Made by a program: the position numbers and the translations under genes. From Planctomycetota bacterium (lineage in GTDB: Bacteria; Planctomycetota; Phycisphaerae; UBA1845), in NCBI GenBank assembly GCA_024275565.1, contig JAJRYY010000009.1, positions 6,756 through 70,755 of the forward strand: a stretch of 64,000 nucleotides of DNA, given 5' to 3'. Below the pieces are notes generated by a model, which was not told the DNA's origin, ran no database searches, and worked only from the letters and a program-made list of their open reading frames with translations. The number at the start of each line of letters is the position of its first letter. Within the stretch, counting starts at the first letter, position 1. Positions 1 to 64,000 of the stretch are shown one piece after another.

Positions 1-301
1 ACGTCGCCCCGAATCGTAACGTGGTGCATGATCGTGCATTCGTCACCGATGACCACATCGCCACCGACATAGGACGTCGGAGCGATGTAGGTGTTTTTAC
101 CGAGCTGTACCCGCCCTTCCATAACGTACCTTTCCGCTGAAATATGATGATACGCGATAAATCGCTCGACCGCGAATGTGCCCCTCCTGTTGCGAAGCAC
201 GCCCTGCGCGGTTAGCCTTCCAGCCGCAGCAAACGATTGAGAGTTCTCCTCGAGTCCATAGCATGGCGACGAACCAATAGCATGACGAATCGCTTCAACG
301 C

Positions 302-2116
302 ATGATAAATCGCTTCCCAAGAGGACGACGGCTTCGCGTGTTGATGCTGCGCATTCTGGCCCGTGGCGGGTTCAAGGAGGAGTACTTCCTCATCACGCTC
401 GCACTGCTCATCGGGGCAGCCACAGGGCTTGGGGCGCACCTCTTTTTCGAACTGATCGAGTATGCAACGCACCTTGCATACGGCGCGAGCGATGGACTGT
501 TCGCCGGGCGACCCTACATGATTGTCGTCATGCCGGTCGTGGCAGCCCTGGCGGTCGGTGCCATGACATACCGCTTCGCCCGTGAGGCCAAGGGGCACGG
601 TGTCCCCGAAGTGATGGACGCGATATATCGCCAGGGTGGCGTTATCCGTGCCCGCGTCGCGATCGTCAAAGCAGTGGCGAGCGCCCTGACCATCGGGTCT
701 GGCGGGTCGGCTGGGACCGAAGGACCGATCGTGCAGATTGGGGCGGCGGTTGGTAGCGGATTTGGACAATTTCTCAATGTCGAGCGCCGCCAGATGGGGA
801 TCCTGGTGGCATGCGGGGTGGCGGGCGGAATCGCAGCCATCTTCAACGCACCGATCGCCGGGGTTCTGTTCGCACTTGAAATATTCCTGAAAGATTTCTC
901 GCTCCGGGCCTTCGCACCGGTCGTATTCGCAAGCGTCATCAGTTGCTCCATCACGCACGCGCTTCGCTTCGGCGGCGGGGATGTCGCCATTTTCCAGGTA
1001 TATCAGGACGCTCAATACAATTTCAGCGGTCTGGAGCTTCCCTATTTCCTCCTCCTCGGCGTTCTCTGTGCGATCGTCGCAGCCGTGTTCATTAAATCAC
1101 TCTACGCTGCCGAGGATCTCGCGGACCGTCTCACAATCCCCGATTACCTGAAACCAGCGATCGGCGCCTTTGGACTTGGTATTCTCGGACTCATCTTTCT
1201 ACTGACAACTGAGCCTGGCAGCCATCAAATGCCTTCGTTTTTTGGGAACGGGTATACACTGATTGAGACAGCCATCTCCCCGAAAGTATTCAACGAGGGC
1301 GTGGGATTACTCCTGCTGCTGCTCGTACTCAAGATATTGGCCACCTGCCTCACGCTCGGCAGCGGCGGATCGGGTGGTATTTTCGCACCTTCGCTGTTCA
1401 TGGGTGCGGTAACTGGCGGAGCGTTCGGACTCATCCTCTACCAGGTCGGACTGATCCCGCAAGACAGCATCACAGCCTACGCACTGGTAGGGATGGCTGC
1501 CGTGCTGGCTGGCACCACGCACGCTCCACTCACCGCCATTGTGATGCTCTACGAAATAACACGCGAACCCAAGGTCATCCTTCCGATCATGTTCGCAGCC
1601 ATCGTGGCTACTACCGTCGCCCAGAATCTCTGCCGCGACAGCATCTACACGTTGAAATTGCGACGCCGAGGTGTTCGCGTCGGGACGCTGGCAGACCTGA
1701 CGATTCTCAAGGGCATCTCAGCCCACCAGGTCGCCACCTCCCCCGCAGTCCTTGTCCACCCCGAAGACCCCCTGCAGAAGCTCATCGACCTTGCGACCGA
1801 AAATGAAACGGGGGATTTTGTCGTGGTCGACCCGGACGGTGCGTTCCAAGGCCTGGTCATCGCAGAGGACATCCGCACCGCCCTGTTGCAACCGGAGGCG
1901 GTCCCGTTGCTGCTGGTGGGCGAGCTGCTCCGTCAGGGGATCCCGATTATCGACCCCGATGAAACTCTCGACAATGTGATGGACGCGTTTGCGAAATCCA
2001 ATGTCCAGTCGCTCCCGGTCGGTATGGACAACAACTCCGACCACGTGAAATGCCTCATCACGCGTCAGGCAGTCATGACCCGATACCACCAGGAATTTGA
2101 AGTGCATTCCGACTGA
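302..2116 (+). CDS. ClC-family voltage-gated chloride channel / Cl-/H+ antiporter with C-terminal CBS domain pair
   Basis: 604-aa ORF with multiple TM helices. Contains ClC selectivity-filter-like motifs GSGGSAGTEGP and GSGGSGGIFAP. The C-terminal ~150 aa look like tandem CBS domains. The stop codon is TGA. Confidence 0.85.
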   Translation: MINRFPRGRRLRVLMLRILARGGFKEEYFLITLALLIGAATGLGAHLFFELIEYATHLAYGASDGLFAGRPYMIVVMPVVAALAVGAMTYRFAREAKGHGVPEVMDAIYRQGGVIRARVAIVKAVASALTIGSGGSAGTEGPIVQIGAAVGSGFGQFLNVERRQMGILVACGVAGGIAAIFNAPIAGVLFALEIFLKDFSLRAFAPVVFASVISCSITHALRFGGGDVAIFQVYQDAQYNFSGLELPYFLLLGVLCAIVAAVFIKSLYAAEDLADRLTIPDYLKPAIGAFGLGILGLIFLLTTEPGSHQMPSFFGNGYTLIETAISPKVFNEGVGLLLLLLVLKILATCLTLGSGGSGGIFAPSLFMGAVTGGAFGLILYQVGLIPQDSITAYALVGMAAVLAGTTHAPLTAIVMLYEITREPKVILPIMFAAIVATTVAQNLCRDSIYTLKLRRRGVRVGTLADLTILKGISAHQVATSPAVLVHPEDPLQKLIDLATENETGDFVVVDPDGAFQGLVIAEDIRTALLQPEAVPLLLVGELLRQGIPIIDPDETLDNVMDAFAKSNVQSLPVGMDNNSDHVKCLITRQAVMTRYHQEFEVHSD

Positions 2117-2245
2117 GAAGTAAAATCCGACTGAGAAGTAAAATCCGACTGAGAAGTACAATCCGACTGTGAAGTGCATTCCGACCGAGAAGCACATTCC
2201 GACTGAAAGTACAATCCGACAGAAAAGTGCAATCTGACCGACTGG
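2093..2245. repeat. 18-bp tandem repeat array (~8 units, consensus CCGACTGAGAAGTAAAAT, progressively degenerate)
   Basis: Direct reading: ccgactgagaagtaaaat x2, then ccgactgagaagtacaat, ccgactgtgaagtgcatt, ccgaccgagaagcacatt and further units. The array begins inside the last codons and stop of the ClC gene. It fills the convergent gap to frr. Confidence 0.8.
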
Positions 2246-2316
2246 AACCCATCCGGCCCGGACGGAGCAAACCGGGATCCGGGCGGAGCAAACACGGGAG
2301 GATGACGCTTCTTCTG

Positions 2317-2880
2317 CTACCCTTCGGAGACATCCTTCGTCTTGGCAGCGATGAGACTATCGATCTCTTTCTCGCAGGAATTGATCACCTTCTGGACAAC
2401 TTCCTTGGCGGTGTCTGCCTCATCTTCGCTGAATGCTCCGCTTTTCTTGTCGGCGTCGATCTTCTTGTTCATATCGCGGCGGATATTGCGGATGGCGATC
2501 TTTTGCGTTTCGCCCATTTTCTTGACCTGAGAGGCGATCTGCTGACGACGTTCACCGGAGAGCGGCGGTATCGGCAGGCGAATAATCTTACCATCCGACA
2601 TCGGGGTGATCCCGACATCTGATGACTGGAGACCACGCTCGATGTCCTTCACAGTCGACGGATCGAAGGGCTTGACCATGATCGTCTGCGGATCGGGGAC
2701 ACTGATGGCTGCCAGTTCCAGCAGTTGCATGGTGCTTCCGTACGATTGCACTTCGATTCGGACATGCTCTACCAGCCCAGGCGTCGCCTGACCGGTGCGG
2801 ACACCCTTAAGCTCGTCCTTCAGATATTCAACCGACTTGGACATGGCAGAACGGCATTCTTTTTCAATGGCAGAGGACAT
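2317..2880 (-). CDS. frr: ribosome recycling factor
   Basis: The 187-aa ORF aligns along its full length with the RRF family (MSSAIEKECRSAMSKSVEYLKDELKGVRTGQATPGLVEHVRIE...). It is the last gene of the conserved rpsB-tsf-pyrH-frr order. Confidence 0.9.
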   Translation of the reverse strand: MSSAIEKECRSAMSKSVEYLKDELKGVRTGQATPGLVEHVRIEVQSYGSTMQLLELAAISVPDPQTIMVKPFDPSTVKDIERGLQSSDVGITPMSDGKIIRLPIPPLSGERRQQIASQVKKMGETQKIAIRNIRRDMNKKIDADKKSGAFSEDEADTAKEVVQKVINSCEKEIDSLIAAKTKDVSEG

Positions 2881-2972
2881 CTATCGCAACCTTTCTACAG
2901 ACCCGCGAAATCCATCATTCCGCGAACCGGACTCCGTATTGTTCCATTTACCGCTGCTGTTCAGGCGAGATG

Positions 2973-3695
2973 CTAACCAGCGTCGACCAGCGTCCCAACC
3001 TCTTCACCCTGTGCAACTGCTCGCATGTTACCCGATTTTTTCAGATTGAAAACGATCACCGGAATACGATTCTGCTGACACATGACCATGGCAGACAGAT
3101 CCATCACCTGCAATCGGGCGTCGATCACCTGATCGTATCCTATGTGCTTGTGCAGAACTGCCTCCGGATCGGTCTCAGGGTCAGCCGTGTACACGCCATC
3201 AACCTTCGTCGCTTTCAACAGCACGTCCGCACCGATTTCCGACGCACGAAGCGCTGCACAACTATCCGTCGTCACGAACGGGTTGCCCGTACCAGCCGCA
3301 AAAATCACCACGCGACCTTTTTCCAGATGGCGGATCGCACGTCGTCGCACGAAGGGTTCGCACACGCGATCGATCGCAATCGCAGACTGAACACGCGTGG
3401 GAATTCCAAGCGATTCCAGAATCTCCTGAAGCGCCATCGCATTGATGACAGTGGCCAACATGCCCATATAATGGGCAGCCACCTCCTCGATTGCGATCCG
3501 CTTCGCAAGATCTCCGCCGCGAATGATGTTACCCCCGCCTATCACCAGACAAAGCTCAACACCCAGGTCCACAACGCCGCGTATTTCCTCGCCAATGCGA
3601 CGAAGCTCGTCGGCATCAATGCCATCTCCACCCGTGGCACAAAGACCTTCACCGCTGATTTTCAACACAATCCGCTTGTATTTCAGCTCAGCCAT
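2973..3695 (-). CDS. pyrH: uridylate (UMP) kinase
   Basis: 240 aa starting MAELKYKRIVLKISGEGL. Carries the amino-acid kinase fold motifs GGGNIIRG and AAGTGNPFVTTDS. The operon position is conserved. Confidence 0.9.
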   Translation of the reverse strand: MAELKYKRIVLKISGEGLCATGGDGIDADELRRIGEEIRGVVDLGVELCLVIGGGNIIRGGDLAKRIAIEEVAAHYMGMLATVINAMALQEILESLGIPTRVQSAIAIDRVCEPFVRRRAIRHLEKGRVVIFAAGTGNPFVTTDSCAALRASEIGADVLLKATKVDGVYTADPETDPEAVLHKHIGYDQVIDARLQVMDLSAMVMCQQNRIPVIVFNLKKSGNMRAVAQGEEVGTLVDAG

Positions 3696-3734
3696 CGCTG
3701 CTCAACCAATCCGTGCAATAGATCCATTCAAATA

Positions 3735-3760
3735 GATAAAAAAAAGGAGCCTTTCGGCTC
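3735..3760 (-). terminator. Rho-independent terminator-like hairpin plus U-tract downstream of tsf
   Basis: The plus strand reads aaaaaaaaGGAGCCtttcGGCTCC. On the minus strand this is a GGAGCC/GGCTCC stem followed by a T8 run, just 3' of the tsf stop. Confidence 0.5.
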
Positions 3761-3778
3761 CCTCTGGTTTCGACTTTA

Positions 3779-4615
3779 TTATCCGATCTTGCAGTAGATC
3801 ATGTGGGTGACCGCATTGACGCCCCCAGCCTTGAGGACGTCTTTGACCTTGGTCTTGGGCACTTTCACATGCTCCTGCTCGATGAGCGCTTTTTCAGCGT
3901 AGAATGCGTTGACCTTGCCCTCAACGATCATCTCGACGATGTTCGGCGGCTTGCCATCACCCTCGGCAATCTCCTTGGACAAAGACCGAACCTTCTCAAC
4001 ATCCTCAGCCGGGATACCATCCGGTGCGATCGCCATCGGGTTCGAAAAGGTCACATGATGACAAAGGTCCGTCCCGATCGAATCATCCGTCGGTGCAGCA
4101 TCCAACCCGACAAGCACACCCGTCTTACAATCGTGATGCACATAAGAACACACATACCCGGTCGTGATCTTCGTACACGCTGTCAGCTTGATATTCTCAC
4201 GAAGCAAACCAAAAACCTCTTCGATCTCACCCTGAAGCGTACGACCAGGATTCGACACAGAGTCCATCGCAAGGACCTCATCCAGCGAAGGAGACGCAGC
4301 ATCACTCAGACAGACGGTCTTGGCGATCGCATCCGCCATCGCGACATACTGATCCGTTTTGGCAACCGGTGCAGTCTCGCATCGAACATCAATAATCGAA
4401 CCCGTCTTTTTATCGTCCGAAATGTGAACAGCCACGGCACCCTCACCCGTCTCATTGCCGGAACGCTTCTCCATCTTGCCCTTATACTTTTTCTGCAAAA
4501 GGACCTTGGCTTCTTCCGCGTCGCCATTGGTCTCGGACAAAGCAGCCTTGCATTCCATCATCGGCAGGCCTGTCTCATCTCGCAGTGCTTTAACTTGTGC
4601 GGCCTTAATCGCCAT
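3779..4615 (-). CDS. tsf: translation elongation factor Ts
   Basis: 278 aa. The N-terminal UBA-like region MAIKAAQVKALRDETGLPMMECKAALSETNGDAEEAKVLL is the typical EF-Ts start. Confidence 0.9.
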   Translation of the reverse strand: MAIKAAQVKALRDETGLPMMECKAALSETNGDAEEAKVLLQKKYKGKMEKRSGNETGEGAVAVHISDDKKTGSIIDVRCETAPVAKTDQYVAMADAIAKTVCLSDAASPSLDEVLAMDSVSNPGRTLQGEIEEVFGLLRENIKLTACTKITTGYVCSYVHHDCKTGVLVGLDAAPTDDSIGTDLCHHVTFSNPMAIAPDGIPAEDVEKVRSLSKEIAEGDGKPPNIVEMIVEGKVNAFYAEKALIEQEHVKVPKTKVKDVLKAGGVNAVTHMIYCKIG

Positions 4616-5039
4616 GTCTTCAAATCTCCGTCAATCAGCGGGTCGCGTGTTCTGCCGCACCCGCTACCCGCATCGATCGCGGGCGTATTATCAGTTCGTG
4701 AATCAGTATCTTGAATACACCGGAAAAATAACAACAATCAATCGCAAAAACCCTGGCAGGAGAGCAACTCGACAGCAACGCGTCAGGGCTCATTCCTCAT
4801 CAGACGACACCCCAGCCACCGCAGCCATGCAGCGCGGGGAGAAACCCCGAAACGCACAGGAGTACATATCACGCACAGGAGAACGGTACTCACAGGAGCA
4901 CAAAACGCACAGCGCCACGAAACTCAGATCGCCGACATGGGGCGAAACCGGAAACACAACGCACATATCGTCTCGATACCCACGCATCCGCAACCGCCTT
5001 CAATCATGCACACCAGCCACCGGCCGGCAGTCAGATCTT

Positions 5040-6005
5040 TCAGCCACCAGCTTCTGGTGTCGCAGTTGCATCCGCAGCAGCCACATCCGTCGCAGTCACA
5101 GTGGCTGTCCCGTCTGATGCACCGCCTGGAGGAGAAGCGTCGACATGGGGCTTACCGGCAGAACCGCCCCCAGCACCATCATCCACACGAGCAGAAGCCC
5201 GCTCAGAACGACGACCAGTCTCCTTCTCAGCAGCAGCTTTCTCTTCAGCAGCGGTGGTCCGAGCACGCATGCCCTCCCGAACCGAAGCAACCATATGCTC
5301 AAGTATGGTCTCAATGGACCGCATCGCATCGTCATTGCCCGGAATCGGAATATCCGCGAAATCAGGATCAGAATCCGTGTCGATCAGGCAAACCGTCGGA
5401 ATGCCCATCGTCCGCGCTTCACGCACGGCGAGGTGCTCGCGCTGCACATCGATCACAACCAGCGCGCCAGGCAACTTCGACATCTCACGGATACCGGAAA
5501 GGTTACGCGCAATCTTGCGACGCTCGCGAGTGTTCCGTGATGCCTGCTTCTTGCCAAACTCACTCGCGCGACCGTCAGCCTCCAACGCCTCAAGCTCTGC
5601 AAGACGAGTCAGACGAGACCGAATCGTGCGGAAATTTGTCAACGTCCCGCCAAGCCAACGCTCCGAAACATAAGGCATGCCAATGCTCGTCGCATGATGC
5701 ACGACCGAATCCCGAGCCTGACGCTTCGTACCCACAAAGAGCACGTCGTCACCACGGGCAACAATCTGAGATATAAATTTCTTCGCGCGCAGAAGACCCT
5801 TCACTGTCTCGCGAATATCAATGATATGAATCAGGTTCCGCTTGGCGAATATATACTGACCCATCTTCGGATTCCAACGGCTTGCACGGTGACCGTAATG
5901 AATCCCGGCGTCAATCAGGCTGCGTACTAAGGGTGATGCCAACCTCGAATCTCCTGTCCTGTCTTTGCCTGCCTGTCCAGACCCTACACATCCACCACGC
6001 GGCAC
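5040..6005 (-). CDS. rpsB: 30S ribosomal protein S2 with ~70-aa Ala/Thr/Gly-rich C-terminal extension
   Basis: The core IDAGIHYGHRASRWNPKMGQYIFAKRNLIHIIDIRETV...WLGGTLTNF matches the S2 family. The true start may lie about 20 codons inside the ORF-track start. The C-terminal tail (5040-5250) is low-complexity. Confidence 0.85.
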   Translation of the reverse strand: MPRGGCVGSGQAGKDRTGDSRLASPLVRSLIDAGIHYGHRASRWNPKMGQYIFAKRNLIHIIDIRETVKGLLRAKKFISQIVARGDDVLFVGTKRQARDSVVHHATSIGMPYVSERWLGGTLTNFRTIRSRLTRLAELEALEADGRASEFGKKQASRNTRERRKIARNLSGIREMSKLPGALVVIDVQREHLAVREARTMGIPTVCLIDTDSDPDFADIPIPGNDDAMRSIETILEHMVASVREGMRARTTAAEEKAAAEKETGRRSERASARVDDGAGGGSAGKPHVDASPPGGASDGTATVTATDVAAADATATPEAGG

Positions 6006-6223
6006 AACCCCTTGATGAATCCCAGGAAATCTCTATCCGCGCGTGAACCATTGTCAATCCAACTCAGTCTCCTGACCCATAAGTACAGCAGTCGGAGAAC
6101 ACGGGACCAATCAAAGTAACAGGAATAAACGCAAAATCAACCCACAACACGAAGAATTCCAACCCATTTTCTACATGCTCCTCCCTTGCCCACGCCCCAC
6201 TCAACCGATTACAACGTCGCACA

Positions 6224-7396
6224 ATGTCCATCCAACATCACCATCAAACTGTCCATTCACCCCGGATTTTCATCTCCGCAGCAGAACCCAGCGGAGACCT
6301 TCACGCCGCTGCACTCATGCGCGAAATCAAAAAACGACGCCCAGACGCGATATTCGTCGGTGTCGCAGGTCCGAAAATGCAGCAGGAAGGCTGCTACCCC
6401 ATCGCTGATTTCACAAAAAACGCCGCCATGCTCACTGGAGCGCTGGGGTCCGTAAAACGAGCAGCCAACCTCCTGGCGGATATCACACACGAATTCGCAC
6501 ACAACGAGTACCACGCAGCCATTCTCATCGATTCACCCATGCTCAACCTCCCCATCGCCCTTCGCGCCAAATCAAGGGCAATCCCAGTCCTGTACTATGT
6601 CGCCCCACAGCTATGGGCGTGGGGCAGATACCGGATCCACAAGGTTAAAGCACGAATTGATCGCCTAGCTGTAATCCTGCCTTTCGAGGAGGAATTCTTC
6701 GCAAGTTATGGATTCGACGTAACTTACGTCGGCCACCCACTCATCGACTCGCTCATCCAGCACCAGATCGACTCCGACAAGGTCGCGAAGCTCAGAGATG
6801 GCGGCAACCCCGTAATCGCCATCCTGCCCGGATCGAGAATGCACGTCGTCCGGCAGGTGTTGCCAGGTCAGCTTGAATTAGCAGCCGCAATCCGGAACAC
6901 ATACCCCAACGCCAGAATCCGGATCAGTGTCGCCAGAGAAGATCTCGAGCCTGTTGTACGAAGCATGGTCCGAAAACATCAAAATCTAAGTACCACTTTA
7001 CATCGGGACGAAAACGCAGAACTGCTCACCGCATCCGACCTCGCTCTGGTCGCCTCCGGGACCGCCACGCTCGAAGTCGCCTATTACAACACCCCGATGA
7101 TTACGATGTACAACGGAGGAAAGCTCTTCTACCACCTCTTCGCACGATGGATGCTCGCCATCAAGCACCTTTCCCTCGTCAATATCCTCGCCGGGCGCGA
7201 AATCATCCCCGAATTCATGCCCTATTACGACTCCACAGCCCCCATCATCCGGACAGCCCTGGACCTGCTCAGCAACGAATCCCGCCGCGCGAGCATGAGA
7301 AGCGAACTCGCAAAAATCATCACCACCATCGAAAAACCGGGGGCATCTGCCCGAACAGCAGAAATGCTCCTCGACATGGTAGATTCAAACCATTGA
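6224..7396 (+). CDS. lpxB: lipid-A-disaccharide synthase
   Basis: 390 aa containing ISAAEPSGDLHAAALMREIKKRRPDAIFVGVAGPKMQ and a GT-B C-terminal half, as expected for the LpxB family. It is divergent from rpsB. Confidence 0.8.
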   Translation: MSIQHHHQTVHSPRIFISAAEPSGDLHAAALMREIKKRRPDAIFVGVAGPKMQQEGCYPIADFTKNAAMLTGALGSVKRAANLLADITHEFAHNEYHAAILIDSPMLNLPIALRAKSRAIPVLYYVAPQLWAWGRYRIHKVKARIDRLAVILPFEEEFFASYGFDVTYVGHPLIDSLIQHQIDSDKVAKLRDGGNPVIAILPGSRMHVVRQVLPGQLELAAAIRNTYPNARIRISVAREDLEPVVRSMVRKHQNLSTTLHRDENAELLTASDLALVASGTATLEVAYYNTPMITMYNGGKLFYHLFARWMLAIKHLSLVNILAGREIIPEFMPYYDSTAPIIRTALDLLSNESRRASMRSELAKIITTIEKPGASARTAEMLLDMVDSNH

Positions 7397-7703
7397 CGTC
7401 AATCCGTTTGAACCTCGCAAGCCCCTCAGAGATCCCTTCAGTGTGCTTCCAGTGAACCGCCAAAATATGAAGCATCGCTGCAATTCTCTGTTGCGATAGC
7501 ATCCGGTAGCTTGATATTGTCGATGAAGAAAGCGGAGGCAAGCGATGATGGAATTAAATTGTCTCTTTACAAAATAGTGTCCTAAGCGTTGGAAACTGAA
7601 TGGCGTGGTCGTTATCATGGTTTCGACAGACCCGGCCAAAATGTGATTCGGCTGGGTCCAAGTACATTGGTCTTCTTACTTATATTGATATGGGGAAAAG
7701 AAC

Positions 7704-10244
7704 ATGACGTGCAGATCGATACCGTCCCTTCTTCTCGTAGTCACCCTGCTGGGTCTCTATTCTGTGCCCGAGACGGACGCCGCCCAGGTGGTGCTACGGC
7801 CGTCGAAGGACAACACATTGTATGACGGCAACGGTGGCACTCGAAGCAATGGGGCAGGGCAACACGTTTTTTCGGGGAACAATAACAACCCCGCATTGCT
7901 TCCCCGACGGGCGGTGTTCTTCTTCGATGTGGCTGGCAATGTTCCTTCTGGAGCGACCATCAACAGCGTGGTACTCGAACTGAATGTCACGCGTGCCGGA
8001 TCGGGAACTCCGGCGATGAGTCTCCATCGCCTGAATACTGACTGGGGCGAATCTACGTCGCTTCCCAGCGGTGGTGCTGGTGGTGGAGGTGGAGGTGGAC
8101 CGGCTGCTACCGGTGATACGACATGGTTGCATACATTTTTCAACTCGTCGTTCTGGGCATCCCCTGGTGGTGATTTCAGCGGAGTGGTCAGCGGGAGTGC
8201 ATCAGTCGGCGGTGTCGGTTCATACACCTGGGGATCGACCGCGCAGATGGTGGCTGATGTTCAGGACTGGGTAGACAATCCCGCCGGTGAATTTGGGTGG
8301 ATTCTGATTGGTAACGAAGCAGTGACACAGTCTGCCAGGCGGTTTGCATCTCGCCAGAACAGCAATTCGAGTTTGCGGCCTTTGCTGACGATCGATTACA
8401 CAACTTCGGGGATCTCCGGTGCGTGCTGTGCAGGCGATGGAACTTGCACGAACCTCACGCCGCTCGCCTGCAGCAATAGCGGGGGAATCTATCAGGGCGA
8501 CAATGCACCCTGCTTTCCGAATCCCTGTGTTCCTGCCATTGGTGCGTGTTGCGAGAACAGTGGGGTATGCACGGACACAACGGATGCGGATTGCACGCTT
8601 CTGGGCGGCGTTTTTCAAGGCGTGGGCAATCTATGCTCCCCCGGCCTCTGCCCGGTGATCCTGGAACCCTACGTCGATGCTCTGCCGATTCCCGGCGTGT
8701 TGCAACCTGTCACGGGCACGTCTGGCGGGGTGGCTCATTATGTCGTCAACATGCTTGAGTTCGATCAGCAGCTTCATCGCGACCTGCCACCGACCCGGTT
8801 GTGGGGATATGAAGGTTTGTACCCCGGTCCTACGATCGAGGCGACGAGTGGTCAGCAGGTTACGGTGGAGTGGGTCAACGACCTCCGCGATGAGTTTGGG
8901 GTGTTGAGAACCGATCATCTGCTTCCAGTGAATCTCTGTGCGCATGGTCCGAATACCGAAGGCGACAATCCACGCACAGTGGTCCATCTTCACGGCGCTC
9001 ATGTTCAGGAGGAATACGATGGTTATCCTGAAAGCACCTTCCTGCCCGGCGAGAGTGATACTTACATCTACGAGAACAACCAGCTTCCTGCCACGTTGTG
9101 GTACCACGATCACGCGATCGGTATTACGCGACTGAACGTGCAACTCGGTCTTGCTGCATTCTACATCATTCGTGACGCGTTCGAGTTGAGTCTGGGTCTT
9201 CCGGATGGCGAGTTCGAGATTCCCATCGCGATTCAGGATCGCACGTTCAACCCCGATGGATCTCTCGTGTATCCCTTCGACCTGGGCGATTTCTTCTTTG
9301 GCGATACAATGGTGGTCAATGGAAAAGCCTGGCCATTCCTGAACGTCAAGCAGGGCAAATATCGCCTGCGATTGCTGAACGGTTGCAATGCCCGGACGCT
9401 GACGCTTGCGATGTCGTCGGGCGATCCTTTCGTGCGGATCGGTACGGACGGTGGATTGCTGCCCACACCGGTGACGGTGAGTGAAATCACGTTGTCACCG
9501 GCTGAGCGTGCGGATGTCATCATTGATTTCGCCGGGTTCGCACCGGGAACCGAAATCATCCTGACCAACAGCGCTCCTGCACCCTACCCCGGACTGGCTG
9601 GCGTCGGTGTGATTCCCGAAGTCATGAAGTTCATCGTGACGGCGGACCCTGGTGATACCGACCCGATCCCGACGAAACTGCGTCCGATGGAGGTGCTTCA
9701 GGAAGCAGACTCGGTCGTCACGCGTGATTTCGAGTTAAGCAAGGTGGCTGAACCCTGTGCCGGTGCAATGTGGACGATCAACGGTCTGATGTGGAACGAC
9801 ATCACCGAGTTCCCGGTTCTTGATACCACCGAGACGTGGCGGTTCATCAACAAGTCCGGCATGATGCACCCGATGCACATGCACCTTGTGATGTTCCAGG
9901 TACTGGACAGTCAGCCATTCATGATGGTTGGTGACGAGATTGTCACGACGGGTCCTCCCGTAGCACCCCCTCTGCATGAGCAGGGGTGGAAGGACACCGT
10001 GCGGGTCGATCCGTTTGAAATCGTGCGTGTGATCGCCCGGTTCGAGAGCTACACAGGGAAATATGCCTACCATTGCCACATCCTCGAACACGAGGACCAC
10101 GAGATGATGCGGCAGTTCCAGGTCGTTGCACCAGGTGATATTCCGACGATGTCTGAGTGGGGTATGCTGAACCTGGCCATCTGCCTGATGATCGCGGGAC
10201 AACTGATCTTCGCTCGACGAAGGCACAGTTCGATCGCGCGTTAA
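7704..10244 (+). CDS. secreted three-domain multicopper oxidase (CotA/bilirubin-oxidase-like) with N-terminal extension, two Cys-rich repeats and an IPTL-CTERM-like C-terminal sorting tail
   Basis: The four MCO copper-ligand motifs are present: HLHGAHV, WYHDHA, HPMHMH and HCHILEHEDHEMM. A signal peptide is predicted. Residues 230-320 carry two CxxC-rich modules (CCAGDGTCTNLTPLACSNSGG... and CCENSGVCTDTTDADCTLLGG...). The last 30 aa (IPTMSEWGMLNLAICLMIAGQLIFARRR) resemble the IPTL-CTERM motif followed by a TM segment and an Arg cluster. Confidence 0.8.
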   Translation: MTCRSIPSLLLVVTLLGLYSVPETDAAQVVLRPSKDNTLYDGNGGTRSNGAGQHVFSGNNNNPALLPRRAVFFFDVAGNVPSGATINSVVLELNVTRAGSGTPAMSLHRLNTDWGESTSLPSGGAGGGGGGGPAATGDTTWLHTFFNSSFWASPGGDFSGVVSGSASVGGVGSYTWGSTAQMVADVQDWVDNPAGEFGWILIGNEAVTQSARRFASRQNSNSSLRPLLTIDYTTSGISGACCAGDGTCTNLTPLACSNSGGIYQGDNAPCFPNPCVPAIGACCENSGVCTDTTDADCTLLGGVFQGVGNLCSPGLCPVILEPYVDALPIPGVLQPVTGTSGGVAHYVVNMLEFDQQLHRDLPPTRLWGYEGLYPGPTIEATSGQQVTVEWVNDLRDEFGVLRTDHLLPVNLCAHGPNTEGDNPRTVVHLHGAHVQEEYDGYPESTFLPGESDTYIYENNQLPATLWYHDHAIGITRLNVQLGLAAFYIIRDAFELSLGLPDGEFEIPIAIQDRTFNPDGSLVYPFDLGDFFFGDTMVVNGKAWPFLNVKQGKYRLRLLNGCNARTLTLAMSSGDPFVRIGTDGGLLPTPVTVSEITLSPAERADVIIDFAGFAPGTEIILTNSAPAPYPGLAGVGVIPEVMKFIVTADPGDTDPIPTKLRPMEVLQEADSVVTRDFELSKVAEPCAGAMWTINGLMWNDITEFPVLDTTETWRFINKSGMMHPMHMHLVMFQVLDSQPFMMVGDEIVTTGPPVAPPLHEQGWKDTVRVDPFEIVRVIARFESYTGKYAYHCHILEHEDHEMMRQFQVVAPGDIPTMSEWGMLNLAICLMIAGQLIFARRRHSSIAR

Positions 10245-10259
10245 GCAATGCATACTGCA

Positions 10260-10293
10260 CAGCGTTCATCATCCTGACGGGTGATGAACGCTG
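10260..10293. terminator. bidirectional terminator-like inverted repeat between convergent genes, followed by a 15-bp x2 direct repeat (10296-10330)
   Basis: cagcgttcatcatc ctgacg ggtgatgaacgctg forms a perfect 14-bp stem. No U-tract is present. Confidence 0.35.
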
Positions 10294-10331
10294 TGACTGT
10301 CTAACCTGTTTCCAACCTATTTCTTTCCAAC

Positions 10332-11159
10332 CTATTTCCCGGTAAAGCTGATCTGGAACTGACCAAAGTCTGCAAAATCGATATCGACATCACCGTCGAA
10401 ATCGAATGCACAGGTACAGTCTTCTCCAGCAGGACCTGGCCCCGTCATGCAATCGAGAATGGCGGCTGCATCGAGGAGGTCTACATCACCGTCGCCGTCG
10501 AAATCACCCGATGGACCGGTGCATCCTTGCGCACCATTCAATACGACCCGGTCGAGACCGAAGACGCCAGCGGTCATGGTCGGAGGTCCGAGCAAAATGG
10601 GCGGTGTGTCGTGGCGGAAGAATACCGCATTCACGCCCTGAAGCACCTCATCAAATGTGGCAGACGGGGGATCTTCAAACCCGATGTACACGAAGTCGTC
10701 TGCCAGGAGGTCGACCGTGAATTCGGTCCAGTCCGTCCCGACGGGCAGGATGACCCCTTTGATGGCAGAATAGCGTGCGCCCTGACCGAACTGCCCATCT
10801 GCAAGCCCGAGATGGATTTCGAGATCGATGGCACCGAGGTTCTTCAACCAGAATGTCATCGAGGTTGCACCGACCGCAGGATAATCGCCGAGGAATGCGC
10901 TGTGGAGTTTTTTGTCCCGGGCGTGAATTCCGAGCGGGCCGGGGAGATCCGGCGTGCGAGACATCTGCAGAAAACCGTCACCATCGCCACCAACACCGCC
11001 GGTACCAGGGTTGGTTGAAGGTGTCTGGGCGAACCAGCCATTCGCGTCGCCACCGGAAAAATCCTCAACGACGCCCGTTTCGGCAGCCATCGCTCCCGCC
11101 GCCATGCCCATTGCCACCGTCATACACGCGAATACACCCGCGCTCATTTTCTTTCGCAT
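10332..11159 (-). CDS. secreted hypothetical protein with C-terminal double Ca-loop (dockerin/EF-hand-like) module
   Basis: An N-terminal signal peptide is present. The C-terminus reads DFDGDGDVDLLDAAAILDCMTG...CAFDFDGDVDIDFADFGQFQISFTGK. Confidence 0.5.
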   Translation of the reverse strand: MRKKMSAGVFACMTVAMGMAAGAMAAETGVVEDFSGGDANGWFAQTPSTNPGTGGVGGDGDGFLQMSRTPDLPGPLGIHARDKKLHSAFLGDYPAVGATSMTFWLKNLGAIDLEIHLGLADGQFGQGARYSAIKGVILPVGTDWTEFTVDLLADDFVYIGFEDPPSATFDEVLQGVNAVFFRHDTPPILLGPPTMTAGVFGLDRVVLNGAQGCTGPSGDFDGDGDVDLLDAAAILDCMTGPGPAGEDCTCAFDFDGDVDIDFADFGQFQISFTGK

Positions 11160-11282
11160 CCCAAGCTCCTATCCTCATCCATTCCCGGTTCGCTACGCGA
11201 TACCCCAAACTCAGCCATATGTTGTAACATAAGCCGGGTCGCGTTTCTCGCCAACAAAATCGGATTTTATGTCGGAAATGCA

Positions 11283-11330
11283 AAAAAAAAACCGGCATGC
11301 GACCTTCTCGCACGCCGGTTTGACCACGAT
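11283..11330 (-). terminator. Rho-independent terminator downstream of aceA
   Basis: The plus strand reads aaaaaaaaaaCCGGCATGCGAccttctcGCACGCCGGttt. On the minus strand this is a GC-rich hairpin followed by T10. Confidence 0.55.
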
Positions 11331-11398
11331 TCTATTCAATTCTGCACGCTGGAACACGATCGCAATTCCTGCGGCAACTTATTTATTCAACAGATTCG

Positions 11399-12751
11399 TC
11401 AGGATCGACCGTTTCGACCCAGTTTGACAGGGGTTGCCTCGAACTGCTCCTCCTCGGTTGATCCTGCCAGTGCGGTCGTTTCAGCCGCCCCGCCAGTGAC
11501 GAGAGTCTGGATTTTGTCGAAATATCCGGTTCCGACGAACCGCTGGTGCTTGGTGGCCTGGTATCCGAAATCTCGGTCGCTGTCGAATTCATGCTCCTGA
11601 AGTGAAGCGTAGGCGGTCATGCCCTCGTCGCGGTATTTTCTAGCCAGCTCGAACATGCCGAGATTAAGACAATGGAAGCCCGCCAGAGTGATGAACTGGA
11701 ATTTGTATCCCATCGCGCCCAGCTCTCGCTGGAACTTTGCGATCGTTGCGTCGTCGAGCTGGGCCTTCCAGTTGAAGGAGGGGGAACAGTTGTAGGCCAA
11801 CAGCTTTCCGGGATATTCGGCGTGGACTGCCTCGGCGAATCGCTTTGCCTCGCCCAGGTCGGGATGGGCAGTTTCGCACCAGATCATGTCGCAATGTGGG
11901 GCGTATGCGAGGCCTCGGGCGATGGCAGCGTCCATCCCGCCATTGAACCGGAAGAAACCCTCGCTTGTGCGCTCACCAGTGATGAATGGCCGGTCCCGCT
12001 CGTCTGTGTCGCAGGTGAGAAGCTTGCAACCATTGGTGTCGGTGCGTGCGACAAGGACAGTTGGAACGCCGCAGACATCGGCCGCCATCCGTGCCGCAAT
12101 AAGTTTCTGGATGAACTGGTCAGTGGGGACCGCCACTTTTCCGCCCATATGACCGCACTTTTTAGCGGACGATAACTGATCCTCAAAATGCACGCCGGCG
12201 GCGCCAGCTTCGATCATGAGTTTCATAAGCTCGTATGCGTTGAGGTTGCCACCGAACCCTGCTTCCGCGTCTGCGACGATCGGTGCGAACCAGTACTTAC
12301 CCGTCGGATCGTCGCTCATCTGATCCACCTGGTCGGCGCGCATGAGCGCTGCGTTGACCCTTTTAACAACATTTGGGACGCTATCGGAGGGGTAGAGACT
12401 CATGTCGGGATACATTTGACCCGCAAGGTTCGCGTCGGCGGCTACCTGCCAGCCGGACATATAGATTGCTTTCAGTCCGGCCTGGACCATCTGAACAGCC
12501 TGATTTCCGGTCAATGCTCCGAGTGCGTGGACATAATCCTCGGTATGCATGAGGCTCCAGAGGCGTTCTGATCCGAGTGTTGCGAGTGTGTGCTCGATTT
12601 TGACGCTGCCGCGAAGCTGGATGACATCCTCAGCCGTGTAGGGTCGTACAACGCCTGCCCAGCGCGGATCCTTCTTCCAATAATCCTGCATCTGCTGAAC
12701 AATGACGTCGCGGTTACCGTTGATAATCATATTTTTCTCCTCCGGGTTCAA
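11399..12751 (-). CDS. aceA: isocitrate lyase
   Basis: 450 aa containing the ICL signature KKCGHMGGK and the ICL/PEP-mutase fold. Confidence 0.9.
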
Positions 12752-12826
12752 TATCCCAGTCTTGGCTTCCTGTTGTTTAGCTTTCTATATTTGTAGTTTC
12801 CCAGTTTCAGCGTCCCAGTTTCAGAT

Positions 12827-14494
12827 TCACTTGTTTTGCAGCTTCCCCAATAGTTCGTATGCGGGGAGCGTTAGAAAATCGACGAGCGTTTCGTCGGTTG
12901 AAATGCGATCGAAGATGTCTGCGGCTTCGACGAAAGCACCCGCAGCGAAACGCTCTTCTCCGACCCCTTCTCTGATATGTTTCAGCTCATCGCGGAGCAT
13001 TGATTTGAAGAGTTCTTTCGTGATGACAACGCCATCTGTCTGCGCAACAGTTCCATCTGCCCGCTTGACATATCCATCAGACAGCTTTGCACGGTGGCGG
13101 ATCCATTGCCATATCTGTGTGCGTGAGATTTCAGCAGTGGCAGCGTCTTCCATAAGATGATAGAGCGGTACGCAGCCATTCCCGCGTAACCAGCTTTCCA
13201 GATATTGGACGCCGACACTGATATTGTGTCGAAGTCCTTTCTCCGTAATATTCCCACGCGGAACTTCGAGCAGATCGTTCGCCGTAACCATGACATCCCC
13301 GCGTGGCCGATCGATCTGATTCGGGCCTGGCATTTTTTCGTTGAATATATCCATTGCAGTCGATACCAGTCCGGGGTGCGCCACCCACGTCCCATCATGC
13401 CCTTCTTCAACTTCGCGTAATTTGTCTGCACGGACTTTGGCGATGGCTGCTTCGTTTGCCTTCGGATCAGATTTTATCGGAATCTGTGCAGCCATACCGC
13501 CCATGGCATGGGCACCTCGGCGGTGACATGTTTGAATGACATACCGTACATAGTTCCGCATCAATGGAACGGACATCGATATCTGGTCACGGTCCGGTAA
13601 TACAAATCTGGAATTATTTCGGAATGTTTTAACAAAACTGAAAATATAATCCCAACGTCCGCAATTCAGACCGGCTGAGTGGTCCCGAAGCTCGTACAGA
13701 ATTTCATCCGCTTCAAAGCTGGCCAGCACATGCTCAATGAGCACGGTTGCCTTGATCGATCCACGCGGGATGCCCAGTTCGTCCTGAGCGGTCTTGAAGA
13801 GGTCGTTCCAGAGTCGTGCTTCGAGGTGGTTCTGCAATTTCGGAAGATAATAATAGGGTCCAGAACCGTTATTGAGCAGCGTCCTGGCGTTGTGGAAGAA
13901 GTACAGCGCAAAATCGAAAATGCTACCGGAAACGGGTTGATTATCGACCCTGAGATGTTCCTCAACCAGATGCCAACCTCGCGGGCGGATCATGAGCGTC
14001 GCAGGATGATCGAAGAGTTTGTATTGCTTCCCTTCGGAGTTTGTGAATGCGATGGTGCGATTGACTGCATCACGCATGTTTATCTGCCCCTGGACCATGT
14101 TGTCCCAGGTTGGCGAATTGGAATCCTCAAAGTCTGCCATGAAACATTGCACGCCACTGTTGAGGGCATTGATGACCATTTTTCGATCGGTGGGTCCGGT
14201 AATCTCCACGCGTCGATCGCGCAGGTCATTCGGTATGGGCGCTATTTTCCATTTCGATTCCCGGATCCCCTCAGTCATTTCCAGAAAACCGGGCATATGC
14301 CCGGCGTCAATATCGCATTGGCGATCGATACGCTTGTTCAGGAGGTCGATGCGTGTTGCGTTATGGGACCGGTGGAGCGTCGCAATGAACGCGAGCGCCT
14401 CTGGTGTAAGGATTTCTGCGTATTCGGGCGTCACCAGCCCATTTATGGATATACCGTCCGTTACAACTGTCGCAATGCGCGCAACCATACTCAC
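12827..14494 (-). CDS. aceB: malate synthase A
   Basis: The 555-aa ORF has family-wide similarity, for example [29 protein letters not shown]. It lies immediately upstream of aceA on the same strand, giving the aceBA operon. Confidence 0.9.
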
Positions 14495-14655
14495 CCCTTT
14501 TTTCCAAAGGAAATATCGTTATCGGTGCATGTTCAATCGAGAAGTATGCCAGGAAACGACTCCATACATACTGCATTATGGGTCGTATTACTTTTCCCCT
14601 TTCCATCTCGTACGTATCATTCGTAGCGATTGAAGAATAATTAGGCAAACTAATA

Positions 14656-15642
14656 GTGCCAATGTATAGTATTGATAGAATCTATTATGGAAATTGGGGG
14701 CAGAACATCGTGGCGAAGCAGGTCCATCGCGCCTACTACAAGCAGAATCGATTGCAACAATTACGCGGATTCTGCTACGCAGCCAAGGCGCTCAGCATCT
14801 CGAAGGCAGCTCAGAAGATGTTTCTGAGTCAACCGTCCGTGTCTCTGCAGATCCAGGCGTTGGAGCGCGAGCTGGGGGTCGTGCTGTTTGAACGGTATGG
14901 ACCGAAAATATCGCTCACCCCCGATGGGGAAGCGTTGCTCGTCCTGGCGACCCCACTCGTGGAGGGGATGGACAACCTCCCTGCGTCCTTTGCAGCCCGT
15001 CGCGAGGAGATCGGCGAAGGCAGACTCGATGTCGCCGCTGGCGAATCGACCATCCTCTACATTCTCCCGGAACTTGTTCACGCTTTCAGCAAGCGTTACC
15101 CACGCATCGAACTGAAGCTCCACAATGTCACAGGTCAGACCGGGTTGAAAATGCTGCGGGCGGGTGAAGTTGATTTCGCTGTCGGGTCCATGATCGATAC
15201 GCATGATGACATCGTGTTTGCTGCGATCTGGACGTACGCACCAATGCTCATCACGCCGATGGACTGTCCGCTGGCGGATCGAAAGCGCGTGAGCATGAAA
15301 GACATCGCCGCAGAACCGCTTATTCTCCCGCCGCGACAGCTCACGACCTACCGACTGATCGAAGCAGCGATGGAGCAGCGAGGCCTAAACTACCATGTGC
15401 GGGTGGAGGCTGGAGGCTGGGAGGTGATTAAGAAGTATGTTCAGATCGGGCTGGGCGTGTCGATAGTCCCGAGCTTCTGCCTGACCGGCGATGAACCCGT
15501 CAGGTCGATTTCCGTCAAGGGACACTTCCCGGAACGGACCTACGGCGTGGTGCTTCGGAAAGGGAGATTTCTATCGCCACAGGCAAAGGAGTTCATTCGA
15601 AACCTCTCACCCTTGACGCATGACCTCGCGGAAATCGCGTAA
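14656..15642 (+). CDS. LysR-family transcriptional regulator, divergent from aceBA
   Basis: The N-terminal HTH (LRGFCYAAKALSISKAAQKMFLSQPSVSLQIQALERELGVVLFER) is followed by a LysR substrate-binding domain. The real start is probably downstream of the ORF-track start. Confidence 0.8.
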   Translation: MPMYSIDRIYYGNWGQNIVAKQVHRAYYKQNRLQQLRGFCYAAKALSISKAAQKMFLSQPSVSLQIQALERELGVVLFERYGPKISLTPDGEALLVLATPLVEGMDNLPASFAARREEIGEGRLDVAAGESTILYILPELVHAFSKRYPRIELKLHNVTGQTGLKMLRAGEVDFAVGSMIDTHDDIVFAAIWTYAPMLITPMDCPLADRKRVSMKDIAAEPLILPPRQLTTYRLIEAAMEQRGLNYHVRVEAGGWEVIKKYVQIGLGVSIVPSFCLTGDEPVRSISVKGHFPERTYGVVLRKGRFLSPQAKEFIRNLSPLTHDLAEIA

Positions 15643-15692
15643 AACAGCAGACAACCCACCCACGCAGCATCCTGTATATTCTTGTGGTGTTG

Positions 15693-17663
15693 TTAGTTGC
15701 GAAGCTGGGCCAGGCGATTCACAAGCGACTGAACGGCGGGCCAATCATCCCGGGTCTCGATCGCATTGGCATAATTCGCGATGGCCGTCGCCCGATGGGC
15801 AGGGTCTTCAAGGATGGCGAGCAGTTCGTGCGCCGCAGCGGCCTGCGCGGGGACCGTCCAACTCGTACCCAGTTCGCGGGCAGATCGCTCAAAATCAGAG
15901 GCAGCGGACCGTGCTTCTTCCATGGCAGACTCCCTTGCTTCGTCGCGACGCTCGGCAAAGACAGATGGGTCCGCCTCGGACAATTGAAATGCCTCCTTCG
16001 CAAAGACAACAAGACTGTAGTCTGCAGATGCGTGGAGAAACCGTTTTGTATGCATGACAGCAAGAGCGACGCGGGCCTGGGCGAGTTCGTTGTTAATCTG
16101 ACCGGTTCGCCACTTGTCCTTTGTGAGGTTTTTCAGAGGTGAGGCGTCCTGCTGTGCAGGGCTTGCGAGCGAGAGTCGATCCTGAGCGGCTCGGGAGACA
16201 TCACCCACCGCTCGAGCAGCTGTGCGATAGGCAGACACAGCCGAGGCGATTTTGCGTGCTGCGCTGTCCATGGATGCGTCGGCGTCTGTCACCCTCTGTT
16301 CGAATTCTGCGAAGGTTGAGGCTGCTTCCGATTGAAGCGACTGAGACTCTGATCTGGCGTCGCCTGCGCGGCGGGCATACTCCTCAGCCAGCAGCTCAAA
16401 ACCCTTCACCGCCGCTTCGAGATCACTCGCCTGCCGCTCCAGCCCTTCCAGATCGAATGCCAGTGTCTCGCGTTCGTCTCGATAGTCCTTGATCCCACGC
16501 TCACGACGAATCTCGACATCGTCGTCCACAGGGACATATTCCCCGGTCACAAAGTCGCCCGAATCATCAATACGGGCACCCGCCAGATGACCATGCTCAA
16601 GGCGATGGGCTTCAGCAAGGGCTGTCCGATACCGGACAGAGGCAGCCTCAAATGCATCCCGGAACGTTTCAAATCCGTCGGGGTCCAGCAAGTCGACGCC
16701 CTCCTCACTGAGTCGGTCCATCTCCCCGCGCGCGGCGTCAGCCCGGTTCTTCGCGTCCTTACTCTGCAGGGTCAATCCCGATATGGCTGCGTCGAGCACC
16801 CGCAGGCGGTCGGCTGCATCTGTGATGTTCTGTCGCACAACCTCCACATCCGCCCGGAGTGTCTCAATCTTTTCGTGGATCCCACTGTCCTGAACCAGAT
16901 CACGCTGCGGGTCCACTTCCGCAATTCTCGCAGCCAACCGTACAAGACGACGACGATGTCCGTCAGCCATCGAACGGTCGAGATCAGCCTGCCGCTCGGC
17001 GGCTGTCGCCATTGCTACCACGATCGCACCTTTGAGTCGGTTGGCTTCTGCAGAAATACCATGCGCCTTCTCGAGGGTATGATCGCGTAACCCCTGGTCG
17101 ATTTCACGCAATGCCTCAGCCAAAATGCCCTTGTTCTGCTGAAACAGGCGGTCGCGGACGCGGATACCCTCACGGGCTGCGTTCGCCATCGACCCCGCAT
17201 TGCCGCCCAGTTTCGTCGAAGGCGTCAACGGCTGGTCTGCCACACCACCTGCGGTTTTGAATCGCTCCTCAAGCTCACGACGCGCGATGGCAGTGCGCCC
17301 CGAAAAACGATCCTTGAGCACCTCCTCAGCCTGCTCGATGAACTCGCGATGCTCCTCAAAAATCTCCTGCGCGTCATCCCCTTCGAGATTGACATCAACG
17401 TCGTATGCTGCAAGCTGCGACAGAATGCCGGATATACGCTCCTCGTTTGCACCATACTGCACCAGAAGTCGGCGAGCACGCTCGACACTCGCTGAAAGCT
17501 GAGCGGCGGCGGCATCGTCGGCGGGCGCGAGCAGCGGCGCCGCAAAATAGACACCGCCGACGATCAGAGGGACCAGTGCAGACATCAAGATTATGGAACC
17601 TGTTTTATTCACGTTGTATATCCTTGCAGCAACGTCCTTGTTCAAGGCAGCGCACGACATCAT
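15693..17663 (-). CDS. hypothetical membrane-anchored Ala/Glu/Arg-rich coiled-coil protein
   Basis: 656 aa with one N-terminal TM helix and a long alpha-helical, low-complexity region. No recognisable catalytic motif. Confidence 0.5.
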   Translation of the reverse strand: MMSCAALNKDVAARIYNVNKTGSIILMSALVPLIVGGVYFAAPLLAPADDAAAAQLSASVERARRLLVQYGANEERISGILSQLAAYDVDVNLEGDDAQEIFEEHREFIEQAEEVLKDRFSGRTAIARRELEERFKTAGGVADQPLTPSTKLGGNAGSMANAAREGIRVRDRLFQQNKGILAEALREIDQGLRDHTLEKAHGISAEANRLKGAIVVAMATAAERQADLDRSMADGHRRRLVRLAARIAEVDPQRDLVQDSGIHEKIETLRADVEVVRQNITDAADRLRVLDAAISGLTLQSKDAKNRADAARGEMDRLSEEGVDLLDPDGFETFRDAFEAASVRYRTALAEAHRLEHGHLAGARIDDSGDFVTGEYVPVDDDVEIRRERGIKDYRDERETLAFDLEGLERQASDLEAAVKGFELLAEEYARRAGDARSESQSLQSEAASTFAEFEQRVTDADASMDSAARKIASAVSAYRTAARAVGDVSRAAQDRLSLASPAQQDASPLKNLTKDKWRTGQINNELAQARVALAVMHTKRFLHASADYSLVVFAKEAFQLSEADPSVFAERRDEARESAMEEARSAASDFERSARELGTSWTVPAQAAAAHELLAILEDPAHRATAIANYANAIETRDDWPAVQSLVNRLAQLRN

Positions 17664-17801
17664 CTCCGACCAGAACGCTCCAGTCCGTCCGAATACCAGT
17701 CGCGGATACTAATCGACGCGGCGGAGATTGAAAGGGGCGGGTGGACAACTGATGCTAGAATTGACGCTGAAAAACGACGATTCCAACCCAAAATCCGGCA
17801 T

Positions 17802-18902
17802 TCAGCGGGGTCCTGTGTAGGCAGCACCGAATGACGCGAAATCTGAAAGGGTCGTCGCACCATCCCCGTCCGCATCGAACGGACGACAGTCTACCGATAC
17901 ATCGCCCCCCATGCACAACTGAAATATCGCAAAATCGCCGAAATCAATATCCCCGTCGTCATTCGCATCGCCATAAAGCGAAACGTCAGCCTGTTCCGCA
18001 ACATAGCCAGCCACCGACCGCAGCAGATCCTTCAGCATGTCGAAGTCAATGTAATCCGGGGAGACATCGATCGCGTCGTTTTGCGTATGGTAAAACCCGT
18101 TGCACAGATAACATCGCTCGATGACAACAAAAGCCGGTATCCCGACCGACTCGAACGACCAGTGATCCGAAAATGAAAAATTACCGAAATTCAAAAACGC
18201 CGACAGACCGTTTCCATAAGTGTCGATCGCCGTTGCGATACCATTTGCAGCAGCAGCGGACGCATTCTTGCTGTAAATATCCATCCCATAAGCACCGCTG
18301 TTATGCCCCACCATGTCAGTCGTCACAGCCAGCACGATATTCGCATCGGCGTGATCCGCAACAAACGCAACACTGCCCCGCTTGCCCTGCTCCTCACGAT
18401 CGAAGCAGACGAATTTGATCGTGCGCGCACTCCGCATCCCGGAAAACAACCGGGCCGTCTCCATAACCACAGCCGACCCCGATCCATTATCATCTGCTCC
18501 AGGATTGTTGGCCGAATCAAAATGTGCACCCACGACAATGATCTCGTCGGGATGCTCGTAGCCCGTCAGCGTCGCAACAACGTTGTGGTAGGTCGTCCCG
18601 TTATATTGGAAGGGGTCAAGCTCCGCATCGAAACCATACAGCATGAAATCCGCCAGAATATTGTCGCGGGCGAGGTCGTGCTCAGGACCAAATCCACGGT
18701 TGTCACCAAGGCGCGTATACAGCAGATCCTCCATGCAGTGTCGGTAATGACCAATATCGACCCGATCGGCAATCACTCCGGGAGGAGCTCCGGCATTGGC
18801 AGAAGTTGTGATGACCGAAAGAACGCAATGGGATGACACGATAAGAACTGAAAGACCCTGTCGATTACGGCCCTGTCGATTAATGCTCTGTCGAAAATTC
18901 AT
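17802..18902 (-). CDS. M28-family zinc aminopeptidase with C-terminal double Ca-loop module
   Basis: The M28 metal-binding block AHFDSANNPGADDNGSGSAVVMETARLFSG is present. A signal peptide starts at the internal Met (MNFRQ...). The C-terminus reads DANDDGDIDFGDFAIFQLCMGG...CRPFDADGDGATTLSDFASFGAAYTG. Confidence 0.75.
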   Translation of the reverse strand: MNFRQSINRQGRNRQGLSVLIVSSHCVLSVITTSANAGAPPGVIADRVDIGHYRHCMEDLLYTRLGDNRGFGPEHDLARDNILADFMLYGFDAELDPFQYNGTTYHNVVATLTGYEHPDEIIVVGAHFDSANNPGADDNGSGSAVVMETARLFSGMRSARTIKFVCFDREEQGKRGSVAFVADHADANIVLAVTTDMVGHNSGAYGMDIYSKNASAAAANGIATAIDTYGNGLSAFLNFGNFSFSDHWSFESVGIPAFVVIERCYLCNGFYHTQNDAIDVSPDYIDFDMLKDLLRSVAGYVAEQADVSLYGDANDDGDIDFGDFAIFQLCMGGDVSVDCRPFDADGDGATTLSDFASFGAAYTGPR

Positions 18903-19198
18903 GATATTGCTCGCACAGATGTACCTCGACCCGGCAGTTTTAGACTGCACTTTCAGGCTGCACCGGATCATTGATCCACACGTCCATGATACCACGCCTC
19001 CAACACCTCCTTCAAGCACAATCGGCCCGAAAATACGCCTTCCCCTGACTTAATCCAGATCGCGCCGATCCATCGGAATTTCGGTCGTTCCGCCCTGATG
19101 CTGATTGGGTCCGATCTTGTCCCATCGCGCTCTGAGACTGAAGCGGATTGACATTCGTAACCGGATGACCCATCCTTGATCCATGTAGCCAAGCCGCA

Positions 19199-19360
19199 GG
19201 GTGCCACTGGCGGCTTGCCCGCCAGTGCTTACGCAGGGTGCCGGGCCGTGTGGCCCACCTCTTCAGAGGTGGGGGAGCCGAAGATCAACCGAACATCCCC
19301 CAAGACCGCGTAAATCAATAGCAAAGCGCCGCGTGCCACTGGCGGCTTGTTCACCAGTGC
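19199..19360. repeat. cluster of REP-like palindromic elements (two copies of GGTGCCACTGGCGG-CTTGY-CCGCCAGTGC plus a second hairpin motif)
   Basis: Copy 1 at 19199-19229 is an inverted repeat CACTGGCGG/CCGCCAGTG. A second hairpin CACCTCTTCAGAGGTG-GGGGAGCCGAAGA lies at 19251-19295. A degenerate copy of the first element is at 19333-19360. Related copies occur at 27424-27462, 40485-40675 and 63840-63869. Confidence 0.6.
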
Positions 19361-19386
19361 TTTTCCAACAGCGAAGCATAAACACA

Positions 19387-20229
19387 TCACCCCCCAAACA
19401 CCCCCTGAAACCCCGCAAAATCAACAAGATCAACATCGCCATCACCATCCATATCCGCCCACCGACACCCCGGCCCAGCGTCGATACTGATCCCGCTGTT
19501 CCTGCTGCACTCTTCAAAGTACCGCCAGTCCCGAAGCCCAACCCCATCCGCACTATCGAAATCCCCACTGCCGTCCACAGCAATATCCCCATAACGAATG
19601 CAATCCCACCGGTTGAAGGCAGGCATTTGCCAAGACTTACCACGCCAAGTAATTCGGGGACCGTTGGATGGAAATGCGCCTTCAGCTATACCATTCGTAA
19701 CCAACTCTCCATCAATGTACCACCAGAAAAGATTGATCGGCCCGTTAACCAGTTCAAGACGATGAACATGCGGGACACCGGCCTCAAAATCAGCGAACAC
19801 AATTGGAAGCAGGTTGTCACGATTCAACTTTGCTCGATCGCGGGCGACAAAAAAAGTGTACCTGATCCCAAACGAGTTTCCGACAGCCATTGCGGTCGGA
19901 GCACCAGCTACAATTTCGGATGCATCTCCGTTCGCTTCGACCTTCCACTCCAGGAAAAAGGAAGGCCCCCCAACGAAATCGTCAAGTGTACGGCGATAAG
20001 AATCGTGTCCCCCTTGTTCTTTGCCAGGGCATTCAACCATATCAAGCTGCTGGATGTACTGTCCATCCTCAACCCAGAGAATGGGTACGCAAAATTGTTG
20101 CAACAACCCCCAACCCCCCGCAACAGGAAAGGAATCACATTCCCAGGTGAACACCTCCCCGCGCGCAATCGCCGCCGAAATCAGCACACATCCTGCCATC
20201 ACTGCCTTGCTTACCATTGCTCTCAACAT
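19387..20229 (-). CDS. secreted hypothetical protein with C-terminal Ca-loop module
   Basis: 280 aa with a signal peptide. It ends ...CRWADMDGDGDVDLVDFAGFQGVFGG. Confidence 0.5.
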   Translation of the reverse strand: MLRAMVSKAVMAGCVLISAAIARGEVFTWECDSFPVAGGWGLLQQFCVPILWVEDGQYIQQLDMVECPGKEQGGHDSYRRTLDDFVGGPSFFLEWKVEANGDASEIVAGAPTAMAVGNSFGIRYTFFVARDRAKLNRDNLLPIVFADFEAGVPHVHRLELVNGPINLFWWYIDGELVTNGIAEGAFPSNGPRITWRGKSWQMPAFNRWDCIRYGDIAVDGSGDFDSADGVGLRDWRYFEECSRNSGISIDAGPGCRWADMDGDGDVDLVDFAGFQGVFGG

Positions 20230-20409
20230 ACCATCTCACACCTGCACATCGATTCACACCAACACACGTTCCAACCAGCACTATAGAAAATCCAGCACCG
20301 TAAAAGATACCCAATGACATCAGATTCCCACGATCAGCCGCCAACAAACACCGGCAACCACTGGCTAACAAAGAGCTTACGAATATCTTACTTTTTCCTA
20401 ACTTTTTAC

Positions 20410-20438
20410 TGGACAACTCCTGCTGCATGGTGTATACT
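20410..20438 (+). promoter_or_regulatory. sigma-70-like promoter (TGGACA-17 bp-TATACT) ~490 bp upstream of the FG-GAP gene
   Basis: Near-consensus -35 and -10 hexamers with exactly 17-bp spacing inside a 630-bp AT-richer intergenic region. Confidence 0.4.
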
Positions 20439-20779
20439 AAATAATGACGGAATGGGGGTGGGTAATAGCACATGGGGACAAGTACATGGGGACCAAAGAT
20501 AAAGGGGGGGCAACCAGATGAGGGGATACCTGAAAGCTGCAACACCACAAAACTGCAATATCATCGCCAGCTCTGGGATGTACACGCCCATAATTCCGCG
20601 ACACCCACCCGACACTGCGACACCCGTCCGACACAGGGAGGCTTGATTTCCACAATTGCGACACCTTCAACCACAGGAGCAGTACCCAACTACCATCAGG
20701 AGCAGCACCCATATGAAGCAGGAATTGACGGATTGCGGTGGCGAGCGAATAAGCAGCCCCGGGTAGTTTCGCACACGGC

Positions 20780-20870
20780 AAGTCATTATGATCGGTGACT
20801 ATGTTCGTATAAGTCATGTTCGCGCAAGTCATGTTCGCATAAGTCATATTCGTACAAGTCATGTTCGAAA
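20780..20870. repeat. 15-bp tandem direct repeats (AAGTCATGTTCGNNN x4 near-perfect, plus 2 degenerate copies) in the leader of the FG-GAP gene
   Basis: Read directly: aagtcatgttcgcgc / aagtcatgttcgcat / aagtcatattcgtac / aagtcatgttcgaaa. Confidence 0.7.
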
Positions 20871-20924
20871 AGTCAGGCACGGAGAAACCATGTCCGGGGA
20901 AGTCAATCCCCGGCAGACGGGCTT

Positions 20925-22670
20925 TTGAGTCAAAAAGTCAAGCGGCAAGGAGCGACGATGTCTTCAGTTTATCGGAATATGTACGTTTTTGTGTGTATGG
21001 TGTCGATGTTGAGCGGGGCGGGTTCCGCCATGGGGCAGCAGTTCGTTGAGAGTACGAATGCACGCCTGCCAGCCGCTTCCCCACTGGAATACTCCGAGCA
21101 GGTGGACATGGCCGACATCGATGGCGATGGCGATATGGACATGCTCTTCGCCAACGGCCGCGGGTTCAGCAGCCCACAACAGCAGCAGCGCAACCGCCTC
21201 TATATCAACGATGGCAACGGATTCTTCGTCGATGAAACGTCGCTGCGCTTACCGACCACCCTTCTGGGATACACGCGGGACGTCGAATTCGGCGATGTGG
21301 ACGGCGATGGCGATATGGACCTCCTCATCGTCAACACGTTCAACACGCAATCCTGGTTGTTGATCAACGACGGATCTGGCTTCTTCACCCACGACTCCGC
21401 CGCACTGCCGACCTCCAGTTTCAGCGGTTCAGACGGCGATTTCGGCGATGTGGACAACGATGGCGATCTGGACATCATCTTCACGAACTCCGGAACATCA
21501 GCCTTCGGAACCGGCATTGACAAGCTGTACATCAACGATGGAACGGGGTTGTTTTCGGACGAAACCGGTACGAGGCTTCCGGGCGTGGGCGTCGCGCAGA
21601 GCATTGATTGCGATTTTGCGGATATCGACGGCGACCTCGATCTGGACCTGATTATGGGACATCGCGACGGTCGATCTCAGCTTTGGCGAAACGACGGAGC
21701 CGGTTTCTATACCGACATCACCCTCAGCAACCTCCCCAACGATGGCAGCGGAACATATTCAGTGGACCCGGGCGATATCGATGGCGATGGCGATCTGGAC
21801 CTGATGGTCGTTCGCGGCAGTACGGATCGGGCATTCCGCAACGATGGTACGGGTGATTTTTTCAATGTGACTGCGGCTGTCCTGCCGAGCAACCCATTTC
21901 AGGATGACAACGACGGCGACTTTTTCGACCTCGATAACGATGGCGACCTCGACTACATCATCGCCCGCCTCGGCAGCGGTGGCGAGCGGGTGTATGTCAA
22001 CAACAACGGCGTCCTGCAACTGACCCCGGGCATGATTACAGTGATATCGGACTCAACGCTGGACGTGGAAATCGGCGACCTCAACAACGATGGTCGCCTG
22101 GATGTTGTGACCGCCCAGGGCGAATCCGGAAGCTTCAGAAACCGCATCTACATGAGCAGTGGCCCCATCGACACGCTCGCACCCGTGACAGCCCAACTGG
22201 ACGATCTAGCGGATACGGACGATTCGACTGGTCCCTATGTGGTGCGGGCAGCGATCCGCGACGGGATGACGGGCGATAACAATTTCCACGATCGCGGCAT
22301 CCAACTGCTTTACAGCGTTGGAAACGGATCGCCCCAGACCGTCCCGATGGTCTGGTCCGGCGGCGACCTCTATCGCGGCGAAATTCCAGGACTGGCCGCT
22401 GGTTCCATGGTCGCCTACTCCGTCATGGCCATGGACTGGGCTGGCAACCTTGGCATTTCCTCTGAGATGACATTCGCGGTCACGGGCGGAATCCTCGGCG
22501 ATGGCGACGGCGACGGCGATGTCGATTTGAGTGATCTGGGCAGCTATTTCGACTGCGTCGGCACCTCACTGGTGGGGGGCGACAGTTGTGCTTCGTTCGA
22601 TTTCGACGGCAACCAGAACGTGGATTTCGCCGATTTTGGATCCCTCCAGCAAGCCTTCACCGGCAGTTAG
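20925..22670 (+). CDS. secreted FG-GAP/VCBS-repeat beta-propeller protein with C-terminal Ca-loop module
   Basis: Seven repeats of the form DIDGDGDMDMLFAN / GDVDGDGDMDLLIVN / GDVDNDGDLDIIFTN and so on. The C-terminus reads GDGDGDGDVDLSDLGSYFDCVG...CASFDFDGNQNVDFADFGSLQQAFTGS. Confidence 0.75.
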   Translation: MSQKVKRQGATMSSVYRNMYVFVCMVSMLSGAGSAMGQQFVESTNARLPAASPLEYSEQVDMADIDGDGDMDMLFANGRGFSSPQQQQRNRLYINDGNGFFVDETSLRLPTTLLGYTRDVEFGDVDGDGDMDLLIVNTFNTQSWLLINDGSGFFTHDSAALPTSSFSGSDGDFGDVDNDGDLDIIFTNSGTSAFGTGIDKLYINDGTGLFSDETGTRLPGVGVAQSIDCDFADIDGDLDLDLIMGHRDGRSQLWRNDGAGFYTDITLSNLPNDGSGTYSVDPGDIDGDGDLDLMVVRGSTDRAFRNDGTGDFFNVTAAVLPSNPFQDDNDGDFFDLDNDGDLDYIIARLGSGGERVYVNNNGVLQLTPGMITVISDSTLDVEIGDLNNDGRLDVVTAQGESGSFRNRIYMSSGPIDTLAPVTAQLDDLADTDDSTGPYVVRAAIRDGMTGDNNFHDRGIQLLYSVGNGSPQTVPMVWSGGDLYRGEIPGLAAGSMVAYSVMAMDWAGNLGISSEMTFAVTGGILGDGDGDGDVDLSDLGSYFDCVGTSLVGGDSCASFDFDGNQNVDFADFGSLQQAFTGS

Positions 22671-22844
22671 TGGCGTGTTCGCCAGAATGCTCGAGCAGCA
22701 TGCGTACGGAATCATCAGCCACTGCATTGGTTTTCATCCCGGCGATCTCCTTGTACAAACAGTCCGCACCGATCATAGTAAGCGGCGGTCAAGCGCTACA
22801 ACATCAGACACCATTGCTACAACATCGGACACCATAACCAAACA

Positions 22845-24389
22845 ATGCACCTATACATCATCGCAGCCTACGCCCTACTCATCTGGTGGTCCCAGGAACG
22901 TCCGTTCCAACCCCCTGTTGACAATACCTCGTGGACCTTTGTCATCATCGCAGGCCAGGTCGCCGCGCTGTGGGTTCTCGCACGGATGCTGATGAAGCTC
23001 ACCCTTAGAAGGCTTGACTCCAGCCAACGGGACCCTGCCTGGGTACAACACGCCAACCACCGTCATATCCTGGTCCTCAGGGCGATCGTCCTGGCTGGTT
23101 TCGCTGTAGACCTCACGCTCACTAACTGGATCGACATCGTCACCAACATCCCCCTGCCCTTTTTTGTACCCGGACTCACCGGCCTGTTCACCATCACCCC
23201 GTTCCTGATCGGAACCATCCTCGTCCTGACCGCCTCTTACCCGGTAGACCGCGCCATTCGGCTTCGTGTGGCTGACACAGCTCCCTGGGAAACGCATGAC
23301 CCCGTCTGGAGCCTCAAAACATACCTCGAATTCCACATCCGCCACTCACTGCTCACCGTCGTCATCCCCACAACACTCATCCTAATCTGCTATGATCTCG
23401 CGACCCATTTTGAAAAAACGCTCGTCCAGTGGTTTCGCATCCCCTACGCCACCGACCTGCTCCTCGGCGCGTCTGCCTGCGGCGTTTTCCTCATCGCACC
23501 GTGGATCCTGAAGCACGTCTGGCCGACCGAACCCCTCCCCGATGGACCGCTTCGCCGGGAACTCGAACTCATGTGCAAACGGGTCAACCTGAACTGCCGC
23601 GACATCCTCGTCTGGAAGAGCGGCGGGATGACCGTCAATGCGGCGGTCATGGGATTGCTGCCACAAATCAGATATGTCATGCTATCGGACGGACTGCTTA
23701 GCTCCATGCCAGACAAACAGGTCGAAGCAGTGTTTGGCCACGAAGCAGGACACGTCAAACACCGACACATCCAGTTCTTCCTCTTATTCGCATTCGCCAG
23801 CATGTTGATCGCCGCCGGTTTCGTGGAGATTCTGTATCGTCACGCGCGACAACCGGATGCCTGGGTGCGCCTGTCCCTTGCAGAAATCCAGGCTATGGGT
23901 TTCGCATTCATCATGGCGATCTGGGCGGGAGCGTTCGGTTTTATCAGCCGGCGATTCGAGCGTCAGGCAGACCTCTTCGGAGCACGTTGCGTCACGCCGG
24001 TATCGAACAATGAGTGCAAAGTCCCGTGCGGAATCCACGCGGACGACGATGCAAACAACCATGAAATCAGTGCGGAAAAGGAAACATCCCGCCCTCAGTC
24101 TGATCCAATGGGGGGTCTCTGTGCTACCGGGGCGGGAATCTTCAACGATGCCCTCCACCGCGTCGCTCAACTCAATGGCATTCCACTCGATGAACCAAGC
24201 TGGCGGCATTCATCCCTCGCAAACCGCATCGATTCGCTCACCCGACTCGCATCCGACCCCAACAGCCTCACCAGATTTGAGAAGGTCATCCGACACATCA
24301 AGCAGGCGATCCTCATCGTCTGCGTTGTCGGAACCGCAATATCCCTCTACTATATCCGTATTGACTACCTGAACGCCGCGTCCAATTAG
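22845..24389 (+). CDS. integral-membrane M48-family (HtpX/Ste24-like) zinc metalloprotease
   Basis: An HExxH motif sits in FGHEAGHVKHRH, a second His/Glu region follows downstream, and there are 6 or more TM helices. Confidence 0.75.
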   Translation: MHLYIIAAYALLIWWSQERPFQPPVDNTSWTFVIIAGQVAALWVLARMLMKLTLRRLDSSQRDPAWVQHANHRHILVLRAIVLAGFAVDLTLTNWIDIVTNIPLPFFVPGLTGLFTITPFLIGTILVLTASYPVDRAIRLRVADTAPWETHDPVWSLKTYLEFHIRHSLLTVVIPTTLILICYDLATHFEKTLVQWFRIPYATDLLLGASACGVFLIAPWILKHVWPTEPLPDGPLRRELELMCKRVNLNCRDILVWKSGGMTVNAAVMGLLPQIRYVMLSDGLLSSMPDKQVEAVFGHEAGHVKHRHIQFFLLFAFASMLIAAGFVEILYRHARQPDAWVRLSLAEIQAMGFAFIMAIWAGAFGFISRRFERQADLFGARCVTPVSNNECKVPCGIHADDDANNHEISAEKETSRPQSDPMGGLCATGAGIFNDALHRVAQLNGIPLDEPSWRHSSLANRIDSLTRLASDPNSLTRFEKVIRHIKQAILIVCVVGTAISLYYIRIDYLNAASN

Positions 24390-24413
24390 GCGATAAACCG
24401 CGATAGACACATC

Positions 24414-25307
24414 ATGAAAGGAACGCCCTTGAGCGCGCGGAGTATTGACGGAATCGCAATCGCACGAAGCATCAAAGCACAGACCTCCCAGCGCGTACGC
24501 GAACTCGGAGAACAAGGTCACATCGTCCAGCTAGACGCCGTCATGGTCGGAGACCCATCAGCCGGAGCGATTTATGCCCGATCCCAGCAGTCTCAATGTG
24601 GCCAGGTTGGCATCAAATATCGACTCCACACCCTTGCTCCGGAAGCCACGCAGGAGGACCTCCGGGCGGAACTCCACCGACTCAATACCGACCCGACCGT
24701 CACCGGTATTCTGCTGAACCTCCCGCTGCCGAGCGGTATCGACACGCCAGTTGCCCAATACGAAATCGACCCGTACAAGGATGTCGAAGGCGTCAATCCG
24801 GCGAATATCGGTCTGCTTTTCTACGACAACCCGATCATCGCACCCTGCACCGCATTGGCTGTCATGGAAATCCTCCGCTCAGTGGACTGCTGCCCCAGAG
24901 GAATGAACGCCGTCGTGGTTGGGCAGGGCGCCATCGCCGGACGCCCGATCGCCCTGTTCCTGCAGCACGAACTCGCCACCGTCACCACCTGCCAGATCGA
25001 AACACGCGACATCGCCGAACACACGAGACAGGCAGACATCCTCATCGTCGCCGTCGGAAAGCCAGACCTGATCCGGGCGGAGCATGTCAAGGAAGGTGCG
25101 GTTGTCATCGATGTGGGCATCAACCGCGTCAAGGAAAACGGGACCACGAAAACCGTCGGCGACGTCCGCTACGAGGAGGTGTCTGAGGTCGCTTCTGCCA
25201 TCACACCCGTCCCCGGAGGCGTCGGACCCGTCACCGTCGCCATGCTCCTCCGCAGCGCCTCAGACGCTGCCTTCAACCAGCTGGGTCCAAGACGTATCAA
25301 TCCCTGA
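24414..25307 (+). CDS. folD: bifunctional methylenetetrahydrofolate dehydrogenase/cyclohydrolase
   Basis: 297 aa. The NAD(P) Rossmann motif GxGxxG (VVVGQGAIAGRP) and the conserved C-terminal PVPGGVGPVTVAMLL are present. Confidence 0.9.
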   Translation: MKGTPLSARSIDGIAIARSIKAQTSQRVRELGEQGHIVQLDAVMVGDPSAGAIYARSQQSQCGQVGIKYRLHTLAPEATQEDLRAELHRLNTDPTVTGILLNLPLPSGIDTPVAQYEIDPYKDVEGVNPANIGLLFYDNPIIAPCTALAVMEILRSVDCCPRGMNAVVVGQGAIAGRPIALFLQHELATVTTCQIETRDIAEHTRQADILIVAVGKPDLIRAEHVKEGAVVIDVGINRVKENGTTKTVGDVRYEEVSEVASAITPVPGGVGPVTVAMLLRSASDAAFNQLGPRRINP

Positions 25308-25342
25308 AGCCCCTCCGCCCCTACAACAGTACAAATTGGCTG

Positions 25343-25371
25343 TTGACATCACATCCTGTTTGCAATATATT
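25343..25371 (+). promoter_or_regulatory. sigma-70-like promoter (TTGACA-17 bp-TATATT) for the Fur-family gene
   Basis: Consensus -35, a 17-bp spacer, and an AT-rich -10 lying 40 bp upstream of the start codon. Confidence 0.4.
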
Positions 25372-25414
25372 ACCATTTAGCATGGATACGCAACACACCA
25401 ACCACCAGTAAGCC

Positions 25415-25921
25415 TTGCAACGGTTTGAAGAATTCTGCCGCGAGCAGGGGCTTCCTATGACCGTCCAGCGCCGGACCGTTCTCGAGGACGTGCTTGGACG
25501 CTGTGACCACCCCACCGCGGATCAGATATACGATGGGGTTCAGAATCGCATTCCAGGCGTCTCGCGGACGACGGTATACCGGGTACTCGACCTGCTGGTC
25601 CGTCTCAGTCTCATCACCAAGATCTGCCATCCCGGTGCGATTGCGCGGTTCGATGGGAATACGGACCATCACCATCATCTCATATGCCTGCACTGCGAAA
25701 AGGTCATCGATCTGGAGGACAAGCGACTCAGCACGCTCAAGCTTCCGGACGTCGATCATCTTGGCTTTGAGATCACCGACTTCCATGTGCAACTCCGTGG
25801 AGTCTGTCTCGATTGTCGCAAGGAGGAGCAGGTGACCACCACCTTAGAACCAGGCGCGGATGGAACGCATCTGGCGTCAGAATCCAGGAATCCGAACAGA
25901 AAAACCAAGGCATCAAAGTAA
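25415..25921 (+). CDS. Fur-family metalloregulator (Fur/PerR/Zur-like)
   Basis: An N-terminal winged helix (TVQRRTVLEDVLG...) is followed by an HHHH metal site and two CxxC pairs (CLHC...CLDC). Confidence 0.8.
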   Translation: MQRFEEFCREQGLPMTVQRRTVLEDVLGRCDHPTADQIYDGVQNRIPGVSRTTVYRVLDLLVRLSLITKICHPGAIARFDGNTDHHHHLICLHCEKVIDLEDKRLSTLKLPDVDHLGFEITDFHVQLRGVCLDCRKEEQVTTTLEPGADGTHLASESRNPNRKTKASK

Positions 25922-25935
25922 GGGAGACAAATCCG

Positions 25936-27348
25936 ATGAATCACGACCCTCAACGACATCGTTTGCACACGACCACCACCATTGCTGCGACATTGATAGC
26001 AATTGCGGCTGGTTTACCTCTATCGCCGGCTGTGGCTGCCCCACCCAACAGTTACGCACCCGTCGTCGCCAGGGAAGATTTCCAGACGACGATGACGCGC
26101 ATGAAAGCAGACAAAGCCAGAGTGATGAAAAAGCAGGCGAACCTGCTGGCTGAACGGTACGATCTGGACGACCATTCTGCAGGTAATCACAAAATGTCCA
26201 TGGGCAAAAAGATCCAATCGGGCGTACGGGTCAAGCTTCAGCCGGGTATGACCTGGACTAAGCTTGCAAACATGACACCCGCCGAAATTCGCAGCTCGGG
26301 ACTATTCCCAAAGGGTTTTCTGCCGCTGCCCCACCCCAATCACCCCGAAGGTGGCATGGTCTTCCCGCAATACCACATCGACGAAATCAAGAAGCAGGAA
26401 GCACGCGACTTAACGCGTTTCGACCTTGACTACGATCTGCCCACCCACTTCCTGCCCGATTACCCGCCTGCGATCTACCTCACGACCAGGCCGGACCTCG
26501 GCGACGTCTCCCAGGGCAAAGTCGTCACCATCGACAACTACTATGAACTCTTCAACGGCATCTTGAACCCCAAGCAGATTGAGGGCATGCGACTTCTGGT
26601 GACGCCCTTCCCGCAGCAGCAGTTCAACCAGACCAGCGACCGCCGCTCGGAACGACCCCACCGTGGCGTCACCTGCTTCGACTGCCATGTGAACGGTCAC
26701 ACCAACGCAGCCACACACCTCGTCGGCGACATCCGACCGCAGGAATTCCGACACGGTCTCGACACGCCGCCGCTCCGTGGCGTGTACATCCAACGACTCT
26801 TCGGTTCGCAGCGAGCATTGAAAACCGTAGAAGACTTCACCGAATTTGAGCAGCGGGCAGCCTATTTCGATGGCGACCATGTCATCGCTGCCAAGAAGGG
26901 TGTCAATGTCCTCGAGCGCGGCAGCCAGGTCCACTTCATGGCTGAGATGGAGTCGATTCTCGATTTCCCGCCAGCGCCAAAACTGGACATCTTCGGCAAG
27001 CTGATTCCGAGCTTGGCCACCGAATCCGAAATGAGAGGACAAGCCGTATTCTTTGGCAAGGGACGCTGCTCAGAATGCCATCCTGCACCGTTCTACACCG
27101 ACAACCTCATGCACAACCTTAAGACGGAGCGATTCTTCAAACCGCACATGATCCATGGCAGAATGGCGTCAGCCGACGGACCCATCAAGACCTTCCCACT
27201 CCGCGGCATCAAGGATTCACCGCCCTACCTGCACGATCGTCGCCTGCTCACGCTTGAGGACACGGTCGAGTTCTTCAATCTGGTGACGGGCGTGAATTTG
27301 AACACGCAGGAAAGATCAGACCTGGTAGCCTTCCTGCTAGCACTGTAG
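25936..27348 (+). CDS. di-haem cytochrome c peroxidase (CCP/MauG) family protein, secreted
   Basis: A signal peptide is present. Two CxxCH haem-binding motifs are found (CFDCH and CSECH). A good RBS (AAGGGAG) sits 8 bp upstream. The gene starts 14 bp after the Fur-family stop. Confidence 0.65.
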   Translation: MNHDPQRHRLHTTTTIAATLIAIAAGLPLSPAVAAPPNSYAPVVAREDFQTTMTRMKADKARVMKKQANLLAERYDLDDHSAGNHKMSMGKKIQSGVRVKLQPGMTWTKLANMTPAEIRSSGLFPKGFLPLPHPNHPEGGMVFPQYHIDEIKKQEARDLTRFDLDYDLPTHFLPDYPPAIYLTTRPDLGDVSQGKVVTIDNYYELFNGILNPKQIEGMRLLVTPFPQQQFNQTSDRRSERPHRGVTCFDCHVNGHTNAATHLVGDIRPQEFRHGLDTPPLRGVYIQRLFGSQRALKTVEDFTEFEQRAAYFDGDHVIAAKKGVNVLERGSQVHFMAEMESILDFPPAPKLDIFGKLIPSLATESEMRGQAVFFGKGRCSECHPAPFYTDNLMHNLKTERFFKPHMIHGRMASADGPIKTFPLRGIKDSPPYLHDRRLLTLEDTVEFFNLVTGVNLNTQERSDLVAFLLAL

Positions 27349-27385
27349 CACCCACACTGTAGCACTCGCACTGTAGCACCCGTTG
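27338..27385. repeat. short tandem repeat (GCACTGTAGCAC x3) beginning in the stop codon of the peroxidase gene
   Basis: Read directly: ctgctagcactgtagcacccacactgtagcactcgcactgtagcacc. Confidence 0.6.
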
Positions 27386-27423
27386 CATCAACGCGGCGAA
27401 GGACGCCAACTTCCAGTCAATCC

Positions 27424-27462
27424 GAGGGTGCCACTGACGAACTGTCCGCCGGTGGCACCCTT
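27424..27462. repeat. REP-family hairpin (GGGTGCCAC...GTGGCACCC), possible terminator for convergent genes
   Basis: A perfect 9-bp stem. It shares the GGGTGCCACTG core with the other REP copies. Confidence 0.4.
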
Positions 27463-27612
27463 TCTTTAGATACCATACAATGACACGGAACATGCAGCAG
27501 AAAAGGATCAGCGTCGTGAATGAACCATCACTCTACGACCGTCTCGGTGGCTGTGAGGGCAGAATATATCGATGGTGGTTCAGGGCGTGGGAATCGAGGG
27601 GACAAAGAGCGA

Positions 27613-29076
27613 TCAGGCAATCAATGAATACACTGTAATCGAGACAGCAGCGATCATAGCCGCCGCCGCAAGCCACGCGAGAATCCGACGAAAATCGTAT
27701 TCTACCCAGGTGAAAACCTGATCCAGTTTATCAAGTCCCGTAACGAGCGCCTCAGCCACCAGGAGCAATCCATTGCGGGCAGGCGACCAGATGCGATCGT
27801 AAAATGGAATACAGACACGTTCGCGAATCGGCAGCCAGGCATGCCTGAGGGCGATCGCACGCATTCTCGCCACATGGGTGCCAAACGAGATGGATGGATT
27901 GGATGACTTGGATGGATTGGATGACGAATCGCCTTTTGGCTTCCCGGGTGCTGTTTCAGTCTCTTTTGAAACGTCCGACGCCTCGGGGGGAGCGGGCGAA
28001 TCATCCGTAAAGTCCGGGATCGGATCAGTCTCTGAGACGAACCGTGCAGCCTCCAGATCTGTTAAATCAGGCTGCGGTGAATTCAAGGACTCCTTCGAGA
28101 TATCGCCCGTCTCTTCGACAAGATCGGACGGTCTCACTGCATTGTCAGGAACCACGGCCTCTGATTCAGCGACATCCGATTCAGCGACATCGAAGTCAGC
28201 AGACTCGGATTCAGCGACGTGAGATTCAGCAGCCTCGGATTCCGCAGCCTCGGATTCAGCAGCGTGGGCTTCAACGACATCATTGTCATTGAACGAACCC
28301 GGACGCGCCCCGCCATCAGAGATCACGTCATCGGTCGAGGCAGCGTTCTCTTCTGCGACCAGTGAACTTGCGGCGTCGATTTCCTCCGCAATCCCATAGT
28401 CAGTCTCATCTGTCATCTCAGCGATGAGGTCTTCGACGTGTACCAGTTCGGCTTCCAGTTGCTCGTGCGAGACGCGTTCAGGATGCTCGGAAGAGGGGAG
28501 ATCGGCGCTTCCAGATGCAGGCAGTTCGGAATATTCCCCGGTCGATCCGGGTGACAGGGGATCTGCCCCGTCGGATGCACCCGACGCCTCATCGTCGATC
28601 CCGGTTGCAGCCGGCTTGAGGATACCGACTTCCCGACCGAGTTCGTGGGACAGGTCGGTGGCTTCGTCCAGCACACGGTCAACCTCTGTTCCCACCAGCC
28701 CAGACGGGTCCAACCCGGTCGGATCAAACCCGGTCGGATCAAGCACAGACGGGTCAAGCCCAGTCGGATCAAGCCCGGTCGGATCAAACCCAGCCGAGTC
28801 CAGCCCAGCCGAGTCCAGCCCAGCCGAGTCCAGCCCGGTCGGGTCCAGTCCAGACGGGTCAAGCCCTGGCGGATTAGGGCTGACAGGATCAGGCGTCGGA
28901 AAATCAGGTGCAGACGAATCAGGCTCAGCCGGTTCATGCCCAGGCGTATTGGATCCAGCCGCTCCGGGTTCAGGCGGATCGGGTTCGGGTGGGCTGGGTT
29001 CGGTTTGTTCAGGGGGGTCGGGCATAGAAATCAGGTCTCGCGGTATCCGGAGTATCATCGGAGGATACTGCCGCAA
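27613..29076 (-). CDS. tail-anchored acidic repeat protein (hypothetical)
   Basis: 487 aa. About 13 tandem (P/S/T/A)GLD peptide repeats and AESE repeats are encoded by DNA-level tandem repeats (28680-28870). There is a single C-terminal TM helix and a conserved ~90-aa C-terminal region. Confidence 0.5.
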   Translation of the reverse strand: MRQYPPMILRIPRDLISMPDPPEQTEPSPPEPDPPEPGAAGSNTPGHEPAEPDSSAPDFPTPDPVSPNPPGLDPSGLDPTGLDSAGLDSAGLDSAGFDPTGLDPTGLDPSVLDPTGFDPTGLDPSGLVGTEVDRVLDEATDLSHELGREVGILKPAATGIDDEASGASDGADPLSPGSTGEYSELPASGSADLPSSEHPERVSHEQLEAELVHVEDLIAEMTDETDYGIAEEIDAASSLVAEENAASTDDVISDGGARPGSFNDNDVVEAHAAESEAAESEAAESHVAESESADFDVAESDVAESEAVVPDNAVRPSDLVEETGDISKESLNSPQPDLTDLEAARFVSETDPIPDFTDDSPAPPEASDVSKETETAPGKPKGDSSSNPSKSSNPSISFGTHVARMRAIALRHAWLPIRERVCIPFYDRIWSPARNGLLLVAEALVTGLDKLDQVFTWVEYDFRRILAWLAAAAMIAAVSITVYSLIA

Positions 29077-29143
29077 TCTCCAGAGCGACTGAGAATTGCC
29101 ATCCTGTATTGTGAATTACCGACCAGCAGCGATAATCCCAGCC

Positions 29144-29878
29144 ATGCGCATCCCACGGGTACACCATCCAGAATTGCAGATCGCCAGGAATGACCGTCTC
29201 CAGTTGTCGCTGGCTGAGGCGCAGCACGTCCGTGCAGTATTACGCTGCGGCGTTGGGGACGCGGTCCGTGTGTTTGACGGTGACGGCGGGGTGGCCGACG
29301 GGCAGATCGCCGAAATCAGCCGGCGGGACGTCTTCGTAGAAGTTGGCCGCATAACAAAATGGGCGTTTCCGAGCGAACTGAAGGTGACGCTGGCGGTGGC
29401 TGCTCCGAAAGGGCCTCGGCAGAGTGTACTGGTCGAAAAATGCACAGAACTGGGCGTCTGGGGCATATGGCCGGTGGTCTTCGAGCGCAGCGTCGTGAAA
29501 CCGGGGTCGGGTGTGATCGAGAAATGGCGGCGGACTGCCATCGAATCCTGCAAGCAGTGCGGGCGTGACTGGACGCCGAGGATCGCTGAAACAGTGGATT
29601 TCGAGTCGGCTGCGTCGAAATTCGGTGAATTCTCGCAAGTATTTGTTGCACATAAGGATACTGCATTTTCAATGCTTTCAGAACTTTCTGCATCAGAAGA
29701 TGGGGTCCACGGCAACATTCTGGTCTGGATTGGTCCGGAGGGTGGGATGACCGATAACGAACTGGGGATGTTGCAGGAGGCTGGTGGCGTTGGCGTTCGG
29801 CTTGGGGCGCATGTTTTGCGCATCGAGACCGCTGCCATCGCAACTGCTTCGATTTTGTGTTCCGGGCGAGTAAAGTGA
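29144..29878 (+). CDS. rsmE: 16S rRNA (uracil1498-N3)-methyltransferase
   Basis: MRIPRVHHPELQ...LSLAEAQHVRAVLR is the typical RsmE N-terminal PUA-like start. A SPOUT C-terminal domain follows. Confidence 0.8.
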   Translation: MRIPRVHHPELQIARNDRLQLSLAEAQHVRAVLRCGVGDAVRVFDGDGGVADGQIAEISRRDVFVEVGRITKWAFPSELKVTLAVAAPKGPRQSVLVEKCTELGVWGIWPVVFERSVVKPGSGVIEKWRRTAIESCKQCGRDWTPRIAETVDFESAASKFGEFSQVFVAHKDTAFSMLSELSASEDGVHGNILVWIGPEGGMTDNELGMLQEAGGVGVRLGAHVLRIETAAIATASILCSGRVK

Positions 29879-29990
29879 GAATTTAGTGGCGTACGCGTTC
29901 CATGGGGGTTTCGTCGGGCGATCGGCGCGGGTATGAGATGTGGCATAGTGTTGGTAATGCATGATCAGGTTGCAGACTTAGGGTGGAGCG

Positions 29991-30902
29991 ATGATGGCAT
30001 TTTTGCGGTTGATGCGTCCGGCGCAGTGGATCAAGAATCTGGCGGTGCTGGCTGGTCCTGCGTTTGCGATGCAGTTTGGCGAGGACGCGGTCTGGAACAC
30101 GCTGTTGATTTTTGTAGCGTTTTGTCTGATCTCGAGTGCAAGCTACGCGATCAATGATGTGATGGATCGTGAGGCTGACGCGTTGCATCCCAAGAAGAAG
30201 ACGCGTCCGATTGCGTGTGGGGATGTGTCGCCGGGGGCTGCGATCGTTCAGGCGATCCTGCTGGTGGTGGCTGGCGTGGGGTTGAGTGCGAAGATGCTGC
30301 CACTCGGATGTACGGTCATTCTGGTGGCGTATTTTGTGGTGATATTGTCTTACTCGCTGGCGTTGAAACGCCGGATGATTCTGGATGTGATTTTGATCGC
30401 GGTGGGGTTTGTGCTTCGGGCGACAGCCGGTGCGGAGGCGGTCGAGGTTGTGGTGTCGCCGTGGCTGATCGTTTGTACTTTTACGATTTGCTTGTTCATG
30501 GGGTTCGGTAAGCGGCGATGCGAGATTGCTCAGTTTGGGTCGCTGGAGGAAGCCAGCGAGCATCGGCTGACGTTGCTTCGGTATACGCCGGAGTTTTTGA
30601 ATCATCTGATCAGCGTGTCAGCCGGGATCGCGATCATGACGTTTTTGCTCTACACGATGGATCGCAACCCGGAGTATGCACCGCCGTTTCGGAAGGACCA
30701 TCTGCTGTACACGATGCCGCTGGTGGTCTATGGGGTGTTTCGGTTTGCCATGCTGGTGCAGAGCGGGAATCGCCAGGGGCCTATGGATATCATCGTGCGG
30801 GATAAGCCGTTTATCGGGACGATCGTGATCTGGGGCCTGCTGGCGGTTGCGATTATGACGGAGAAGTACTGGCTGGCAGCGGTCGGGTTCGGGGCTGGGT
30901 GA
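29991..30902 (+). CDS. UbiA-family prenyltransferase (decaprenyl-phosphate phosphoribosyltransferase-like)
   Basis: The NDVMDREAD aspartate-rich motif is present and the protein is multi-TM. The segment 30575-30690 is duplicated in degenerate form at 32767-32885. Confidence 0.7.
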   Translation: MMAFLRLMRPAQWIKNLAVLAGPAFAMQFGEDAVWNTLLIFVAFCLISSASYAINDVMDREADALHPKKKTRPIACGDVSPGAAIVQAILLVVAGVGLSAKMLPLGCTVILVAYFVVILSYSLALKRRMILDVILIAVGFVLRATAGAEAVEVVVSPWLIVCTFTICLFMGFGKRRCEIAQFGSLEEASEHRLTLLRYTPEFLNHLISVSAGIAIMTFLLYTMDRNPEYAPPFRKDHLLYTMPLVVYGVFRFAMLVQSGNRQGPMDIIVRDKPFIGTIVIWGLLAVAIMTEKYWLAAVGFGAG

Positions 30903-31042
30903 TTGTGGATAAAGTTAGGGGATTATTACATGGTTGAAGGAAAAAATAACTGCGTCCCCCGTTTCAAGTCACCCGTATTACACCCTACTCAATCCAATCG
31001 CCGCAGACGGATGAAGAGTTACATTAGATCCAACCTATGGAG

Positions 31043-31684
31043 TCAAATGAACTTATCGAGTTCATCGGGATTCTTCAGAAACGTCTTGATCAACTCACCG
31101 CGCTTTAGCAACCAATCTGAATGCCCGAGGTCTTTCCGCATCGCCCGTAGTAGGTCATCCATTGCAACCAGGATATTCAAATCACTATTTTCTGACGCTA
31201 CACGAAACTTGCCGTATGCCTGAATGACATCACGCGACCCCCATATGACAAGATCAGTGACGAATTCCTGGTAGAAAGACACCAGTTCCGTGTTTTCTGC
31301 GATAGCGTTGCCCGAGTTGTCATTCTTGTACTTAATCATCACGTCCATGACTTTCTTGATGAACCTGACGTAAAGCTGGATTTTCTGCGGACGATGCGAT
31401 TCCGAAATCTCGCGCGTTTTAGATCGCTGCTGGGAAATAATGACAGCACCGAATCCGACAATAGACGTTGCGGCGCCAGCGATAATCGCAGCAACGACTT
31501 CGGACTCCACCGATGACAACCATCTCAGAACGACAAGCCCGCCCATCCGTATCCCAACAAGAATGCCCATTACGATCGCGATTGCGGATAAGGTAGGAAG
31601 AGCCGCGTAAACTCGACTCATCCTATTATTCGAATTCGTTCCTATGTCGGCAAGCACTTCGTCGCCTGGGTTGAGCTTGATCAT
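31043..31684 (-). CDS. hypothetical 2-TM membrane protein encoded in a low-GC islet
   Basis: 213 aa. Local GC is roughly 45% against ~60% in the surroundings. No recognisable motif. Confidence 0.45.
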   Translation of the reverse strand: MIKLNPGDEVLADIGTNSNNRMSRVYAALPTLSAIAIVMGILVGIRMGGLVVLRWLSSVESEVVAAIIAGAATSIVGFGAVIISQQRSKTREISESHRPQKIQLYVRFIKKVMDVMIKYKNDNSGNAIAENTELVSFYQEFVTDLVIWGSRDVIQAYGKFRVASENSDLNILVAMDDLLRAMRKDLGHSDWLLKRGELIKTFLKNPDELDKFI

Positions 31685-32115
31685 CGGTTGAGCTCGCTAT
31701 TCAGTTTCATCGAGGCGCTGTTGAATCGCATCCGGGTATTGAAACGGGGACGTAGCTAGCTAAGACGCTCCCCATCATATGGGCATGTCCATTGCGACCG
31801 TATGCCAACGCGATGCTTGTTCTGGACATGCGTTGTTGCCTTCTGCCGTTGAATTGATGGCCCAGTATATATTGTTGCCTAACAGAAGTCAAATATGGGA
31901 TTGGCATGGCTGTGCGAGATGGTTGTGATGTTGAGGTCGGTTTTTTGCCTGTATATTGGAGATTTTGGTGGTTTGGGGGACGGGTGACGCGTTGGGTTTG
32001 TCGATGTCGGGCAATGCCCGACCTACCTTCCGGCGGGTGAAACCCGCCCTGCAGGGGTTTCATGAGCTATTTCCGGTCTTAACGTCCGAATAATGGAACA
32101 CGGTTTGACTAGAAC

Positions 32116-32138
32116 GACTTAGTCGTGTAGACTAAGTC
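32116..32138. promoter_or_regulatory. perfect 9-bp inverted repeat (GACTTAGTC-gtgta-GACTAAGTC) overlapping the antitoxin start; putative TA operator
   Basis: The palindrome lies 2 bp upstream of the ATG at 32140. Confidence 0.4.
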
Positions 32139-32139
32139 T

Positions 32140-32385
32140 ATGGGGATGGTAAACATCCACTGAAGCAGCAAGACGCACCTCTCGAAATTGCTGGAGCGGA
32201 TTGCGCGCGGTGAAGAGATTATCATCGCCAAGGCAGGCAAGCCCATTGCACGATTGATCCCCTATACTGATCGCCACGCACCGCGCGTTGGCGCTCAGTG
32301 GAAAGGTCTTGTCCGCATCCATGAAGATTTCGACGAACCCCTGCCTCCAGAGATGAATGCAGGATTCATGGGTGAAGGCCCGTGA
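32140..32385 (+). pseudogene. Phd/YefM-family antitoxin gene interrupted by an in-frame TGA at codon 8
   Basis: MGMVNIH*SSKTHLSKLLERIARGEEIIIAKAGKPIARLIPY...DFDEPLPPEMNAGFMGEG matches the Phd-type antitoxin family apart from the stop at 32161-32163. Confidence 0.6.
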
Positions 32386-32764
32386 GTGGTTACCTGCTGG
32401 ATACGCACGTCATTTTGTGGTGGCTGGATGAGATCCCACCCAATTGTCTTCTGAGGCTTGCGAGGCGATTTCAGACGCGGATAATGATGTGTTTGTGAGC
32501 GCTGCCGTCGCCTGGGAGATGGCGATCAAGAAATCCATCGGGCGCCTCGACATTCCCGGCAATCTACCAGACGTGCTCAGTTCTGACATCATTAAGGTGC
32601 TAGACATCAACATCCATCACGCCCTGGCTGTGGGTGATTTGCCGATCCTCCTCCAGGATCCCTTCGACCGCATTCAGATCGTTCAGGCCAATCTGGAAAA
32701 TCTGATCCTGATTACCCACGACAAAAGAGTTCAGCAATACGACGTGAAATGGTGGGCCACCTGA
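32382..32764 (+). pseudogene. VapC-like PIN-domain toxin gene with a frameshift near 32420-32445
   Basis: Frame 0 reads VSGYLLDTHVILWWLDEIPP..., which is the PIN N-terminus. The remainder (LSSEACEAISDADNDVFVSAAVAWEMAIKKSIGRLDI...) continues in another frame (32444-32764). Confidence 0.6.
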
Positions 32765-32766
32765 TC

Positions 32767-32885
32767 AGGTTACGGTATACGCCGGTGTTTTTGAATCATC
32801 TGATCAGCGTGTCAGCCGGGATCGCGCGATCATGACGTTTTTGCTCCACACGATGGATCGCAACCCTGAGTATGCCCCGCGACCT
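32767..32885 (+). repeat. degenerate ~115-bp duplicate of an internal 3' segment of the UbiA-family gene (30575-30690)
   Basis: cggtatacgccggtgtttttgaatcatctgatcagcgtgtcagccgggatcgcg...acgatggatcgcaaccctgagtatgcc matches the original with about 8 differences. Confidence 0.7.
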
Positions 32886-33099
32886 GCCCCCATTTTATGT
32901 ACTGAAAAACATCCTGATGATCTGCCAACCGGAGTTGGTGAATCACCTGTTTACACGGGGCGTAACGACCTCGAGCCGAGCAATGACGGGTCTTGAAATT
33001 CCACCGCCCAGCCCCAACGCCTACCTGTCGATTTGACGAATATCAGCCGTCCAGAGAGGCTGCCGCCGATTTCTTCTTTGCCAGGCTGGATATGCCCGG

Positions 33100-33139
33100 C
33101 GGCGTCCATCTCTGCAGAGCGGCGTCCATCTCTGCAGAG
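33100..33139. promoter_or_regulatory. perfect 20-bp tandem duplication, each unit containing the palindrome CTCTGCAGAG, ~250 bp upstream of the G8 protein gene
   Basis: cggcgtccatctctgcagag occurs twice, back to back. Confidence 0.35.
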
Positions 33140-33391
33140 ATGTGCGATGCCATCCAGCAACACTTCAAGCAGCCTTGAGTTACTCCAAACAGCCTTGAAT
33201 TCGTACCGGATTATGCTAAAGTAGTGCTTCAGATTTCATCTGATGGGGAAAACCTGCCCCAGAACGCACGTTGTCGCATTTCGAATTTGTCAACGCTCAG
33301 GTTTCGCGAGCGGCGGGGTGATTGTTCATCTCAGAAGCATTGGTCGCAGGTGAAAAGCAAAATTTACTCAGACAGGAAAGGAGTCCTACTT

Positions 33392-36300
33392 ATGCACAGG
33401 ACGCTCTGTGGAACCGTTGTAATGTTGGCTGCCATACTCACCGGTGACGTGCTACTCGCACAATTCCAGGCCGGTCCGGTTTTACCAATCCTCGGCCCCA
33501 TCAGGCAGGGAGGTTTTGAATGGCCTGATCAGGGTAACGATTTTGCGTACACGCCGGGAGGATCGTTTTGGGCATTCACTGGCGGAACCGGACTGGCCGG
33601 CAACGGCAGTGGGTTCACACGTTTCAATCCCCCCGCACCCCAGGGAGACCAGGTCTGCTTCATACAGAATGCTTCGAACAGCACAGTGAGTCAGAAATTC
33701 ATATACCCCGCTGGCCGATACAGATTCAGGGTCAAAGCTGCCCAGCGCCTGCGAGGCAACGGAAATCTTGACCAGCAAACTATCAGCTTGCGGATCGATG
33801 GCACGGAAATACTCAGCATCACCCCGCCCGATGAAAACTACACCCAGTACATCACCGATTATATTCTGCTGGACAGCTCGTCCCACGTGCTCACGTTTGT
33901 CGGCATGCAGAACGGTGGAAACTCCGCTTTTATCGACCAGGCGCAGGTTCAGTCCCTCAACGCAACCGCAGACAACTGGTCGGACCCAGGCACATGGCAG
34001 AATGGGGTCGTACCCGGTCCAACCGTGGATGCCACGATTCCCCTCGGCCAGACGGTTCTGCTGGATACTGACGCAAATGTCAAATCACTGACGGTCTTGG
34101 GATCGCTGTATTGCAAAGACGACGACGTATCCATCACAGCAAACTTCATCAATGTCTCAGGCTGGTTCGAATGTGGATCGGAAACAAGTCCACATCTTCA
34201 AAATATGACCATGACACTCAACGCGCCCCACAATCACCCTCCATGCACTCCGCCTGAAACTCCGAACTGTGAACAGACCACCTGCGATACCCGATGCGAT
34301 GGAACCTTTGAACCGTCGACGAAACACCTCATGGCCATACAAGGTGGAACCATCGAACTCCACGGCGAACCGCGTCTCAGCTGGACACAGATAAGCGCCA
34401 CAGCAGCCGTCGGTGACACATCGATTACCGTCATTGACCCGGTCGACTGGCGCATCGGTGATCAGATTGTCATTGCACCCACTTCAGAGAATACCAACGA
34501 AGGAGAAGAAGTCACCATTACCAACGTCAGCAACAACGGGCTGACCATAGATTTCACCCCAGGACTGCAATTCGAACATTACGGAGAACAGACCACATAC
34601 AACAACGGGGTGACTTCCTGGGTTCTCGATGAACGCGCGGAAGTGGGCCTGCTGACACGCAACATCGTGCTGAAGGCTGCCGAAGGAACAACTTCAGACG
34701 GTTACGGTGCACACATGATGACCATGAATGGTGCATTCTCCCGTGTCTCGGGCGTTGAGTTTTATCAGGTAGGCCAGGCAGGTCATCTCGCCCGATACCC
34801 CTTCCACTGGCACCTCGCAGGCGATGCCACCGGACAATACATCAGAAACTGCTCAATTCACAACAGTTACCACCGATGCGTCACCCTTCATGGAACCAAC
34901 AACGCGGACATATCGGACAACGTATGTTACGATATCCTGGGACATGCCTACTTCATCGAAAATGGCACTGAAGTCGACAACACATTCGATCACAACCTGG
35001 GAATCCTGACCAGAAAGGTACCGAAAGTAGATGCGGTACTCGAATCCGATTATCGCAATGGCTCTGCATCCAATGGTCCAGCCACCTTCTGGATTCGTCA
35101 CCCGGACAACATCTACACGAACAATGCAGCCGCCGGTTCTGAGGGTTCGGGCTACTGGTACGGCATGCTTCAGGGCGATGACTCACTATTTGCCCAGTTC
35201 GGGAAGTTTGAAAACAACCGTGTCCACTCATCTCGGCAGGGGTATACAGCCTGCAGCAACCCAAGCGGTCCACACGGAATGAATCCACCAACACCGGCGG
35301 TTCTCCAGGGACTCACCGTCTCCAACTGCAAACAGGGGGTTTGGCCATGTGCAGCCAGCCAGACAGCAGAAAAGTCGATCTTCAAGAACATGATCGTCGC
35401 AAACTGCGAGAATGGATTTCAGGCACCCAATCCGGTCGCTCTGGAAGACTCGCTGTTTGTCGGGTATTCGAACAATGCCCCGCAGGCAGCCGAACTCGGT
35501 AGCAACTCAAACTGGCGAGGCGTTCAGGTATACGATCAGGGGTTCCTTTTCACCAATATACACTTTGAAAACTACGATCGCCCGTTCATGACGGCCTTCT
35601 TCCCAGGCGGAGGGGCCCACAAACATGCAAATAACCGCGCCATAGGCCTGACATTCAACAATGCCCCCAATGTATTCCTTGACCCAAACAACTTCTGGAA
35701 GATCGGCAACGTCCCCGGATGGTGGGGAGACGTGATACACGATCTCGACGGAAGTCTGGTAGGCGATGACTGGGCCTTCGTGGCAGGCCATCCCGTCATG
35801 TTCGATCGAACATGCACTCAGCCAACCAACATGAACACCGACGGATACGCATGCCCCTATCGCTATGCCCATTTCCGAAGCGAACACTTCGCCTCCATCG
35901 ATCCGATCACCGTGATTCGGTCCGACGGCTATAGCAACACAAGTGGTCATATCAATGCCCGTTTCATCACGGAAATCATCATGGATGACTCTTACTTCTA
36001 CACATACCGCTACTCCACAGGGCTGAAGTTCAAAAAGCTTCAAGTCTCACTGCGGAACGCCTTCGGCGGCGACAACGCGGTGTACGAGTTCCTGGACGTC
36101 CCGTCGACCTTCAGCATTCCAACCAGCGGTTGGCAGCAGGCTTCTTCAGTGGACGATCTCATGACAGGCGCGGGACACCGATATGTCTGGCGAGACCATT
36201 CGCTGTTCCTTAAGATGCAAGCCAGCGGTGATGACTGGCATGCGACCGACATAGTCGACATTTGCCTGAGAGACGTCAATTGTGCACTAACGCATGAGGT

Positions 36301-37369
36301 AGGAACGCCACCTGTGGTAACGATCACCGCCCCACCGGACGGCGCTCGCTACCCCGTGGGTGCAGGCGTCATCGTACGAGCCAACATCACCGACCCATCT
36401 GGCAGCGCTCCCATTGTGTCTGCCCAGCTCTACCTGAACACCACCCTGATCGGTTCGGACATCGACTCACCCTACCTGTGGCGGCTGCTAAACATCCCGC
36501 AAGGCGACCACGTTCTCAAGGTCGTGGCGATCAATGCAAACGGCGACACATTTACACAGGTCCAGCAGATGTTCGGAGGCGATGTGCATCCACGCATCGA
36601 AATCACGTCCCACACGGACAACATGACCGTCAATGCAGACACGCCCATCACGATCGACTACGACCTCGCCAACTGGGGCGCCGCAGGTGAACATCTGCAC
36701 TGGTACATCAACAATGAATACCAGGGCGACTTCACGCCGGGAACGCAGCTGATGATTCCAGTAAATGGATTGTCGCAAGGCGTCCAGGAACTGAAAATTG
36801 CACTGGCAGCCGCCGACGAAACCGTACTCGCCATCAATGACACTGTTCGGCTTTACGCCATGAAAAACTACCTCATCGCCGACTATGAAACCGGCGTCGA
36901 TACGCGTACTTCTTTCACGGCTGACGATACGAACATAGGTCAGTTGTCAAAGATCAAGTTCGCATGGGGCACGCAGGAACCGGAGGCTAGTTATGCCGAT
37001 GGTCAGGACGACATCAACTACTTCGATGTCTACGACAATCAGGACGGCACGTTCGGGTTCGCAACATACCGACTCAATCTCGACCCGCAGCAGGACTGGT
37101 CGTCATTCATCAGCCTCGAGATAAGATCCAGCAGCAACCTCGATTTCGAGTGCTTCGTCGTGGATGCAACACAGGGTTCGACCAGCCTGGGTTTCCGAAC
37201 CACCGCCGGCTCCATCACAACGCTGGATCTGGAATTGCTTCCATCCACGCTCATCGACGAGGTTATCGCAATAGAGCTTCGTTTCGACGAGTCAACCATC
37301 GCCCCGGATACGTTCCATCGCCTGCATCTGGAGCATATTCGCCTGATAGAAGATCCAACTATCCCATAA
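33392..37369 (+). CDS. giant secreted G8-domain / right-handed beta-helix (PbH1) protein, putative glycan lyase/hydrolase
   Basis: A signal peptide follows a strong SD. A G8-like N-terminal domain is present (NWSDPGTWQNGVVPG...VLLDTDANVKSLTVLGSLYC). Pectate-lyase-like beta-helix repeats follow (NCSIHNSYHRCVTLHGTNNADISDNVCYDILGHAYFIENG). The C-terminal region is Ig-like. Confidence 0.7.
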   Translation: MHRTLCGTVVMLAAILTGDVLLAQFQAGPVLPILGPIRQGGFEWPDQGNDFAYTPGGSFWAFTGGTGLAGNGSGFTRFNPPAPQGDQVCFIQNASNSTVSQKFIYPAGRYRFRVKAAQRLRGNGNLDQQTISLRIDGTEILSITPPDENYTQYITDYILLDSSSHVLTFVGMQNGGNSAFIDQAQVQSLNATADNWSDPGTWQNGVVPGPTVDATIPLGQTVLLDTDANVKSLTVLGSLYCKDDDVSITANFINVSGWFECGSETSPHLQNMTMTLNAPHNHPPCTPPETPNCEQTTCDTRCDGTFEPSTKHLMAIQGGTIELHGEPRLSWTQISATAAVGDTSITVIDPVDWRIGDQIVIAPTSENTNEGEEVTITNVSNNGLTIDFTPGLQFEHYGEQTTYNNGVTSWVLDERAEVGLLTRNIVLKAAEGTTSDGYGAHMMTMNGAFSRVSGVEFYQVGQAGHLARYPFHWHLAGDATGQYIRNCSIHNSYHRCVTLHGTNNADISDNVCYDILGHAYFIENGTEVDNTFDHNLGILTRKVPKVDAVLESDYRNGSASNGPATFWIRHPDNIYTNNAAAGSEGSGYWYGMLQGDDSLFAQFGKFENNRVHSSRQGYTACSNPSGPHGMNPPTPAVLQGLTVSNCKQGVWPCAASQTAEKSIFKNMIVANCENGFQAPNPVALEDSLFVGYSNNAPQAAELGSNSNWRGVQVYDQGFLFTNIHFENYDRPFMTAFFPGGGAHKHANNRAIGLTFNNAPNVFLDPNNFWKIGNVPGWWGDVIHDLDGSLVGDDWAFVAGHPVMFDRTCTQPTNMNTDGYACPYRYAHFRSEHFASIDPITVIRSDGYSNTSGHINARFITEIIMDDSYFYTYRYSTGLKFKKLQVSLRNAFGGDNAVYEFLDVPSTFSIPTSGWQQASSVDDLMTGAGHRYVWRDHSLFLKMQASGDDWHATDIVDICLRDVNCALTHEVGTPPVVTITAPPDGARYPVGAGVIVRANITDPSGSAPIVSAQLYLNTTLIGSDIDSPYLWRLLNIPQGDHVLKVVAINANGDTFTQVQQMFGGDVHPRIEITSHTDNMTVNADTPITIDYDLANWGAAGEHLHWYINNEYQGDFTPGTQLMIPVNGLSQGVQELKIALAAADETVLAINDTVRLYAMKNYLIADYETGVDTRTSFTADDTNIGQLSKIKFAWGTQEPEASYADGQDDINYFDVYDNQDGTFGFATYRLNLDPQQDWSSFISLEIRSSSNLDFECFVVDATQGSTSLGFRTTAGSITTLDLELLPSTLIDEVIAIELRFDESTIAPDTFHRLHLEHIRLIEDPTIP

Positions 37370-37521
37370 GCACCAGGGGCAGTATTTCCAAAAAAAATGA
37401 GAAAGCCGGCTCGCGATCAAACATCGCGAGCCGGCTTCTTCTCTATAAAAAAACGTAACCGGACCCCACATCCCAGCGACAGGACATCCATCCAGATACG
37501 CAACGAGCGCCGAATCGATAA

Positions 37522-38679
37522 TCACGAATCATCGCCGCAGGCGCTACCAACCAGCCCGCGAATCTGCTCAGAAAGATCACCACCTCCAAACACAAACGTC
37601 GAGCGCGTCCCGGAAAGAATCTCACCAAGCTGCTCAAACTCCTTCATCCGCGCAAGCGTAGGATTCTCAGCAAGCAACTTCGCAGTATTCGCCTGACTCC
37701 GTGCAGCAGCCGTCTCCTCACGACGCCGGATAAGGTTCGCCTGAGCAGACTTCTCAGCCTCAATCACCTGGTTCAGAATCGTCTTCATCTCACCAGGCAG
37801 TATGATGTCCTTAAGCCCAACGCTCTTGATGGCAACACCAAATCCCTGAGCGCGAGATGCAAGCGCATTCCGAACCTCACCACTGACCGACTCCTTATCA
37901 GCAAGCAACGTATCCAGCGTCCGCGTACCAACAGCAGCCCGCAAAACAAGCTGTGCTTCACGGTACAACGCCTGACCATGGTCAGTCACAACGGTCACCG
38001 CCTTCACAGAATCAACAACCTGATACGCAACCAGAAGATTCACACGCAACGTAACCTTGTCCTTGGTCATGATCTCTTGGCCCGCAACATCCGCAACCTG
38101 CTCACGGCGATCAACAACGCTCCACCTCACACGTCCAACCGTGTTCCAGAAAACATGCCGGCCCTTACGAAGCGTCTCAACAATCGCACCATCCTTAAAC
38201 AACAACGCATCCTCATAATCGGAAACATCCACACTGATCAACCACTTGGACCCAACATCGAAAGCCATCACAGCATCCAGCTTCGCATGATCAAAACGCG
38301 GAACATCCGTATCGAACACCTCAACCTCAATCTTATAAGGCTCATTCCAGAACGCATGACGACCAGGCCCAACGATGTACGCAAGGCGACCATCCTTCCA
38401 GACCAGAGCACGCTCATGGTCAGCAAGCTCGACAATCTTCAGAGCATCACGCATCGCCGCATCCTGAAGCAACACGTCCAACAGCGGATGCTCGAACCGG
38501 GTCAACAGCGTACTCACAACGCCGATCCGATGACGCGTACGACTCCACAGAGAGCTCCACAGACGGTACTTACCCGGTTCCAGCAGCCGGACGAAATCGC
38601 CATACTCAAACAACAAACCCTTCTCATAAGACTTAATCCGCGTCAATCCAAACATACTCACGACACCTCCTTTCAACAT
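37522..38679 (-). CDS. SPFH/band-7 (stomatin/flotillin-like) domain protein with N-terminal repeated region
   Basis: The C-terminal ~170 aa match the SPFH family (LKDIILPGEMKTILNQVIEAEKSAQANLIRRREETAAARSQ). Confidence 0.8.
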   Translation of the reverse strand: MLKGGVVSMFGLTRIKSYEKGLLFEYGDFVRLLEPGKYRLWSSLWSRTRHRIGVVSTLLTRFEHPLLDVLLQDAAMRDALKIVELADHERALVWKDGRLAYIVGPGRHAFWNEPYKIEVEVFDTDVPRFDHAKLDAVMAFDVGSKWLISVDVSDYEDALLFKDGAIVETLRKGRHVFWNTVGRVRWSVVDRREQVADVAGQEIMTKDKVTLRVNLLVAYQVVDSVKAVTVVTDHGQALYREAQLVLRAAVGTRTLDTLLADKESVSGEVRNALASRAQGFGVAIKSVGLKDIILPGEMKTILNQVIEAEKSAQANLIRRREETAAARSQANTAKLLAENPTLARMKEFEQLGEILSGTRSTFVFGGGDLSEQIRGLVGSACGDDS

Positions 38680-39025
38680 ACATCCCGCACGAACTTCCGA
38701 CCTATATCAACCGTCCAACAATGAACGCAAAATCTAAAATCGCAGGTTGAAGGGTGACCCTCACGATCTGTCCCGAGTTCGCAACGGAGTCGAGTTTAAG
38801 ACGCACCAGCAACCACCTCGACCTTATACTTCCGGAAGGTGTCTCGATACCCGGTTACAGGGCGTCGATGGTGCTGGCACGTCGGTATCCACCCGACTTC
38901 AAAGATACTTACACGGCGCCAACGATGTACCATGCAATCGAAACCGCATGACGCACCACCGATGGCTGACAAAATCGCTAAATCACTCCCAAAACCTGCT
39001 TTTCAAAGCGACTTTTCAGCCGCTC

Positions 39026-39095
39026 AAGAGGGGCGGGATTCGAACCCGCTACCGCACGGTTAAACCGTGTGCTCTTACCAGATGAGCTACCCAGG
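39026..39095 (-). tRNA. tRNA-like gene (possible tRNA pseudogene) with canonical D- and T-arms but non-pairing acceptor stem
   Basis: The reverse complement reads ...TAGCTCATCTGGTAAGAGC-A-CACGGTTTAACCGTGCG-GTA-GCGGGTTCGAATCCCGC-CCCTCTTG. The T-loop is TTCGAAT. The anticodon region contains TTTAA, giving either a UUA or UAA anticodon depending on how the loop is drawn. Confidence 0.45.
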
Positions 39096-39178
39096 TGGTC
39101 TGGACAGGAATCGAACCTGCTTCACTGTAAGGTGACAGCCCTTAACAGGCTGCGCTCGACCATCGAGCATCCAGAACC
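39096..39178 (-). tRNA. class-II-like tRNA (15-nt variable arm), anticodon loop TGTTAAG, isotype unresolved
   Basis: The reverse complement reads GGTTCTGG-AT-GCTCGATGGTCGAGC-G-CAGCC-TGTTAAG-GGCTG-TCACCTTACAGTGAA-GCAGGTTCGATTCCTGT-CCAGACC-A. The acceptor stem pairs only with one bulge or mismatch. Confidence 0.55.
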
Positions 39179-39383
39179 GATATTGTTTCCGATGCCGTTC
39201 ACGGTACACGCCACAGATAAATCCAGCACACAAATCCACCGGACCCAAAACGCGCCGCCGGCACAACATCGGTTTGACCCAATCTATACACCTTCCACAT
39301 CTATACATCTTCCACGCAACCCGCACATCGCGGATGTCAATGGACCTGTAACCCGTCAGAGTCACACGATAGTCACACGATAA

Positions 39384-40400
39384 TTACGCGATAGATATAA
39401 CGATGGCGCGACTGTCCTCACGTTCCGTTTCGATCTCAACGTCAAGAAACTTACCAATCAGATCAACATGCGTTTCAGAATGACGAGACAATCCCGTAGA
39501 CCGAAACGTTCCAGACCCCGCGATCGCCATCGGCAGCAACAACTGATCCGTCAGATACTCTCCAACCGGAGCAGATGACCGAAGATAACGCTGACACTGC
39601 TGAACCGCATGGGAAGCGACAGCCTCAGCAGCTCGACCAACCTCACCGAAACCCGTAAAAACTTCCGTCACGTTCTCATACCCAAGCTCGATCGTCACAA
39701 TATTTCCAGGACCCACAGGGCGATCGATCTCAACAACTTCCGCTTCACCCTCATCCCAACCGAGACGCTTCCGCATGACGCGAACTTCCCGATCAGCGAT
39801 CTTCCGATCAAGACTCGATACAACCGCCCGCCCACATCGCCGCACCAGATCGCCACGCTCCACAATGCTGATCCCACCGAAAGATTCAGCAGGTGTCACA
39901 TCCACAACCATACGTCCCCCACCCGCCGGATAGAACCCATACCTCTCAAGGGTCACCGATACCTTCGGACCCATCCGATTCACAAGCGGAAGGTACGACC
40001 GCTCAAGAAAGTCAAACGGAGGTGCATACGGATTATGCGTCCCGCCCTCAAGCACGATCCGACTCGGCGCTTTCGCAAGTGCAAGCGGAAGCAAAATCGT
40101 CTGCAGCACAAGCGTCGTACTACCCGCCGTCCCAATACTGAACGTATAATCACCACCCACAGCCACACCCGGAACAAACACCAGCTCGGTCGAACCCATC
40201 TCATCGCCCTCGACCTTACACCGCCCAATCTCAGCAGCAGCACGGACAGCCGTAAGGTGTTGTCGCAGCAGTCCGGGCTTCCTCCGCTTCGCACGAATAT
40301 TCTCAATTCGAAACGCCCTACCCGTAACGATCGACAGCGCAAGGGACGATCGCAATATCTGCCCCCCGCCTTCACAAAATGAACCATCAACCGTCAACAT
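39384..40400 (-). CDS. rtcA: RNA 3'-terminal phosphate cyclase
   Basis: MLTVDGSFCEGGGQILRSSLALSIVTGRAFRIENIRAKRRKPGL is the RtcA N-terminal signature. Confidence 0.85.
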   Translation of the reverse strand: MLTVDGSFCEGGGQILRSSLALSIVTGRAFRIENIRAKRRKPGLLRQHLTAVRAAAEIGRCKVEGDEMGSTELVFVPGVAVGGDYTFSIGTAGSTTLVLQTILLPLALAKAPSRIVLEGGTHNPYAPPFDFLERSYLPLVNRMGPKVSVTLERYGFYPAGGGRMVVDVTPAESFGGISIVERGDLVRRCGRAVVSSLDRKIADREVRVMRKRLGWDEGEAEVVEIDRPVGPGNIVTIELGYENVTEVFTGFGEVGRAAEAVASHAVQQCQRYLRSSAPVGEYLTDQLLLPMAIAGSGTFRSTGLSRHSETHVDLIGKFLDVEIETEREDSRAIVISIA

Positions 40401-40484
40401 CACAACAACCTCCTGGAAAGAACAATTCATCGACAGGGCGACCATGTCTTCCTAACAACAGGGCGCCCATATCTTCTTCAACAG

Positions 40485-40675
40485 TGTGGCCCATGTCTTC
40501 AGACATGGGGGAGCCGAAGACCACCCGCACAGCAACCCAAACTCTAGCCAAGCCTCAGGGTCCACTGTACGGACCACCATCACAACATAAAACGGGTCCC
40601 ACCGGCGACTCGTCCGCCAGCGTGCTTCATCACAGCATAAAACGGGTGCCACTGGCGGCTTGTCCGCCAGTGTCT
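40485..40675. repeat. REP-like element cluster in the rtcB-rtcA intergenic spacer
   Basis: Contains a CATGTCTTCAGACATG-GGGGAGCCGAAGA hairpin, a GGTCCACTGTACGGACC palindrome, and two copies of GGGT(G/C)CCAC(T/C)GGCG...CCGCCAG(T/C)G. Confidence 0.6.
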
Positions 40676-40730
40676 ATAACAAACACAACCATCGCATCCC
40701 ACACAGCACCCCAGACACACCACAACCACC

Positions 40731-42242
40731 TCAATCATCCGCCGCAGAAGCATCCTTAATCACAAAACGCGCCTTCAACCGTGCAACCTCAGAAGCCAGC
40801 CCGGCAAGCTTCACAGAACGAAGCACCTCATCAAAATCCTTATAGACAGCCGGGGCTTCATCCATCGGATAATTCCGGCAATTCGTCATAATATCGCACG
40901 TCTCGAACGACGCATTGATCGACTTCTGATCCAGCGACCGGATCGCGGCTTTGCGACCCATCACGCGTCCGGCACCATGATTCACACTGTAACAACTAAT
41001 CTCCGCACCCTTATCCGCCACCATGACAGCCGACCCCCGCTGCGGATCACCCGGCAGCAAAATAGGATGCCCGCTCTTGGCAAACGGCGTATCCTTCAAC
41101 GCATAATGACCACCAGGAAACGCCCGGGTCGCACCCTTACGCATCACCCAGGAAGGTCGGTTATTCACAATCTCCTTCCGCGCAATATTATGACTGATGA
41201 GGTAAACCAGCTCACCAGACACACCCGGAATGACCTCCTGAAAAGCCTCCAGCACAAGCGCGTTAATCAGCAGATGATTCACAGTCGCAAAATTCGCTCC
41301 CATGGACATATCATCGATATAAGCATTCGCCTCAGGCGTCCCAAGCGGTGCATAACACAAATGCCTGTCATTCCCAGGATACTCTATACCCCACCGGTCA
41401 AACTTCCGCTGCAACGCCTGAAACTGTCCCATAGCAAGGTTGTGACCAAATCCACGCGATCCACAGTGCGAGAGAAACGCGACATGCTTATCCCGCAGCC
41501 CGAAGGTCTCAGCACAGTGCTTCGCCCGGCTGTCATCACCAACCTCCACCACCTCACACTCGCCAAAATGATTACCGCCACCATACGACCCAAGCTGCGT
41601 AACCTTCTCCCTGAACTTCGGAAACGCCCCGGAGTGCAGTAGCCAGTCGAGTCGAGCACCCAGCGCATCCCGGGTTTCATCGTGTCCCAGGTGGAAAGAG
41701 TCCTCACAACGCGTCGCCCACCGTGCAGGGACACCCATCGCCTCACAAACCCCCTGCGACGCACCTTCGATCGCAACGCGTCTCCCCAGCGGCTCGCCCA
41801 CATGCCTCGATTTTCGGACGCTGCGCTGGCCCCGCCCCGCTCCCGTAGGCGTCCGCTCACAAATCGCCTCAATCACCGCCCGCCGGGTACGACGATCCAG
41901 AACCTCATTTTCAGGCAAATCAAGCTGCAATAAGCTCATGGAACACTTGATATCCACGCCTACGGGACCGGGGTAGATGTGGGAGGCGGAGGCCATCACG
42001 CAGCCAATGGGGGCGCCATACCCGATATGGGCATCGGGGTTCAGTACCACTTCATCCACGCCGGGGGCGAGGCGGGCATTGACCACCTGCTGCAAAGTGG
42101 CGTCATCAAACGTATCAAGGATAGCCTCGGTCCCAATAACCGTTATTGGCTTCACCTTACCGTCAGCCACCGGCAAAATAGACGTTGCCGCACCCGTACT
42201 CACCAGTCTGTTCGTATGCTTCGCCATCAGAATACTCCTCAC
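40731..42242 (-). CDS. rtcB: RNA-splicing ligase RtcB
   Basis: 503 aa with the RtcB His/Cys metal-site motifs and the VNHGAGR block. Confidence 0.9.
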   Translation of the reverse strand: MRSILMAKHTNRLVSTGAATSILPVADGKVKPITVIGTEAILDTFDDATLQQVVNARLAPGVDEVVLNPDAHIGYGAPIGCVMASASHIYPGPVGVDIKCSMSLLQLDLPENEVLDRRTRRAVIEAICERTPTGAGRGQRSVRKSRHVGEPLGRRVAIEGASQGVCEAMGVPARWATRCEDSFHLGHDETRDALGARLDWLLHSGAFPKFREKVTQLGSYGGGNHFGECEVVEVGDDSRAKHCAETFGLRDKHVAFLSHCGSRGFGHNLAMGQFQALQRKFDRWGIEYPGNDRHLCYAPLGTPEANAYIDDMSMGANFATVNHLLINALVLEAFQEVIPGVSGELVYLISHNIARKEIVNNRPSWVMRKGATRAFPGGHYALKDTPFAKSGHPILLPGDPQRGSAVMVADKGAEISCYSVNHGAGRVMGRKAAIRSLDQKSINASFETCDIMTNCRNYPMDEAPAVYKDFDEVLRSVKLAGLASEVARLKARFVIKDASAADD

Positions 42243-42265
42243 GTTCCATGTGTACTGATAACCAT

Positions 42266-42282
42266 AAGCACCCTGCGTGCCA
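42266..42282 (-). promoter_or_regulatory. sigma-54 (-24/-12) promoter for rtcBA
   Basis: The minus strand reads TGGCACGcaggGTGCT, with a perfect -24 TGGCACG and correct spacing to a GC at -12. It lies 25-40 bp upstream of the rtcB start and next to the divergent rtcR. Confidence 0.5.
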
Positions 42283-42378
42283 GTTAGTCAAGTGTTGATT
42301 TATGGTGAAAAACGCCTGTGTGGTGCTGCGGATTTCCGAAAAGTTGATAAATCTGGATAGTTTTTTATAATCCTCGCT

Positions 42379-43986
42379 ATGTTGAACGTCGCAATCGGAA
42401 TGCTGGGCATGATGCGGGATCGCGGGGATGGACCGGATCGGTGGTCGCAATGGCGCCCTACTGTGTCTTTGTGTCAGCACGAGGATCTGTTGATCAGCCG
42501 TCTCGAACTGCTCGTCGAGACAGGATCGATGGATCTGGCGAATCGGGTGGCAGCCGACGTTCGCTCGGTATCCCCCGAGACCGAAGTTCGCCTCCATATG
42601 ATCGAATTTGGCGATCCATGGGACTTCGAGAATGTCTACAGCGTCCTGCACGGGTTTGCCCTGGATTACCAGTTTGACACCGATCAGGAGCGGTATCTGA
42701 TTCATGTGACCACGGGTACCCATGTCGCTCAAATCTGCACCTACCTGCTGACGGAATCCCGGCATCTTCCCGGGCGGTTGATTCAGACGGCGCCTCCGAA
42801 GCGGCGTAGTTCTGGGCAGGCTGGCCGGTATACGATTATTGATCTGGATTTGTCGAAATACGATCGAATCGCGCAGCGTTTTGAAAGCGAGCAGCGCGAA
42901 GGATCTGAATTCCTGAAGGCTGGGATTCAGACGCGTAATGTTGCTTTTAATCGCATGATTGACGAGATCGAATATGTGGCGATCCACTCGCGGGCGCCGA
43001 TCCTGCTGACGGGTCCGACGGGGGCGGGGAAGTCGAGTCTCGCCCGTCGTATCTTTGATCTGCGGAAGTTGCGGAACAACGTTGCGGGTCGTTTTGTGGA
43101 GGTCAACTGTGCGACCTTGCGTGGTGACGGAGCGATGTCTGCTCTTTTTGGTCATACGCGTGGATCGTTCACGGGGGCTGCTCAGGATCGGGCTGGATTG
43201 CTGAAGGAAGCCCACCTTGGGATTCTGTTTCTTGATGAGGTTGGCGAGCTGGGTCTGGATGAACAGGCGATGCTCTTGCGGGCTGTCGAAGAGCATCGTT
43301 TTCTTCCGCTTGGATCGGACAAGGAGGTCAGCAGTGATTTTCAGCTGATCTGCGGTACGAATCGCGACCTCGGGGCTGATGTCCGGTCGGGTCGATTTCG
43401 CAACGATCTGTTGTCCCGGATCAACCTCTGGGCATTTGAACTGCCGGGGTTGGCGCAGCGGCGTGAGGATATTGAACCGAACGTTCATTTTTCTCTTGAG
43501 CAGGTCACGGTTGCGACGGGCCATCGTTTTCGGTTCAACAAGGAGGCATTGGATATGTTTCTGCGGTTTGCGGAATGTCCGGATACCCCCTGGACCGGGA
43601 ATTTTCGAGACCTCGACGCTGCCATAGCCCGGATGGCGACCTTGGCGCCGTCCGGGAGGATTACGGAGGAGGCGGTGGATCGTGAGATTGATCGCCTCAA
43701 GCGGTCGTGGCGTGATTCTGGAACGTCTGCTTCGGTCGATGGTACGCATGTTCTGGAAGCCCTGCTGGGAGACAGGCTGGACGACCTTGACGAATTCGAC
43801 AGGGTTCAACTCGAGCGTGTGGTGCTGGTCTGTATGGAGTCGCGGTCCTTGTCGGTGGCTGGCCGTCGTTTGTTCGCTGCCTCAAGGCGTAAGCGGAAGG
43901 CGCCGAACGATGCGGATCGCCTTCGGAAGTATTTGTCGCGGTATCGACTGGACTGGTCCATGGTGAAAGACGCTCTTCCCGGGTGA
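42379..43986 (+). CDS. rtcR: sigma-54-dependent transcriptional activator RtcR (CARF-AAA+-HTH)
   Basis: Walker A LLTGPTGAGKSSLARRIF and the GAFTGA-like region are present. There is an N-terminal CARF-like domain and a C-terminal HTH. Confidence 0.85.
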   Translation: MLNVAIGMLGMMRDRGDGPDRWSQWRPTVSLCQHEDLLISRLELLVETGSMDLANRVAADVRSVSPETEVRLHMIEFGDPWDFENVYSVLHGFALDYQFDTDQERYLIHVTTGTHVAQICTYLLTESRHLPGRLIQTAPPKRRSSGQAGRYTIIDLDLSKYDRIAQRFESEQREGSEFLKAGIQTRNVAFNRMIDEIEYVAIHSRAPILLTGPTGAGKSSLARRIFDLRKLRNNVAGRFVEVNCATLRGDGAMSALFGHTRGSFTGAAQDRAGLLKEAHLGILFLDEVGELGLDEQAMLLRAVEEHRFLPLGSDKEVSSDFQLICGTNRDLGADVRSGRFRNDLLSRINLWAFELPGLAQRREDIEPNVHFSLEQVTVATGHRFRFNKEALDMFLRFAECPDTPWTGNFRDLDAAIARMATLAPSGRITEEAVDREIDRLKRSWRDSGTSASVDGTHVLEALLGDRLDDLDEFDRVQLERVVLVCMESRSLSVAGRRLFAASRRKRKAPNDADRLRKYLSRYRLDWSMVKDALPG

Positions 43987-43989
43987 GTT

Positions 43990-44175
43990 GAGAAATGGTC
44001 CGTACAGTGGGCCCTGCGTCGCGGGACAGGAGATGGTCCGCACAGCGGACCCTGCATCACGGTGGTCCATGTGTCGTGGGATTCGTAATGGTCTGTACAG
44101 TGGACCCTGCGTCACGGTGGACCCTGCGTCACTTTGGAACGGCCACAGTCGGGGGCGGCTGTGCTACATATGCCC
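43990..44175. repeat. three tandem ~55-bp repeats each containing the hairpin palindrome GGTCCGTACAGTGGACC
   Basis: atggtccgtacagtgggccctgcgtc..., atggtccgcacagcggaccctgcatc... and atggtctgtacagtggaccctgcgtc... The same palindrome occurs once at 40566-40590. Confidence 0.6.
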
Positions 44176-44201
44176 TCGCATTCACATCTTCGGCAAAGCT
44201 G

Positions 44202-45515
44202 TCAGGGGCAGCCTGCGCCCATTCCCGTGAAGACTGATTGAAATGCGCTGTAATCGTCGAGGTCGACATCGCTGTCGGCATCGGCGTCAAAACATGCACA
44301 CTCTGGGGGCAATGCAGCACCGGTCGTGTCAAAACAGGCCTGGAACAAGGCGAAATCGGAGATATCGACATCACAATCGGCATCGATATCCTGCGGTGGA
44401 TCGTTACAACCCGATTCGCAATCGTCGGCTATACCGTTGGAGTTGTCGTCTGCACAATCTGTTTCAAACCCGGCCCATGCGCTGTTGGGGATGATGCTGC
44501 AATCCGCATCGGTCAATATAAGACAGTTTCCATTGCTGAGGCAACACGCGCCTTGGGGTTGTGGGCAGATCACGTCATCACAGACACTGTCATTCCCCTG
44601 AAATACACCGCCCGCAGCTTCACATACATCCGGCGGAACCTCCTCCACACACTGACCTGCCGGCATGCAACACGCACCGGCTGCGAAGCACTCTATCGCA
44701 TCGCAGGTCGTCCCCACACCCTGTCGAAATCCTTTGGCGGCGATGCAGTTTTCCGCCGTCAGATCGAGACAACCACCGGAGAGAAAACAGCACGCCTCCA
44801 TGGGGTCCGGGCAGTCTATGATACCGCAATCTGTGTTGTTGCCCTGGTAGACCCCGCCAAGCCCGACACACAAACCGCTCGAAACACCATCCTGACACTC
44901 GCCGGTCGGAAGACAGCACCCCCCCATCGGAGCAGCACAATCGACCACCGCACGAATCGCTACATCGCCCTGAAGAAAAGTGCAAAAATTGATCCACCCC
45001 CCCTGAAACGGAGCGAACAACGCATTGCGCCCGCCTTGGCAACCATCTGTATCTCGCAGGATGCTGGGTGTTCCAGCCAGGATGTTCGTCGCATTCCCGA
45101 ACTCCAGCGACACAACAAACACTTCACCCTCACTGACGGAGATTGCAAATGGCGTCCCTGCCTTGTCGATGCTGCGGAACTCGTTGAGGCTTCCCGGTGT
45201 GAGGACCGGACCTTCGAGCTGCAACAGGACCGCTCCTGGGTCGGGAAATGCGCCCTGCGCATAGACCCACATGTTCTCCTCTAATGTGGGGATGGCTGCT
45301 GCGTCTGCTGAAAACCATAAAATCTGGAGTGCAACGATATCCCCATCACAGGGAGAGGTCAGCCAGGCAGCGACCTGCTCACTGGCATCGAAATCGCCGA
45401 CAAGCACCGCCTGCCCGAAATCCACGATCGAATCGTTCAGGACGACCTGCTCCTGTGCGTGGGCCAGTGCAGCAGACATCGCCAACACAAGAAACCCGTT
45501 GAATGTGTTTCTCAT
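44202..45515 (-). CDS. secreted Cys-rich repeat protein with C-terminal double Ca-loop module
   Basis: A signal peptide is present. There are four or more repeats of the form ACC(L/F)xxGxCxxxxxxxCxxxGGVYQGNxxxCxxxxCP, as also seen in the MCO N-terminus. The C-terminus reads DIDADCDVDISDFALFQACFD...CACFDADADSDVDLDDYSAFQSVFTG. Confidence 0.6.
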   Translation of the reverse strand: MRNTFNGFLVLAMSAALAHAQEQVVLNDSIVDFGQAVLVGDFDASEQVAAWLTSPCDGDIVALQILWFSADAAAIPTLEENMWVYAQGAFPDPGAVLLQLEGPVLTPGSLNEFRSIDKAGTPFAISVSEGEVFVVSLEFGNATNILAGTPSILRDTDGCQGGRNALFAPFQGGWINFCTFLQGDVAIRAVVDCAAPMGGCCLPTGECQDGVSSGLCVGLGGVYQGNNTDCGIIDCPDPMEACCFLSGGCLDLTAENCIAAKGFRQGVGTTCDAIECFAAGACCMPAGQCVEEVPPDVCEAAGGVFQGNDSVCDDVICPQPQGACCLSNGNCLILTDADCSIIPNSAWAGFETDCADDNSNGIADDCESGCNDPPQDIDADCDVDISDFALFQACFDTTGAALPPECACFDADADSDVDLDDYSAFQSVFTGMGAGCP

Positions 45516-45923
45516 GATATCAACTCGTTGAACCATAGATCGACTGCATAGCATCATCTTTTTATCGGACCTCGTTACAGCAAACTCACTTGATCGCACA
45601 CACATGCACCTGTCGCACGTTCATGCACCTGTCGCATGTCGCGGACAACGCGAGACGCACCAGGTTATTCTTGCAAAGCACATGACGATTTTCAATGCGA
45701 TAATGAGATAAAGGTGCGAACTCGCCAGTTTCGCACGCTGGAAGTGTCATCAATTGAAGAATTTGCACCCTTTGACGGTGCGAAATCCGCCTTTCATCGC
45801 CGGAAGCAATGTGCCGGCTGGGTCGTTTGCTTCAGTGGATGGTATCGCACGCTCTGGTGTAGCATCACGCTCTGGTGTGCATCTTGCTCTGGTGTGGGAT
45901 TTTGCTCTGGTGTGCATCTTGCT

Positions 45924-48900
45924 TTATGGAGCGGTATCGCCCCGGCGTACATCCTGCATCGCTCTTTGGATGAGAGGTCGATAATGTGTGCCGACACCTT
46001 CCTTGATGAGGTTTTCCGCTCCTTCCAGCAATGATTTTGCTTTGTCGAGGTCGCCTGAGCGTCGGTAGGCTTCTGCGAGGTGGTAAATGGCGGGGACGTA
46101 TTGCCGTTCCTTTTCGAGCAGCTTTGTGAGGAGTGCGATGGCTTCCGGATATTCTCCGAGCTTGACGTGCGTCCATGCGAGCGTGTCCTTGACGGTTGGA
46201 TGCCCATGGACCTGGGCTGCGCGCTGTGCGTAGGCGAGTGCGTCGCGCGGTCGATCCATTTTATCGCTCAGGAGGAATGCGAGGTTGTTGAGTCCTATAA
46301 TGTTGGTGTCGCTTATTTCCAGCAGGGCTTCATAGGTTTGCCTCGCGTTCTCGTAGTCTTCCTGCCGCTCATAGACGTTGCCAAGTCTGGCAAGGATGTA
46401 GATTTTCTCGGCATCGATGTTCGATGTTTCGATGATGCCCTGCATCAATGCTATTGCTTCTGAATCCTGCTCAAAATGTGCGCGGAGAATGGCGAGGATG
46501 TGGCGTTGTGCCCGCTCGAGCGTCGGGTCATCCAGTTTTTCGCTGAACAAGCCGACGGATTCTTCCTTGTCACACGAGCGAATGACGGCGACTCCGATTT
46601 CTTCCAGTGGACGTAATGTGCCGAACCCGGAATCTCGGAACGCCTTCAGGAACAATGGTACTGCCAATTCGAGCTGCCCGGTGTGTGCCAGCAGTTCGGC
46701 GTATCTTGCCTGAATGATCGTGTTAATTTTATCCTCAGGGACGACCTCCTTGTAGTATGTCAGCCCGCGATCGTATTGCTTCAGGGTGATGTATGCGCCA
46801 AGGAGGGATGCGACCTGGTCGGAATCGTATCCACTTAGTTTGGCTGCCTTCTCGTAGTCGACTATCGCGCTGGCTGCATCGCCGACCTTCATCTTCAACT
46901 CGCCGCGCTGGGTCACCCAGTAGGGATTGTCCTTGTAGCGATTTGCCATGGACGTCACTATGCGAATTGCGTCTGTATATCTGTCATGTACCTGATACAT
47001 GGCGACGAGATGTTTCGCCACCTTGATGGCTGACGGATCGTCGCGCAGAATTGATTCGAGCCCCTGGAACGCGAGTTCAAGATTGTGGACGAGTGCATAC
47101 CCATCCGCCAACAGCAGACGTGACTCGTAGTTCTGGAATTTCGGATCGACGCTTCTGATGCGTTCGAGCTCACGGATCGCGATAGGCCAACGCCCCTGTG
47201 AACCGTACAAGCGCGCTCGCTGCAAGGTTGCGTTGAGATCGTCTGGATGCCTGTCGAGATAGCGCGAGAGGTGTTCGATGGCGTCATCGACGCGGCCTGA
47301 GACGATTGAGACTGCGCTGTTGAGCAACATCACGTTCGGATCTTCCGGGTAACGCCGCTCAAAATCCTCGACGGCCTGCTGTGCGAGTTCCTTCTGGTGT
47401 GTTCGGAAAAACAGGTCGATTTTTCGACGCCGGAATTGAATGGCGATCTGTGTGGATTTCTGATCTGCGAGGTTGATTGCCCGATCGTACCATTCCAAAG
47501 CCGCTTCGAAGTCGCGTGCGTCAGTTTTAAAGGTGGCGAATGCAGCACACACTTCCAGGAATTCACCATGCGAGGCTGCGCGTTGCAGTGCGGCTTCTGC
47601 CCGTTTCATGTCGCCCTGCACATGCCAATGTTCTGCGAGAAGAAGCTCTGCTTTTGCTTTGGATTCCGGATCGGTCGCTTTTTTCGCATACCCCTGCAAG
47701 ACCTCGAGGGCGCGATCGGTCTCACCAATGGAGCGGAAGAATTTTGCGGCGATCAGGATCGTGTTGATGCGTGTGTCGGGTATTTTGAGGGCGTCATCGA
47801 AACATGCGACGGCATTTGGAATCTGCTTGGTGCGGATGTAGAGGTCCGCCAGCGCGATGAGATTTTCAACATTGGATGGCTGACTTGCCCGAATACGCTC
47901 TCGTCTCTGGATGCCCTCCACAGGCGTGGATTTTTCGCGAAGCGTCAGCAACTGAGACTGGACCCACGAATCGTTGGGGATCAGTTTGTCGCAATATTGA
48001 AGCCGCCGCACCAGCTCTTGCGGATTTCCCTGGACCGATGCGATGATCGCCAGCCCCTTTTGCGCCGCGCCGAGGTTTGGATTGGCTTCTACTGCCCTTG
48101 TAAAGTAGGTGCTTGCCTCGATGATGCGCGGCGGGGTGACAGACATTTGCGACTGCGCCATCAAGGTGAGCACATCGGCATTGGTGGGCTGCTTCTCCAA
48201 CGCCAGCTTGAACGATGAAATCGCCCCCTCATGGTCGCCCAGGACCTGGTACACACGGCCGCGATACGAGAGGCCGTCCGCCCCGTCGATGTTTTCCTTC
48301 ACGGCGGCTTGAACAATGGATTCCATCTCTTCTTCGTCGCGGGCTTCGGCGGCGGCGGCGAAACGTCGGTCCAGGATTTCGCGGAGGAATTTCTGCCGTA
48401 TCCCCTGATTTACGTTTGATTCGGGGGCGAGAAGTGCCGTTTGTGCAAGCTTGAGTGCAGCGACGTATGCGTCACGATTGCCATGCTGCAATTCAAGCTT
48501 GGCGATGCGGAAATTCCGTTCAAAATCGCTGGGAATCTCTTCGATCACCTTCATCTGGGCGTCATATCGCACCTCAGGAGCCATGTCTGGATCAGACACA
48601 GTCTCAAGCATCTTGAGGACCACGCTGTCTGGAGATTCTGCCATCCCACGGCGCACCAAAGTCAGCGCCTTGTCGTTCTGTTTCGCCTCATTGAGAATCT
48701 GCACCGCAAGCCGCAGGCAGGTGATGTTGGCTGGTTCATTTTGCAGCAGAGACTCGAGTATGGGCATTGCATCTGCCCCCTTGCCTGCGTCGTATAGCGC
48801 CTTGGCTTCCCGGTACAGATCGACCGGGGCTTCACGGAAGTAACTGTCGCGAATCGCGTTTGCAAGCTCCACCTGTCCGCGCCGCTGCAACGCCGTCATC

Positions 48901-50429
48901 TTCACGCGCAGTGCTTCTCGATTCTCCGGACTGCGTCGCAGGGCTTCGTCGACGGCTTGCAACGCCATCATGTCTTTGTTTGTCTCCAGCAAGATCTGTC
49001 CGTACAGCACCCAGCAGGAGGCGTCGGCTGTGTCATCGCCAATCGCATCGGCGATGGCTGACTCCGCGGCGCCTGGGCTTCCGCTTCGCAACAGGAGCTG
49101 TGCGAGCAAGCGACTGTTCTGCCAGTTTGGCTTTCCAAATTGCTTCCTCGCGTGCTCAAGAAGCGTGATCGCCTCGCGCTCGCGCCCCTGCCCGACTCGA
49201 ATCTTGCCCATCGTGTGCAGACCTGGACCCTGATCCGGAAATTCACCCGATGCCAGCACTGCAAAACCCTCAGCACGATCGAGAACCTCTGTGTACTCCT
49301 CCGAACCGGGATCGACTGTGGCTGCGTGTGCGAGACATTCTTCGGCGGCTTTTATCATGGTCAGATAAAGTGCGAACTTGCGCTGGAAGGTTTTGAATCC
49401 TTCGCGTCTGATGCCGAGATCGATGCGACTCTGACAGATTTTTACTGCTTCAAGATGATCGCCCTGGTATCCCGAAAGCTCGGCCAGGAGCATGTATGGC
49501 ATGAACCCCCTGTCGTAGATGGCGATGCTTTCTTCCAGCAGCTTCCTGGCGTTGTTGTAGTACTGCTCTGCTTCTTTCGCCAGGGCAGGGTCTCGTACAA
49601 CCTTGTACCAGCGAGCCACCCAGTACTGGGCAAACTGAGATTTGACATTGCCCGCGATTTCAGGATCGTCCCCGGAAAATTGCTCCGCTGCACGGAAATA
49701 TTTCAATGCGTCTTCGTGCTTGTTGTTGGCAGAAAGATACCGGGCAAACGTGTAACGCACACGCGCAGCCTCCTCGCCAGGCGTCTGGTGAACTTCGATC
49801 AGGCGTTTCAGTATGTTTTCTGCTTCCTCGGTGCGACCTTCAAGATGGATGATGCTCGCCATCGACAGCGCATACTTGACTACGTTTGGAGCAACCCGGA
49901 CCGCTCGGCGAATGTAGTCAATCCCCTCCCGACGATTTCCGCCGTCCTTCTCTGACAGACGCAACAATGCCGTCCCCAGACTGTAAAGCCCGAGCGGATT
50001 CTCCTGGTCGACTGCGAGCAATTCCTCGGATGCTTTTTTGACGCGTAACCAGCCTGCCGGCGTGCTGTGCATTTCCACCAGCTGGTTGGCTTTCTCGATG
50101 CCTTTTTCATGCGCCTCGACCAGGGAAGGGTCCTGATTGATCGCCTTCACCCAGAGCTCCCATGCCCCCTCGTCGTCGCCCTTCTCGTCGAGCATCTTTC
50201 CGGCTTCGACATAATACTTCGCGTCTCCGGAAACATTGGCTGCACGCATGTAAAAACTCTTGGCTTGCAACCAGTCGTTCTCGCTGGCACATTTCTTCGC
50301 CAGCTCAACATAGTGCGTTGGATCTGTCTGTCTCAGCGACAGAACCATGATCACGCCCACCGCTGTCATCACCACAAATCCTGCAAACGTCAGAGCACCG
50401 ACGAGTGGCTTGTTTATTTTCCTGGCCAT
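45924..50429 (-). CDS. membrane-anchored giant TPR-repeat protein (1501 aa)
   Basis: An N-terminal TM helix is followed by more than 30 TPR-like helical repeats. Confidence 0.75.
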   Translation of the reverse strand: MARKINKPLVGALTFAGFVVMTAVGVIMVLSLRQTDPTHYVELAKKCASENDWLQAKSFYMRAANVSGDAKYYVEAGKMLDEKGDDEGAWELWVKAINQDPSLVEAHEKGIEKANQLVEMHSTPAGWLRVKKASEELLAVDQENPLGLYSLGTALLRLSEKDGGNRREGIDYIRRAVRVAPNVVKYALSMASIIHLEGRTEEAENILKRLIEVHQTPGEEAARVRYTFARYLSANNKHEDALKYFRAAEQFSGDDPEIAGNVKSQFAQYWVARWYKVVRDPALAKEAEQYYNNARKLLEESIAIYDRGFMPYMLLAELSGYQGDHLEAVKICQSRIDLGIRREGFKTFQRKFALYLTMIKAAEECLAHAATVDPGSEEYTEVLDRAEGFAVLASGEFPDQGPGLHTMGKIRVGQGREREAITLLEHARKQFGKPNWQNSRLLAQLLLRSGSPGAAESAIADAIGDDTADASCWVLYGQILLETNKDMMALQAVDEALRRSPENREALRVKMTALQRRGQVELANAIRDSYFREAPVDLYREAKALYDAGKGADAMPILESLLQNEPANITCLRLAVQILNEAKQNDKALTLVRRGMAESPDSVVLKMLETVSDPDMAPEVRYDAQMKVIEEIPSDFERNFRIAKLELQHGNRDAYVAALKLAQTALLAPESNVNQGIRQKFLREILDRRFAAAAEARDEEEMESIVQAAVKENIDGADGLSYRGRVYQVLGDHEGAISSFKLALEKQPTNADVLTLMAQSQMSVTPPRIIEASTYFTRAVEANPNLGAAQKGLAIIASVQGNPQELVRRLQYCDKLIPNDSWVQSQLLTLREKSTPVEGIQRRERIRASQPSNVENLIALADLYIRTKQIPNAVACFDDALKIPDTRINTILIAAKFFRSIGETDRALEVLQGYAKKATDPESKAKAELLLAEHWHVQGDMKRAEAALQRAASHGEFLEVCAAFATFKTDARDFEAALEWYDRAINLADQKSTQIAIQFRRRKIDLFFRTHQKELAQQAVEDFERRYPEDPNVMLLNSAVSIVSGRVDDAIEHLSRYLDRHPDDLNATLQRARLYGSQGRWPIAIRELERIRSVDPKFQNYESRLLLADGYALVHNLELAFQGLESILRDDPSAIKVAKHLVAMYQVHDRYTDAIRIVTSMANRYKDNPYWVTQRGELKMKVGDAASAIVDYEKAAKLSGYDSDQVASLLGAYITLKQYDRGLTYYKEVVPEDKINTIIQARYAELLAHTGQLELAVPLFLKAFRDSGFGTLRPLEEIGVAVIRSCDKEESVGLFSEKLDDPTLERAQRHILAILRAHFEQDSEAIALMQGIIETSNIDAEKIYILARLGNVYERQEDYENARQTYEALLEISDTNIIGLNNLAFLLSDKMDRPRDALAYAQRAAQVHGHPTVKDTLAWTHVKLGEYPEAIALLTKLLEKERQYVPAIYHLAEAYRRSGDLDKAKSLLEGAENLIKEGVGTHYRPLIQRAMQDVRRGDTAP

Positions 50430-50555
50430 AATGCGAGATCACTCCGTACGGGTCATGCTTGCAGATCAAAAGTGCACACCAGTTAGACGCTTCCTACCAA
50501 AAAACGCACCAAGCTTCCTGCTCAGTCTTACTGCTCAGTCTTTCTGTCCATCTTC

Positions 50556-51350
50556 CTACAAAGCTTCCTGATCGTCTTCCAGTTCGGCTTCCTGTTCAGC
50601 TTCCAGTTCAGCTTCCTTGATCGCCTTCCAGTCAGGCCAATGTTCTTCAATCAGCAAGGGCAGGATGCGCGACAATATCTCGCGTGTCTCCTCGATCGCC
50701 TCTTCACGCGTTGGGAATGTCACCGTCCCGACGGTCACCTCAACCTTGCTATAGTATGCCTGACTGTCGTATGGGTTCGTAATCGCGCGAATGATCTCGC
50801 CTCGTCTGGCTGCAAATTTTCCATTCGCGTGGAACGTATAGATCACGGTCATGCTTGCGCTGTTGAAAATGCCCGTTTTCACGAACGTAAGAACGCGAAC
50901 CGTCACTTCCTTATCACCCTTCAGCGTGGGGATGGTCAGCGTGACGTAATCCTGCGAATCTGCCTCATAACCAGAAGCTGCCAGGCAAATATCGGGCGTG
51001 TGCAGATGCCGCTCGGTATTTCCGGGGTAGTAGGTCACCGACACCCGCGCGTAACGGCGCGGATCGTCGGGAGAATCGAGTTTCGTATTTTCCAGTACCC
51101 AGTTGATGTACTGATCCGTGCCAAGGGTCTCGACCACCGAAGATTCGAGCTGGTGAGATTTCACAAGATGGTATTTTCCAAGACGCCGCTCATCGAGTTG
51201 AGAGAGGGGTTTCCGAAGCTGAGCAGCCACCTTTTCCGTCGATACCCGGACGAGGCGTGCAAGGGGTTGCAATCCCAGGGCTGTAACACCCAGCAACATC
51301 GTGCAGATGAGAAACGGTTTGTTAAAAAAAGGAGGTGCCTGCTGACTCAT
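50556..51350 (-). CDS. hypothetical membrane-anchored protein with acidic C-terminal tail
   Basis: 264 aa with an N-terminal TM helix and a C-terminal tail EAELEAEQEAELEDDQEAL. It lies directly upstream of the TPR giant on the same strand. Confidence 0.45.
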   Translation of the reverse strand: MSQQAPPFFNKPFLICTMLLGVTALGLQPLARLVRVSTEKVAAQLRKPLSQLDERRLGKYHLVKSHQLESSVVETLGTDQYINWVLENTKLDSPDDPRRYARVSVTYYPGNTERHLHTPDICLAASGYEADSQDYVTLTIPTLKGDKEVTVRVLTFVKTGIFNSASMTVIYTFHANGKFAARRGEIIRAITNPYDSQAYYSKVEVTVGTVTFPTREEAIEETREILSRILPLLIEEHWPDWKAIKEAELEAEQEAELEDDQEAL

Positions 51351-51644
51351 TTCATCAATCGCTGTAAACTGTTTATCGACAATGCTTTAGAAGATTCGTA
51401 CGCATTCGAAGCACTTCCGGGGCATAGGATTATCGGGCCTTGCTTAAAGGTTACTCCGCCACCGAATACCGGTCAATTGTCCCGGGCATCGCTACCACCG
51501 GGAGACCGGATACTGGTCAATCGGAAGACCACCCTCGTCAATCCATGCTGGAGTCTCGTCAATCCGTGCTCGAGTATTGCGAATCCTGCCATGTCGGGCA
51601 GTGAGACGTCCGGGGCTGCACTCAACCGCTCCCCCATCTTCCAT

Positions 51645-51730
51645 GATTCCCCTGTGCTCCCCGCACTCCCTGTGCTCCCCGCACTCCCTGTACCCCCTGC
51701 ACTCGCTGTACTCCCTACCCTCCCTGTACG
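51645..51730. repeat. 18-bp tandem repeats (CCGCACTCCCTGTGCTCC x2 plus 2-3 degenerate units) upstream of the acetyltransferase gene
   Basis: Read directly from the sequence. Confidence 0.6.
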
Positions 51731-51814
51731 AATTGGCGACGATTGGTGTTCAGAGACGCTTTGCAATGTCCGATAAACCAAAATGACAATATCGCAGACT
51801 ATCGGGAGCGACTC

Positions 51815-52513
51815 ATGAAATCGATCATCGTAGGGTGCGGCGGGCATGGTCGTGTGGTACTGGATATCCTCCGGGCCGCCGAGATTCATGAGGTTGTGGG
51901 TTTCCTCGATTCCAATGCTGATATGAGTGGTCGGCGGATCGATGGGCTTGAGGTGCTTGGTGATTTGTCTGCCCTGGGGCGTGTTCGACATGACCTTGAG
52001 GTCGAGGGAGCAATCATCGCGATCGGCGACAACGGCGTTCGCCGCCATTATGCTGATATTTGCGAACGTACAGGCCTGAAGCTGGTCAACGCGATCCACC
52101 CGTCTGCGAATGTGGCTGCCAATGCTATTATCGGACGTAACGTCGTCATCGCAGCCGGCGCCCTCGTCTGCGCTCACTGCCAGATCGGCGATTCGGTCAT
52201 CCTCAACACCGGCAGCATCGTCGACCACGAAACCATGATCGGGACAGCCACGCATGTCTGCCCTGGCGCAAGACTTGCCGGTCGAGTCTCAGTCGAATCG
52301 GGTGCTTTTGTGGGCATCGGTGCGACGGTCATTCAAAGCGTGCGGATTGGTTGCGATGCGATTATCGGAGCTGGTGCCGTCGTGACTGACAACGTCGCAC
52401 CGCTGACGACCATGGTCGGCGTGCCAGCCCGCGAAATCAAACGGACCTGCGACGACGAATGGTCGACCTGGCTGGTGCCGGAATCTCTCCGCCGAACAGC
52501 ACCCGTTTCATAA
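51815..52513 (+). CDS. NeuD/PglD-family sugar N/O-acetyltransferase (left-handed beta-helix)
   Basis: MKSIIVGCGGHGRVVLDIL is the NeuD-type N-terminal Rossmann-like start. The C-terminal half carries hexapeptide repeats. Confidence 0.7.
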   Translation: MKSIIVGCGGHGRVVLDILRAAEIHEVVGFLDSNADMSGRRIDGLEVLGDLSALGRVRHDLEVEGAIIAIGDNGVRRHYADICERTGLKLVNAIHPSANVAANAIIGRNVVIAAGALVCAHCQIGDSVILNTGSIVDHETMIGTATHVCPGARLAGRVSVESGAFVGIGATVIQSVRIGCDAIIGAGAVVTDNVAPLTTMVGVPAREIKRTCDDEWSTWLVPESLRRTAPVS

Positions 52514-52527
52514 CCCCGCGATCGAAT

Positions 52528-52610
52528 CTGATCACGACCTGCAACGAGAAACTGATCACGGACTGCAACGAGTAACTGGTCACGGCCTGCAACGATAAAC
52601 TGGTCATCAC
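52528..52610. repeat. 24-bp tandem repeat x3.5 (CTGATCACGGACTGCAACGAGTAA) filling the convergent gap between the acetyltransferase and S8 protease genes
   Basis: Read directly from the sequence. Confidence 0.65.
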
Positions 52611-52612
52611 CC

Positions 52613-55435
52613 TTATGGGCGCGGTGACATGGATTGCCCGCTCCAGGACTGCGTTGCATTGCCGGTCCCGGAGAGTTCCTGACGGATGCGGAGCAGGTCG
52701 AGCGCCTGAATGACCCCGTTCCTGTCCATGTCGATGTAGTCAAGATCCTCGCCTTCTGGATTCTGGAATACCCCATTGAACATCTGACGGAAACGTAGCA
52801 GATCCAACGCCTGAACCACGCCGGACTGATCTATATCGCATGGCAGGAAACCAATGTCGATGCGATCCGGTTCATTCACGCCAGGCCCCTGATCGCCGCT
52901 GGAAGCAATCGGGTTGCCAGCAAGATCCTCGACGTCTGCTACGATGGTGGTCCAGAAACCTGCTGGAACCGGGCCAGACAATTCGACCTGTACCAGCGTA
53001 TTGTCTGCACTCAATATGCTGATCACCGATGGGTAGGATGGAGCGTCACCCATGAGTGTGAAGGCGCTGGTTGATAATGTTGCGTCTTCAGCCCCTGCGT
53101 CTCGTACCTGTTCTGAGAACAATATTGACAGTGTATCCACGCCCATATCGAACGCCTCACCATCGGAGCTTTCCATGCGAGAATCGACATATCCGCTATG
53201 CGGGAAGGTCGTGGTGCCGGCGTCGTGGACAATCTCCGGCGAGACAGTGTCCATGTCTTCACATACGAACACTTTCACGATGAAATCGTCGATGGCTGCT
53301 TCCGTCAGCGATACGGTCAGCACATCCGCCACCGAGAAACGAACCCGCATGCTGGCTGTCGGGGTCACAAAATCAGAGACATTGAACGACACGACTTCCC
53401 AGCCGCCATCACCGCCGGGTCCGACCGTTTCCAGATTGAACCAGTTCACGCCTCCGTCATTGGAAATTTCGACTTCGAGCGTATCGTTGTCGTTGTTGTT
53501 ATCGAACCATCGAGCGTACTCAATTGTCCCCTCCATGCCCTCCAGATCAAAAATCGGCGACGTCAGAATTACCGGCCCGCCATCGACATCGCAAGTGCCC
53601 GCCTGACCAGCACAATTCCCCGTCACGAAGCAGATCGTACCATCCTCAGAATAGTCGTCTTCCGGCTGAGCGGTGGTACCAATAGGATCCTCGCGAACCC
53701 ACTGCCCCGTCGTGTTCACCCCCTCGAAGGTTGATTCCCATCCGCCATCAAGCTCGAAATCATCTTCAAATCGAATCTCCAACGCGCCGACCTCCGCAAA
53801 GTATGTTTCGTCTGGCGCATTGAACGGACTGGTGACCACCGACTCCTCTGTCGAGGTCGCTGTAAAATAGAATTCCGGAACAGAATCACAGGTAGCCGCA
53901 GGCAGCGTTGCCTCATACTCATTGCCACCCAACGCCAGCATGGCAACCTGATCGAACGCTCCTCCGTCAAAACGATATACCAGCATGGGACTGCCAGGAT
54001 CAAGCTCTTCCGATCCCATGCTGATTTGCACGCGTATCGTGGTCGTTTCTCCGGGAACGATGGAACCCGGCAGTCCGTCGGGGAAGGCGTATCGCAGTGG
54101 TTGAATGGTCGCGAGTACAGCATCCAGTGTCGCTTTTGCATCGATGCGCCCTGCACCGAACATATTGTCAAAACCAGGATCGCCGAGATCCACAGCATTG
54201 TTTCTGAGGAACTGCCTGACCTCCTCCACCTGGATGTTCGGATTTAACGAGTACATCAATCCGACCAGCCCTGCGACGTGCGGCGTCGCCATCGATGTAC
54301 CGGTCTCATAGTTGTAATCTGCCGGCCCCCCGATCCATGTCGAAAAGACTGCTATCCCCGGGGCACAGACATCCATCCACGGACCTCGGTTTGAGGCTGT
54401 GTAATAAATGTCATTCTCGCCCGTGGCGGATACCGCGATGGTTTGAGGATAGGCGGCTGGAAAATAGGAGATGTTGCTACCATCGTTGCCAGCGGCTGCT
54501 ACGACCGTGACATCGTTGTCCCATGCATACTGAACGGCGGTCTGCAGGATACCCGCCCCACCACCACCGCCACCACTATAATTGACGATGTGTGCTCCAT
54601 TGTCCGTCGCGTAGGTAATCGCCTCTGCAATCGCTTCCCATGTCCCGGAAAGTCCGTTGAATACCTGCAGGGGCATGATCGTACAGTTGCTCATGCCCGC
54701 AATTCCTGCAGCATTGTTGATCTGGGCACCTGCAATGCCGGCCACATGCGTACCATGTCCGGAGGTCGGTGACGGATCGTTGTCCGAATTCATAAAATCC
54801 CAACCGATCGTGTCATCAATGAATCCGTTGCCGTCGTTGTCCAACCCGTCCGGCGGGTCGTCCACATTGACCCATAATCCACTCTGAAACTCTACATGGT
54901 CGAGTCGAAGCCCACTGTCTGCTATCGCAATGATAATCGCCGGATCACCCGTGGTGATGTCCCACGCTTCTTCAGCACGGATAATCATGGGTCCGTATTG
55001 CTCGGCCTCAAAAAAAGGATCGTTCGGTGTAAAGGCTGCACGGGTGATATAATTCGGGACGGCGTATGTGACGCCAGACAGCTTCGAGATTCGCTCAACC
55101 GCCTGCGCAACATCACTGCCGGGAGCGAGGTGAACCACCCGGACCATAGCCAGCGGATGGACCTGCTTGGGCTTGTTTTTCGCGTGCGGTGCGTGACGAA
55201 GCTCGTGCCAGCGCTCAGCGTCTGGTACGCACGCCTGAATACACTTCATCTCCCGTTCGCCGGGAACGTTCCGATAACCCACGATCAGCTGATCGGGTAC
55301 ATATGCCAGATCGATCTCTTTGACCGCAACAGGTTCTTTCGTCCTGGTAATGCCAAAGTCGTCGCCCACGCCCCATACAGCGTGATTATCCCCCGCCATT
55401 CCAATGAACAGGATCAAGCCAACAAGTCGCTTCAT
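52613..55435 (-). CDS. secreted subtilisin-like (S8) serine protease with C-terminal type-I dockerin
   Basis: The catalytic triad blocks are present: IADSG (Asp), GHGTHVAG (His) and GTSMATPHVAG (Ser). The C-terminal dockerin duplicate reads DIDQSGVVQALDLLRFRQ...DMDRNGVIQALDLLRIRQ. Confidence 0.85.
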   Translation of the reverse strand: MKRLVGLILFIGMAGDNHAVWGVGDDFGITRTKEPVAVKEIDLAYVPDQLIVGYRNVPGEREMKCIQACVPDAERWHELRHAPHAKNKPKQVHPLAMVRVVHLAPGSDVAQAVERISKLSGVTYAVPNYITRAAFTPNDPFFEAEQYGPMIIRAEEAWDITTGDPAIIIAIADSGLRLDHVEFQSGLWVNVDDPPDGLDNDGNGFIDDTIGWDFMNSDNDPSPTSGHGTHVAGIAGAQINNAAGIAGMSNCTIMPLQVFNGLSGTWEAIAEAITYATDNGAHIVNYSGGGGGGAGILQTAVQYAWDNDVTVVAAAGNDGSNISYFPAAYPQTIAVSATGENDIYYTASNRGPWMDVCAPGIAVFSTWIGGPADYNYETGTSMATPHVAGLVGLMYSLNPNIQVEEVRQFLRNNAVDLGDPGFDNMFGAGRIDAKATLDAVLATIQPLRYAFPDGLPGSIVPGETTTIRVQISMGSEELDPGSPMLVYRFDGGAFDQVAMLALGGNEYEATLPAATCDSVPEFYFTATSTEESVVTSPFNAPDETYFAEVGALEIRFEDDFELDGGWESTFEGVNTTGQWVREDPIGTTAQPEDDYSEDGTICFVTGNCAGQAGTCDVDGGPVILTSPIFDLEGMEGTIEYARWFDNNNDNDTLEVEISNDGGVNWFNLETVGPGGDGGWEVVSFNVSDFVTPTASMRVRFSVADVLTVSLTEAAIDDFIVKVFVCEDMDTVSPEIVHDAGTTTFPHSGYVDSRMESSDGEAFDMGVDTLSILFSEQVRDAGAEDATLSTSAFTLMGDAPSYPSVISILSADNTLVQVELSGPVPAGFWTTIVADVEDLAGNPIASSGDQGPGVNEPDRIDIGFLPCDIDQSGVVQALDLLRFRQMFNGVFQNPEGEDLDYIDMDRNGVIQALDLLRIRQELSGTGNATQSWSGQSMSPRP

Positions 55436-55712
55436 ATTCCGCTTCTCCGCCCTGCGCTATCAGTTCCCAACACGACACCCCGCGATTGTAACGCATTGTA
55501 GGCACGTTACGAAGCGTTGTGAGAATGGATTGGTGGAAACAGGACCAGCAGGGATTCCTGCATGACTTTATCGGTCCGGACTCACACTTGAATCTGTGGC
55601 GGAATGATATTGAAAATGCACTCCGGTCGGACCGATACGGAGCGTATAGAGTACGTCAATCGAGCGTACGACACACGGAAATTTCCACCGCCAACACCAT
55701 GGGGAGCACGGC

Positions 55713-56696
55713 ATGACCATGACAACACGTCCATCAGGAGACCCTGCGGTGATCGATAAAATACTGCGCGACGTCAAGCTGCCATCGCTTCCAGATGCCG
55801 CCATCCGTATGCTGGAACTTTGCCGCGACCCCGGCGTCAGTGCCCAGGAAATCGTACGCGTTATCGAGCTAGACCCATCGCTGTCCGCACGCCTGCTGAA
55901 GGTCGCAAACAGCTCCTTCTTCGGACAAAGTGGCAAAATCGAGACCCTGACGCGTGCAGCCATCCTCCTTGGCAACGACTATCTGAAAGCGGTGGGACTC
56001 GGGTTCTTTCTCACGCAGACCTGGAAAGATGTGCAGCCTGACGGGTTCGATTTCCGGGAATTCTGGCGGGACAGCATCCTCCGGGCATGCCTGGCACGTC
56101 AGATCGCATCTAAAATCGATTATCACCCCAGGGAACAGGTCTTCCTGGCTGGCATGCTCGCGGACATTGGTTCCCTGGTGATGGGGGTGACCTTCGAAGG
56201 TGACTATGCGACGACCATGGGGCGTTTCGTCGGGGCGGATAACGACCGCAAGGATTACGAGCAGAAGCACTTCGGCGTCAACCATGTCGATCTGGGAAAA
56301 GCGATCGCCCAGAAATGGTCATTCCCCGAATCGATCGTGTGTGCAATCGCACGCCACCAGGACACGCCCCCCATGCGTGCAGACCGCGATCGCACCATTG
56401 TGCTGTGGCAGATTACGCACTTCTGCCTGACGGTTCCATTTGCTCAGGATCGGCAGACCGCCCAGGTGTGTTCCCAGTTGCGACAGTTGGCCATCATCTC
56501 ACTCGGACTCTCTTTCGAATCTCTGAGCGAACTTTTCTCCGAAACCGTTGAGCAATTCAATGTACTTGCGTCCGTTTTCTCCAACCTGCTCCCAGCAGAT
56601 GTGAACGTGTCGGACATGATGAATACTGCGACCGAGATGCTGCGCGAGGTGGATCAGCAGGCGACACAGCAGCTTGCACAAATCGAGTCCGAATAA
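55713..56696 (+). CDS. HDOD-domain signalling protein
   Basis: The region LPSLPDAAIRMLELCRDPGVSAQEIVRVIELDPSLSARLLKVANSSFFG matches the HDOD family. Confidence 0.8.
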   Translation: MTMTTRPSGDPAVIDKILRDVKLPSLPDAAIRMLELCRDPGVSAQEIVRVIELDPSLSARLLKVANSSFFGQSGKIETLTRAAILLGNDYLKAVGLGFFLTQTWKDVQPDGFDFREFWRDSILRACLARQIASKIDYHPREQVFLAGMLADIGSLVMGVTFEGDYATTMGRFVGADNDRKDYEQKHFGVNHVDLGKAIAQKWSFPESIVCAIARHQDTPPMRADRDRTIVLWQITHFCLTVPFAQDRQTAQVCSQLRQLAIISLGLSFESLSELFSETVEQFNVLASVFSNLLPADVNVSDMMNTATEMLREVDQQATQQLAQIESE

Positions 56697-56996
56697 TTAA
56701 GAGCAGAATCAGACGATGCGAACAGCATGTCAACGGCGAGGTGCAGCCCGACGTATTTTCATCGTAACCTTACCGCGACCCTTCCGCGCTGCTCGGACGT
56801 CCGAGAACCCTTTGAGGCTACAGACGTCCGAGAACACGCTGAGGCTACATTTGCAGCAAAAACACCGTTATCGGGTGCAGATTCCACTTGACTTCACCTC
56901 CTTTCGGTCACAACAATCCGATGCCTCCGGGAGTGGGCAATGGGGTGGCGATGGGTCACGATCTTCTCGTGCAGGAGATGAGTCGGCTCGTGAGGG

Positions 56997-58112
56997 ATGT
57001 CTGGGCGCGTATCGTGGGGGAGCAAAAAGGTGAGGGAACCGGAACTAACAGCAGTTGTGCTGGCGGGCGTACATGACTGGGGTGCGTGTGCGTTGAATCA
57101 GGCGGTGATTCGTCCGCTTGCACCCATCGCGAATATGCCGGTCGTTGGCTATGTGTTGCGTGCACTGGTGACAGCCCGGGTGCGTCGAGCGATACTGTGT
57201 ACCAACGGTCATGGTGATGCTTTCCGTGAGGCGATCGGGGATGGGAGCGCATTTGGCCTCGAACTCAGCATACGCGACGATGACATGCCAAGAGGACCAG
57301 CGGGTTGTTTGAAAGACGCTTATGCTGACCTTGAGGGCGACTGCCTCGTCATGGAATCAAGCCTCATACCACACTTCGACATACAGCAGCTTGTCGCAGA
57401 CCATCGCTCTACGGGGGCAGCTGTCACGATCGCCTCTCAAAAAACTCAAAAAGCGGGCATGGACCATTATTCACCTGTCGGTGTCTACGTCTTTTCGCCT
57501 GAAGTGGTCGAAGAAATCTCATCCACAGGATTCGTTGATATCAAGGAAAACGTGCTTCCCAGGCTTCACCATGAAGGCAAGCGCGTGGATGTTCATGTCG
57601 TCGATGGGCCAACGCCACATCTTCAAGGTATTGCAAGTTATTTTTCGTTGAATGAATGGGCAGTGAAAATGGCAGCCCGGGGTGCTTTCGATCTGGATGA
57701 ACACTATCTGGACGGGGAAACACTGGTGCATATTCACGCCGAAGTCGATCCAACCGCTCGGATGATGGGTCCGGTTGTCATCGGACCAGGAGCCCGCATA
57801 CGGGCTGGAGCAATCATCGTCGGTCCGACCTCGGTCGGTCAGGATAGCATCGTCGGGCAGAACTGCGTCATATCACGGTCTGCATTATGGGACAACACGA
57901 CCATCGGAAATGACGCCCAGGTTGACAGATGCGTCGTCGGGAAAACTGCACGCGTGGAGGAAAGTGTGCAGATGTTCAACAGTGTCTGCGTTCCATTACA
58001 GCCAAAAAGAAGCAGGTTTCTACCGAAAACACGCATCTCACATCCGAAAAACGATCCGTCACCGACACAGGGTGAAACCGAGGATGCAGTACGCAGGCAA
58101 CTGATGACGTAG
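56997..58112 (+). CDS. sugar-phosphate nucleotidyltransferase-like protein with C-terminal left-handed beta-helix
   Basis: An N-terminal NTP-transferase fold (AVVLAGVHDWGACALNQAVIRPLAPIANMPVVGYVL) is followed by hexapeptide repeats. Confidence 0.7.
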   Translation: MSGRVSWGSKKVREPELTAVVLAGVHDWGACALNQAVIRPLAPIANMPVVGYVLRALVTARVRRAILCTNGHGDAFREAIGDGSAFGLELSIRDDDMPRGPAGCLKDAYADLEGDCLVMESSLIPHFDIQQLVADHRSTGAAVTIASQKTQKAGMDHYSPVGVYVFSPEVVEEISSTGFVDIKENVLPRLHHEGKRVDVHVVDGPTPHLQGIASYFSLNEWAVKMAARGAFDLDEHYLDGETLVHIHAEVDPTARMMGPVVIGPGARIRAGAIIVGPTSVGQDSIVGQNCVISRSALWDNTTIGNDAQVDRCVVGKTARVEESVQMFNSVCVPLQPKRSRFLPKTRISHPKNDPSPTQGETEDAVRRQLMT

Positions 58113-58322
58113 AAACCGTCACATCGAAAAAGATCGTGCCAGTCGGGTCGGAAACGCACGATCGGGCGAGAACCAGGCCAATGCGTCTGGAACATTGCTG
58201 ATCTGAACGCTTTGGGAGAGGCGGTTCGGATGTCTTGCAACAGAGTGATTCATTCGCGTATCTGATGGAATGGCTGGTAAACGCCATGGTGTTCCTTCAA
58301 ATACGCAGGGAGAGAGAAGCTG

Positions 58323-59042
58323 ATGTCAAACGTACCGAAACAACATAAAACAGGTCTTCTGGCTGCCATCCTCTGCGTCGCAACTGTGACCGGACTGGCC
58401 AGCCCGACGATGGGCGAAACACTCACATATTCGCAATCCTTCAAACCTCGGAAGCCAGGCTGGTCTTCGACGTTTAGAGCACCACAATTCGACCCCACAT
58501 TGGGAACGCTCGAATCGGTGGTGATTTCACTGACGGGTCGTACGGAGGGCGTAGCTGCCTTTGAAAATCTGGGAGAGAGTCCGGCGGATGTCCAGATTCG
58601 CTACACCGCCGAGTTCCAGCTCGTCCAGGATTCATCACCCATCCTTGTCGCATCTCCGACCCTGGAACTGTCCGATGTGGTGTCAGCTTTCGACGGTGTT
58701 CTAAACTACACAGGTGATTCCGGACGTACTTATAAGGACATCGCCGCTGATGCAACATCCGATACAACCTTCATCCTCGGACGCGACGATCTTACCAGTT
58801 ATATAGGAACCGGACTGCTGTCCATACGCCTGCTGACAGGAGGGTTTATCGGCCAACCCCAGTCCAGCGGTGCTCTGAACGCATCAGACGACCTTGAATT
58901 GTACATTAACCAGAGGTTGTCGGCGACGGTGGATCTGACCTATGAGTACACAGCCGTACCAGAACCTGGTCTGGCGACACTGGTAGGTCTTGGCGGAGGC
59001 GTGTTGCTACGCAGACGTCGCCGGGCGATGAAAGCCTCATGA
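58323..59042 (+). CDS. PEP-CTERM-anchored secreted protein
   Basis: A signal peptide is present. The C-terminus reads TAVPEPGLATLVGLGGGVLLRRRRRA, which is PEP followed by a TM helix and an Arg cluster. Confidence 0.75.
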   Translation: MSNVPKQHKTGLLAAILCVATVTGLASPTMGETLTYSQSFKPRKPGWSSTFRAPQFDPTLGTLESVVISLTGRTEGVAAFENLGESPADVQIRYTAEFQLVQDSSPILVASPTLELSDVVSAFDGVLNYTGDSGRTYKDIAADATSDTTFILGRDDLTSYIGTGLLSIRLLTGGFIGQPQSSGALNASDDLELYINQRLSATVDLTYEYTAVPEPGLATLVGLGGGVLLRRRRRAMKAS

Positions 59043-59105
59043 CGCGACCGGCAACCCTGTCAAGACGGAAGCAATGCACCAACACGCGTACAGCAGGGGG
59101 ATCTG

Positions 59106-60860
59106 ATGGCGACTCAGGGGATCATTTGCGACTTCCGGATACGGCGATCGGAGACTGGTAGTCCCCACTCGCTTCTGACCATGCCACTGGGCATCGATCA
59201 CATGATCGACACTGTATTATCAGCACTGACCAACTGCGGATGCGACCATGTCCTGATCGTACCCGCTTTCAAACCCTGTCACGAATACCTCTCAAGGATC
59301 GCAGAACTGGCGGACCACACCCCGGTGACCGTCGTAGACCCTGACGAACGCACCGGGATCCTCACAGACGGCGAATCGTCCGACAGCCTGGTCTTTCTCG
59401 ACCCACGTTATTGGCCTGCAGGTGGATTCGAGCTCAACCCAATCCTGAAAATGCATCGCGAATATTTCGGACCCGTGTTCGGAGTACATCTCAGCCCGGA
59501 GGCTGGTGACCAGTCAGAGCGGGTCCTCATGGACGCCTCAGGGAACGTCCGAAAAATCCAGCGCGCATTCGACAAAACTCTCTGGTCGAACGCAGATGCA
59601 ACCACCGTACCATTCTGCGTCATCCCGCACGGACTGATTATGCATGGCCCGACCTTCCCACTGAGCAAAATGCGACAACAACTTGCACAGCATGGGGCAC
59701 CGATCCGCGACATCCCCATGAATTCACGAACACGCGACCTCAGCAGACAATCCGATTTAATCGCATTCTGCAGCGACCGGGCAGCCAACCCGACCGAGCG
59801 GGACCTCGCAATCGCACCTCCAGGACCGGACCAGCCCCACGCCCTCGTCGCCAGAGAAGCAACCGTCGCAGACACTGCCCGACTCATCGGCCATGTGATG
59901 GTGCTTCCAGATGCCCTTGTGGGCGAAAATGCGATCATTATTGGACCGACTGTCATCGGACAGGGTGCTACAATTGGTTCTGATGTCACCGTGTCGCAAT
60001 CGGTCGTACTGGATCGAACCGTTGTACCTTGTGGCGTCCAGATTCACCATCAGATATTCGCAGGCGACATCGATACAGACAACGCCCATGATACGATCGA
60101 AGACGCACCACGACTTGCCCAACCGGTAGAGGGTGAGTTTGAAGTTGTCGGGTCGGATCCGGGACACGTTGCGAGTGGGCAGAAACGACTGCAAAGATCT
60201 CTCGTCGTCAAGCGGATCATGGATATCACCGTCTCACTGACTGGGTTGATCGTTCTAACACCACTGATGCTGCTGACAGTCATCCTGATAAAACTGACTT
60301 CCACCGGACCGGTATTTTTCATTCACCGTCGTGAAGGCCGCGACGGTCGGGAGTTCGGCTGCGCCAAATTTCGTACCATGCGTACAGACGCACACGCCAT
60401 GCAGCGCGAACTGGCACAGCAAAACGAAGCAGATGGTCCTCAATTCGTCATTAAGAAAGACCCACGGGTCACGCCACTCGGCAGAATTCTGAGAAAGAGC
60501 AACATCGACGAATTACCCCAGCTATTCAACGTACTCATGGGCGATATGAGCCTCGTCGGACCCCGACCGTCGCCCTTCCGAGAGAACCAGGTCTGCCTGC
60601 CATGGCGTAAAGCAAGACTGTCTGTACCACCGGGCATCACCGGACTCTGGCAAGTCTGCCGCCACAGTCGCGAGGAAGGCGATTTCCACCAGTGGATCTA
60701 TTTCGATACAGCTTACGTCCGACACATGTCTGCCTGGCTGGATGTGAAAATCATCTTCTACACCTTCGTGACCCTGGGAGGGAGAAGACCGGTCGCAATG
60801 GAACGCATCGTCGGTCAGGATGCAGAAATCAGACAGGCATCGATGGCAGCGGGCACCTGA
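59106..60860 (+). CDS. fusion protein: divergent nucleotidyltransferase-like/hexapeptide N-terminal module plus C-terminal polyprenyl-phosphate sugar phosphotransferase (WbaP/EpsB-type priming transferase)
   Basis: The C-terminal 200 aa carry the bacterial sugar-transferase signature ([10 protein letters not shown]...PGITGLWQV) behind one TM helix. The N-terminal 350 aa are paralogous to the ORF at 56997-58112. Confidence 0.75.
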
Positions 60861-60950
60861 GGCCTGAAGGTAAGAATAAGCACGCTGACGAAGGGTGCAA
60901 AACCAGGTCAACGCAAAACCAGGTCAACACGCTCAGGGCAGAATACATTC

Positions 60951-61307
60951 TCAATCGTCAAAGAGAAACTTCGCGCCAACCTTAAATGAACCAACGCTCT
61001 GCGTGCTGTGTTGTATGCGGATCGGTATCCACAGATCCTCTTCATCATCAATACAGCGGATCTCCACGATGCTTCGCGGCGGAATCTCCAGCTTGCAGAC
61101 AAACCCCACACCACTGCTGGACACATTGGTACCTCGGGCGACGACGACCCGCCCGTCGCATTTCAGCTCCAACGCCGCCGACCAGGGATAGAACCGTGGC
61201 TCGTCCCTTTTGCCCAGATATGGGGTGGTCTCAGCATCCAGAAAATCGCCCAGCCACTCAATGACCTTCTCTCTCGTCTGACTCTCTGTTGCTAGCATCG
61301 CCCGCAT
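60951..61307 (-). CDS. stand-alone PilZ-domain (c-di-GMP-binding) protein
   Basis: An R..PR motif and N-V-S-S-S-G-V-G motif are spaced about 30 aa apart. Confidence 0.6.
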   Translation of the reverse strand: MRAMLATESQTREKVIEWLGDFLDAETTPYLGKRDEPRFYPWSAALELKCDGRVVVARGTNVSSSGVGFVCKLEIPPRSIVEIRCIDDEEDLWIPIRIQHSTQSVGSFKVGAKFLFDD

Positions 61308-61325
61308 ATCTCCATCAAAATCTGA

Positions 61326-62513
61326 TTATGGCTTTCTACCGAACAACTTCCCGAGCAACCCGCTACCCGCCACCCCAATGCCGGCTTTTAACATGGCGTA
61401 TTCGGGAGCAATTTTCAATGCCATCTCCTGAATGGCCGTTCGCGCCTTGCTCGTGGGAGCATCAGCACCAATCGGATGACCAAGATCGAGTGATGCAGAA
61501 ACATACTGGTAATCGTTGGGTATCACTGCGAACACAGGCCGACGGAAGTGCTGCTCGACATCCTTGATTGAGATGCGATCAAATTCGGCATTCCAGCGAT
61601 TCAACACAATATGCACACGGTCGTCATCAGCGCCCATGCTGATAAGCGAATGATAGATACGCGAAGCATTCCGAATGAACGGGACACCAAGCTGAGTTAC
61701 GATGAGGATATGATCGGCCCGACCAATGCAGACCGCACTCAGGAAATTAAAGGAGCGCGGGAGATCCACGACGATATTGTTATAATGTCGCCCGAGCAAT
61801 CCAAACATCTGCTCAACGCCGTCCAGCGACACGTCACGGGCATCTTCAACATTATCAGGACGCGCCACAATAGAAACACCACACGGCAGACGTTCCAGAA
61901 CAGCTGACACAGAAGTTTCGTCCAGTTCAATACCTTCATGACAGATATCTGCAATCGAGTATCTGGGATTCACATCGAAGGAGCAGGCAACATCCCCAAA
62001 CTCAAGGTTCATATCAACCAGCGCAACGTCTTCGCCCGACAGACACTGCAACTCCATCGCGAGGTTGCAGGCCAGCATCGTCGCTCCAGCACCACCCGAA
62101 GAACCGACAACGCAGATCGTCCGCGAACCGACCAATGGCTTGGCCACTATCGGCTTCATCCGATAAATGGCATTGTTGAGATCCTCAGCCTCAACAGGCC
62201 AACACACATACTGACTGCACCCGGAACGCATGGCTCCGATAATGAACAGAGATTCGGTCCTGCTGCTGACCCCCAGCACGCCACATTCCGGAATCAGGCG
62301 AGCACACTTTTCTACCACCTTCATCCCGCCGGGGCAGTCCAGATTCACCGCGATGACGTCGACTGTCCCTTCAGCAAGACATAGCTGAAGCGCGTCCCAC
62401 CCATCGAAGACCCGCTCAACGGTAACCTGCTCACAAGCATCGAACGGTTCACGGAACGCAGACTCTCTCGATACAGTGTCGTCATATAAGGCTATGCGCA
62501 ATTTGCTATTCAT
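61326..62513 (-). CDS. CpaE/TadZ-like protein: N-terminal pseudo-receiver plus MinD/ParA-type ATPase
   Basis: A deviant Walker A (VVGSSGGAGATMLACNLA) is present. The N-terminal domain is REC-like (LRIALYDD...VDVIAVNLD). The gene forms an operon with the downstream PilZ gene. Confidence 0.7.
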   Translation of the reverse strand: MNSKLRIALYDDTVSRESAFREPFDACEQVTVERVFDGWDALQLCLAEGTVDVIAVNLDCPGGMKVVEKCARLIPECGVLGVSSRTESLFIIGAMRSGCSQYVCWPVEAEDLNNAIYRMKPIVAKPLVGSRTICVVGSSGGAGATMLACNLAMELQCLSGEDVALVDMNLEFGDVACSFDVNPRYSIADICHEGIELDETSVSAVLERLPCGVSIVARPDNVEDARDVSLDGVEQMFGLLGRHYNNIVVDLPRSFNFLSAVCIGRADHILIVTQLGVPFIRNASRIYHSLISMGADDDRVHIVLNRWNAEFDRISIKDVEQHFRRPVFAVIPNDYQYVSASLDLGHPIGADAPTSKARTAIQEMALKIAPEYAMLKAGIGVAGSGLLGKLFGRKP

Positions 62514-62876
62514 ATAAGTCCCCGCCCTTGCGGTACACACAGAAAATGCCCGCTCGACCCGTAAGTCCTCACATCTCAACCCATAAGCATCGTCCATTCA
62601 GAGTCCGTTGTTTGGACGGAACTCGACTTGGGGTACTTATTCTGAATGGCGCATACCCTATCGGACCTGCTGGCAGGGTTATCGGTCACGACGGACATAA
62701 TGTGAACCATCAGACGACGTCAACCGATGGACTGACTAGCATCTTGGACACAATCGTTGAATGTCAAATCGACGATCAGCCACGTCGTTTTGCCCAACGC
62801 CGGATTCCTCGCTATACTGACACGACAAAGCGTCGCAAAGGGCGACGCATTCCTACCCAGGGAGCGTGTCACAATC

Positions 62877-63683
62877 ATGAACGTCTTACAAGGCAGCATG
62901 AACGTCTTACAAGGCAGGCAGGCCATGGTCTGCGGAAGCACGCAGGGTATCGGGCGAGCGTGCGCGATGGAAATCGCAAAACTCGGAGCATCCGTCACCC
63001 TCGTCGCCAGAAACGAAGCGACACTCCAGCAGGTCTGCGACGAACTACCCTCCGAGGAAGGACAGAATCACGCCATCCTATGTGCAGATTTCTCCGACAT
63101 CTCAAGCCTGACCGACAGTCTGCACGCCATGGTCACAGAACGCGGAACCTACCATGTACTCGTCAACAACACTGGCGGACCGACCAGCGGCCCCATCATT
63201 GAGGCTGACCTCGAAGCGTTCGCACAGGGGTTTTCTAACCACGTCCTCTGCAACCACACCCTGCTGAAAGCACTCCTGCCGGGCATGAAGGAAGAAGCCT
63301 TCGGACGCATCGTCAACATCATCTCAACCTCAGTCCTCATGCCGATCAAAGGGCTCGGCGTCTCCAACACGATCAGGGCTGCCGTGGCGAACTGGGCGAA
63401 GACAGTCGCAAGCGAGGTCGCATCCTTCGGAATCACCGTCAACAACGTACTCCCCGGATTCACCGATACCGCACGATTGACGCACCTCTTTGAAGCCAAG
63501 GCGAATCGTACCGGCCAGACCGTCGAACAGATCCGTGAGGCAGCCATCGCGATGATACCCGCCGGTCGATTGGCGCACCCTTCCGAAATAGCAGCCGTCG
63601 TAGGCTTCCTCACCTCCCCCGCCGCAAGCTACATCAGCGGCGTAAACATCCCGGTAGACGGAGCAAGAATGGCCGCCCAGTAA
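62877..63683 (+). CDS. short-chain dehydrogenase/reductase (SDR)
   Basis: The TGxxxGIG cofactor motif (CGSTQGIGRA) is present, along with the catalytic Tyr-Lys region. The start carries a 21-bp in-frame tandem duplication. Confidence 0.8.
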   Translation: MNVLQGSMNVLQGRQAMVCGSTQGIGRACAMEIAKLGASVTLVARNEATLQQVCDELPSEEGQNHAILCADFSDISSLTDSLHAMVTERGTYHVLVNNTGGPTSGPIIEADLEAFAQGFSNHVLCNHTLLKALLPGMKEEAFGRIVNIISTSVLMPIKGLGVSNTIRAAVANWAKTVASEVASFGITVNNVLPGFTDTARLTHLFEAKANRTGQTVEQIREAAIAMIPAGRLAHPSEIAAVVGFLTSPAASYISGVNIPVDGARMAAQ

Positions 63684-63839
63684 CACGCAGCCAGCCGCCC
63701 CAAAAATGTAGCCCAGCCGCCCCCGGCTGGGGAAGCATAGCGAGACACCAAACGTAGGGCAGGTCGTTCTTTCGTCTCAAGACGAAAGGTTGACCTGCCT
63801 CCACCATGTGCATCCGCCCGGTAACAAAGCCACAACACC

Positions 63840-63869
63840 GGGTGCCACTGGCGGCTTGCCCGCCAGTGC
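63840..63869. repeat. REP-family palindromic element copy
   Basis: ggtgccactggcggcttgcccgccagtgcc is identical to the copy at 19199-19229. Confidence 0.5.
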
Positions 63870-64000
63870 CATATGACTGCACAGGGATATGAAATGACAG
63901 GGGGAATGGACATGCCAACACCACAGGTTTACGCAGGGTCCGCTGTGAGTTTGGGAATTTTTTATCCGACTTCCTCCAAACCGTGTGGTCCACCTCTTCA

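What the first reader, a model, noticed from the sequence alone, without database searches (positions are those of the whole stretch)
32116..32764. Type II Phd-VapC toxin-antitoxin module with both genes inactivated, and an intact palindromic operator
The antitoxin reading frame (MGMVNIH*SSKTHLSKLLERIARGEEIIIAKAGKPIARLIPY...DFDEPLPPE) is a textbook Phd/YefM-type antitoxin apart from a TGA at codon 8. The adjacent PIN-toxin gene begins correctly (YLLDTHVILWWLDE) but shifts frame around 32420-32445 before resuming the VapC sequence (DNDVFVSAAVAWEMAIKK...). TGA is a genuine stop elsewhere in the window, for example at the ClC gene. A perfect 9-bp inverted repeat (GACTTAGTC-N5-GACTAAGTC) overlaps the start and looks like the autoregulatory operator. 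If both lesions are real this is a decaying TA locus. If the assembly has homopolymer errors, the module could be intact.
Basis: partly seen in the sequence, partly recalled or inferred. Interest (0 to 1): 0.55.

Follow-up and report, generated by a model that had tools for sequence, protein, structure and literature searches.

The report
Recently broken Phd–VapC toxin–antitoxin cassette
This is an ordinary bacterial toxin–antitoxin gene pair, with its promoter and repressor-binding sites intact but both genes knocked out by tiny insertions; it is a freshly dead copy of a common selfish module, not a new kind of system.

Summary
Window 32105-32764 is a self-contained Phd/YefM-type antitoxin plus PIN (VapC) toxin cassette.

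**Family placement.** Once repaired, the antitoxin scores 40.4 bits on Pfam PhdYeFM and the toxin 59 bits on PIN. Intact relatives are 80 aa (93% identical) and 126 aa (88% identical).

**Lesions.** Alignment to six intact relatives shows three small insertions, none in a homopolymer:
- T at 32161 plus AG at 32167-68, net +3, which creates the in-frame TGA at antitoxin codon 8.
- GA at 32430-31, which shifts the toxin frame at codon 17.

The toxin also has Leu at His90, a residue invariant in 116 homologues.

**How decayed it is.** Apart from these changes, both repaired proteins score inside the range of intact relatives. The break is therefore recent.

**Genetic code and assembly quality.** TGA is a real stop here: it ends 23 of 48 long ORFs, including ClC, RtcB and malate synthase. 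No other gene in the window looks split.

**The "inverted repeat".** It is really two copies of a 9-bp palindromic box, GACTWAGTC. They sit inside a sigma-70-like promoter (TTGACT-17-TAGACT) whose -10 ends 6 nt before the ATG, which suggests a leaderless mRNA. The box core occurs upstream of 41 of 92 relatives, so it is the family's operator.

**Verdict.** A recently pseudogenised toxin–antitoxin (TA) module. An assembly artefact remains possible and only the reads can settle it. Low novelty.

The parts
32105..32110 (+). -35 hexamer TTGACT of the cassette promoter
   Evidence: The promoter scan finds TTGACT-17-TAGACT at 32105..32133. TTGACTA is invariant or nearly so in six close relatives and in 13 close-clade loci. 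DNA homology to the relatives begins here.
32116..32124 (.). Operator box 1, the 9-bp palindrome GACTTAGTC, in the promoter spacer
   Evidence: Exact match. ACTnAGT is invariant in six relatives even though it lies in a spacer, where a promoter needs no fixed sequence. The ACTWAGT core occurs upstream of 41 of 92 relatives, against a background of 0.0017 per 73 nt.
32128..32133 (+). -10 hexamer TAGACT
   Evidence: It always lies 6 nt before the ATG in 13 close-clade loci, which puts the predicted transcription start on the A of the ATG. The leaderless mRNA is an inference.
32130..32138 (.). Operator box 2, the 9-bp palindrome GACTAAGTC, overlapping the -10, 14 bp centre-to-centre from box 1
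   Evidence: Exact match. In the closest relatives only the GACTA half is kept. More distant relatives have two full boxes, for example L030, L032, L051, L069 and L017.
32140..32385 (+). Phd/YefM-type (VapB) antitoxin pseudogene, 81 codons including the in-frame TGA
   Evidence: The repaired protein is 93% identical to the intact 80-aa P0121.
32161..32168 (+). Antitoxin lesion: inserted T (32161) and inserted AG (32167-68). Net +3 nt, creating TGA at 32161-63
   Evidence: DNA alignment with six intact relatives and protein alignment with 18.
32382..32764 (+). PIN-domain VapC toxin pseudogene. The GTG start overlaps the antitoxin stop (GTGA). The frame breaks at codon 17 and the native stop is TGA 32762-64
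   Evidence: The repaired protein is 88-89% identical to the intact 126-aa P0001. D7, E45, D92/D95 and D113 are retained.
32430..32431 (+). Toxin lesion: 2-nt GA insertion (GATGAT to GATGAGAT). Frame 0 then ends at 32496-98 after 38 aa
   Evidence: DNA alignment with six intact relatives. Homologues read WWLDDP.
32651..32653 (+). Toxin codon 90, CTC (Leu), where all 116 intact homologues have His (CAC in L081)
   Evidence: It lies 5 residues before the catalytic-type Asp of DPFDR.
32444..32764 (+). Residual 106-aa ORF (TTG start) lacking the first catalytic Asp. It is present in the protein collection as a PIN protein (P0002)
   Evidence: Pfam PIN covers only profile positions 20-118.

Best explanation
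Window 32105-32764 is a compact, horizontally mobile type II toxin-antitoxin cassette.

**Components.**
- A sigma-70-like promoter.
- Two palindromic operator boxes.
- A Phd/YefM-fold VapB-type antitoxin gene.
- A translationally coupled PIN-domain VapC toxin gene.

**How intact relatives work** (inferred from the established behaviour of Phd/YefM and VapBC systems). Antitoxin dimers bind the GACTWAGTC boxes through their N-terminal domain. One box lies between -35 and -10 and the other lies on the -10, so binding shuts off the promoter. The antitoxin's C-terminal tail covers the toxin's acidic active site. When the labile antitoxin is degraded, the PIN nuclease cleaves RNA and arrests growth.

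**State in this genome.** The module is dead, and died recently.
- The toxin carries a GA insertion at codon 17. This leaves a 38-aa peptide and a 106-aa fragment that lacks Asp7.
- The toxin also has His90 replaced by Leu, a residue invariant in 116 homologues.
- The antitoxin terminates at codon 8 because of a T + AG double insertion.
- The promoter and both operator boxes are still perfect.

**Most likely order of events.** The toxin was lost first, which removed selection on the antitoxin. This order is inferred, not shown.
For: **Shown**
- Family placement. A VapC-like fold for the closest intact relative: pLDDT 94.9, best match Shigella VapC 3tnd with TM 0.72.
- Operon architecture with a GTGA stop/start overlap, invariant in six relatives.
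- The exact insertions, defined against six intact relatives.
- His90 is invariant in 116 homologues and is Leu here. There are three more residues seen in none of the 116 (I69, W124, T126) and one seen in 1% (C26). The closest relative P0001 has one such residue.
- Repaired proteins score within the range of intact relatives in leave-one-out HMM tests: toxin 220 bits, rank 18 of 41; antitoxin 152.6 bits, rank 9 of 41. So there is little decay other than the insertions.
- Forty-eight long ORFs tile 91% of the window with no split genes detected. These include ORFs of 1381, 1501 and 940 aa and full-length housekeeping genes. Three insertions within 270 bp is therefore far above the window's background.
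- The promoter and boxes are conserved.
- Homology to relatives is confined to 32096/32104-32764 and the flanks are unrelated, which marks a mobile cassette.

**Context from the literature**
- The YefM operator has two palindromes 12 bp apart, one of them on the -10 (PMC4803016).
- Degraded TA loci are common (PMC7354431).
- TA operons are predominantly leaderless in M. tuberculosis (PMC3898074).
Against: - No reads, and no second assembly of the same organism, could be obtained. The lesions rest on a single consensus sequence.
- The +1 and +2 insertions in the antitoxin lie 5 nt apart and together restore the frame. My rough estimate for two independent neutral indels doing this is 0.02-0.04. 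This points to a single complex event, which could be mutational but could also be a local assembly or polishing error.
- The excess of unusual toxin substitutions over the sister sequence is small in number and not statistically decisive on its own.
- DNA binding, leaderless transcription and RNase activity are all inferred from family knowledge and conservation. None was measured.
Confidence: 0.7

Rival explanations
1. Assembly or consensus artefact. The organism carries an intact Phd-VapC module, and the three insertions arose from misassembly, strain-mixture consensus or polishing errors at this locus.
For: - The repaired proteins are indistinguishable in quality from intact relatives, and the promoter and operator are perfect.
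- The T + AG pair is frame-compensating within 8 nt. That is odd for independent neutral mutations.
- The closest retrievable relatives (L081-L083, L104-L109) come from metagenome-derived assemblies, so the source contig is probably a metagenome-assembled genome too. TA modules are often multi-copy, which invites collapsed or chimeric consensus.
- Only one assembly carries this sequence.
Against: - None of the insertions lies in a homopolymer.
- The other roughly 58 kb of coding sequence shows no frame breaks. If the indel error rate is below about 5e-5 per bp, three random errors in 625 bp has a probability of about 1e-5 by my estimate.
- The toxin also carries a substitution at a residue invariant in 116 homologues, plus three other residues seen in none of them. 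That fits real relaxed constraint better than indel-type sequencing error.
Confidence: 0.2
2. Partly functional remnant. An N-terminally truncated antitoxin re-initiates at, for example, TTG 32188 (65 aa) and keeps the toxin-binding C-terminus. It would act as an orphan 'anti-addiction' neutraliser of related incoming VapC toxins. Alternatively, the intact double operator serves as a decoy site.
For: - The 65-aa ORF 32188-32385 is open and keeps the conserved C-terminal half (RVGAQWKGLVRIHEDFDEPLPPE), which is highly conserved among relatives.
- The double insertion preserves the downstream frame.
- Orphan antitoxins with proposed anti-addiction roles are discussed in the literature (PMC7354431).
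Against: - No ribosome-binding site precedes TTG 32188.
- On a leaderless mRNA, translation starts at the 5' AUG and would stop at codon 8.
- The truncated product scores only 18.4 bits on PhdYeFM and would lack the dimerisation and DNA-binding N-terminus.
- There is no evidence of expression.
Confidence: 0.06
3. Programmed recoding. UGA read-through (or selenocysteine) at antitoxin codon 8, plus a -1 ribosomal frameshift at toxin codon 17, yields low regulated amounts of both proteins.
For: - The TGA is in frame with conserved sequence on both sides.
- The first 91 nt of the predicted mRNA fold more stably than shuffled controls (z = -3.4).
Against: - All 100+ intact relatives lack both features and are one codon shorter at the site.
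- No X XXY YYZ slippery heptamer is present at CTGGATGAGATC.
- No SECIS or other Rfam match was found.
- The only tRNA-like genes in the window have a UUA-type anticodon loop, not UCA.
- TGA terminates 23 of 48 long ORFs.
Confidence: 0.02

Closest known systems
VapBC modules whose VapB has a Phd/YefM-fold N-terminal domain (e.g. M. tuberculosis VapBC46, PDB 6jqy)
   Same: - A Phd/YefM-type antitoxin sits upstream of a PIN-domain toxin, and the two genes overlap.
- The antitoxin profile matches VapB46 (E 0.015) and P1 Phd (E 0.009) over residues 1-40.
- NCBIfam also gives a weak TA_VapB match to the C-terminal tail.
- Relatives are named 'type II toxin-antitoxin system VapC family toxin' and 'Phd/YefM family antitoxin' by NCBI.
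   Different: - Sequence similarity to any solved protein is marginal. Single-sequence PDB searches found nothing.
- This subfamily (126-aa toxins starting xxYLLDTHxxLWW, 80-aa antitoxins) matched no solved structure beyond marginal profile hits, and no experimental work on it was found in the few literature searches run.
- The copy in the window is disrupted.
Shigella/Salmonella/F-plasmid VapC (tRNA-fMet endonuclease; PDB 3tnd, 6ifc, 9h6a)
   Same: - It is the best structural match to the model of the closest intact relative: TM 0.72, Foldseek E 1.3e-5.
- The acidic residues align in the profile alignment (D7; PFD motif).
   Different: - Only 16-17% identity.
- Its partner VapB is an AbrB-type antitoxin, not Phd-type.
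- The RNA target of the present subfamily is unknown.
E. coli yefM-yoeB and P1 phd-doc operators
   Same: Two short palindromes are bound by antitoxin dimers, one of them overlapping the -10. [quoted passage not shown] Here there are two 9-bp boxes 14 bp centre-to-centre, and box 2 lies on the -10.
   Different: - Different box sequence: GACTWAGTC against a TGTACA core.
- Different toxin partner: PIN against RelE-like YoeB or Fic-like Doc.
- Binding here is inferred from conservation only.
Degraded chromosomal TA loci (e.g. the frameshifted yacB toxin in Shigella flexneri and the parE pseudogene in Caulobacter, as reviewed in PMC7354431)
   Same: The toxin is inactivated by a small frameshift, and the module remains recognisable.
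   Different: Here the antitoxin is also truncated, while the promoter and operator remain perfect. This indicates a very early stage of decay.

Membership tests
Phd/YefM antitoxin family (PF02604 / TIGR01552) | Significant match of the N-terminal domain to the family profile | tested here: met
   - PF02604 scores 40.4 bits (cut-off 29.8) for the repaired 80-aa sequence, and 29.5 bits with the stop masked as X.
- TIGR01552 scores 29.2 bits (cut-off 20.8).
Phd/YefM antitoxin family (PF02604 / TIGR01552) | An uninterrupted reading frame encoding both the DNA-binding N-terminus and the toxin-binding C-terminus | tested here: not met
   In-frame TGA at codon 8 (32161-63), caused by the T + AG insertions.
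PIN-domain VapC toxins (PF01850) | PIN-domain profile match and PIN fold | tested here: met
- The model of the 88%-identical relative matches solved VapC structures.
PIN-domain VapC toxins (PF01850) | Conserved acidic active-site residues (Asp in beta-1, Glu in helix 3, Asp in the PFD motif, a C-terminal Asp) | tested here: met
   - D7, E45, D92/D95 and D113 are all encoded in the two frame segments.
- However, D7 ends up on a different polypeptide from the others.
- The family-invariant H90 is Leu.
PIN-domain VapC toxins (PF01850) | A single open reading frame of about 126 codons | tested here: not met
   A GA insertion at 32430-31 splits it into a 38-aa ORF and a 106-aa ORF.
Type II toxin-antitoxin operon | Antitoxin gene directly upstream of the toxin gene, co-transcribed, with overlapping or adjacent stop and start | tested here: met
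   A GTGA overlap at 32382-85, invariant in six relatives. The same gene order is found in all nine retrieved close loci.
Type II toxin-antitoxin operon | Autoregulatory operator bound by the antitoxin in the promoter region | tested here: inconclusive
   There are two GACTWAGTC boxes within TTGACT-17-TAGACT. The box is conserved in the closest relatives and strongly enriched upstream of 92 relatives. Conservation is shown. Binding is not testable here.
Type II toxin-antitoxin operon | Toxin arrests growth and the antitoxin neutralises it | not testable with these tools
   This needs expression assays. As assembled, neither full-length product can be made.

The most novel reading that the evidence does not exclude
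The frame-preserving T + AG double insertion, together with the perfectly kept double operator, could mean the locus is not simply dead. It might have been remodelled into a low-expression or truncated antitoxin that is retained as an anti-addiction or immunity element against related incoming Phd-VapC cassettes.

Separately, the comparative data suggest a simple operator code across phyla in this antitoxin subfamily. The box variants are GACTAAGTC, AGCTAAGCT, GACCAGACC repeats and TTGACCAA..TTGGTCAA. In the Planctomycetota-like clade this goes with a fixed leaderless promoter design.
Probability: 0.06. Interest if true: 0.4.

Novelty: new member of a known kind. Interest (0 to 1): 0.15.

Why it matters
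**Limited importance.**
- This is a clean, early-stage example of TA decay. The regulatory DNA is perfect and the coding sequence is almost unworn, yet both genes are broken.
- It fits the expected toxin-first order of loss, although that order is inferred.

**Practical point.** The protein collection holds the 106-aa leftover as a PIN-domain protein (P0002). Such fragments can be miscounted as orphan toxins in TA censuses.

**Side product.** The comparative work defines the likely operator (GACTWAGTC boxes) and a leaderless promoter layout for a widespread Phd-VapC subfamily with no close solved structure. This could guide anyone who wants to study that subfamily.

Tried and rejected
1. **Retrieving the source contig or the closest relative's contig.** I wanted to compare DNA and synteny. 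P0001, P0002 and the neighbouring 213-aa protein are not in the contig index. Cluster look-up gave no names or accessions.
2. **Genome-collection scan with a family alignment.** The metagenome scan returned 42-63% relatives. Both were useful for the operator survey but not for a sister-strain comparison.
3. **Looking for a syntenic sister locus through the upstream neighbour.** The best non-self hit was 57% identical and lay on short contigs. There was no link to the contig carrying P0001/P0121.
4. **Recoding explanations.** There was no Rfam hit (SECIS or other) in 31600-33300 and no slippery site. The ARAGORN 'tRNA-Stop(tta)' turned out to be a tRNA-like element next to rtcBA, and it has the wrong anticodon for UGA.
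5. **Decayed neighbouring genes in the long flanking spacers.** No Pfam hit for any small ORF in 31700-32100 or 32765-33350. I found no remnant of the MazE-type gene that lies upstream of the cassette in L081, L082, L104 and L105.
6. **Literature search for the box sequence.** It returned only unrelated primer and oligonucleotide hits.
7. **dN/dS analysis.** Not attempted. The retrievable relatives are only 71-76% identical at the DNA level, so synonymous sites are saturated.

Full report
**1. Observation**

- An ORF starts at ATG 32140 and reads MGMVNIH, then TGA (32161-63). It continues in the same frame as SSKTHLSKLLERIARGEEIIIAKAGKPIARLIPY...DFDEPLPPEMNAGFMGEGP up to TGA 32383-85.
- A second gene starts at GTG 32382, overlapping that stop as GTGA. 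It reads MSGYLLDTHVILWWLD, then runs into a wrong frame that ends after 38 codons.
- The -1 frame carries DPTQLSSEACEAISDADNDVFVSAAVAWEMAIKK... up to TGA 32762-64.
- The repeat finder reports the perfect pair GACTTAGTC (32116-24) and GACTAAGTC (32130-38).

**2. Family placement**

- With the stop masked, the antitoxin scores 29.5 bits on Pfam PhdYeFM_antitox and 29.2 bits on TIGR01552.
- Repaired to the length of its relatives, it scores 40.4 bits against a cut-off of 29.8.
- The rejoined toxin scores 59 bits on PIN over profile positions 1-118 of 120.
- Database searches found 315 toxin and 1675 antitoxin homologues. Toxin homologues are almost all 124-128 aa and antitoxin homologues mostly 77-86 aa. 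The best intact ones are 88% (P0001, 126 aa) and 93% (P0121, 80 aa) identical, and both come from one 17.5-kb NCBI contig.
- Where sources name them, they are VapC-family toxins and Phd/YefM-family antitoxins, often from Planctomycetota or Phycisphaerae MAGs.
- In nine retrieved close loci, the 80-aa Phd gene directly precedes and overlaps the 126-aa PIN gene.
- An AlphaFold model of P0001 (pLDDT 94.9) matches solved VapC structures best. The top match is Shigella VapC 3tnd, with TM 0.72 and 17% identity.
- Sequence-only PDB searches give only marginal profile hits: P1 Phd at E 0.009, Mtb VapB46 at E 0.015 and VapC at E 0.38. The subfamily has no close solved structure, and the few literature searches run turned up no experimental work on it.

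**3. What exactly is broken**

Antitoxin. The window was aligned with six intact relatives.
- The relatives read ATC CAC GAA GCC AAG AC (I H E A K T).
- The window reads ATC CAC T GAAGC AG CAAG AC.
- So there is an inserted T at 32161 and an inserted AG at 32167-68, net +3 nt. This creates the TGA and adds one codon.

Toxin.
- The relatives read CTG GAT GAT CCC (L D D P).
- The window reads CTGGAT GA GATCCC, a 2-nt insertion at 32430-31.

None of the three insertions lies in a homopolymer.

A further change is toxin codon 90 (32651-53), which is CTC (Leu). All 116 intact homologues have His there.
- The toxin also has three residues seen in none of the 116 (I69, W124, T126) and one seen in 1% (C26).
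- The sister sequence P0001 has one such rarity.
- The antitoxin has only one unique residue (G2).

**4. How decayed is it**

In leave-one-out HMM scoring against 40 close homologues:
- The repaired toxin ranks 18th of 41, at 220 bits. The range is 192-233 bits.
- The repaired antitoxin ranks 9th of 41, at 152.6 bits. The range is 122-158 bits.

All columns invariant in the alignment, which included the window sequence, are kept. These include D7, E45, D92, D95 and D113. The inactivation is therefore recent. The modest excess of odd substitutions in the toxin, including H90L next to the DPFDR motif, fits the expected order of toxin first and antitoxin later. That order is an inference.

**5. 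Real lesion or artefact**

- TGA is a normal stop in this genome. It ends 23 of 48 long ORFs. These include the ClC channel (302-2116), ribosomal protein S2, LpxB, isocitrate lyase, malate synthase, FolD and RtcB, all with full-length Pfam coverage.
- The long ORFs tile 91% of the window. ORFs of 1381, 1501, 940 and 846 aa are unbroken, and candidate split pairs showed no shared domains.
- With no frame break in about 58 kb of other coding DNA, a uniform indel error rate would be below about 5e-5 per bp. Three random errors in this 625-bp cassette would then have a probability near 1e-5 (my estimate). The clustering therefore reflects either relaxed selection or a local assembly problem.
- In favour of a local problem, the T and AG insertions are 5 nt apart and jointly restore the frame. 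Two independent neutral indels would do this with a probability of only about 0.02-0.04 (my estimate).
- I could not obtain reads, the source contig (70,755 nt, NCBI) or a sister genome.
- I put about 0.7 on a genuine pseudogene and about 0.2 on an artefact.

**6. The 'operator'**

DNA homology between the window and nine intact relatives (71-76% identity) starts at 32096-32107 and ends at 32752-64. The mobile unit is therefore the promoter plus the two genes, and the flanks are unrelated.

Upstream of the ATG, six relatives share only the block T(T/G)GACTA-N4-(G/A)ACTWAGT(C/T)-N3-TA(G/A)ACTA-N5-ATGG.
- The promoter scan reads this as TTGACT, a 17-bp spacer, then TAGACT (32105-32133).
- The -10 ends exactly 6 nt before the ATG in all 13 close-clade loci. 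This puts the expected transcription start on the A of the ATG, so a leaderless mRNA is inferred.
- That is common for TA operons in M. tuberculosis, where 32 of 37 are leaderless (PMC3898074).

- Box 1 lies in the spacer, where a promoter needs no fixed sequence, yet it is conserved.
- Box 2 overlaps the -10.
- In the closest relatives only the GACTA half of box 2 is kept.
- Many more distant relatives have two complete boxes 9-14 bp apart, for example L017, L030, L032, L051 and L069.

Across 92 non-redundant relatives:
- The ACTWAGT core occurs in the 73 nt upstream of the antitoxin start in 41. It occurs twice or more in 13.
- The background rate elsewhere in the same loci is 0.0017 per 73 nt.
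- In the window, the only two exact GACTWAGTC sites in 64 kb are these two.

This matches the Phd/YefM paradigm of two short palindromes, one on the -10. The yefM-yoeB L and S repeats are 12 bp centre-to-centre (PMC4803016). Conservation is shown here. Binding is inferred.

**7. Mechanism**

For intact family members, by analogy with established Phd/YefM and VapBC systems:
- Antitoxin dimers occupy the two boxes and block RNA polymerase.
- The toxin is translated by coupling through the GTGA overlap.
- The antitoxin's C-terminal tail (the highly conserved WKGLVRI..DFD.PLP segment) masks the PIN active site.
- Loss of the antitoxin frees the RNase.

For this window:
- Translation from the 5' AUG stops at codon 8.
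- The toxin frame breaks at codon 17.
- The leftover 106-aa ORF lacks Asp7.
- No functional product is expected.

**8. Alternatives considered**

- Recoding is disfavoured. Relatives lack both features, there is no slippery heptamer, and there is no SECIS or other Rfam hit. No UGA-reading tRNA was found.
- A truncated 65-aa antitoxin from TTG 32188 could in principle act as an orphan neutraliser. It has no ribosome-binding site and no evidence of expression.

**9. Comparison and novelty**

- This is a member of the known class of VapBC modules with a Phd-fold VapB. It belongs to a widespread subfamily with no close solved structure, and this copy is in a state of early decay.
- Degraded TA loci are well documented (PMC7354431).
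- Novelty is low.
- The useful by-products are the precise lesion map, the promoter and operator definition for the subfamily, and the warning that the 106-aa fragment is held in the protein collection as a PIN protein (P0002).

Noticed in passing
window 39030-39178 (- strand), with rtcA 39384-40445 (-) and rtcB 40731-42242 (-): Two tandem tRNA-like RNAs lie directly downstream of rtcB-rtcA.
- One is called 'tRNA-Stop(tta)' by ARAGORN: 84 nt, a long variable arm and G at position 33.
- The other matches Rfam tRNA at 40.6 bits. Its anticodon loop is 2 nt short and it has no proper acceptor stem.
- A weak sub-threshold YrlA (Y RNA-like) match overlaps their junction: 25.6 bits against a gathering score of 69.

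This resembles the rsr-yrlBA-rtcBA arrangement of tRNA-mimicking Y RNAs. However, no TROVE/Rsr protein was detected. The 548-aa ORF upstream of rtcB (42163-43809) has no Pfam hit.
   Followed up: partly
loci L001-L109, the 70 nt upstream of the antitoxin start: Across phyla, relatives of this antitoxin carry different but related repeated boxes upstream:
- GACTAAGTC
- AGCTAAGCT
- tandem GACCAGACC repeats
- TTGACCAA..TTGGTCAA

This suggests operator and repressor specificity classes that could be matched to changes in the antitoxin N-terminus. Many distant relatives have a Shine-Dalgarno leader, whereas the close clade has the fixed leaderless layout.
   Followed up: partly
window 32444-32764: The 106-aa remnant of the toxin is held in the protein collection as a PIN-domain protein (P0002, from the 70,755-nt NCBI contig). 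No matching antitoxin product from that contig appeared among the listed hits. Fragments like this can be miscounted as orphan toxins.
   Followed up: yes
window 31685-32104 and 32765-33390: The cassette sits between two unusually long non-coding spacers, about 420 nt and 460-630 nt, in a window that is 91% coding.
- The spacers contain short GC-rich hairpins, for example GTCGGGCA/TGCCCGAC at 32006-22.
- They give no Pfam or Rfam match.
- A 13-mer, CCTTCCGGCGGGT (32026-38), recurs just after the toxin stop in L081 and L082. This is probably chance.
   Followed up: partly
window 31043-31684 (- strand): The upstream neighbour is a 213-aa predicted membrane protein with no Pfam family. It has a sparse, patchy set of homologues: the best non-self hit is 57% identical, mostly on short metagenome contigs. 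Its function is unknown.
   Followed up: partly
L081 4802-5065, L082 305-568, L104 80-343, L105 779-1042: In several close relatives the Phd-VapC cassette lies back-to-back with a second TA-like gene, an 87-aa MazE/AbrB-type antitoxin on the opposite strand. This indicates TA clustering. No trace of that gene is present in the window.
   Followed up: no

Follow-up and report, generated by a model that had tools for sequence, protein, structure and literature searches.

In Escherichia coli, the RNA-repair genes rtcB and rtcA lie in that order behind a sigma-54 promoter, divergently from rtcR, with no scaffold gene or non-coding RNA alongside. RtcB/RtcA operons are widespread, and the arm of the family that carries a Ro protein (Rsr) and a Y RNA has already been studied; the rsr-yrlBA-rtcBA operon of Salmonella is controlled by RtcR and induced by damaged tRNAs (PMC7790460; PMC4201824). 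A linkage of Rtc genes with a tRNA-like and a stomatin-like gene was first noted in 2012 in Pelobacter carbinolicus, where the cluster runs rtcR, mutant tRNA Pcar_R0061, stomatin-like gene, rtcA1 and rtcB, and where Pcar_R0061 was proposed by its authors to be a substrate or guide of the Rtc enzymes (PMC3543383). [quoted passage not shown] As these sources relay it, the linkage between Rtc genes, Band-7 and a tRNA-like element is thus not new, having been published in 2012 and 2016. In cyanobacteria, tRNA L-arrays are co-regulated with rtcB through a repressor and direct repeats, in connection with translational stress (PMC8421152).

Here we describe a locus of this kind in a 64,000-nt stretch of DNA from a Planctomycetota bacterium (hereafter the window; Table 1). 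A first-pass annotation had placed a complete rtcR-rtcB-rtcA locus, with a promoter and two tRNA-like genes, at 39025-43986. The genes, promoter and elements lie as it placed them, but the interval ends at 39025 and therefore misses the rest of the unit, which reaches 37522 and includes a Band-7 gene.

Table 1. Features of the rtc/Band-7 locus, in window coordinates.
Feature	Coordinates	Strand	Basis or remarks
rtcR	42379-43986	+	Pfam RtcR 1.6e-80, Sigma54_activat 6e-46; divergent from rtcB
Sigma-54 (-24/-12) promoter-like site, TGGCACGCAGGGTGCT	42267-42282	-	Pattern match; putative function
rtcB, RNA ligase	40731-42227	-	Pfam RtcB E = 4e-99
rtcB-rtcA spacer	40401-40730	-	Local repeats and palindromes
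rtcA, RNA 3'-phosphate cyclase	39384-40400	-	Pfam RTC 1e-75
Long G.U-rich hairpin upstream of unit 1	39189-39272	-	Conserved; includes weak terminator-like match
tRNA-like unit 1	39097-39178	-	ARAGORN; Rfam tRNA-Sec sub-threshold
tRNA-like unit 2, b7a-tRNA type	39024-39096	-	Rfam tRNA 40.6 bits; own covariance model R1 63.6 bits
Small hairpin GCGGC-UGAAAA-GUCGC, right after unit 2	39008-39023	-	Present in relatives, with compensatory changes
Structured RNA domain, mimic to Band-7 start	38742-38999	-	Covariation
Band-7/SPFH (stomatin-like, 'slipin') gene, 377 aa	37522-38655	-	Pfam Band_7 4e-30
Strong intrinsic terminator	37402-37438	-	16-bp stem, then T-run

The core of the locus resembles that of E. 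coli, with a sigma-54 promoter-like site ahead of rtcB, rtcB before rtcA on one strand, and rtcR divergent from both, an arrangement on which the gene positions and the Pfam and NCBIfam identities agree, as first annotated. The rtcR product combines an N-terminal CARF-like RtcR domain (PF06956) with a sigma-54 AAA+ domain (PF00158) and scores 775 bits against the NCBIfam RtcR equivalog NF038308 (cut-off 650), while the rtcA product scores 434 bits against NF003246 (cut-off 352). The rtcB reading frame opens at GTG 42242, with the likely start at ATG 42227 behind GAGGAG; its 498-aa product compares with a short type of ~400 aa in E. coli, and orthologues in related loci are 66-86% identical. 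The rtcA frame spans 39384-40445 (minus strand), with the likely start at ATG 40400 behind AGGAGG. The intervening spacer, first given as a 285-bp REP-filled region, has that length if rtcA starts at 40445 and measures ~330 bp with the start at 40400. It is indeed repeat-filled: a ~50-nt unit occurs twice, a 25-nt unit 2.8 times and a 21-nt palindrome once (with three more copies of the palindrome just after rtcR and none elsewhere in the window), and the label REP applies in the sense of window-level repeats only. In relatives, the same slot spans 0.2-3.3 kb with variable content, including extra genes (DUF5677, N6-adenine methylase) in three loci (L001, L156 and L157).

The pattern GG-N10-GC has a single exact match in the 64-kb window, the promoter-like site TGGCACGcaggGTGCT, which lies 24 nt before the rtcB GTG and 39 nt before the ATG. 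Equivalent sigma-54 motifs adjoin rtcR in many related loci, which agrees with the near-consensus -24/-12 promoter proposed just upstream of rtcB. At the other end of the genes, the first tRNA-like unit follows rtcA on the same strand, as had been reported, though 205 nt past the stop codon rather than immediately downstream. This gap contains a single weak terminator-like match (39251-39265; 6-bp stem) whose T-run is absent in relatives, and the total of such matches in the region equals chance expectation, in keeping with the earlier statement that no obvious terminator intervenes. The sole strong terminator of the unit lies ~85 nt past the Band-7 stop and likely marks where the transcription unit ends. 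In many relatives, the tRNA-like element sits between the sigma-54 motif and rtcA/rtcB, with the motif upstream of mimic, Band-7, rtcA and rtcB. Given this placement, and a strong terminator only after Band-7, co-transcription of the tRNA-like units and Band-7 with rtcB-rtcA is plausible, as the first-pass annotation had supposed for the tRNA-like genes. A separate promoter for the RNA and Band-7 part could have escaped our promoter scan, which models Planctomycetota promoters poorly.

The two tRNA-like units abut (0-1 nt apart). Unit 1 folds with a 5-bp acceptor stem and a bulge, a 5-bp D stem, a long variable arm and a canonical T arm, with covariation in the anticodon stem, variable arm and T stem. 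Its 7-nt anticodon loop, UGUUAAG, has G33 instead of U33, and ARAGORN labels the unit 'tRNA-Stop UUA'; the loop differs in every relative, reading UGUUAAG, CUAAGAA, UUGAAGG or UUCAGGU in orthologous loci, with the 'anticodon' UUA, AAG, GAA or CAG. An assignment to tRNA-Sec was rejected, as the RF01852 score of 31.6 bits falls short of the gathering score, 47, and the anticodon position holds UUA where UCA is expected. Unit 2 has a 3-bp acceptor stem, canonical D and T arms and a 5-nt anticodon loop, and while it exceeds the Rfam tRNA gathering score, it covers model positions 5-66 only. Across relatives, its anticodon loop ranges from 5 to 7 nt (5-6 nt in the window, L001, L009 and L046) and its acceptor stem from 3 to 6 bp; in 18 family members, all four arms covary, while neither the length nor the sequence of the anticodon loop is constant. 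As a cloverleaf RNA with covariation support, it belongs with the b7a-tRNAs. Both units lack a canonical acceptor (7 bp with a free 3' CCA end) and a canonical anticodon loop (7 nt, U33, conserved anticodon), and unit 1 has no CCA context. Judged by sequence and predicted fold, both are non-decoding tRNA mimics, and their initial description as tRNA genes has to be abandoned in view of the short acceptor stems, the G33 or 5-nt loop, and anticodons that change from one orthologous locus to the next.

The mimics are flanked by further RNA structure. The long hairpin upstream of unit 1 is nearly invariant among the window, L075, L001, L056 and L076; because no covariation is seen there, its fold is a prediction, and it is possibly a processing stem. 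Between the mimics and Band-7 lies a larger domain in which P1 is the closing helix, P2 a hairpin and P3 a long arm whose GGAUACCG and CUCAAGC..UCCG loops are conserved; the domain ends ~85 nt before the Band-7 start codon. Assessed by RNAalifold with controls, on 6 and on 15 sequences, the domain had ~90% of cells paired (33-46% when slid) and 37-43 pairs changed on both sides, an observed value matched in 0 of 500 shuffles. Our own covariance model of it (R2) gave the same placement in 11 loci outside the training set. An Rfam search of the domain matched no family, and no conserved ORF was found across 38742-38999; against Rfam, therefore, this predicted ~260-nt domain looks new. By position and fold, the tRNA-like units and the domain together make up a conserved RNA ahead of the Band-7 gene.

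The first-pass annotation had called for a comparison across related genomes, and this comparison shows that the Rtc/tRNA-like linkage recurs. The conserved partner is nevertheless the Band-7 gene, outside the interval first reported, and not rtcA, because rtcA and rtcB change their order, or are missing from the neighbourhood, while the element stays upstream of Band-7. A mimic lies 254-599 nt upstream of Band-7, on the same strand, in 61 of 65 independently sampled Band-7 loci (median distance ~313 nt; 368 nt from the end of unit 2 to the Band-7 ATG in the window), and is likewise present in 17 of 19 Band-7-containing RtcA loci and in all six further Band-7 loci, so that its position relative to Band-7 is fixed in >80 loci. 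The definition of the module includes an association with an RNA ligase system, RtcB or another such as Pnkp/Hen1; RtcB adjoins it in 22 of the 80 metagenome loci, and L104 has Hen1 beside it. The window's own unit holds both rtcB and rtcA; many Band-7 and mimic modules have no rtc gene within 6 kb, so that the module's function does not depend strictly on RtcB/RtcA.

Among 41 RtcR-containing loci, 17 carry Band-7, 17 carry Rsr and none carries both, with Rsr and YrlA confirmed by Pfam and Rfam and true YrlA recovered in two control loci (L015 and L041). Band-7 with a mimic and Ro (Rsr) with Y RNA are thus mutually exclusive in the RtcR loci sampled, and no Rsr/TROVE gene matched at E <= 1 anywhere in the 64-kb window. 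The Salmonella operon shares with the window RtcR/sigma-54 control and the combination of a scaffold protein (a putative role in the window) with a tRNA-mimicking RNA and RtcB/RtcA; it differs in using a Ro scaffold (TROVE and vWA) and a permuted tRNA-like Y RNA, where the window has Band-7 and cloverleaves in normal order.

The Band-7 gene has a GGAGG motif 10 nt before its ATG, and homologues are present in the rtc loci of many phyla. Against the PDB, the protein matches stomatin (1.5e-26), and its closest solved relatives form 16-mer stomatin cages. An AlphaFold2 model (pLDDT 84) found stomatin, HflK and the major vault protein as fold matches, only the last of these over the full length and with TM-scores of ~0.4, and showed extra beta repeats in the N-terminal part; no RNA-binding domain was recognised in the protein. 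The protein may accordingly be pictured, on these models, as an oligomeric ring or cage. The eukaryotic vault consists of the major vault protein, vault RNA and the TROVE protein TEP1. The resemblance is one of working principle only: the model shares beta repeats, an SPFH shoulder and a long helix with the vault protein, and any sequence kinship found is limited to the SPFH fold. Vault particles likewise carry a small non-coding RNA; the cage in the window is a prediction.

Taken together, we consider it probable, though well short of certain, that the locus represents a Band-7 type of RNA-repair operon under RtcR/sigma-54 control (rtcB, rtcA, composite non-coding RNA region, Band-7 gene, terminator) in which RNA and Band-7 act as a scaffold or cofactor ribonucleoprotein. 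Damage to tRNA would activate RtcR and, through the sigma-54 promoter, give one transcript from rtcB through Band-7; the tRNA-like part would probably be cut out or stabilised by tRNA-processing enzymes; and, bound to an oligomeric Band-7 ring or cage, it would assist RtcB/RtcA in handling broken tRNAs. Band-7 and mimic would then fill the slot held by Ro (Rsr) and the tRNA-like YrlA in Salmonella-type operons.

Other identities for the RNA fare poorly. Were the units working tRNAs that replace damaged ones, unit 1 as a spare tRNA(UUA) or ochre suppressor and unit 2 as another spare, the ARAGORN call, the Rfam score of unit 2 and the canonical-looking tRNA arrays in relatives' operons would be accounted for; this is very improbable given the bulged 5-bp acceptor, missing U33 and CCA context, and shifting 'anticodon' of unit 1, which directly abuts unit 2, and the 5-nt loop, 3-bp acceptor and partial model coverage of unit 2. 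Functionless decay, as tRNA pseudogenes or remnants of mobile-element attachment sites, might be suspected from the repeats surrounding the locus and the variable rtcB-rtcA content in relatives, yet compensatory changes preserve four arms across phyla and the place relative to Band-7 is fixed, which leaves this reading scarcely credible. Just as implausible is a YrlA-type Y RNA in which the unit 1 T arm, a hairpin and the unit 2 D arm form the permuted domain: Rfam does give weak YrlA matches across the junction of the units, at 25.6 bits in the window and 27.7 bits in L076, but they fall far under the RF02553 gathering score (69), L001, L075 and L076 do not conserve the hairpin CCAG-ACCAC-CUGG, the window has no Rsr/TROVE gene, and the consensus fold is of two separate cloverleaves.

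A more serious alternative, to which we give a minority chance, is that the units and domain are the 5' leader of the Band-7 mRNA, controlling its translation or stability (as a sensor of tRNA, intact or broken, or through cleavage by RNase P or Z, for instance) rather than acting as a free RNA partner. The RNA always lies just upstream of the Band-7 start at a conserved distance and accompanies Band-7 even without rtc genes, and RNAalifold proposes weak pairing between the Shine-Dalgarno and start regions. The structured domain abuts the ribosome-binding region, which suits regulation in cis by a leader no less than an RNA acting in trans. Little covariation supports the Shine-Dalgarno pairing, however, no terminator/anti-terminator alternative is seen, and the retention of canonical D and T arms suggests recognition by a tRNA-binding protein and not only a regulatory switch; moreover, the RNA could be processed from a leader, which reconciles this view with the ribonucleoprotein model. 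Rather less likely, the mimics could be decoys or competitive inhibitors of anticodon nucleases, or baits that, once cleaved, would release 2',3'-cyclic-phosphate fragments feeding back on the RtcR CARF domain. Hypervariable anticodon loops among close relatives in an otherwise preserved fold, together with the tRNA arrays in relatives' rtc operons, would suit such a role, and a sponge role has been proposed for the cyanobacterial arrays co-regulated with rtcB (PMC8421152). Against it, the 5-6-nt loops mimic no real anticodon loop, strict coupling to Band-7 instead of RtcR or RtcB is left unexplained, and Salmonella YrlA is not cleaved by the nuclease (PMC7790460).

Compared with the b7a-tRNA module as its citing paper describes it (bioRxiv 10.1101/312249), the window shares the adjacency of tRNA-like gene, Band-7 and RtcB and the interchangeability with Rsr/YrlA; it differs in that two mimics stand in tandem, the first with a long variable arm, in that the module closes the operon (rtcB-rtcA-RNA-Band-7) rather than directly following the promoter, and in the ~260-nt domain following the mimic. 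Within that comparison, the tandem pair looks new. Pcar_R0061 resembles the window mimics in keeping its cloverleaf through reciprocal mutations, losing U33, having a shortened acceptor end and lying directly upstream of a stomatin-like gene, but it is a single unit between rtcR and that gene, described from one genome (PMC3543383). As a separate observation, canonical-looking tRNA gene arrays occur inside the rtc operons of relatives; like the cyanobacterial L-arrays, these are extra tRNA genes linked to or co-induced with rtcB, whereas the window has no array and is under predicted RtcR/sigma-54 control.

The Band-7/mimic arm is as common as the Ro arm in our sample (17 versus 17 RtcR loci), and no experimental study of it appeared in the literature searched. 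The locus offers a clean example, with promoter and terminator defined from sequence, and the comparison adds strict Band-7-mimic linkage, exclusivity with Ro, a tandem-mimic variant and a covariation-supported RNA domain. Beyond the ribonucleoprotein model, and only tentatively, the ~0.5-kb RNA of mimics and domain could be the cognate RNA of a soluble, vault-like Band-7 cage, perhaps even carried as its cargo, or the domain could be an undescribed sensor of tRNA integrity, akin to a riboswitch, that controls Band-7 synthesis. On either reading, the structured domain would represent a new and widespread RNA family absent from Rfam, and a cage would amount to a bacterial ribonucleoprotein compartment that captures and repairs broken tRNAs.

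The pair of elements downstream of rtcA, which the first-pass annotation had described as two tRNA-like genes, is indeed present as two abutting units (units 1 and 2) beginning 205 nt past the rtcA stop codon, but these are tRNA mimics and not tRNAs. In unit 1, the acceptor stem has 5 bp and a bulge, the 5-bp D stem carries a tiny loop, the variable arm is long, and the anticodon loop, UGUUAAG, has a G at position 33. In unit 2, the D and T arms are canonical, but the anticodon loop is 5 nt long and the acceptor stem 3 bp, and the match to the Rfam tRNA model is confined to positions 5–66. Across four orthologous loci (L001, L056, L075, and L076 of the fetched set; 71–83% protein identity), covariation is seen in the stems and in the variable arm, and the consensus fold of the pair is two ordinary cloverleaves; the anticodon loop of unit 1 reads UGUUAAG, CUAAGAA, UUGAAGG, or UUCAGGU, and that of unit 2 is 5, 7, 6, or 7 nt long.

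Two conventional assignments were weighed against the mimic. A suppressor, selenocysteine, or spare tRNA was rejected: unit 1 does draw 31.6 bits from the tRNA-Sec model, which is below the gathering score (47), but it lacks U33 and its anticodon varies. A YrlA/Y RNA was likewise rejected, given that the weak match spanning the junction scores 25.6 bits where the gathering score is 69, the hairpin is unconserved, and the window holds no Ro gene. A search of metagenome contigs with the exact DNA pattern of the unit 1/unit 2 junction returned no matches.

Features of the rtc locus in the window and in related loci (L handles denote loci fetched for comparison)
Feature	Position	Strand	Remarks
rtcR	42379-43986	+	Pfam RtcR domain and sigma-54 interaction domain; above NCBIfam RtcR equivalog cut-off
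Sigma-70-type promoter	42344-42371	+	TTGATA-16-TATAAT
Sigma-54 promoter-like site TGGCACGcaggGTGCT	42267-42282	-	GG-N10-GC spacing; in 136-bp rtcR-rtcB intergenic region
rtcB	ORF 40731-42242	-	Likely start ATG 42227, GAGGAG ahead; divergent from rtcR
rtcB-rtcA junction	40401-40730		Repeats
Palindrome TGGTCCGTACAGTGGACCCTG, 21 nt	40556-40576; 43996-44016; 44034-44054; 44089-44109		Four copies
rtcA	ORF 39384-40445	-	Likely start ATG 40400, AGGAGG ahead; divergent from rtcR
Tandem repeats	39282-39315; 39360-39394		17-nt unit x2 and 11-nt unit x3.2
Conserved hairpin	39189-39272
Unit 1, tRNA-like	39097-39178	-	Abuts unit 2
Unit 2, tRNA-like	39024-39096	-	Abuts unit 1
Structured RNA domain, ~260 nt	38742-38999	-	Between mimic and Band-7 start codon
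Band-7/SPFH protein, stomatin-like	37522-38655		377 aa; - strand; directly downstream of mimic pair
Terminator	37402-37438		16-bp stem; 3' of Band-7 stop
Structured domain counterparts	L075 2998-3282; L001 11402-11685
rtcB-rtcA inserts	L001 6668-10001; L156 2412-4045; L157 493-4109		Up to 3.6 kb
tRNA-His(GUG)-like gene	L001 13068-13140; L056 10529-10601; L155 7215-7287; L156 7214-7286; L157 7217-7289		3' of Band-7
tRNA arrays	L001 4387-4961; L056 2088-2564; L155 874-1409; L044 7542-8049; L046 8239-8481; L048 8061-8662; L049 7631-8231; L007 6684-9718; L080 714-1925		3-11 genes

The partner of the mimic is the Band-7 gene that follows it. Among 74 loci from many phyla, fetched by RtcA similarity and then mapped, 19 carry a Band-7 homologue within the rtc locus, mostly in the order rtcR / tRNA-like element – Band-7 – rtcA – rtcB; the gene order of the window recurs in one (L060). 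A covariance model trained on 14 tRNA-like elements (R1) recovered elements that ARAGORN had missed, so that 17 of these 19 Band-7 loci have an element. Over 18 elements, all four arms covary, with an acceptor stem of just 3–5 bp and an anticodon loop of variable sequence and length (5–10 nt). An independent test used 80 metagenome loci fetched by Band-7 similarity, 65 of which had enough upstream sequence; a same-strand tRNA-like element lies 254–599 nt (median ~313) ahead of the Band-7 start in 61 of these 65. RtcB neighbours Band-7 in 22 of the 80 loci, RtcA in two, and RtcR in none; Hen1 is present at one locus, and at others the neighbours are unrelated. The same mimic–Band-7 arrangement is seen in six further loci fetched via close protein homologues. 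Because this linkage holds while rtc neighbours are often missing, we assign the mimic to Band-7 and regard the module as an accessory one, often but not always joined to RNA-repair enzymes. The linkage to the operon remarked on in the first-pass annotation recurs across relatives, though the partner gene had been missed and the linkage was already in the literature.

Where Band-7 is missing from a locus, its place is taken by an Rsr gene (TROVE and vWA_Ro60 domains, Pfam) followed by YrlA-type RNAs, which exceed the Rfam gathering score in two loci (L015 and L041). Among the 41 RtcA-fetched loci with rtcR, 17 have Band-7, 17 have Rsr, seven have neither, and none has both, so that Band-7 with its mimic and Rsr (Ro) with YrlA are mutually exclusive in RtcR-containing loci. 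No Rsr-like sequence was found anywhere in the window, where the Band-7 and mimic module occupies the Ro/Y RNA slot. In Salmonella, damaged tRNAs act via the RtcR CARF domain to induce the rsr-yrlBA-rtcBA operon (PMC7790460).

A comparable arrangement was described in Pelobacter carbinolicus in 2012, where a 'mutant tRNA' lacking U33 and with a shortened acceptor end is flanked by rtcR on one side and by a stomatin-like gene, rtcA, and rtcB on the other; a role as substrate or guide was proposed for it (PMC3543383). Burroughs & Aravind (2016), as cited in a later preprint, generalised this to a band-7-associated tRNA, which that preprint treats as a functional parallel of Ro/YrlA without experimental validation (bioRxiv 10.1101/312249); a 2026 survey also places an SPFH gene within the P. 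aeruginosa rtc locus, and in strain PA14 this locus includes PaFlo8 (PMC13086221). Since these Pelobacter and band-7-associated tRNA descriptions show the same arrangement, the locus in the window belongs to an already known, computationally predicted type of module, an identity of which we are highly confident. Whereas the Pelobacter element sits ahead of the stomatin-like gene, rtcA, and rtcB, the module in the window closes the operon on its 3′ side; this placement may be new, as may the tandem form of the mimic.

Closest relatives carry a tRNA-His(GUG)-like gene 3′ of Band-7, which is absent from the window, where the strong terminator is found instead. In relatives, the stretch of the rtc operon that separates the sigma-54 motif from rtcB or Band-7 also contains arrays of well-formed tRNA genes (Gln, Arg, Leu, His, Asn, Pro, Tyr, and others), with several 'tRNA-Leu' genes of class-I length (73–77 nt). 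Such arrays do not occur in the window; where present, they may serve as spare or decoy tRNAs.

Unit 2 and the Band-7 ATG are separated by ~370 nt. A small ORF in this gap (~350–370 nt) was rejected, as none is conserved and the longest ORFs look random. The gap instead holds a conserved structured RNA domain that lay outside the first-pass finding, comprising a closing helix P1 (GCAGGUU..GGGAGUG paired with CACCC..AACCUGC), a hairpin P2, and a long arm P3 with conserved loops (GGAUACCG and CUCAAGC..UCCG). In a six-sequence alignment, 69 pairs are formed, 43 with changes on both sides, and 90.6% of cells are paired against 33–46% in slid controls; the observed value was not attained in any of 500 shuffles, a count that is not a probability since the alignments hold related sequences and structures derived from those same alignments. 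A 15-sequence alignment including Victivallales gave 48 pairs (37 with changes on both sides) and 90.5% paired cells against 37–44% slid. A covariance model of the P3 arm alone, built from five sequences (R2), located P3 where expected in 11 loci that had not been used for training (L078, L080, L014, L046, L081, and L155–L160), with a marginal twelfth match in L010. The slid controls and out-of-sample matches are stronger arguments than the shuffles, and the predicted domain is strongly backed by covariation. In a separate soil clade (L090–L154), the leader upstream of Band-7 is unrelated in sequence yet has the same topology (49 sequences; 94.9% of cells paired against 25–50% slid); an nhmmer profile of this leader failed to pick up the group of the window, so the case for homology between the two is architectural and not sequence-based. 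When delta-proteobacterial, Victivallales, and other leaders were aligned together, they proved too divergent to yield a consensus fold, and only the motifs GGAUACCG and CUCAAG..CUCCGC and a closing helix were discernible as common. Rfam 15 returned no match to the domain, which may be new if not already described.

Domain content and strands bear out rtcR as divergent from rtcB-rtcA, and the sigma-54 promoter proposed upstream of rtcB is also supported; TGGCACGcaggGTGCT is the sole exact match to the sigma-54 pattern within 64 kb. The rtcB-rtcA spacer is made up of local repeats; its length of 285 bp, given by the rtcA start of the first-pass annotation, becomes ~330 bp with the likelier start, at which the homologue alignments begin. 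All copies of TGGTCCGTACAGTGGACCCTG flank rtc genes, one in this spacer and three just past rtcR, with none elsewhere in the 64 kb. The junction is a variable slot, and inserts there in relatives encode DUF5677, a probable N6-adenine methyltransferase, and small ORFs without assignment. The sigma-70-type promoter is near-consensus (11/12 positions) and ends only 8 nt ahead of the rtcR ATG, which suggests that the rtcR mRNA is leaderless or very short-leadered. Short tandem repeats lie at and just past the rtcA stop, ahead of the conserved hairpin.

The sigma-54 motif of relatives adjoins rtcR and precedes the mimic, Band-7, rtcA, and rtcB (e.g., L016, L006, L011, L014, and L046), which means that transcripts driven by RtcR have to pass through the mimic in those loci. 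For the window, the initial impression of no obvious terminator between rtcA and the tRNA-like pair was sound: the sole terminator-like match is a 6-bp stem inside the conserved hairpin, its T-run is window-specific and missing in relatives, and the total of such matches equals the chance expectation; a terminator here was rejected. With no convincing terminator before the mimic, a 16-bp-stem terminator after Band-7, and read-through in relatives, co-transcription from the sigma-54 promoter is the most economical reading and a probable one, as against a possibility in the first-pass annotation; an internal promoter within the operon may be the alternative.

The Band-7 protein belongs to a family of >6,600 homologues (E <= 1e-20) named 'slipin family'. 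Its AlphaFold model (pLDDT 84) combines three beta-rich repeats with an SPFH alpha/beta domain and a long helix, and a membrane anchor is not evident; residues 1–185 hold the three repeats in tandem, each with the motif E.ALLFKDG...L.PG.H.FW, in place of such an anchor. The C-terminal two thirds match stomatin, HflK, and prohibitin in fold, and the only full-length matches are to major vault protein (E 1e-10 to 2e-8, with low TM-scores). Purely by analogy, these matches suggest that Band-7 may be a soluble ring- or cage-forming scaffold. A direct role for the module in RtcB/RtcA-mediated tRNA repair is conceivable but less likely than not, and we put at about even the chance that the mimic or structured RNA would form a ribonucleoprotein with Band-7.

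What the first reader, a model, noticed from the sequence alone, without database searches (positions are those of the whole stretch)
39026..39178. Two adjacent tRNA-like genes with non-canonical features: imperfect acceptor stems and TTAA-containing anticodon loops
The downstream gene has perfect D- and T-arms, with a TTCGAAT T-loop. Its 5' acceptor strand (ACCTGGG) cannot pair with the 3' strand (CCCTCTT), and its anticodon region CACGG-TTTAA-CCGTG folds better as a 5-nt-loop hairpin. The upstream gene is class-II-like with a 15-nt variable arm. It needs a bulged T in the acceptor stem (GGTTCTGG versus CCAGACC), and its 7-nt loop TGTTAAG places UUA at positions 34-36. Read literally, UUA would decode the ochre stop codon UAA. 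The alternative is a Leu(UAA) tRNA with an unusual loop, or the genes may be pseudogenes or tRNA-derived remnants.
Basis: partly seen in the sequence, partly recalled or inferred. Interest (0 to 1): 0.6.

Follow-up and report, generated by a model that had tools for sequence, protein, structure and literature searches.

The report
Tandem tRNA mimics in RNA-repair operon
The two odd tRNA-like genes are real, but they are not stop-codon suppressors: they are conserved, non-decoding tRNA mimics that sit between the RNA-repair gene rtcA and a Band-7 (stomatin-like) gene, which matches a predicted but untested class called band-7-associated tRNA.

Summary
Both elements lie on the minus strand: tRNA-like 1 at 39178..39096 and tRNA-like 2 at 39096..39026.

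They sit in an RtcR/sigma-54 RNA-repair operon, in the order rtcR <> rtcB-rtcA-[tRNA-like 1][tRNA-like 2]-hairpin-spacer-Band7.

- **Conserved position.** The same pair occupies the same place in five other Phycisphaerae genomes.
- **What is conserved and what is not.** The D and T arms, the leader and the trailing hairpin are far better conserved than rtcA third codon positions. Stems are kept by compensatory changes. The anticodon loops are not conserved: their length ranges from 5 to 8 nt and ARAGORN reads them as UUA, GAA, AAG or UGA.
- **Stem defects.** The truncated or bulged acceptor stems recur in all relatives, so they are a family trait and not assembly errors.
- **No sign of recoding.** TAA is an ordinary stop codon here, ending 14 of 40 long ORFs.
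- **Wider distribution.** In other phyla, 23 of 26 non-redundant rtc loci that carry a Band-7 gene have a tRNA-like element 300-750 nt upstream of it.

This matches the 'b7a-tRNA' predicted by Burroughs and Aravind (2016). It is not a suppressor tRNA, a decaying pseudogene or a YrlA Y RNA.

The function is inferred, not shown: most likely a tRNA-mimic partner of the Band-7 protein in RtcB/RtcA RNA repair. I rate it a new member of a known kind, of moderate interest.

The parts
42379..43986 (+). rtcR: a CARF / AAA+ / HTH sigma-54 activator, transcribed divergently from rtcB
   Evidence: Pfam RtcR 1.6e-80 plus Sigma54_activat. NCBIfam RNA_repair_RtcR scores 775 bits against a cut-off of 650.
42267..42282 (-). 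Sigma-54 promoter-like site TGGCACGCAGGGTGCT upstream of rtcB
   Evidence: One mismatch to TGGCAC-N5-TTGCW, lying in the 136-nt rtcR-rtcB intergenic region. This is a consensus match only; the number of matches across the window is no higher than chance.
40731..42242 (-). rtcB RNA ligase
   Evidence: Pfam RtcB 4e-99.
39384..40445 (-). rtcA RNA 3'-phosphate cyclase
   Evidence: Pfam RTC 1e-75. NCBIfam equivalog scores 434.7 bits against a cut-off of 352.
39251..39264 (-). Conserved motif GUGCCGGCGGCGCG, the start of the conserved non-coding block
   Evidence: Conserved in the five relatives. The same GCCRRCGGCGCA motif lies near the 5' end of the Band-7 leader in other phyla and in L162-L164.
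39179..39212 (-). Conserved leader GGCGUGUACCGUGAACGGCAUCGGAAACAAUAUC
   Evidence: Window-to-relative identity is 0.92 and 0.71 for the two 20-nt windows that cover it. It aligns to the GUGYGUUCCGU leader motif of the single-copy loci from other phyla (weak at E 0.016).
39096..39178 (-). tRNA-like 1. It is class-II-like, with a 5-bp D stem, loop UGUUAAG and a bulged acceptor stem. It is a clade-specific extra copy.
   Evidence: ARAGORN calls tRNA-Stop(tta). Rfam tRNA-Sec scores 31.6 bits, below the gathering score. Five genomes carry orthologues with compensatory changes in the anticodon, D, T and variable stems. It is absent from L162-L164, which have only the second element.
39026..39096 (-). 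tRNA-like 2. It corresponds to the single Band-7-associated tRNA-like element of other genomes. It has canonical D and T arms, a 5-nt anticodon loop and a 3-bp acceptor stem.
   Evidence: Rfam tRNA scores 40.6 bits. My covariance model of 15 single-copy elements from other phyla hits the window only here: 39103..38998, 53.7 bits, E 5e-16. Covariation in nine sequences is shown.
39007..39024 (-). Trailing hairpin AGCGGC-UGAAAA-GUCGCU directly after tRNA-like 2
   Evidence: Present after the tRNA-like element in all relatives and in other phyla, with compensatory changes. 82% of cells are paired.
38740..39006 (-). Conserved non-coding spacer. It includes GCAGGUUUUGGGAGUGAU (38999..38982), a T-arm-like hairpin (38950..38931) and the block CUUAAACUCGACUCCGUUGCG (about 38799..38770).
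   Evidence: Identity of the window to its relatives is 0.6-0.8 per 20-nt window over most of the spacer, dipping to about 0.5 around 38860-38801. The rtcA-proximal spacer scores 0.3-0.45. There is no conserved ORF. The last block also occurs in other phyla.
37522..38655 (-). Band-7 / SPFH (slipin, stomatin-like) protein, soluble. The likely start is the ATG at 38655. The mechanical ORF begins at 38679.
   Evidence: Pfam Band_7 4e-30. Stomatin structures match at E 1e-26. No transmembrane segment: the maximum Kyte-Doolittle 19-residue score is 1.45. Relatives are 80% identical and 377 aa long.

Best explanation
[quoted passage not shown] They form the core of a roughly 540-nt conserved non-coding block between rtcA and a soluble Band-7/slipin gene, inside an RtcR/sigma-54-controlled rtcB-rtcA RNA-repair operon.

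**Shown here:**
- Cloverleaf folds with intact D-loop/T-loop elbows.
- Truncated or bulged acceptor stems that are conserved across relatives.
- Free variation of the anticodon loops.
- Linkage to the Band-7 gene across phyla.

**Inferred:**
- The RNA is made as part of the RtcR-induced operon transcript.
- It folds into two L-shaped tRNA-like domains, possibly released by RNase P or RNase Z.
- It acts as the RNA partner of the Band-7 oligomer, in the way Y RNA/YrlA partners Ro60 in other rtc operons. The resulting particle would help RtcB and RtcA deal with broken tRNAs, or would compete with real tRNAs for anticodon nucleases.

tRNA-like 2 is the ancestral copy. tRNA-like 1 is an extra copy inserted between the leader and tRNA-like 2 in this subclade.

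**My probabilities:**
- It is a b7a-type tRNA mimic and does not decode: about 0.85.
- Partner or scaffold for Band-7: about 0.4.
- Decoy or bait for nucleases: about 0.25.
- Purely cis-acting processing signal: about 0.15.
For: **Context:**
- RtcR, RtcB, RtcA and Band_7 were identified by Pfam and NCBIfam.
- A sigma-54-like site lies upstream of rtcB. None with two or fewer mismatches lies in the rtcA-Band7 spacer.

**Conservation and structure:**
- The same pair lies between rtcA and Band7 in L001, L056, L150, L153 and L157.
- Window-to-relative identity is 0.74-0.77 for the block and 0.79-1.0 for the T arms. It is 0.39-0.50 for rtcA third codon positions. It is 0.19-0.52 for the anticodon loop plus variable arm of tRNA-like 1.
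- In the tRNA-like 2 family (nine sequences), 86.7% of cells are paired and 11 pairs change on both sides. No shuffle out of 500 reaches these values. Only the top three acceptor pairs are always formed.

**Other phyla:**
- 23 of 26 non-redundant Band7-containing rtc loci have a T-loop motif or tRNA-like element 300-750 nt upstream of Band7.
- Fifteen of these give a strongly covarying cloverleaf. It has a 3-5-bp acceptor stem and anticodon loops of 6-9 nt with no common anticodon.
- My covariance model of them hits the window only at 39103..38998, at 53.7 bits.
- The leader and trailing hairpin are shared.

**Literature:**
- bioRxiv 10.1101/312249 describes b7a-tRNA, citing Burroughs and Aravind 2016. 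It calls it a predicted tRNA-like ncRNA next to a Band-7 gene and RtcB, not yet validated experimentally.
- YrlA's tRNA-like domain has been proposed as a competitive inhibitor of an anticodon nuclease (PMC7790460).
Against: - There are no expression, processing or binding data. Co-transcription and Band-7 binding are inferred from gene order only.
- The original description of b7a-tRNA could not be read, so membership rests on a second-hand definition.
- My covariance model also scores true tRNAs at 40-72 bits, so its score does not separate b7a-tRNAs from tRNAs.
- The profile alignment of the leader to other phyla is weak (E 0.016).
- Near-neutral anticodon loops fit 'irrelevant to function' and 'diversifying bait' equally well.
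- In L157, tRNA-like 2 is nearly a canonical tRNA-Phe, with 6 of 7 acceptor pairs and an ACCA end. Some family members may therefore still be chargeable.
Confidence: 0.6

Rival explanations
1. Sacrificial bait or decoy. The tRNA mimics are cut in their anticodon loops by invading or stress-induced anticodon nucleases. That either spares real tRNAs or yields 5' halves ending in 2',3'-cyclic phosphate. Those halves would bind the RtcR CARF domain and amplify operon induction.
For: - RtcR binds 5' tRNA halves ending in cyclic phosphate (PMC7790460).
- YrlA has been proposed as a nuclease competitor.
- Anticodon stems are strictly kept while loop sequence and length vary freely.
- In many phyla the tRNA-like element is the first element transcribed after the sigma-54 promoter.
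Against: - Loop identity of 0.19-0.52 is no lower than that of neutral sites, so no diversifying selection is demonstrated.
- The 5-nt and 6-nt loops, including this window's tRNA-like 2, would be poor mimics of a 7-nt anticodon loop.
- In Salmonella, YrlA was not cleaved by the nuclease.
Confidence: 0.2
2. A purely cis-acting processing or stability signal. The tRNA-like folds are RNase P / RNase Z cleavage sites that separate the rtcBA message from the Band-7 message, or trim its leader. The released RNA has no role of its own.
For: - The elements lie within the operon, between cistrons or in the leader.
- The intact elbows are what RNase P recognises (established knowledge).
- The two elements abut each other with no spacer.
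Against: - This does not explain the strict linkage to Band-7. It also does not explain the conserved leader, trailing hairpin and roughly 370-nt spacer.
- It does not explain why the module travels with Band-7 without rtcBA in L162 and L164.
- Acceptor stems of 3-5 bp are weak RNase P substrates (established knowledge).
Confidence: 0.12
3. Decaying tRNA pseudogenes: neutral remnants of the tRNA arrays that relatives carry in their rtc operons.
For: - Relatives have arrays of canonical tRNAs between rtcR and rtcB, and a tRNA-His after Band7. The window lacks both.
- The acceptor stems and anticodon loops are defective.
Against: - The scaffold is much better conserved than neutral sites.
- Compensatory changes keep the stems.
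- The same defects recur across genomes.
- Homologous modules exist in other phyla.
Confidence: 0.04
4. A functional ochre-suppressor tRNA, or tRNA-Leu(UAA), that decodes UAA or UUA.
For: ARAGORN calls tRNA-Stop(tta), with UUA at positions 34-36 of a 7-nt loop.
Against: - The anticodon differs in every lineage, and two orthologues lack the variable arm.
- G33, a bulged or mismatched acceptor stem and no CCA.
- TAA ends 14 of 40 long ORFs. Treating TAA as sense does not merge ORFs more than treating TAG as sense does.
- Rfam tRNA does not reach threshold on it.
Confidence: 0.02
5. A YrlA-type Y RNA: the T arm of element 1, a CCAG/CUGG hairpin and the D arm of element 2 would form the permuted tRNA-like module that partners Ro60.
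For: A weak Rfam YrlA hit at 39124..39071, 25.6 bits. Other rtc operons do carry YrlA and Rsr (L043, L049).
Against: - The score is far below the gathering score of 69.
- Chen et al. 2014 warn that tandem tRNAs give exactly this false positive.
- The CCAG/CUGG hairpin is not conserved in relatives.
- There is no Ro60/TROVE gene in the window.
Confidence: 0.02

Closest known systems
b7a-tRNA (band-7-associated tRNA-like ncRNA), predicted by Burroughs and Aravind, Nucleic Acids Res 2016. Known to me here through bioRxiv 10.1101/312249 and from memory of the abstract.
   Same: A tRNA-like ncRNA encoded next to a Band-7/SPFH gene in an RtcB RNA-repair operon. It strongly resembles a tRNA. Its role is proposed to be analogous to Y RNA with Ro60.
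   Different: - Here there are two abutting copies. The first has a class-II-like extra arm.
- The module lies after rtcA, not at the head of the operon.
- It is embedded in a roughly 540-nt conserved non-coding block with a leader, a trailing hairpin and a spacer. I could not check whether the original paper describes that block.
YrlA / bacterial Y RNA (Rfam RF02553; Chen et al. 2014, PMC4201824)
   Same: A tRNA mimic with T-loop/D-loop elbow sequences. It is encoded in RtcR-controlled rtc operons and has a non-decoding role.
   Different: - YrlA is a permuted tRNA-like module closed by a Ro60-binding stem, and it needs Rsr.
- Here the order is an ordinary cloverleaf, there is no Rsr, and the partner gene is Band-7.
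- The Rfam score is 25.6 against a gathering score of 69.
Ochre suppressor tRNAs, and suppressor tRNAs of stop-codon-recoded phages
   Same: UUA occupies positions 34-36 of a 7-nt loop in tRNA-like 1.
   Different: G33, a defective acceptor stem, no CCA, an anticodon that is not conserved, and normal use of TAA as a stop.
tRNA-Sec and allo-tRNAs (from memory: Mukai et al., Nucleic Acids Res 2017)
   Same: A long variable arm, an extended D stem, an irregular acceptor stem longer than 7 nt, and an unusual anticodon.
   Different: - Rfam tRNA-Sec scores 31.6 bits, below 47.
- The T stem is 5 bp: G·U here is G-C in relatives.
- The variable arm is lost in two orthologues.
- No selenocysteine genes were seen among the flanking genes scanned.

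Membership tests
b7a-tRNA (band-7-associated tRNA-like ncRNA) | Cloverleaf-like ncRNA that strongly resembles a tRNA | tested here: met
   Rfam tRNA scores 40.6 bits on tRNA-like 2. ARAGORN calls tRNA-like 1. RNAfold gives cloverleaves. Covariation supports the fold.
b7a-tRNA (band-7-associated tRNA-like ncRNA) | Encoded next to, and on the same strand as, a Band-7/SPFH gene | tested here: met
   Band_7 is at 38655..37522 (-), 370 nt downstream of tRNA-like 2. The same linkage holds in 23 of 26 non-redundant Band7-containing rtc loci.
b7a-tRNA (band-7-associated tRNA-like ncRNA) | Part of an RtcB RNA-repair gene neighbourhood | tested here: met
   The order is rtcR <> rtcB-rtcA-tRNA-likes-Band7.
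b7a-tRNA (band-7-associated tRNA-like ncRNA) | Sequence and structure similarity to Band-7-linked tRNA-likes of other phyla | tested here: inconclusive
   Model R1 hits the window only at 39103..38998, at 53.7 bits. However, true tRNAs score 40-72 bits with it. The shared leader and trailing hairpin support homology, although the profile E-value for the leader is weak at 0.016.
b7a-tRNA (band-7-associated tRNA-like ncRNA) | Match to the alignment and criteria of the original description | not testable with these tools
   The paper is not held. The family is not in Rfam 15: only the generic tRNA model hits these elements.
Ochre suppressor tRNA | A conserved anticodon complementary to UAA, in a canonical loop with U33 | tested here: not met
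   G33. Orthologues read GAA, AAG or UGA, with loops of 5-7 nt.
Ochre suppressor tRNA | A chargeable acceptor end: a 7-bp stem, a discriminator base and CCA | tested here: not met
   The acceptor stem is bulged or mismatched, and the 3' end is ACCU with no CCA.
Ochre suppressor tRNA | Genomic signs of UAA reassignment or read-through | tested here: not met
   TAA ends 14 of 40 ORFs of at least 300 aa. There is no special ORF extension when TAA is read as sense. This rests on the 64-kb window only.
YrlA / Y RNA-like (RF02553) | Reaches the Rfam gathering score with the permuted tRNA-like module and closing stem | tested here: not met
   25.6 bits against 69; only model positions 27-81 are matched. 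The hairpin is not conserved.
YrlA / Y RNA-like (RF02553) | An adjacent Ro60 (Rsr, TROVE) gene | tested here: not met
   tblastn with the Rsr of L043 finds nothing in the window. That query was confirmed as Ro60 by Pfam.
tRNA-Sec / allo-tRNA | 8/5, 9/4, 8/4 or 9/3 acceptor/T-stem geometry with a conserved long variable arm | tested here: not met
   tRNA-Sec scores 31.6 bits, below 47. The 5-bp T stem is supported by G·U changing to G-C. The variable arm is absent in L153 and L157.

The most novel reading that the evidence does not exclude
Band-7-linked tRNA mimics, including this tandem pair, are sentinels. Their anticodon loops are cut by invading ribotoxins. [quoted passage not shown] The operon would then carry its own damage reporter, and the free-running anticodon loops would track the local repertoire of anticodon nucleases. 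A related possibility is that the whole roughly 540-nt conserved block is one large structured RNA that assembles with the Band-7 cage.
Probability: 0.12. Interest if true: 0.75.

Novelty: new member of a known kind. Interest (0 to 1): 0.35.

Why it matters
- It removes a false lead: there is no stop-codon suppressor or recoding here.
- It places the element in a class of tRNA mimics that was predicted in 2016, has never been tested and is absent from Rfam.
- The comparison adds concrete, testable features of that class:
  - a conserved elbow;
  - a 3-5-bp acceptor stem;
  - anticodon loops that vary freely;
  - a shared leader and trailing hairpin;
  - linkage to a soluble slipin protein, even outside rtcBA operons.
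- These features give a starting point for asking what Band-7 and its RNA do in bacterial RNA repair. That role is as unclear as the role of Ro60 and Y RNA.

Tried and rejected
- **YrlA reading.** A weak Rfam hit spans the junction of the two elements. I rejected it because the hairpin is not conserved, there is no Ro60 gene, and this is a known tandem-tRNA artefact.
- **tRNA-Sec / allo-tRNA reading of tRNA-like 1.** The score is below threshold, and the geometry and variable arm are not conserved.
- **Stop-codon recoding.** ORF statistics under alternative stop sets show nothing.
- **Internal sigma-54 promoter in the rtcA-Band7 spacer.** No match with two or fewer mismatches. The sigma-70 scan was empty, and the one terminator-like hairpin has a weak U tract that is not conserved.
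- **Small ORF in the spacer.** A run of synonymous-looking changes (LKLDSVA) looked suggestive. However, relatives differ by frameshifts, and loci from other phyla have a stop codon in that frame.
- **Separating b7a-tRNAs from tRNAs with my own covariance model.** It failed because true tRNAs score as high.
- **Origin of tRNA-like 1 from the tRNA-Leu genes of relatives' operons.** There is no similarity beyond the T loop.
- **Metagenome scan with RtcA.** It returned only relatives of 57% identity or less and three more Band-7-linked elements.
- **Burroughs and Aravind 2016.** The paper could not be retrieved by DOI or by my recalled PMC id.
- **Band-7 N-terminal region.** No RNA-binding domain was found. 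There is only a weak second Band_7 match. I did not predict its structure.

Full report
**1. The observation**

Read on the minus strand, the region holds two abutting tRNA-like elements.

tRNA-like 1 spans 39178..39096:
- Acceptor strands GGUUCUGG and CCAGACC pair only with a bulged U. ARAGORN's alternative is a U·C mismatch.
- The D stem is up to 6 bp.
- The anticodon stem is 6 bp and carries the 7-nt loop UGUUAAG, with G33 and UUA at positions 34-36.
- The variable arm is 14-15 nt.
- The T arm is canonical: GCAGG-UUCGAUU-CCUGU.

tRNA-like 2 spans 39096..39026:
- The D arm (GCUC/GAGC) and T arm (GCGGG-UUCGAAU-CCCGC) are perfect.
- The anticodon hairpin CACGG-UUUAA-CCGUG has only 5 loop bases.
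- The acceptor strands pair only at GGG/CCC.

What the tools say:
- ARAGORN calls only the first element, as tRNA-Stop(tta).
- Rfam's tRNA model hits only the second, at 40.6 bits, locally, with two loop positions deleted.
- The first element scores 31.6 bits on tRNA-Sec, below threshold.
- Thermodynamic folding alone gives two cloverleaves followed by a hairpin.

**2. Context**

- The elements lie in an RNA-repair operon. rtcR (42379-43986, +) is divergent from rtcB (42242..40731), rtcA (40445..39384), the two tRNA-likes and a Band-7/SPFH gene (38655..37522), all on the minus strand.
- A sigma-54-type site, TGGCACGCAGGGTGCT, precedes rtcB. No such site lies in the rtcA-Band7 spacer.
- The Band-7 protein is stomatin/slipin-like, has no transmembrane segment and is highly conserved.
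- The genetic code looks standard. TAA ends 14 of 40 ORFs of at least 300 aa.
- The closest relatives of the RtcA and Band-7 proteins are from Phycisphaerae genomes assembled from metagenomes.

**3. Relatives**

The same pair, in the same place between rtcA and Band7, occurs in five other distinct Phycisphaerae contigs: L001, L056, L150, L153 and L157.

*Identity of the window to these relatives:*

| Region | Identity |
|---|---|
| Leader + pair + hairpin | 0.74-0.77 |
| T arms | 0.79-1.0 |
| rtcA third codon positions | 0.39-0.50 |
| rtcA-proximal spacer | 0.31-0.45 |
| Anticodon loop + variable arm of tRNA-like 1 | 0.19-0.52 |

*Compensatory changes keep the stems:*
- Anticodon stem of tRNA-like 1: CAGCC/GGCUG changes to CAGAU/AUCUG.
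- D stem: G-C changes to A-U.
- T stem: A-U changes to G-C.
- The variable-arm stems differ completely in sequence yet still pair.

*The loops are not conserved:*
- tRNA-like 1 reads UGUUAAG, UUGAAGG, UUGAAAA, CUUGAAA or CUAAGAA.
- Two genomes lack its variable arm.
- tRNA-like 2 has loops of 5, 7 or 8 nt.

*The stem defects recur.* The acceptor bulge is present everywhere, and is 2 nt in the relatives. It is therefore not an assembly error.

*Three more distant Band-7 loci (L162-L164).* They carry the same leader followed by a single element homologous to tRNA-like 2. tRNA-like 2 is therefore the ancestral copy, and tRNA-like 1 is a clade-specific insertion.

*Nine tRNA-like 2 sequences:*
- 86.7% of cells are paired.
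- 11 pairs change on both sides.
- No shuffle out of 500 does as well.
- Only the top three acceptor pairs are always formed. The lower four are mostly unpaired.

**4. Other phyla**

- Among rtc loci from GTDB and metagenomes, 23 of 26 non-redundant loci with a Band-7 gene have a T-loop motif or tRNA-like element 300-750 nt upstream of it on the same strand.
- The usual order is rtcR(-) | sigma-54 promoter | leader | tRNA-like | hairpins | Band7 | rtcA | rtcB.
- Fifteen such elements align to a cloverleaf with strong covariation: 90% of cells paired, 15 of 22 pairs with double changes, and 0 of 500 shuffles as good. They have an acceptor stem of 3-5 bp and anticodon loops of 6-9 nt with no common anticodon.
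- A covariance model built from them hits the window once, at 39103..38998, at 53.7 bits. That hit covers tRNA-like 2 plus its hairpin.
- The score alone is not diagnostic, because true tRNAs score 40-72 bits with the same model.
- The shared leader motifs (GCCRRCGGCGCA; GUGYGUUCCGU), the trailing hairpin and a downstream block support common descent.

**5. What it is**

[quoted passage not shown] It was proposed to be functionally analogous to YrlA with Ro60 and has not been validated (bioRxiv 10.1101/312249, citing Burroughs and Aravind 2016).
- I could not read the original paper, and no other held paper uses the term.
- The family is not in Rfam 15.

**6. How it probably works**

*Shown:*
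- A conserved L-shape scaffold, with D-loop GG and T-loop UUCGA invariant.
- Truncated acceptor stems.
- No encoded CCA in the window or in most relatives.
- Unconstrained anticodon loops.
- Linkage to Band-7, including in L162 and L164 where rtcBA is not adjacent.

*Inferred:*
- The RNA is made from the RtcR-induced transcript.
- It folds into tRNA mimics that do not decode.
- It acts with the soluble Band-7 oligomer in RtcB/RtcA-linked RNA repair.

*Alternatives that fit the same data:*
- Competitor or bait for anticodon nucleases. RtcR binds 5' tRNA halves ending in cyclic phosphate, and YrlA was proposed as a nuclease competitor.
- A purely cis-acting processing signal.

The sequence data cannot separate these.

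**7. Rejected readings**

- *Ochre suppressor or tRNA-Leu(UAA).* The anticodon is not conserved, position 33 is G, the acceptor end is not chargeable and TAA is used normally.
- *Decaying pseudogenes.* Purifying selection and compensatory changes argue against this.
- *YrlA.* The score is 25.6 bits against 69. Tandem tRNAs are a known source of this artefact. The hairpin is not conserved, and there is no Ro60 gene.
- *tRNA-Sec or allo-tRNA.* The score is below threshold and the geometry is not conserved.

**8. Verdict**

Its headline idea, stop-codon decoding, is wrong.
- It is a new member of a predicted, untested class. It differs in being a tandem pair placed after rtcA.
- Interest is moderate (0.35).

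Noticed in passing
L001 417-991 and 9098-9170; L056 728-1204 and 9169-9241; L153 709-1243 and 7050-7122; L157 371-555 and 6958-7030; L158 754-1495; L043 3563-4070; L045 4260-4502; L049 4061-4662; L050 3631-4231: Many rtc operons carry arrays of canonical-looking tRNA genes on the operon strand, between rtcR and rtcB. In the window's relatives a tRNA-His also follows Band7. The arrays consist almost entirely of decoders of CNN codons, with G at anticodon position 36: Arg, Pro, Gln, Leu(CAG/UAG/GAG) and His. Asn and Tyr are added in Caulobacterales. The window lacks these arrays. Salmonella RtcR binds best to a tRNA-Leu(UAG) 5' half ending at G36 with a cyclic phosphate (PMC7790460). I do not know whether this pattern has been described.
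   Followed up: partly
window 39280..38740 (-): The whole rtcA-Band7 intergenic core, about 540 nt, is conserved, not just the tRNA-likes. It includes a 5' motif GUGCCGGCGGCGCG (39264..39251), a T-arm-like hairpin CAUGCG-GUUUCGAU-UGCAUG (38950..38931) with compensatory changes, and a block CUUAAACUCGACUCCGUUGCG (about 38799..38770). That block also occurs before Band7 in other phyla. No conserved ORF was found. It may be one large structured RNA.
   Followed up: partly
L162 2500-3000; L164 2400-3000: The leader - tRNA-like - spacer - Band7 module occurs without adjacent rtcA or rtcB. In L162 it lies next to a Type ISP restriction-enzyme gene. In L164 it lies next to a ClpB-like AAA+ gene. The RNA is therefore tied to Band-7 and not to RtcB.
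   Followed up: partly
L043 1335-3406; L049 1660-3763: Some relatives combine Ro60 (TROVE + vWA), a YrlA above the Rfam threshold (79.1 and 73.1 bits), a tRNA array, rtcB and rtcA in one operon. L045 has a Band7 gene with a tRNA-like element as well as a tRNA array.
   Followed up: partly
window 39282-39315 and 39360-39381 (+ strand coordinates): Two short tandem direct repeats lie just downstream of the rtcA stop codon: ATCTATACAYCTTCCAC x2 and AGTCACACGAT x2. They are not conserved in relatives, and their function is unknown.
   Followed up: no
L157 5278-5354: In one relative the counterpart of tRNA-like 2 is nearly a canonical tRNA-Phe(GAA), with 6 of 7 acceptor pairs and an encoded ACCA. 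Members of the family may shift between a chargeable tRNA and a mimic, or be repaired by gene conversion.
   Followed up: no
L152 5086-9030; L149, L157, L160 (DUF5677); L155, L158, L159 (N6-adenineMlase-like): Close relatives insert variable extra genes in the rtc operon. These include a Hen1-like RNA methyltransferase with a 789-aa partner after rtcA (L152), preceded by an atypical 75-nt 'tRNA-Ser(gct)'. DUF5677 and small methylase-like ORFs lie between rtcB and rtcA.
   Followed up: no
window 38655 versus 38679: The Band-7 ORF found mechanically starts at 38679 (385 aa). The database protein (377 aa), the relatives and a GGAGG ribosome-binding site all point to the ATG at 38655.
   Followed up: yes
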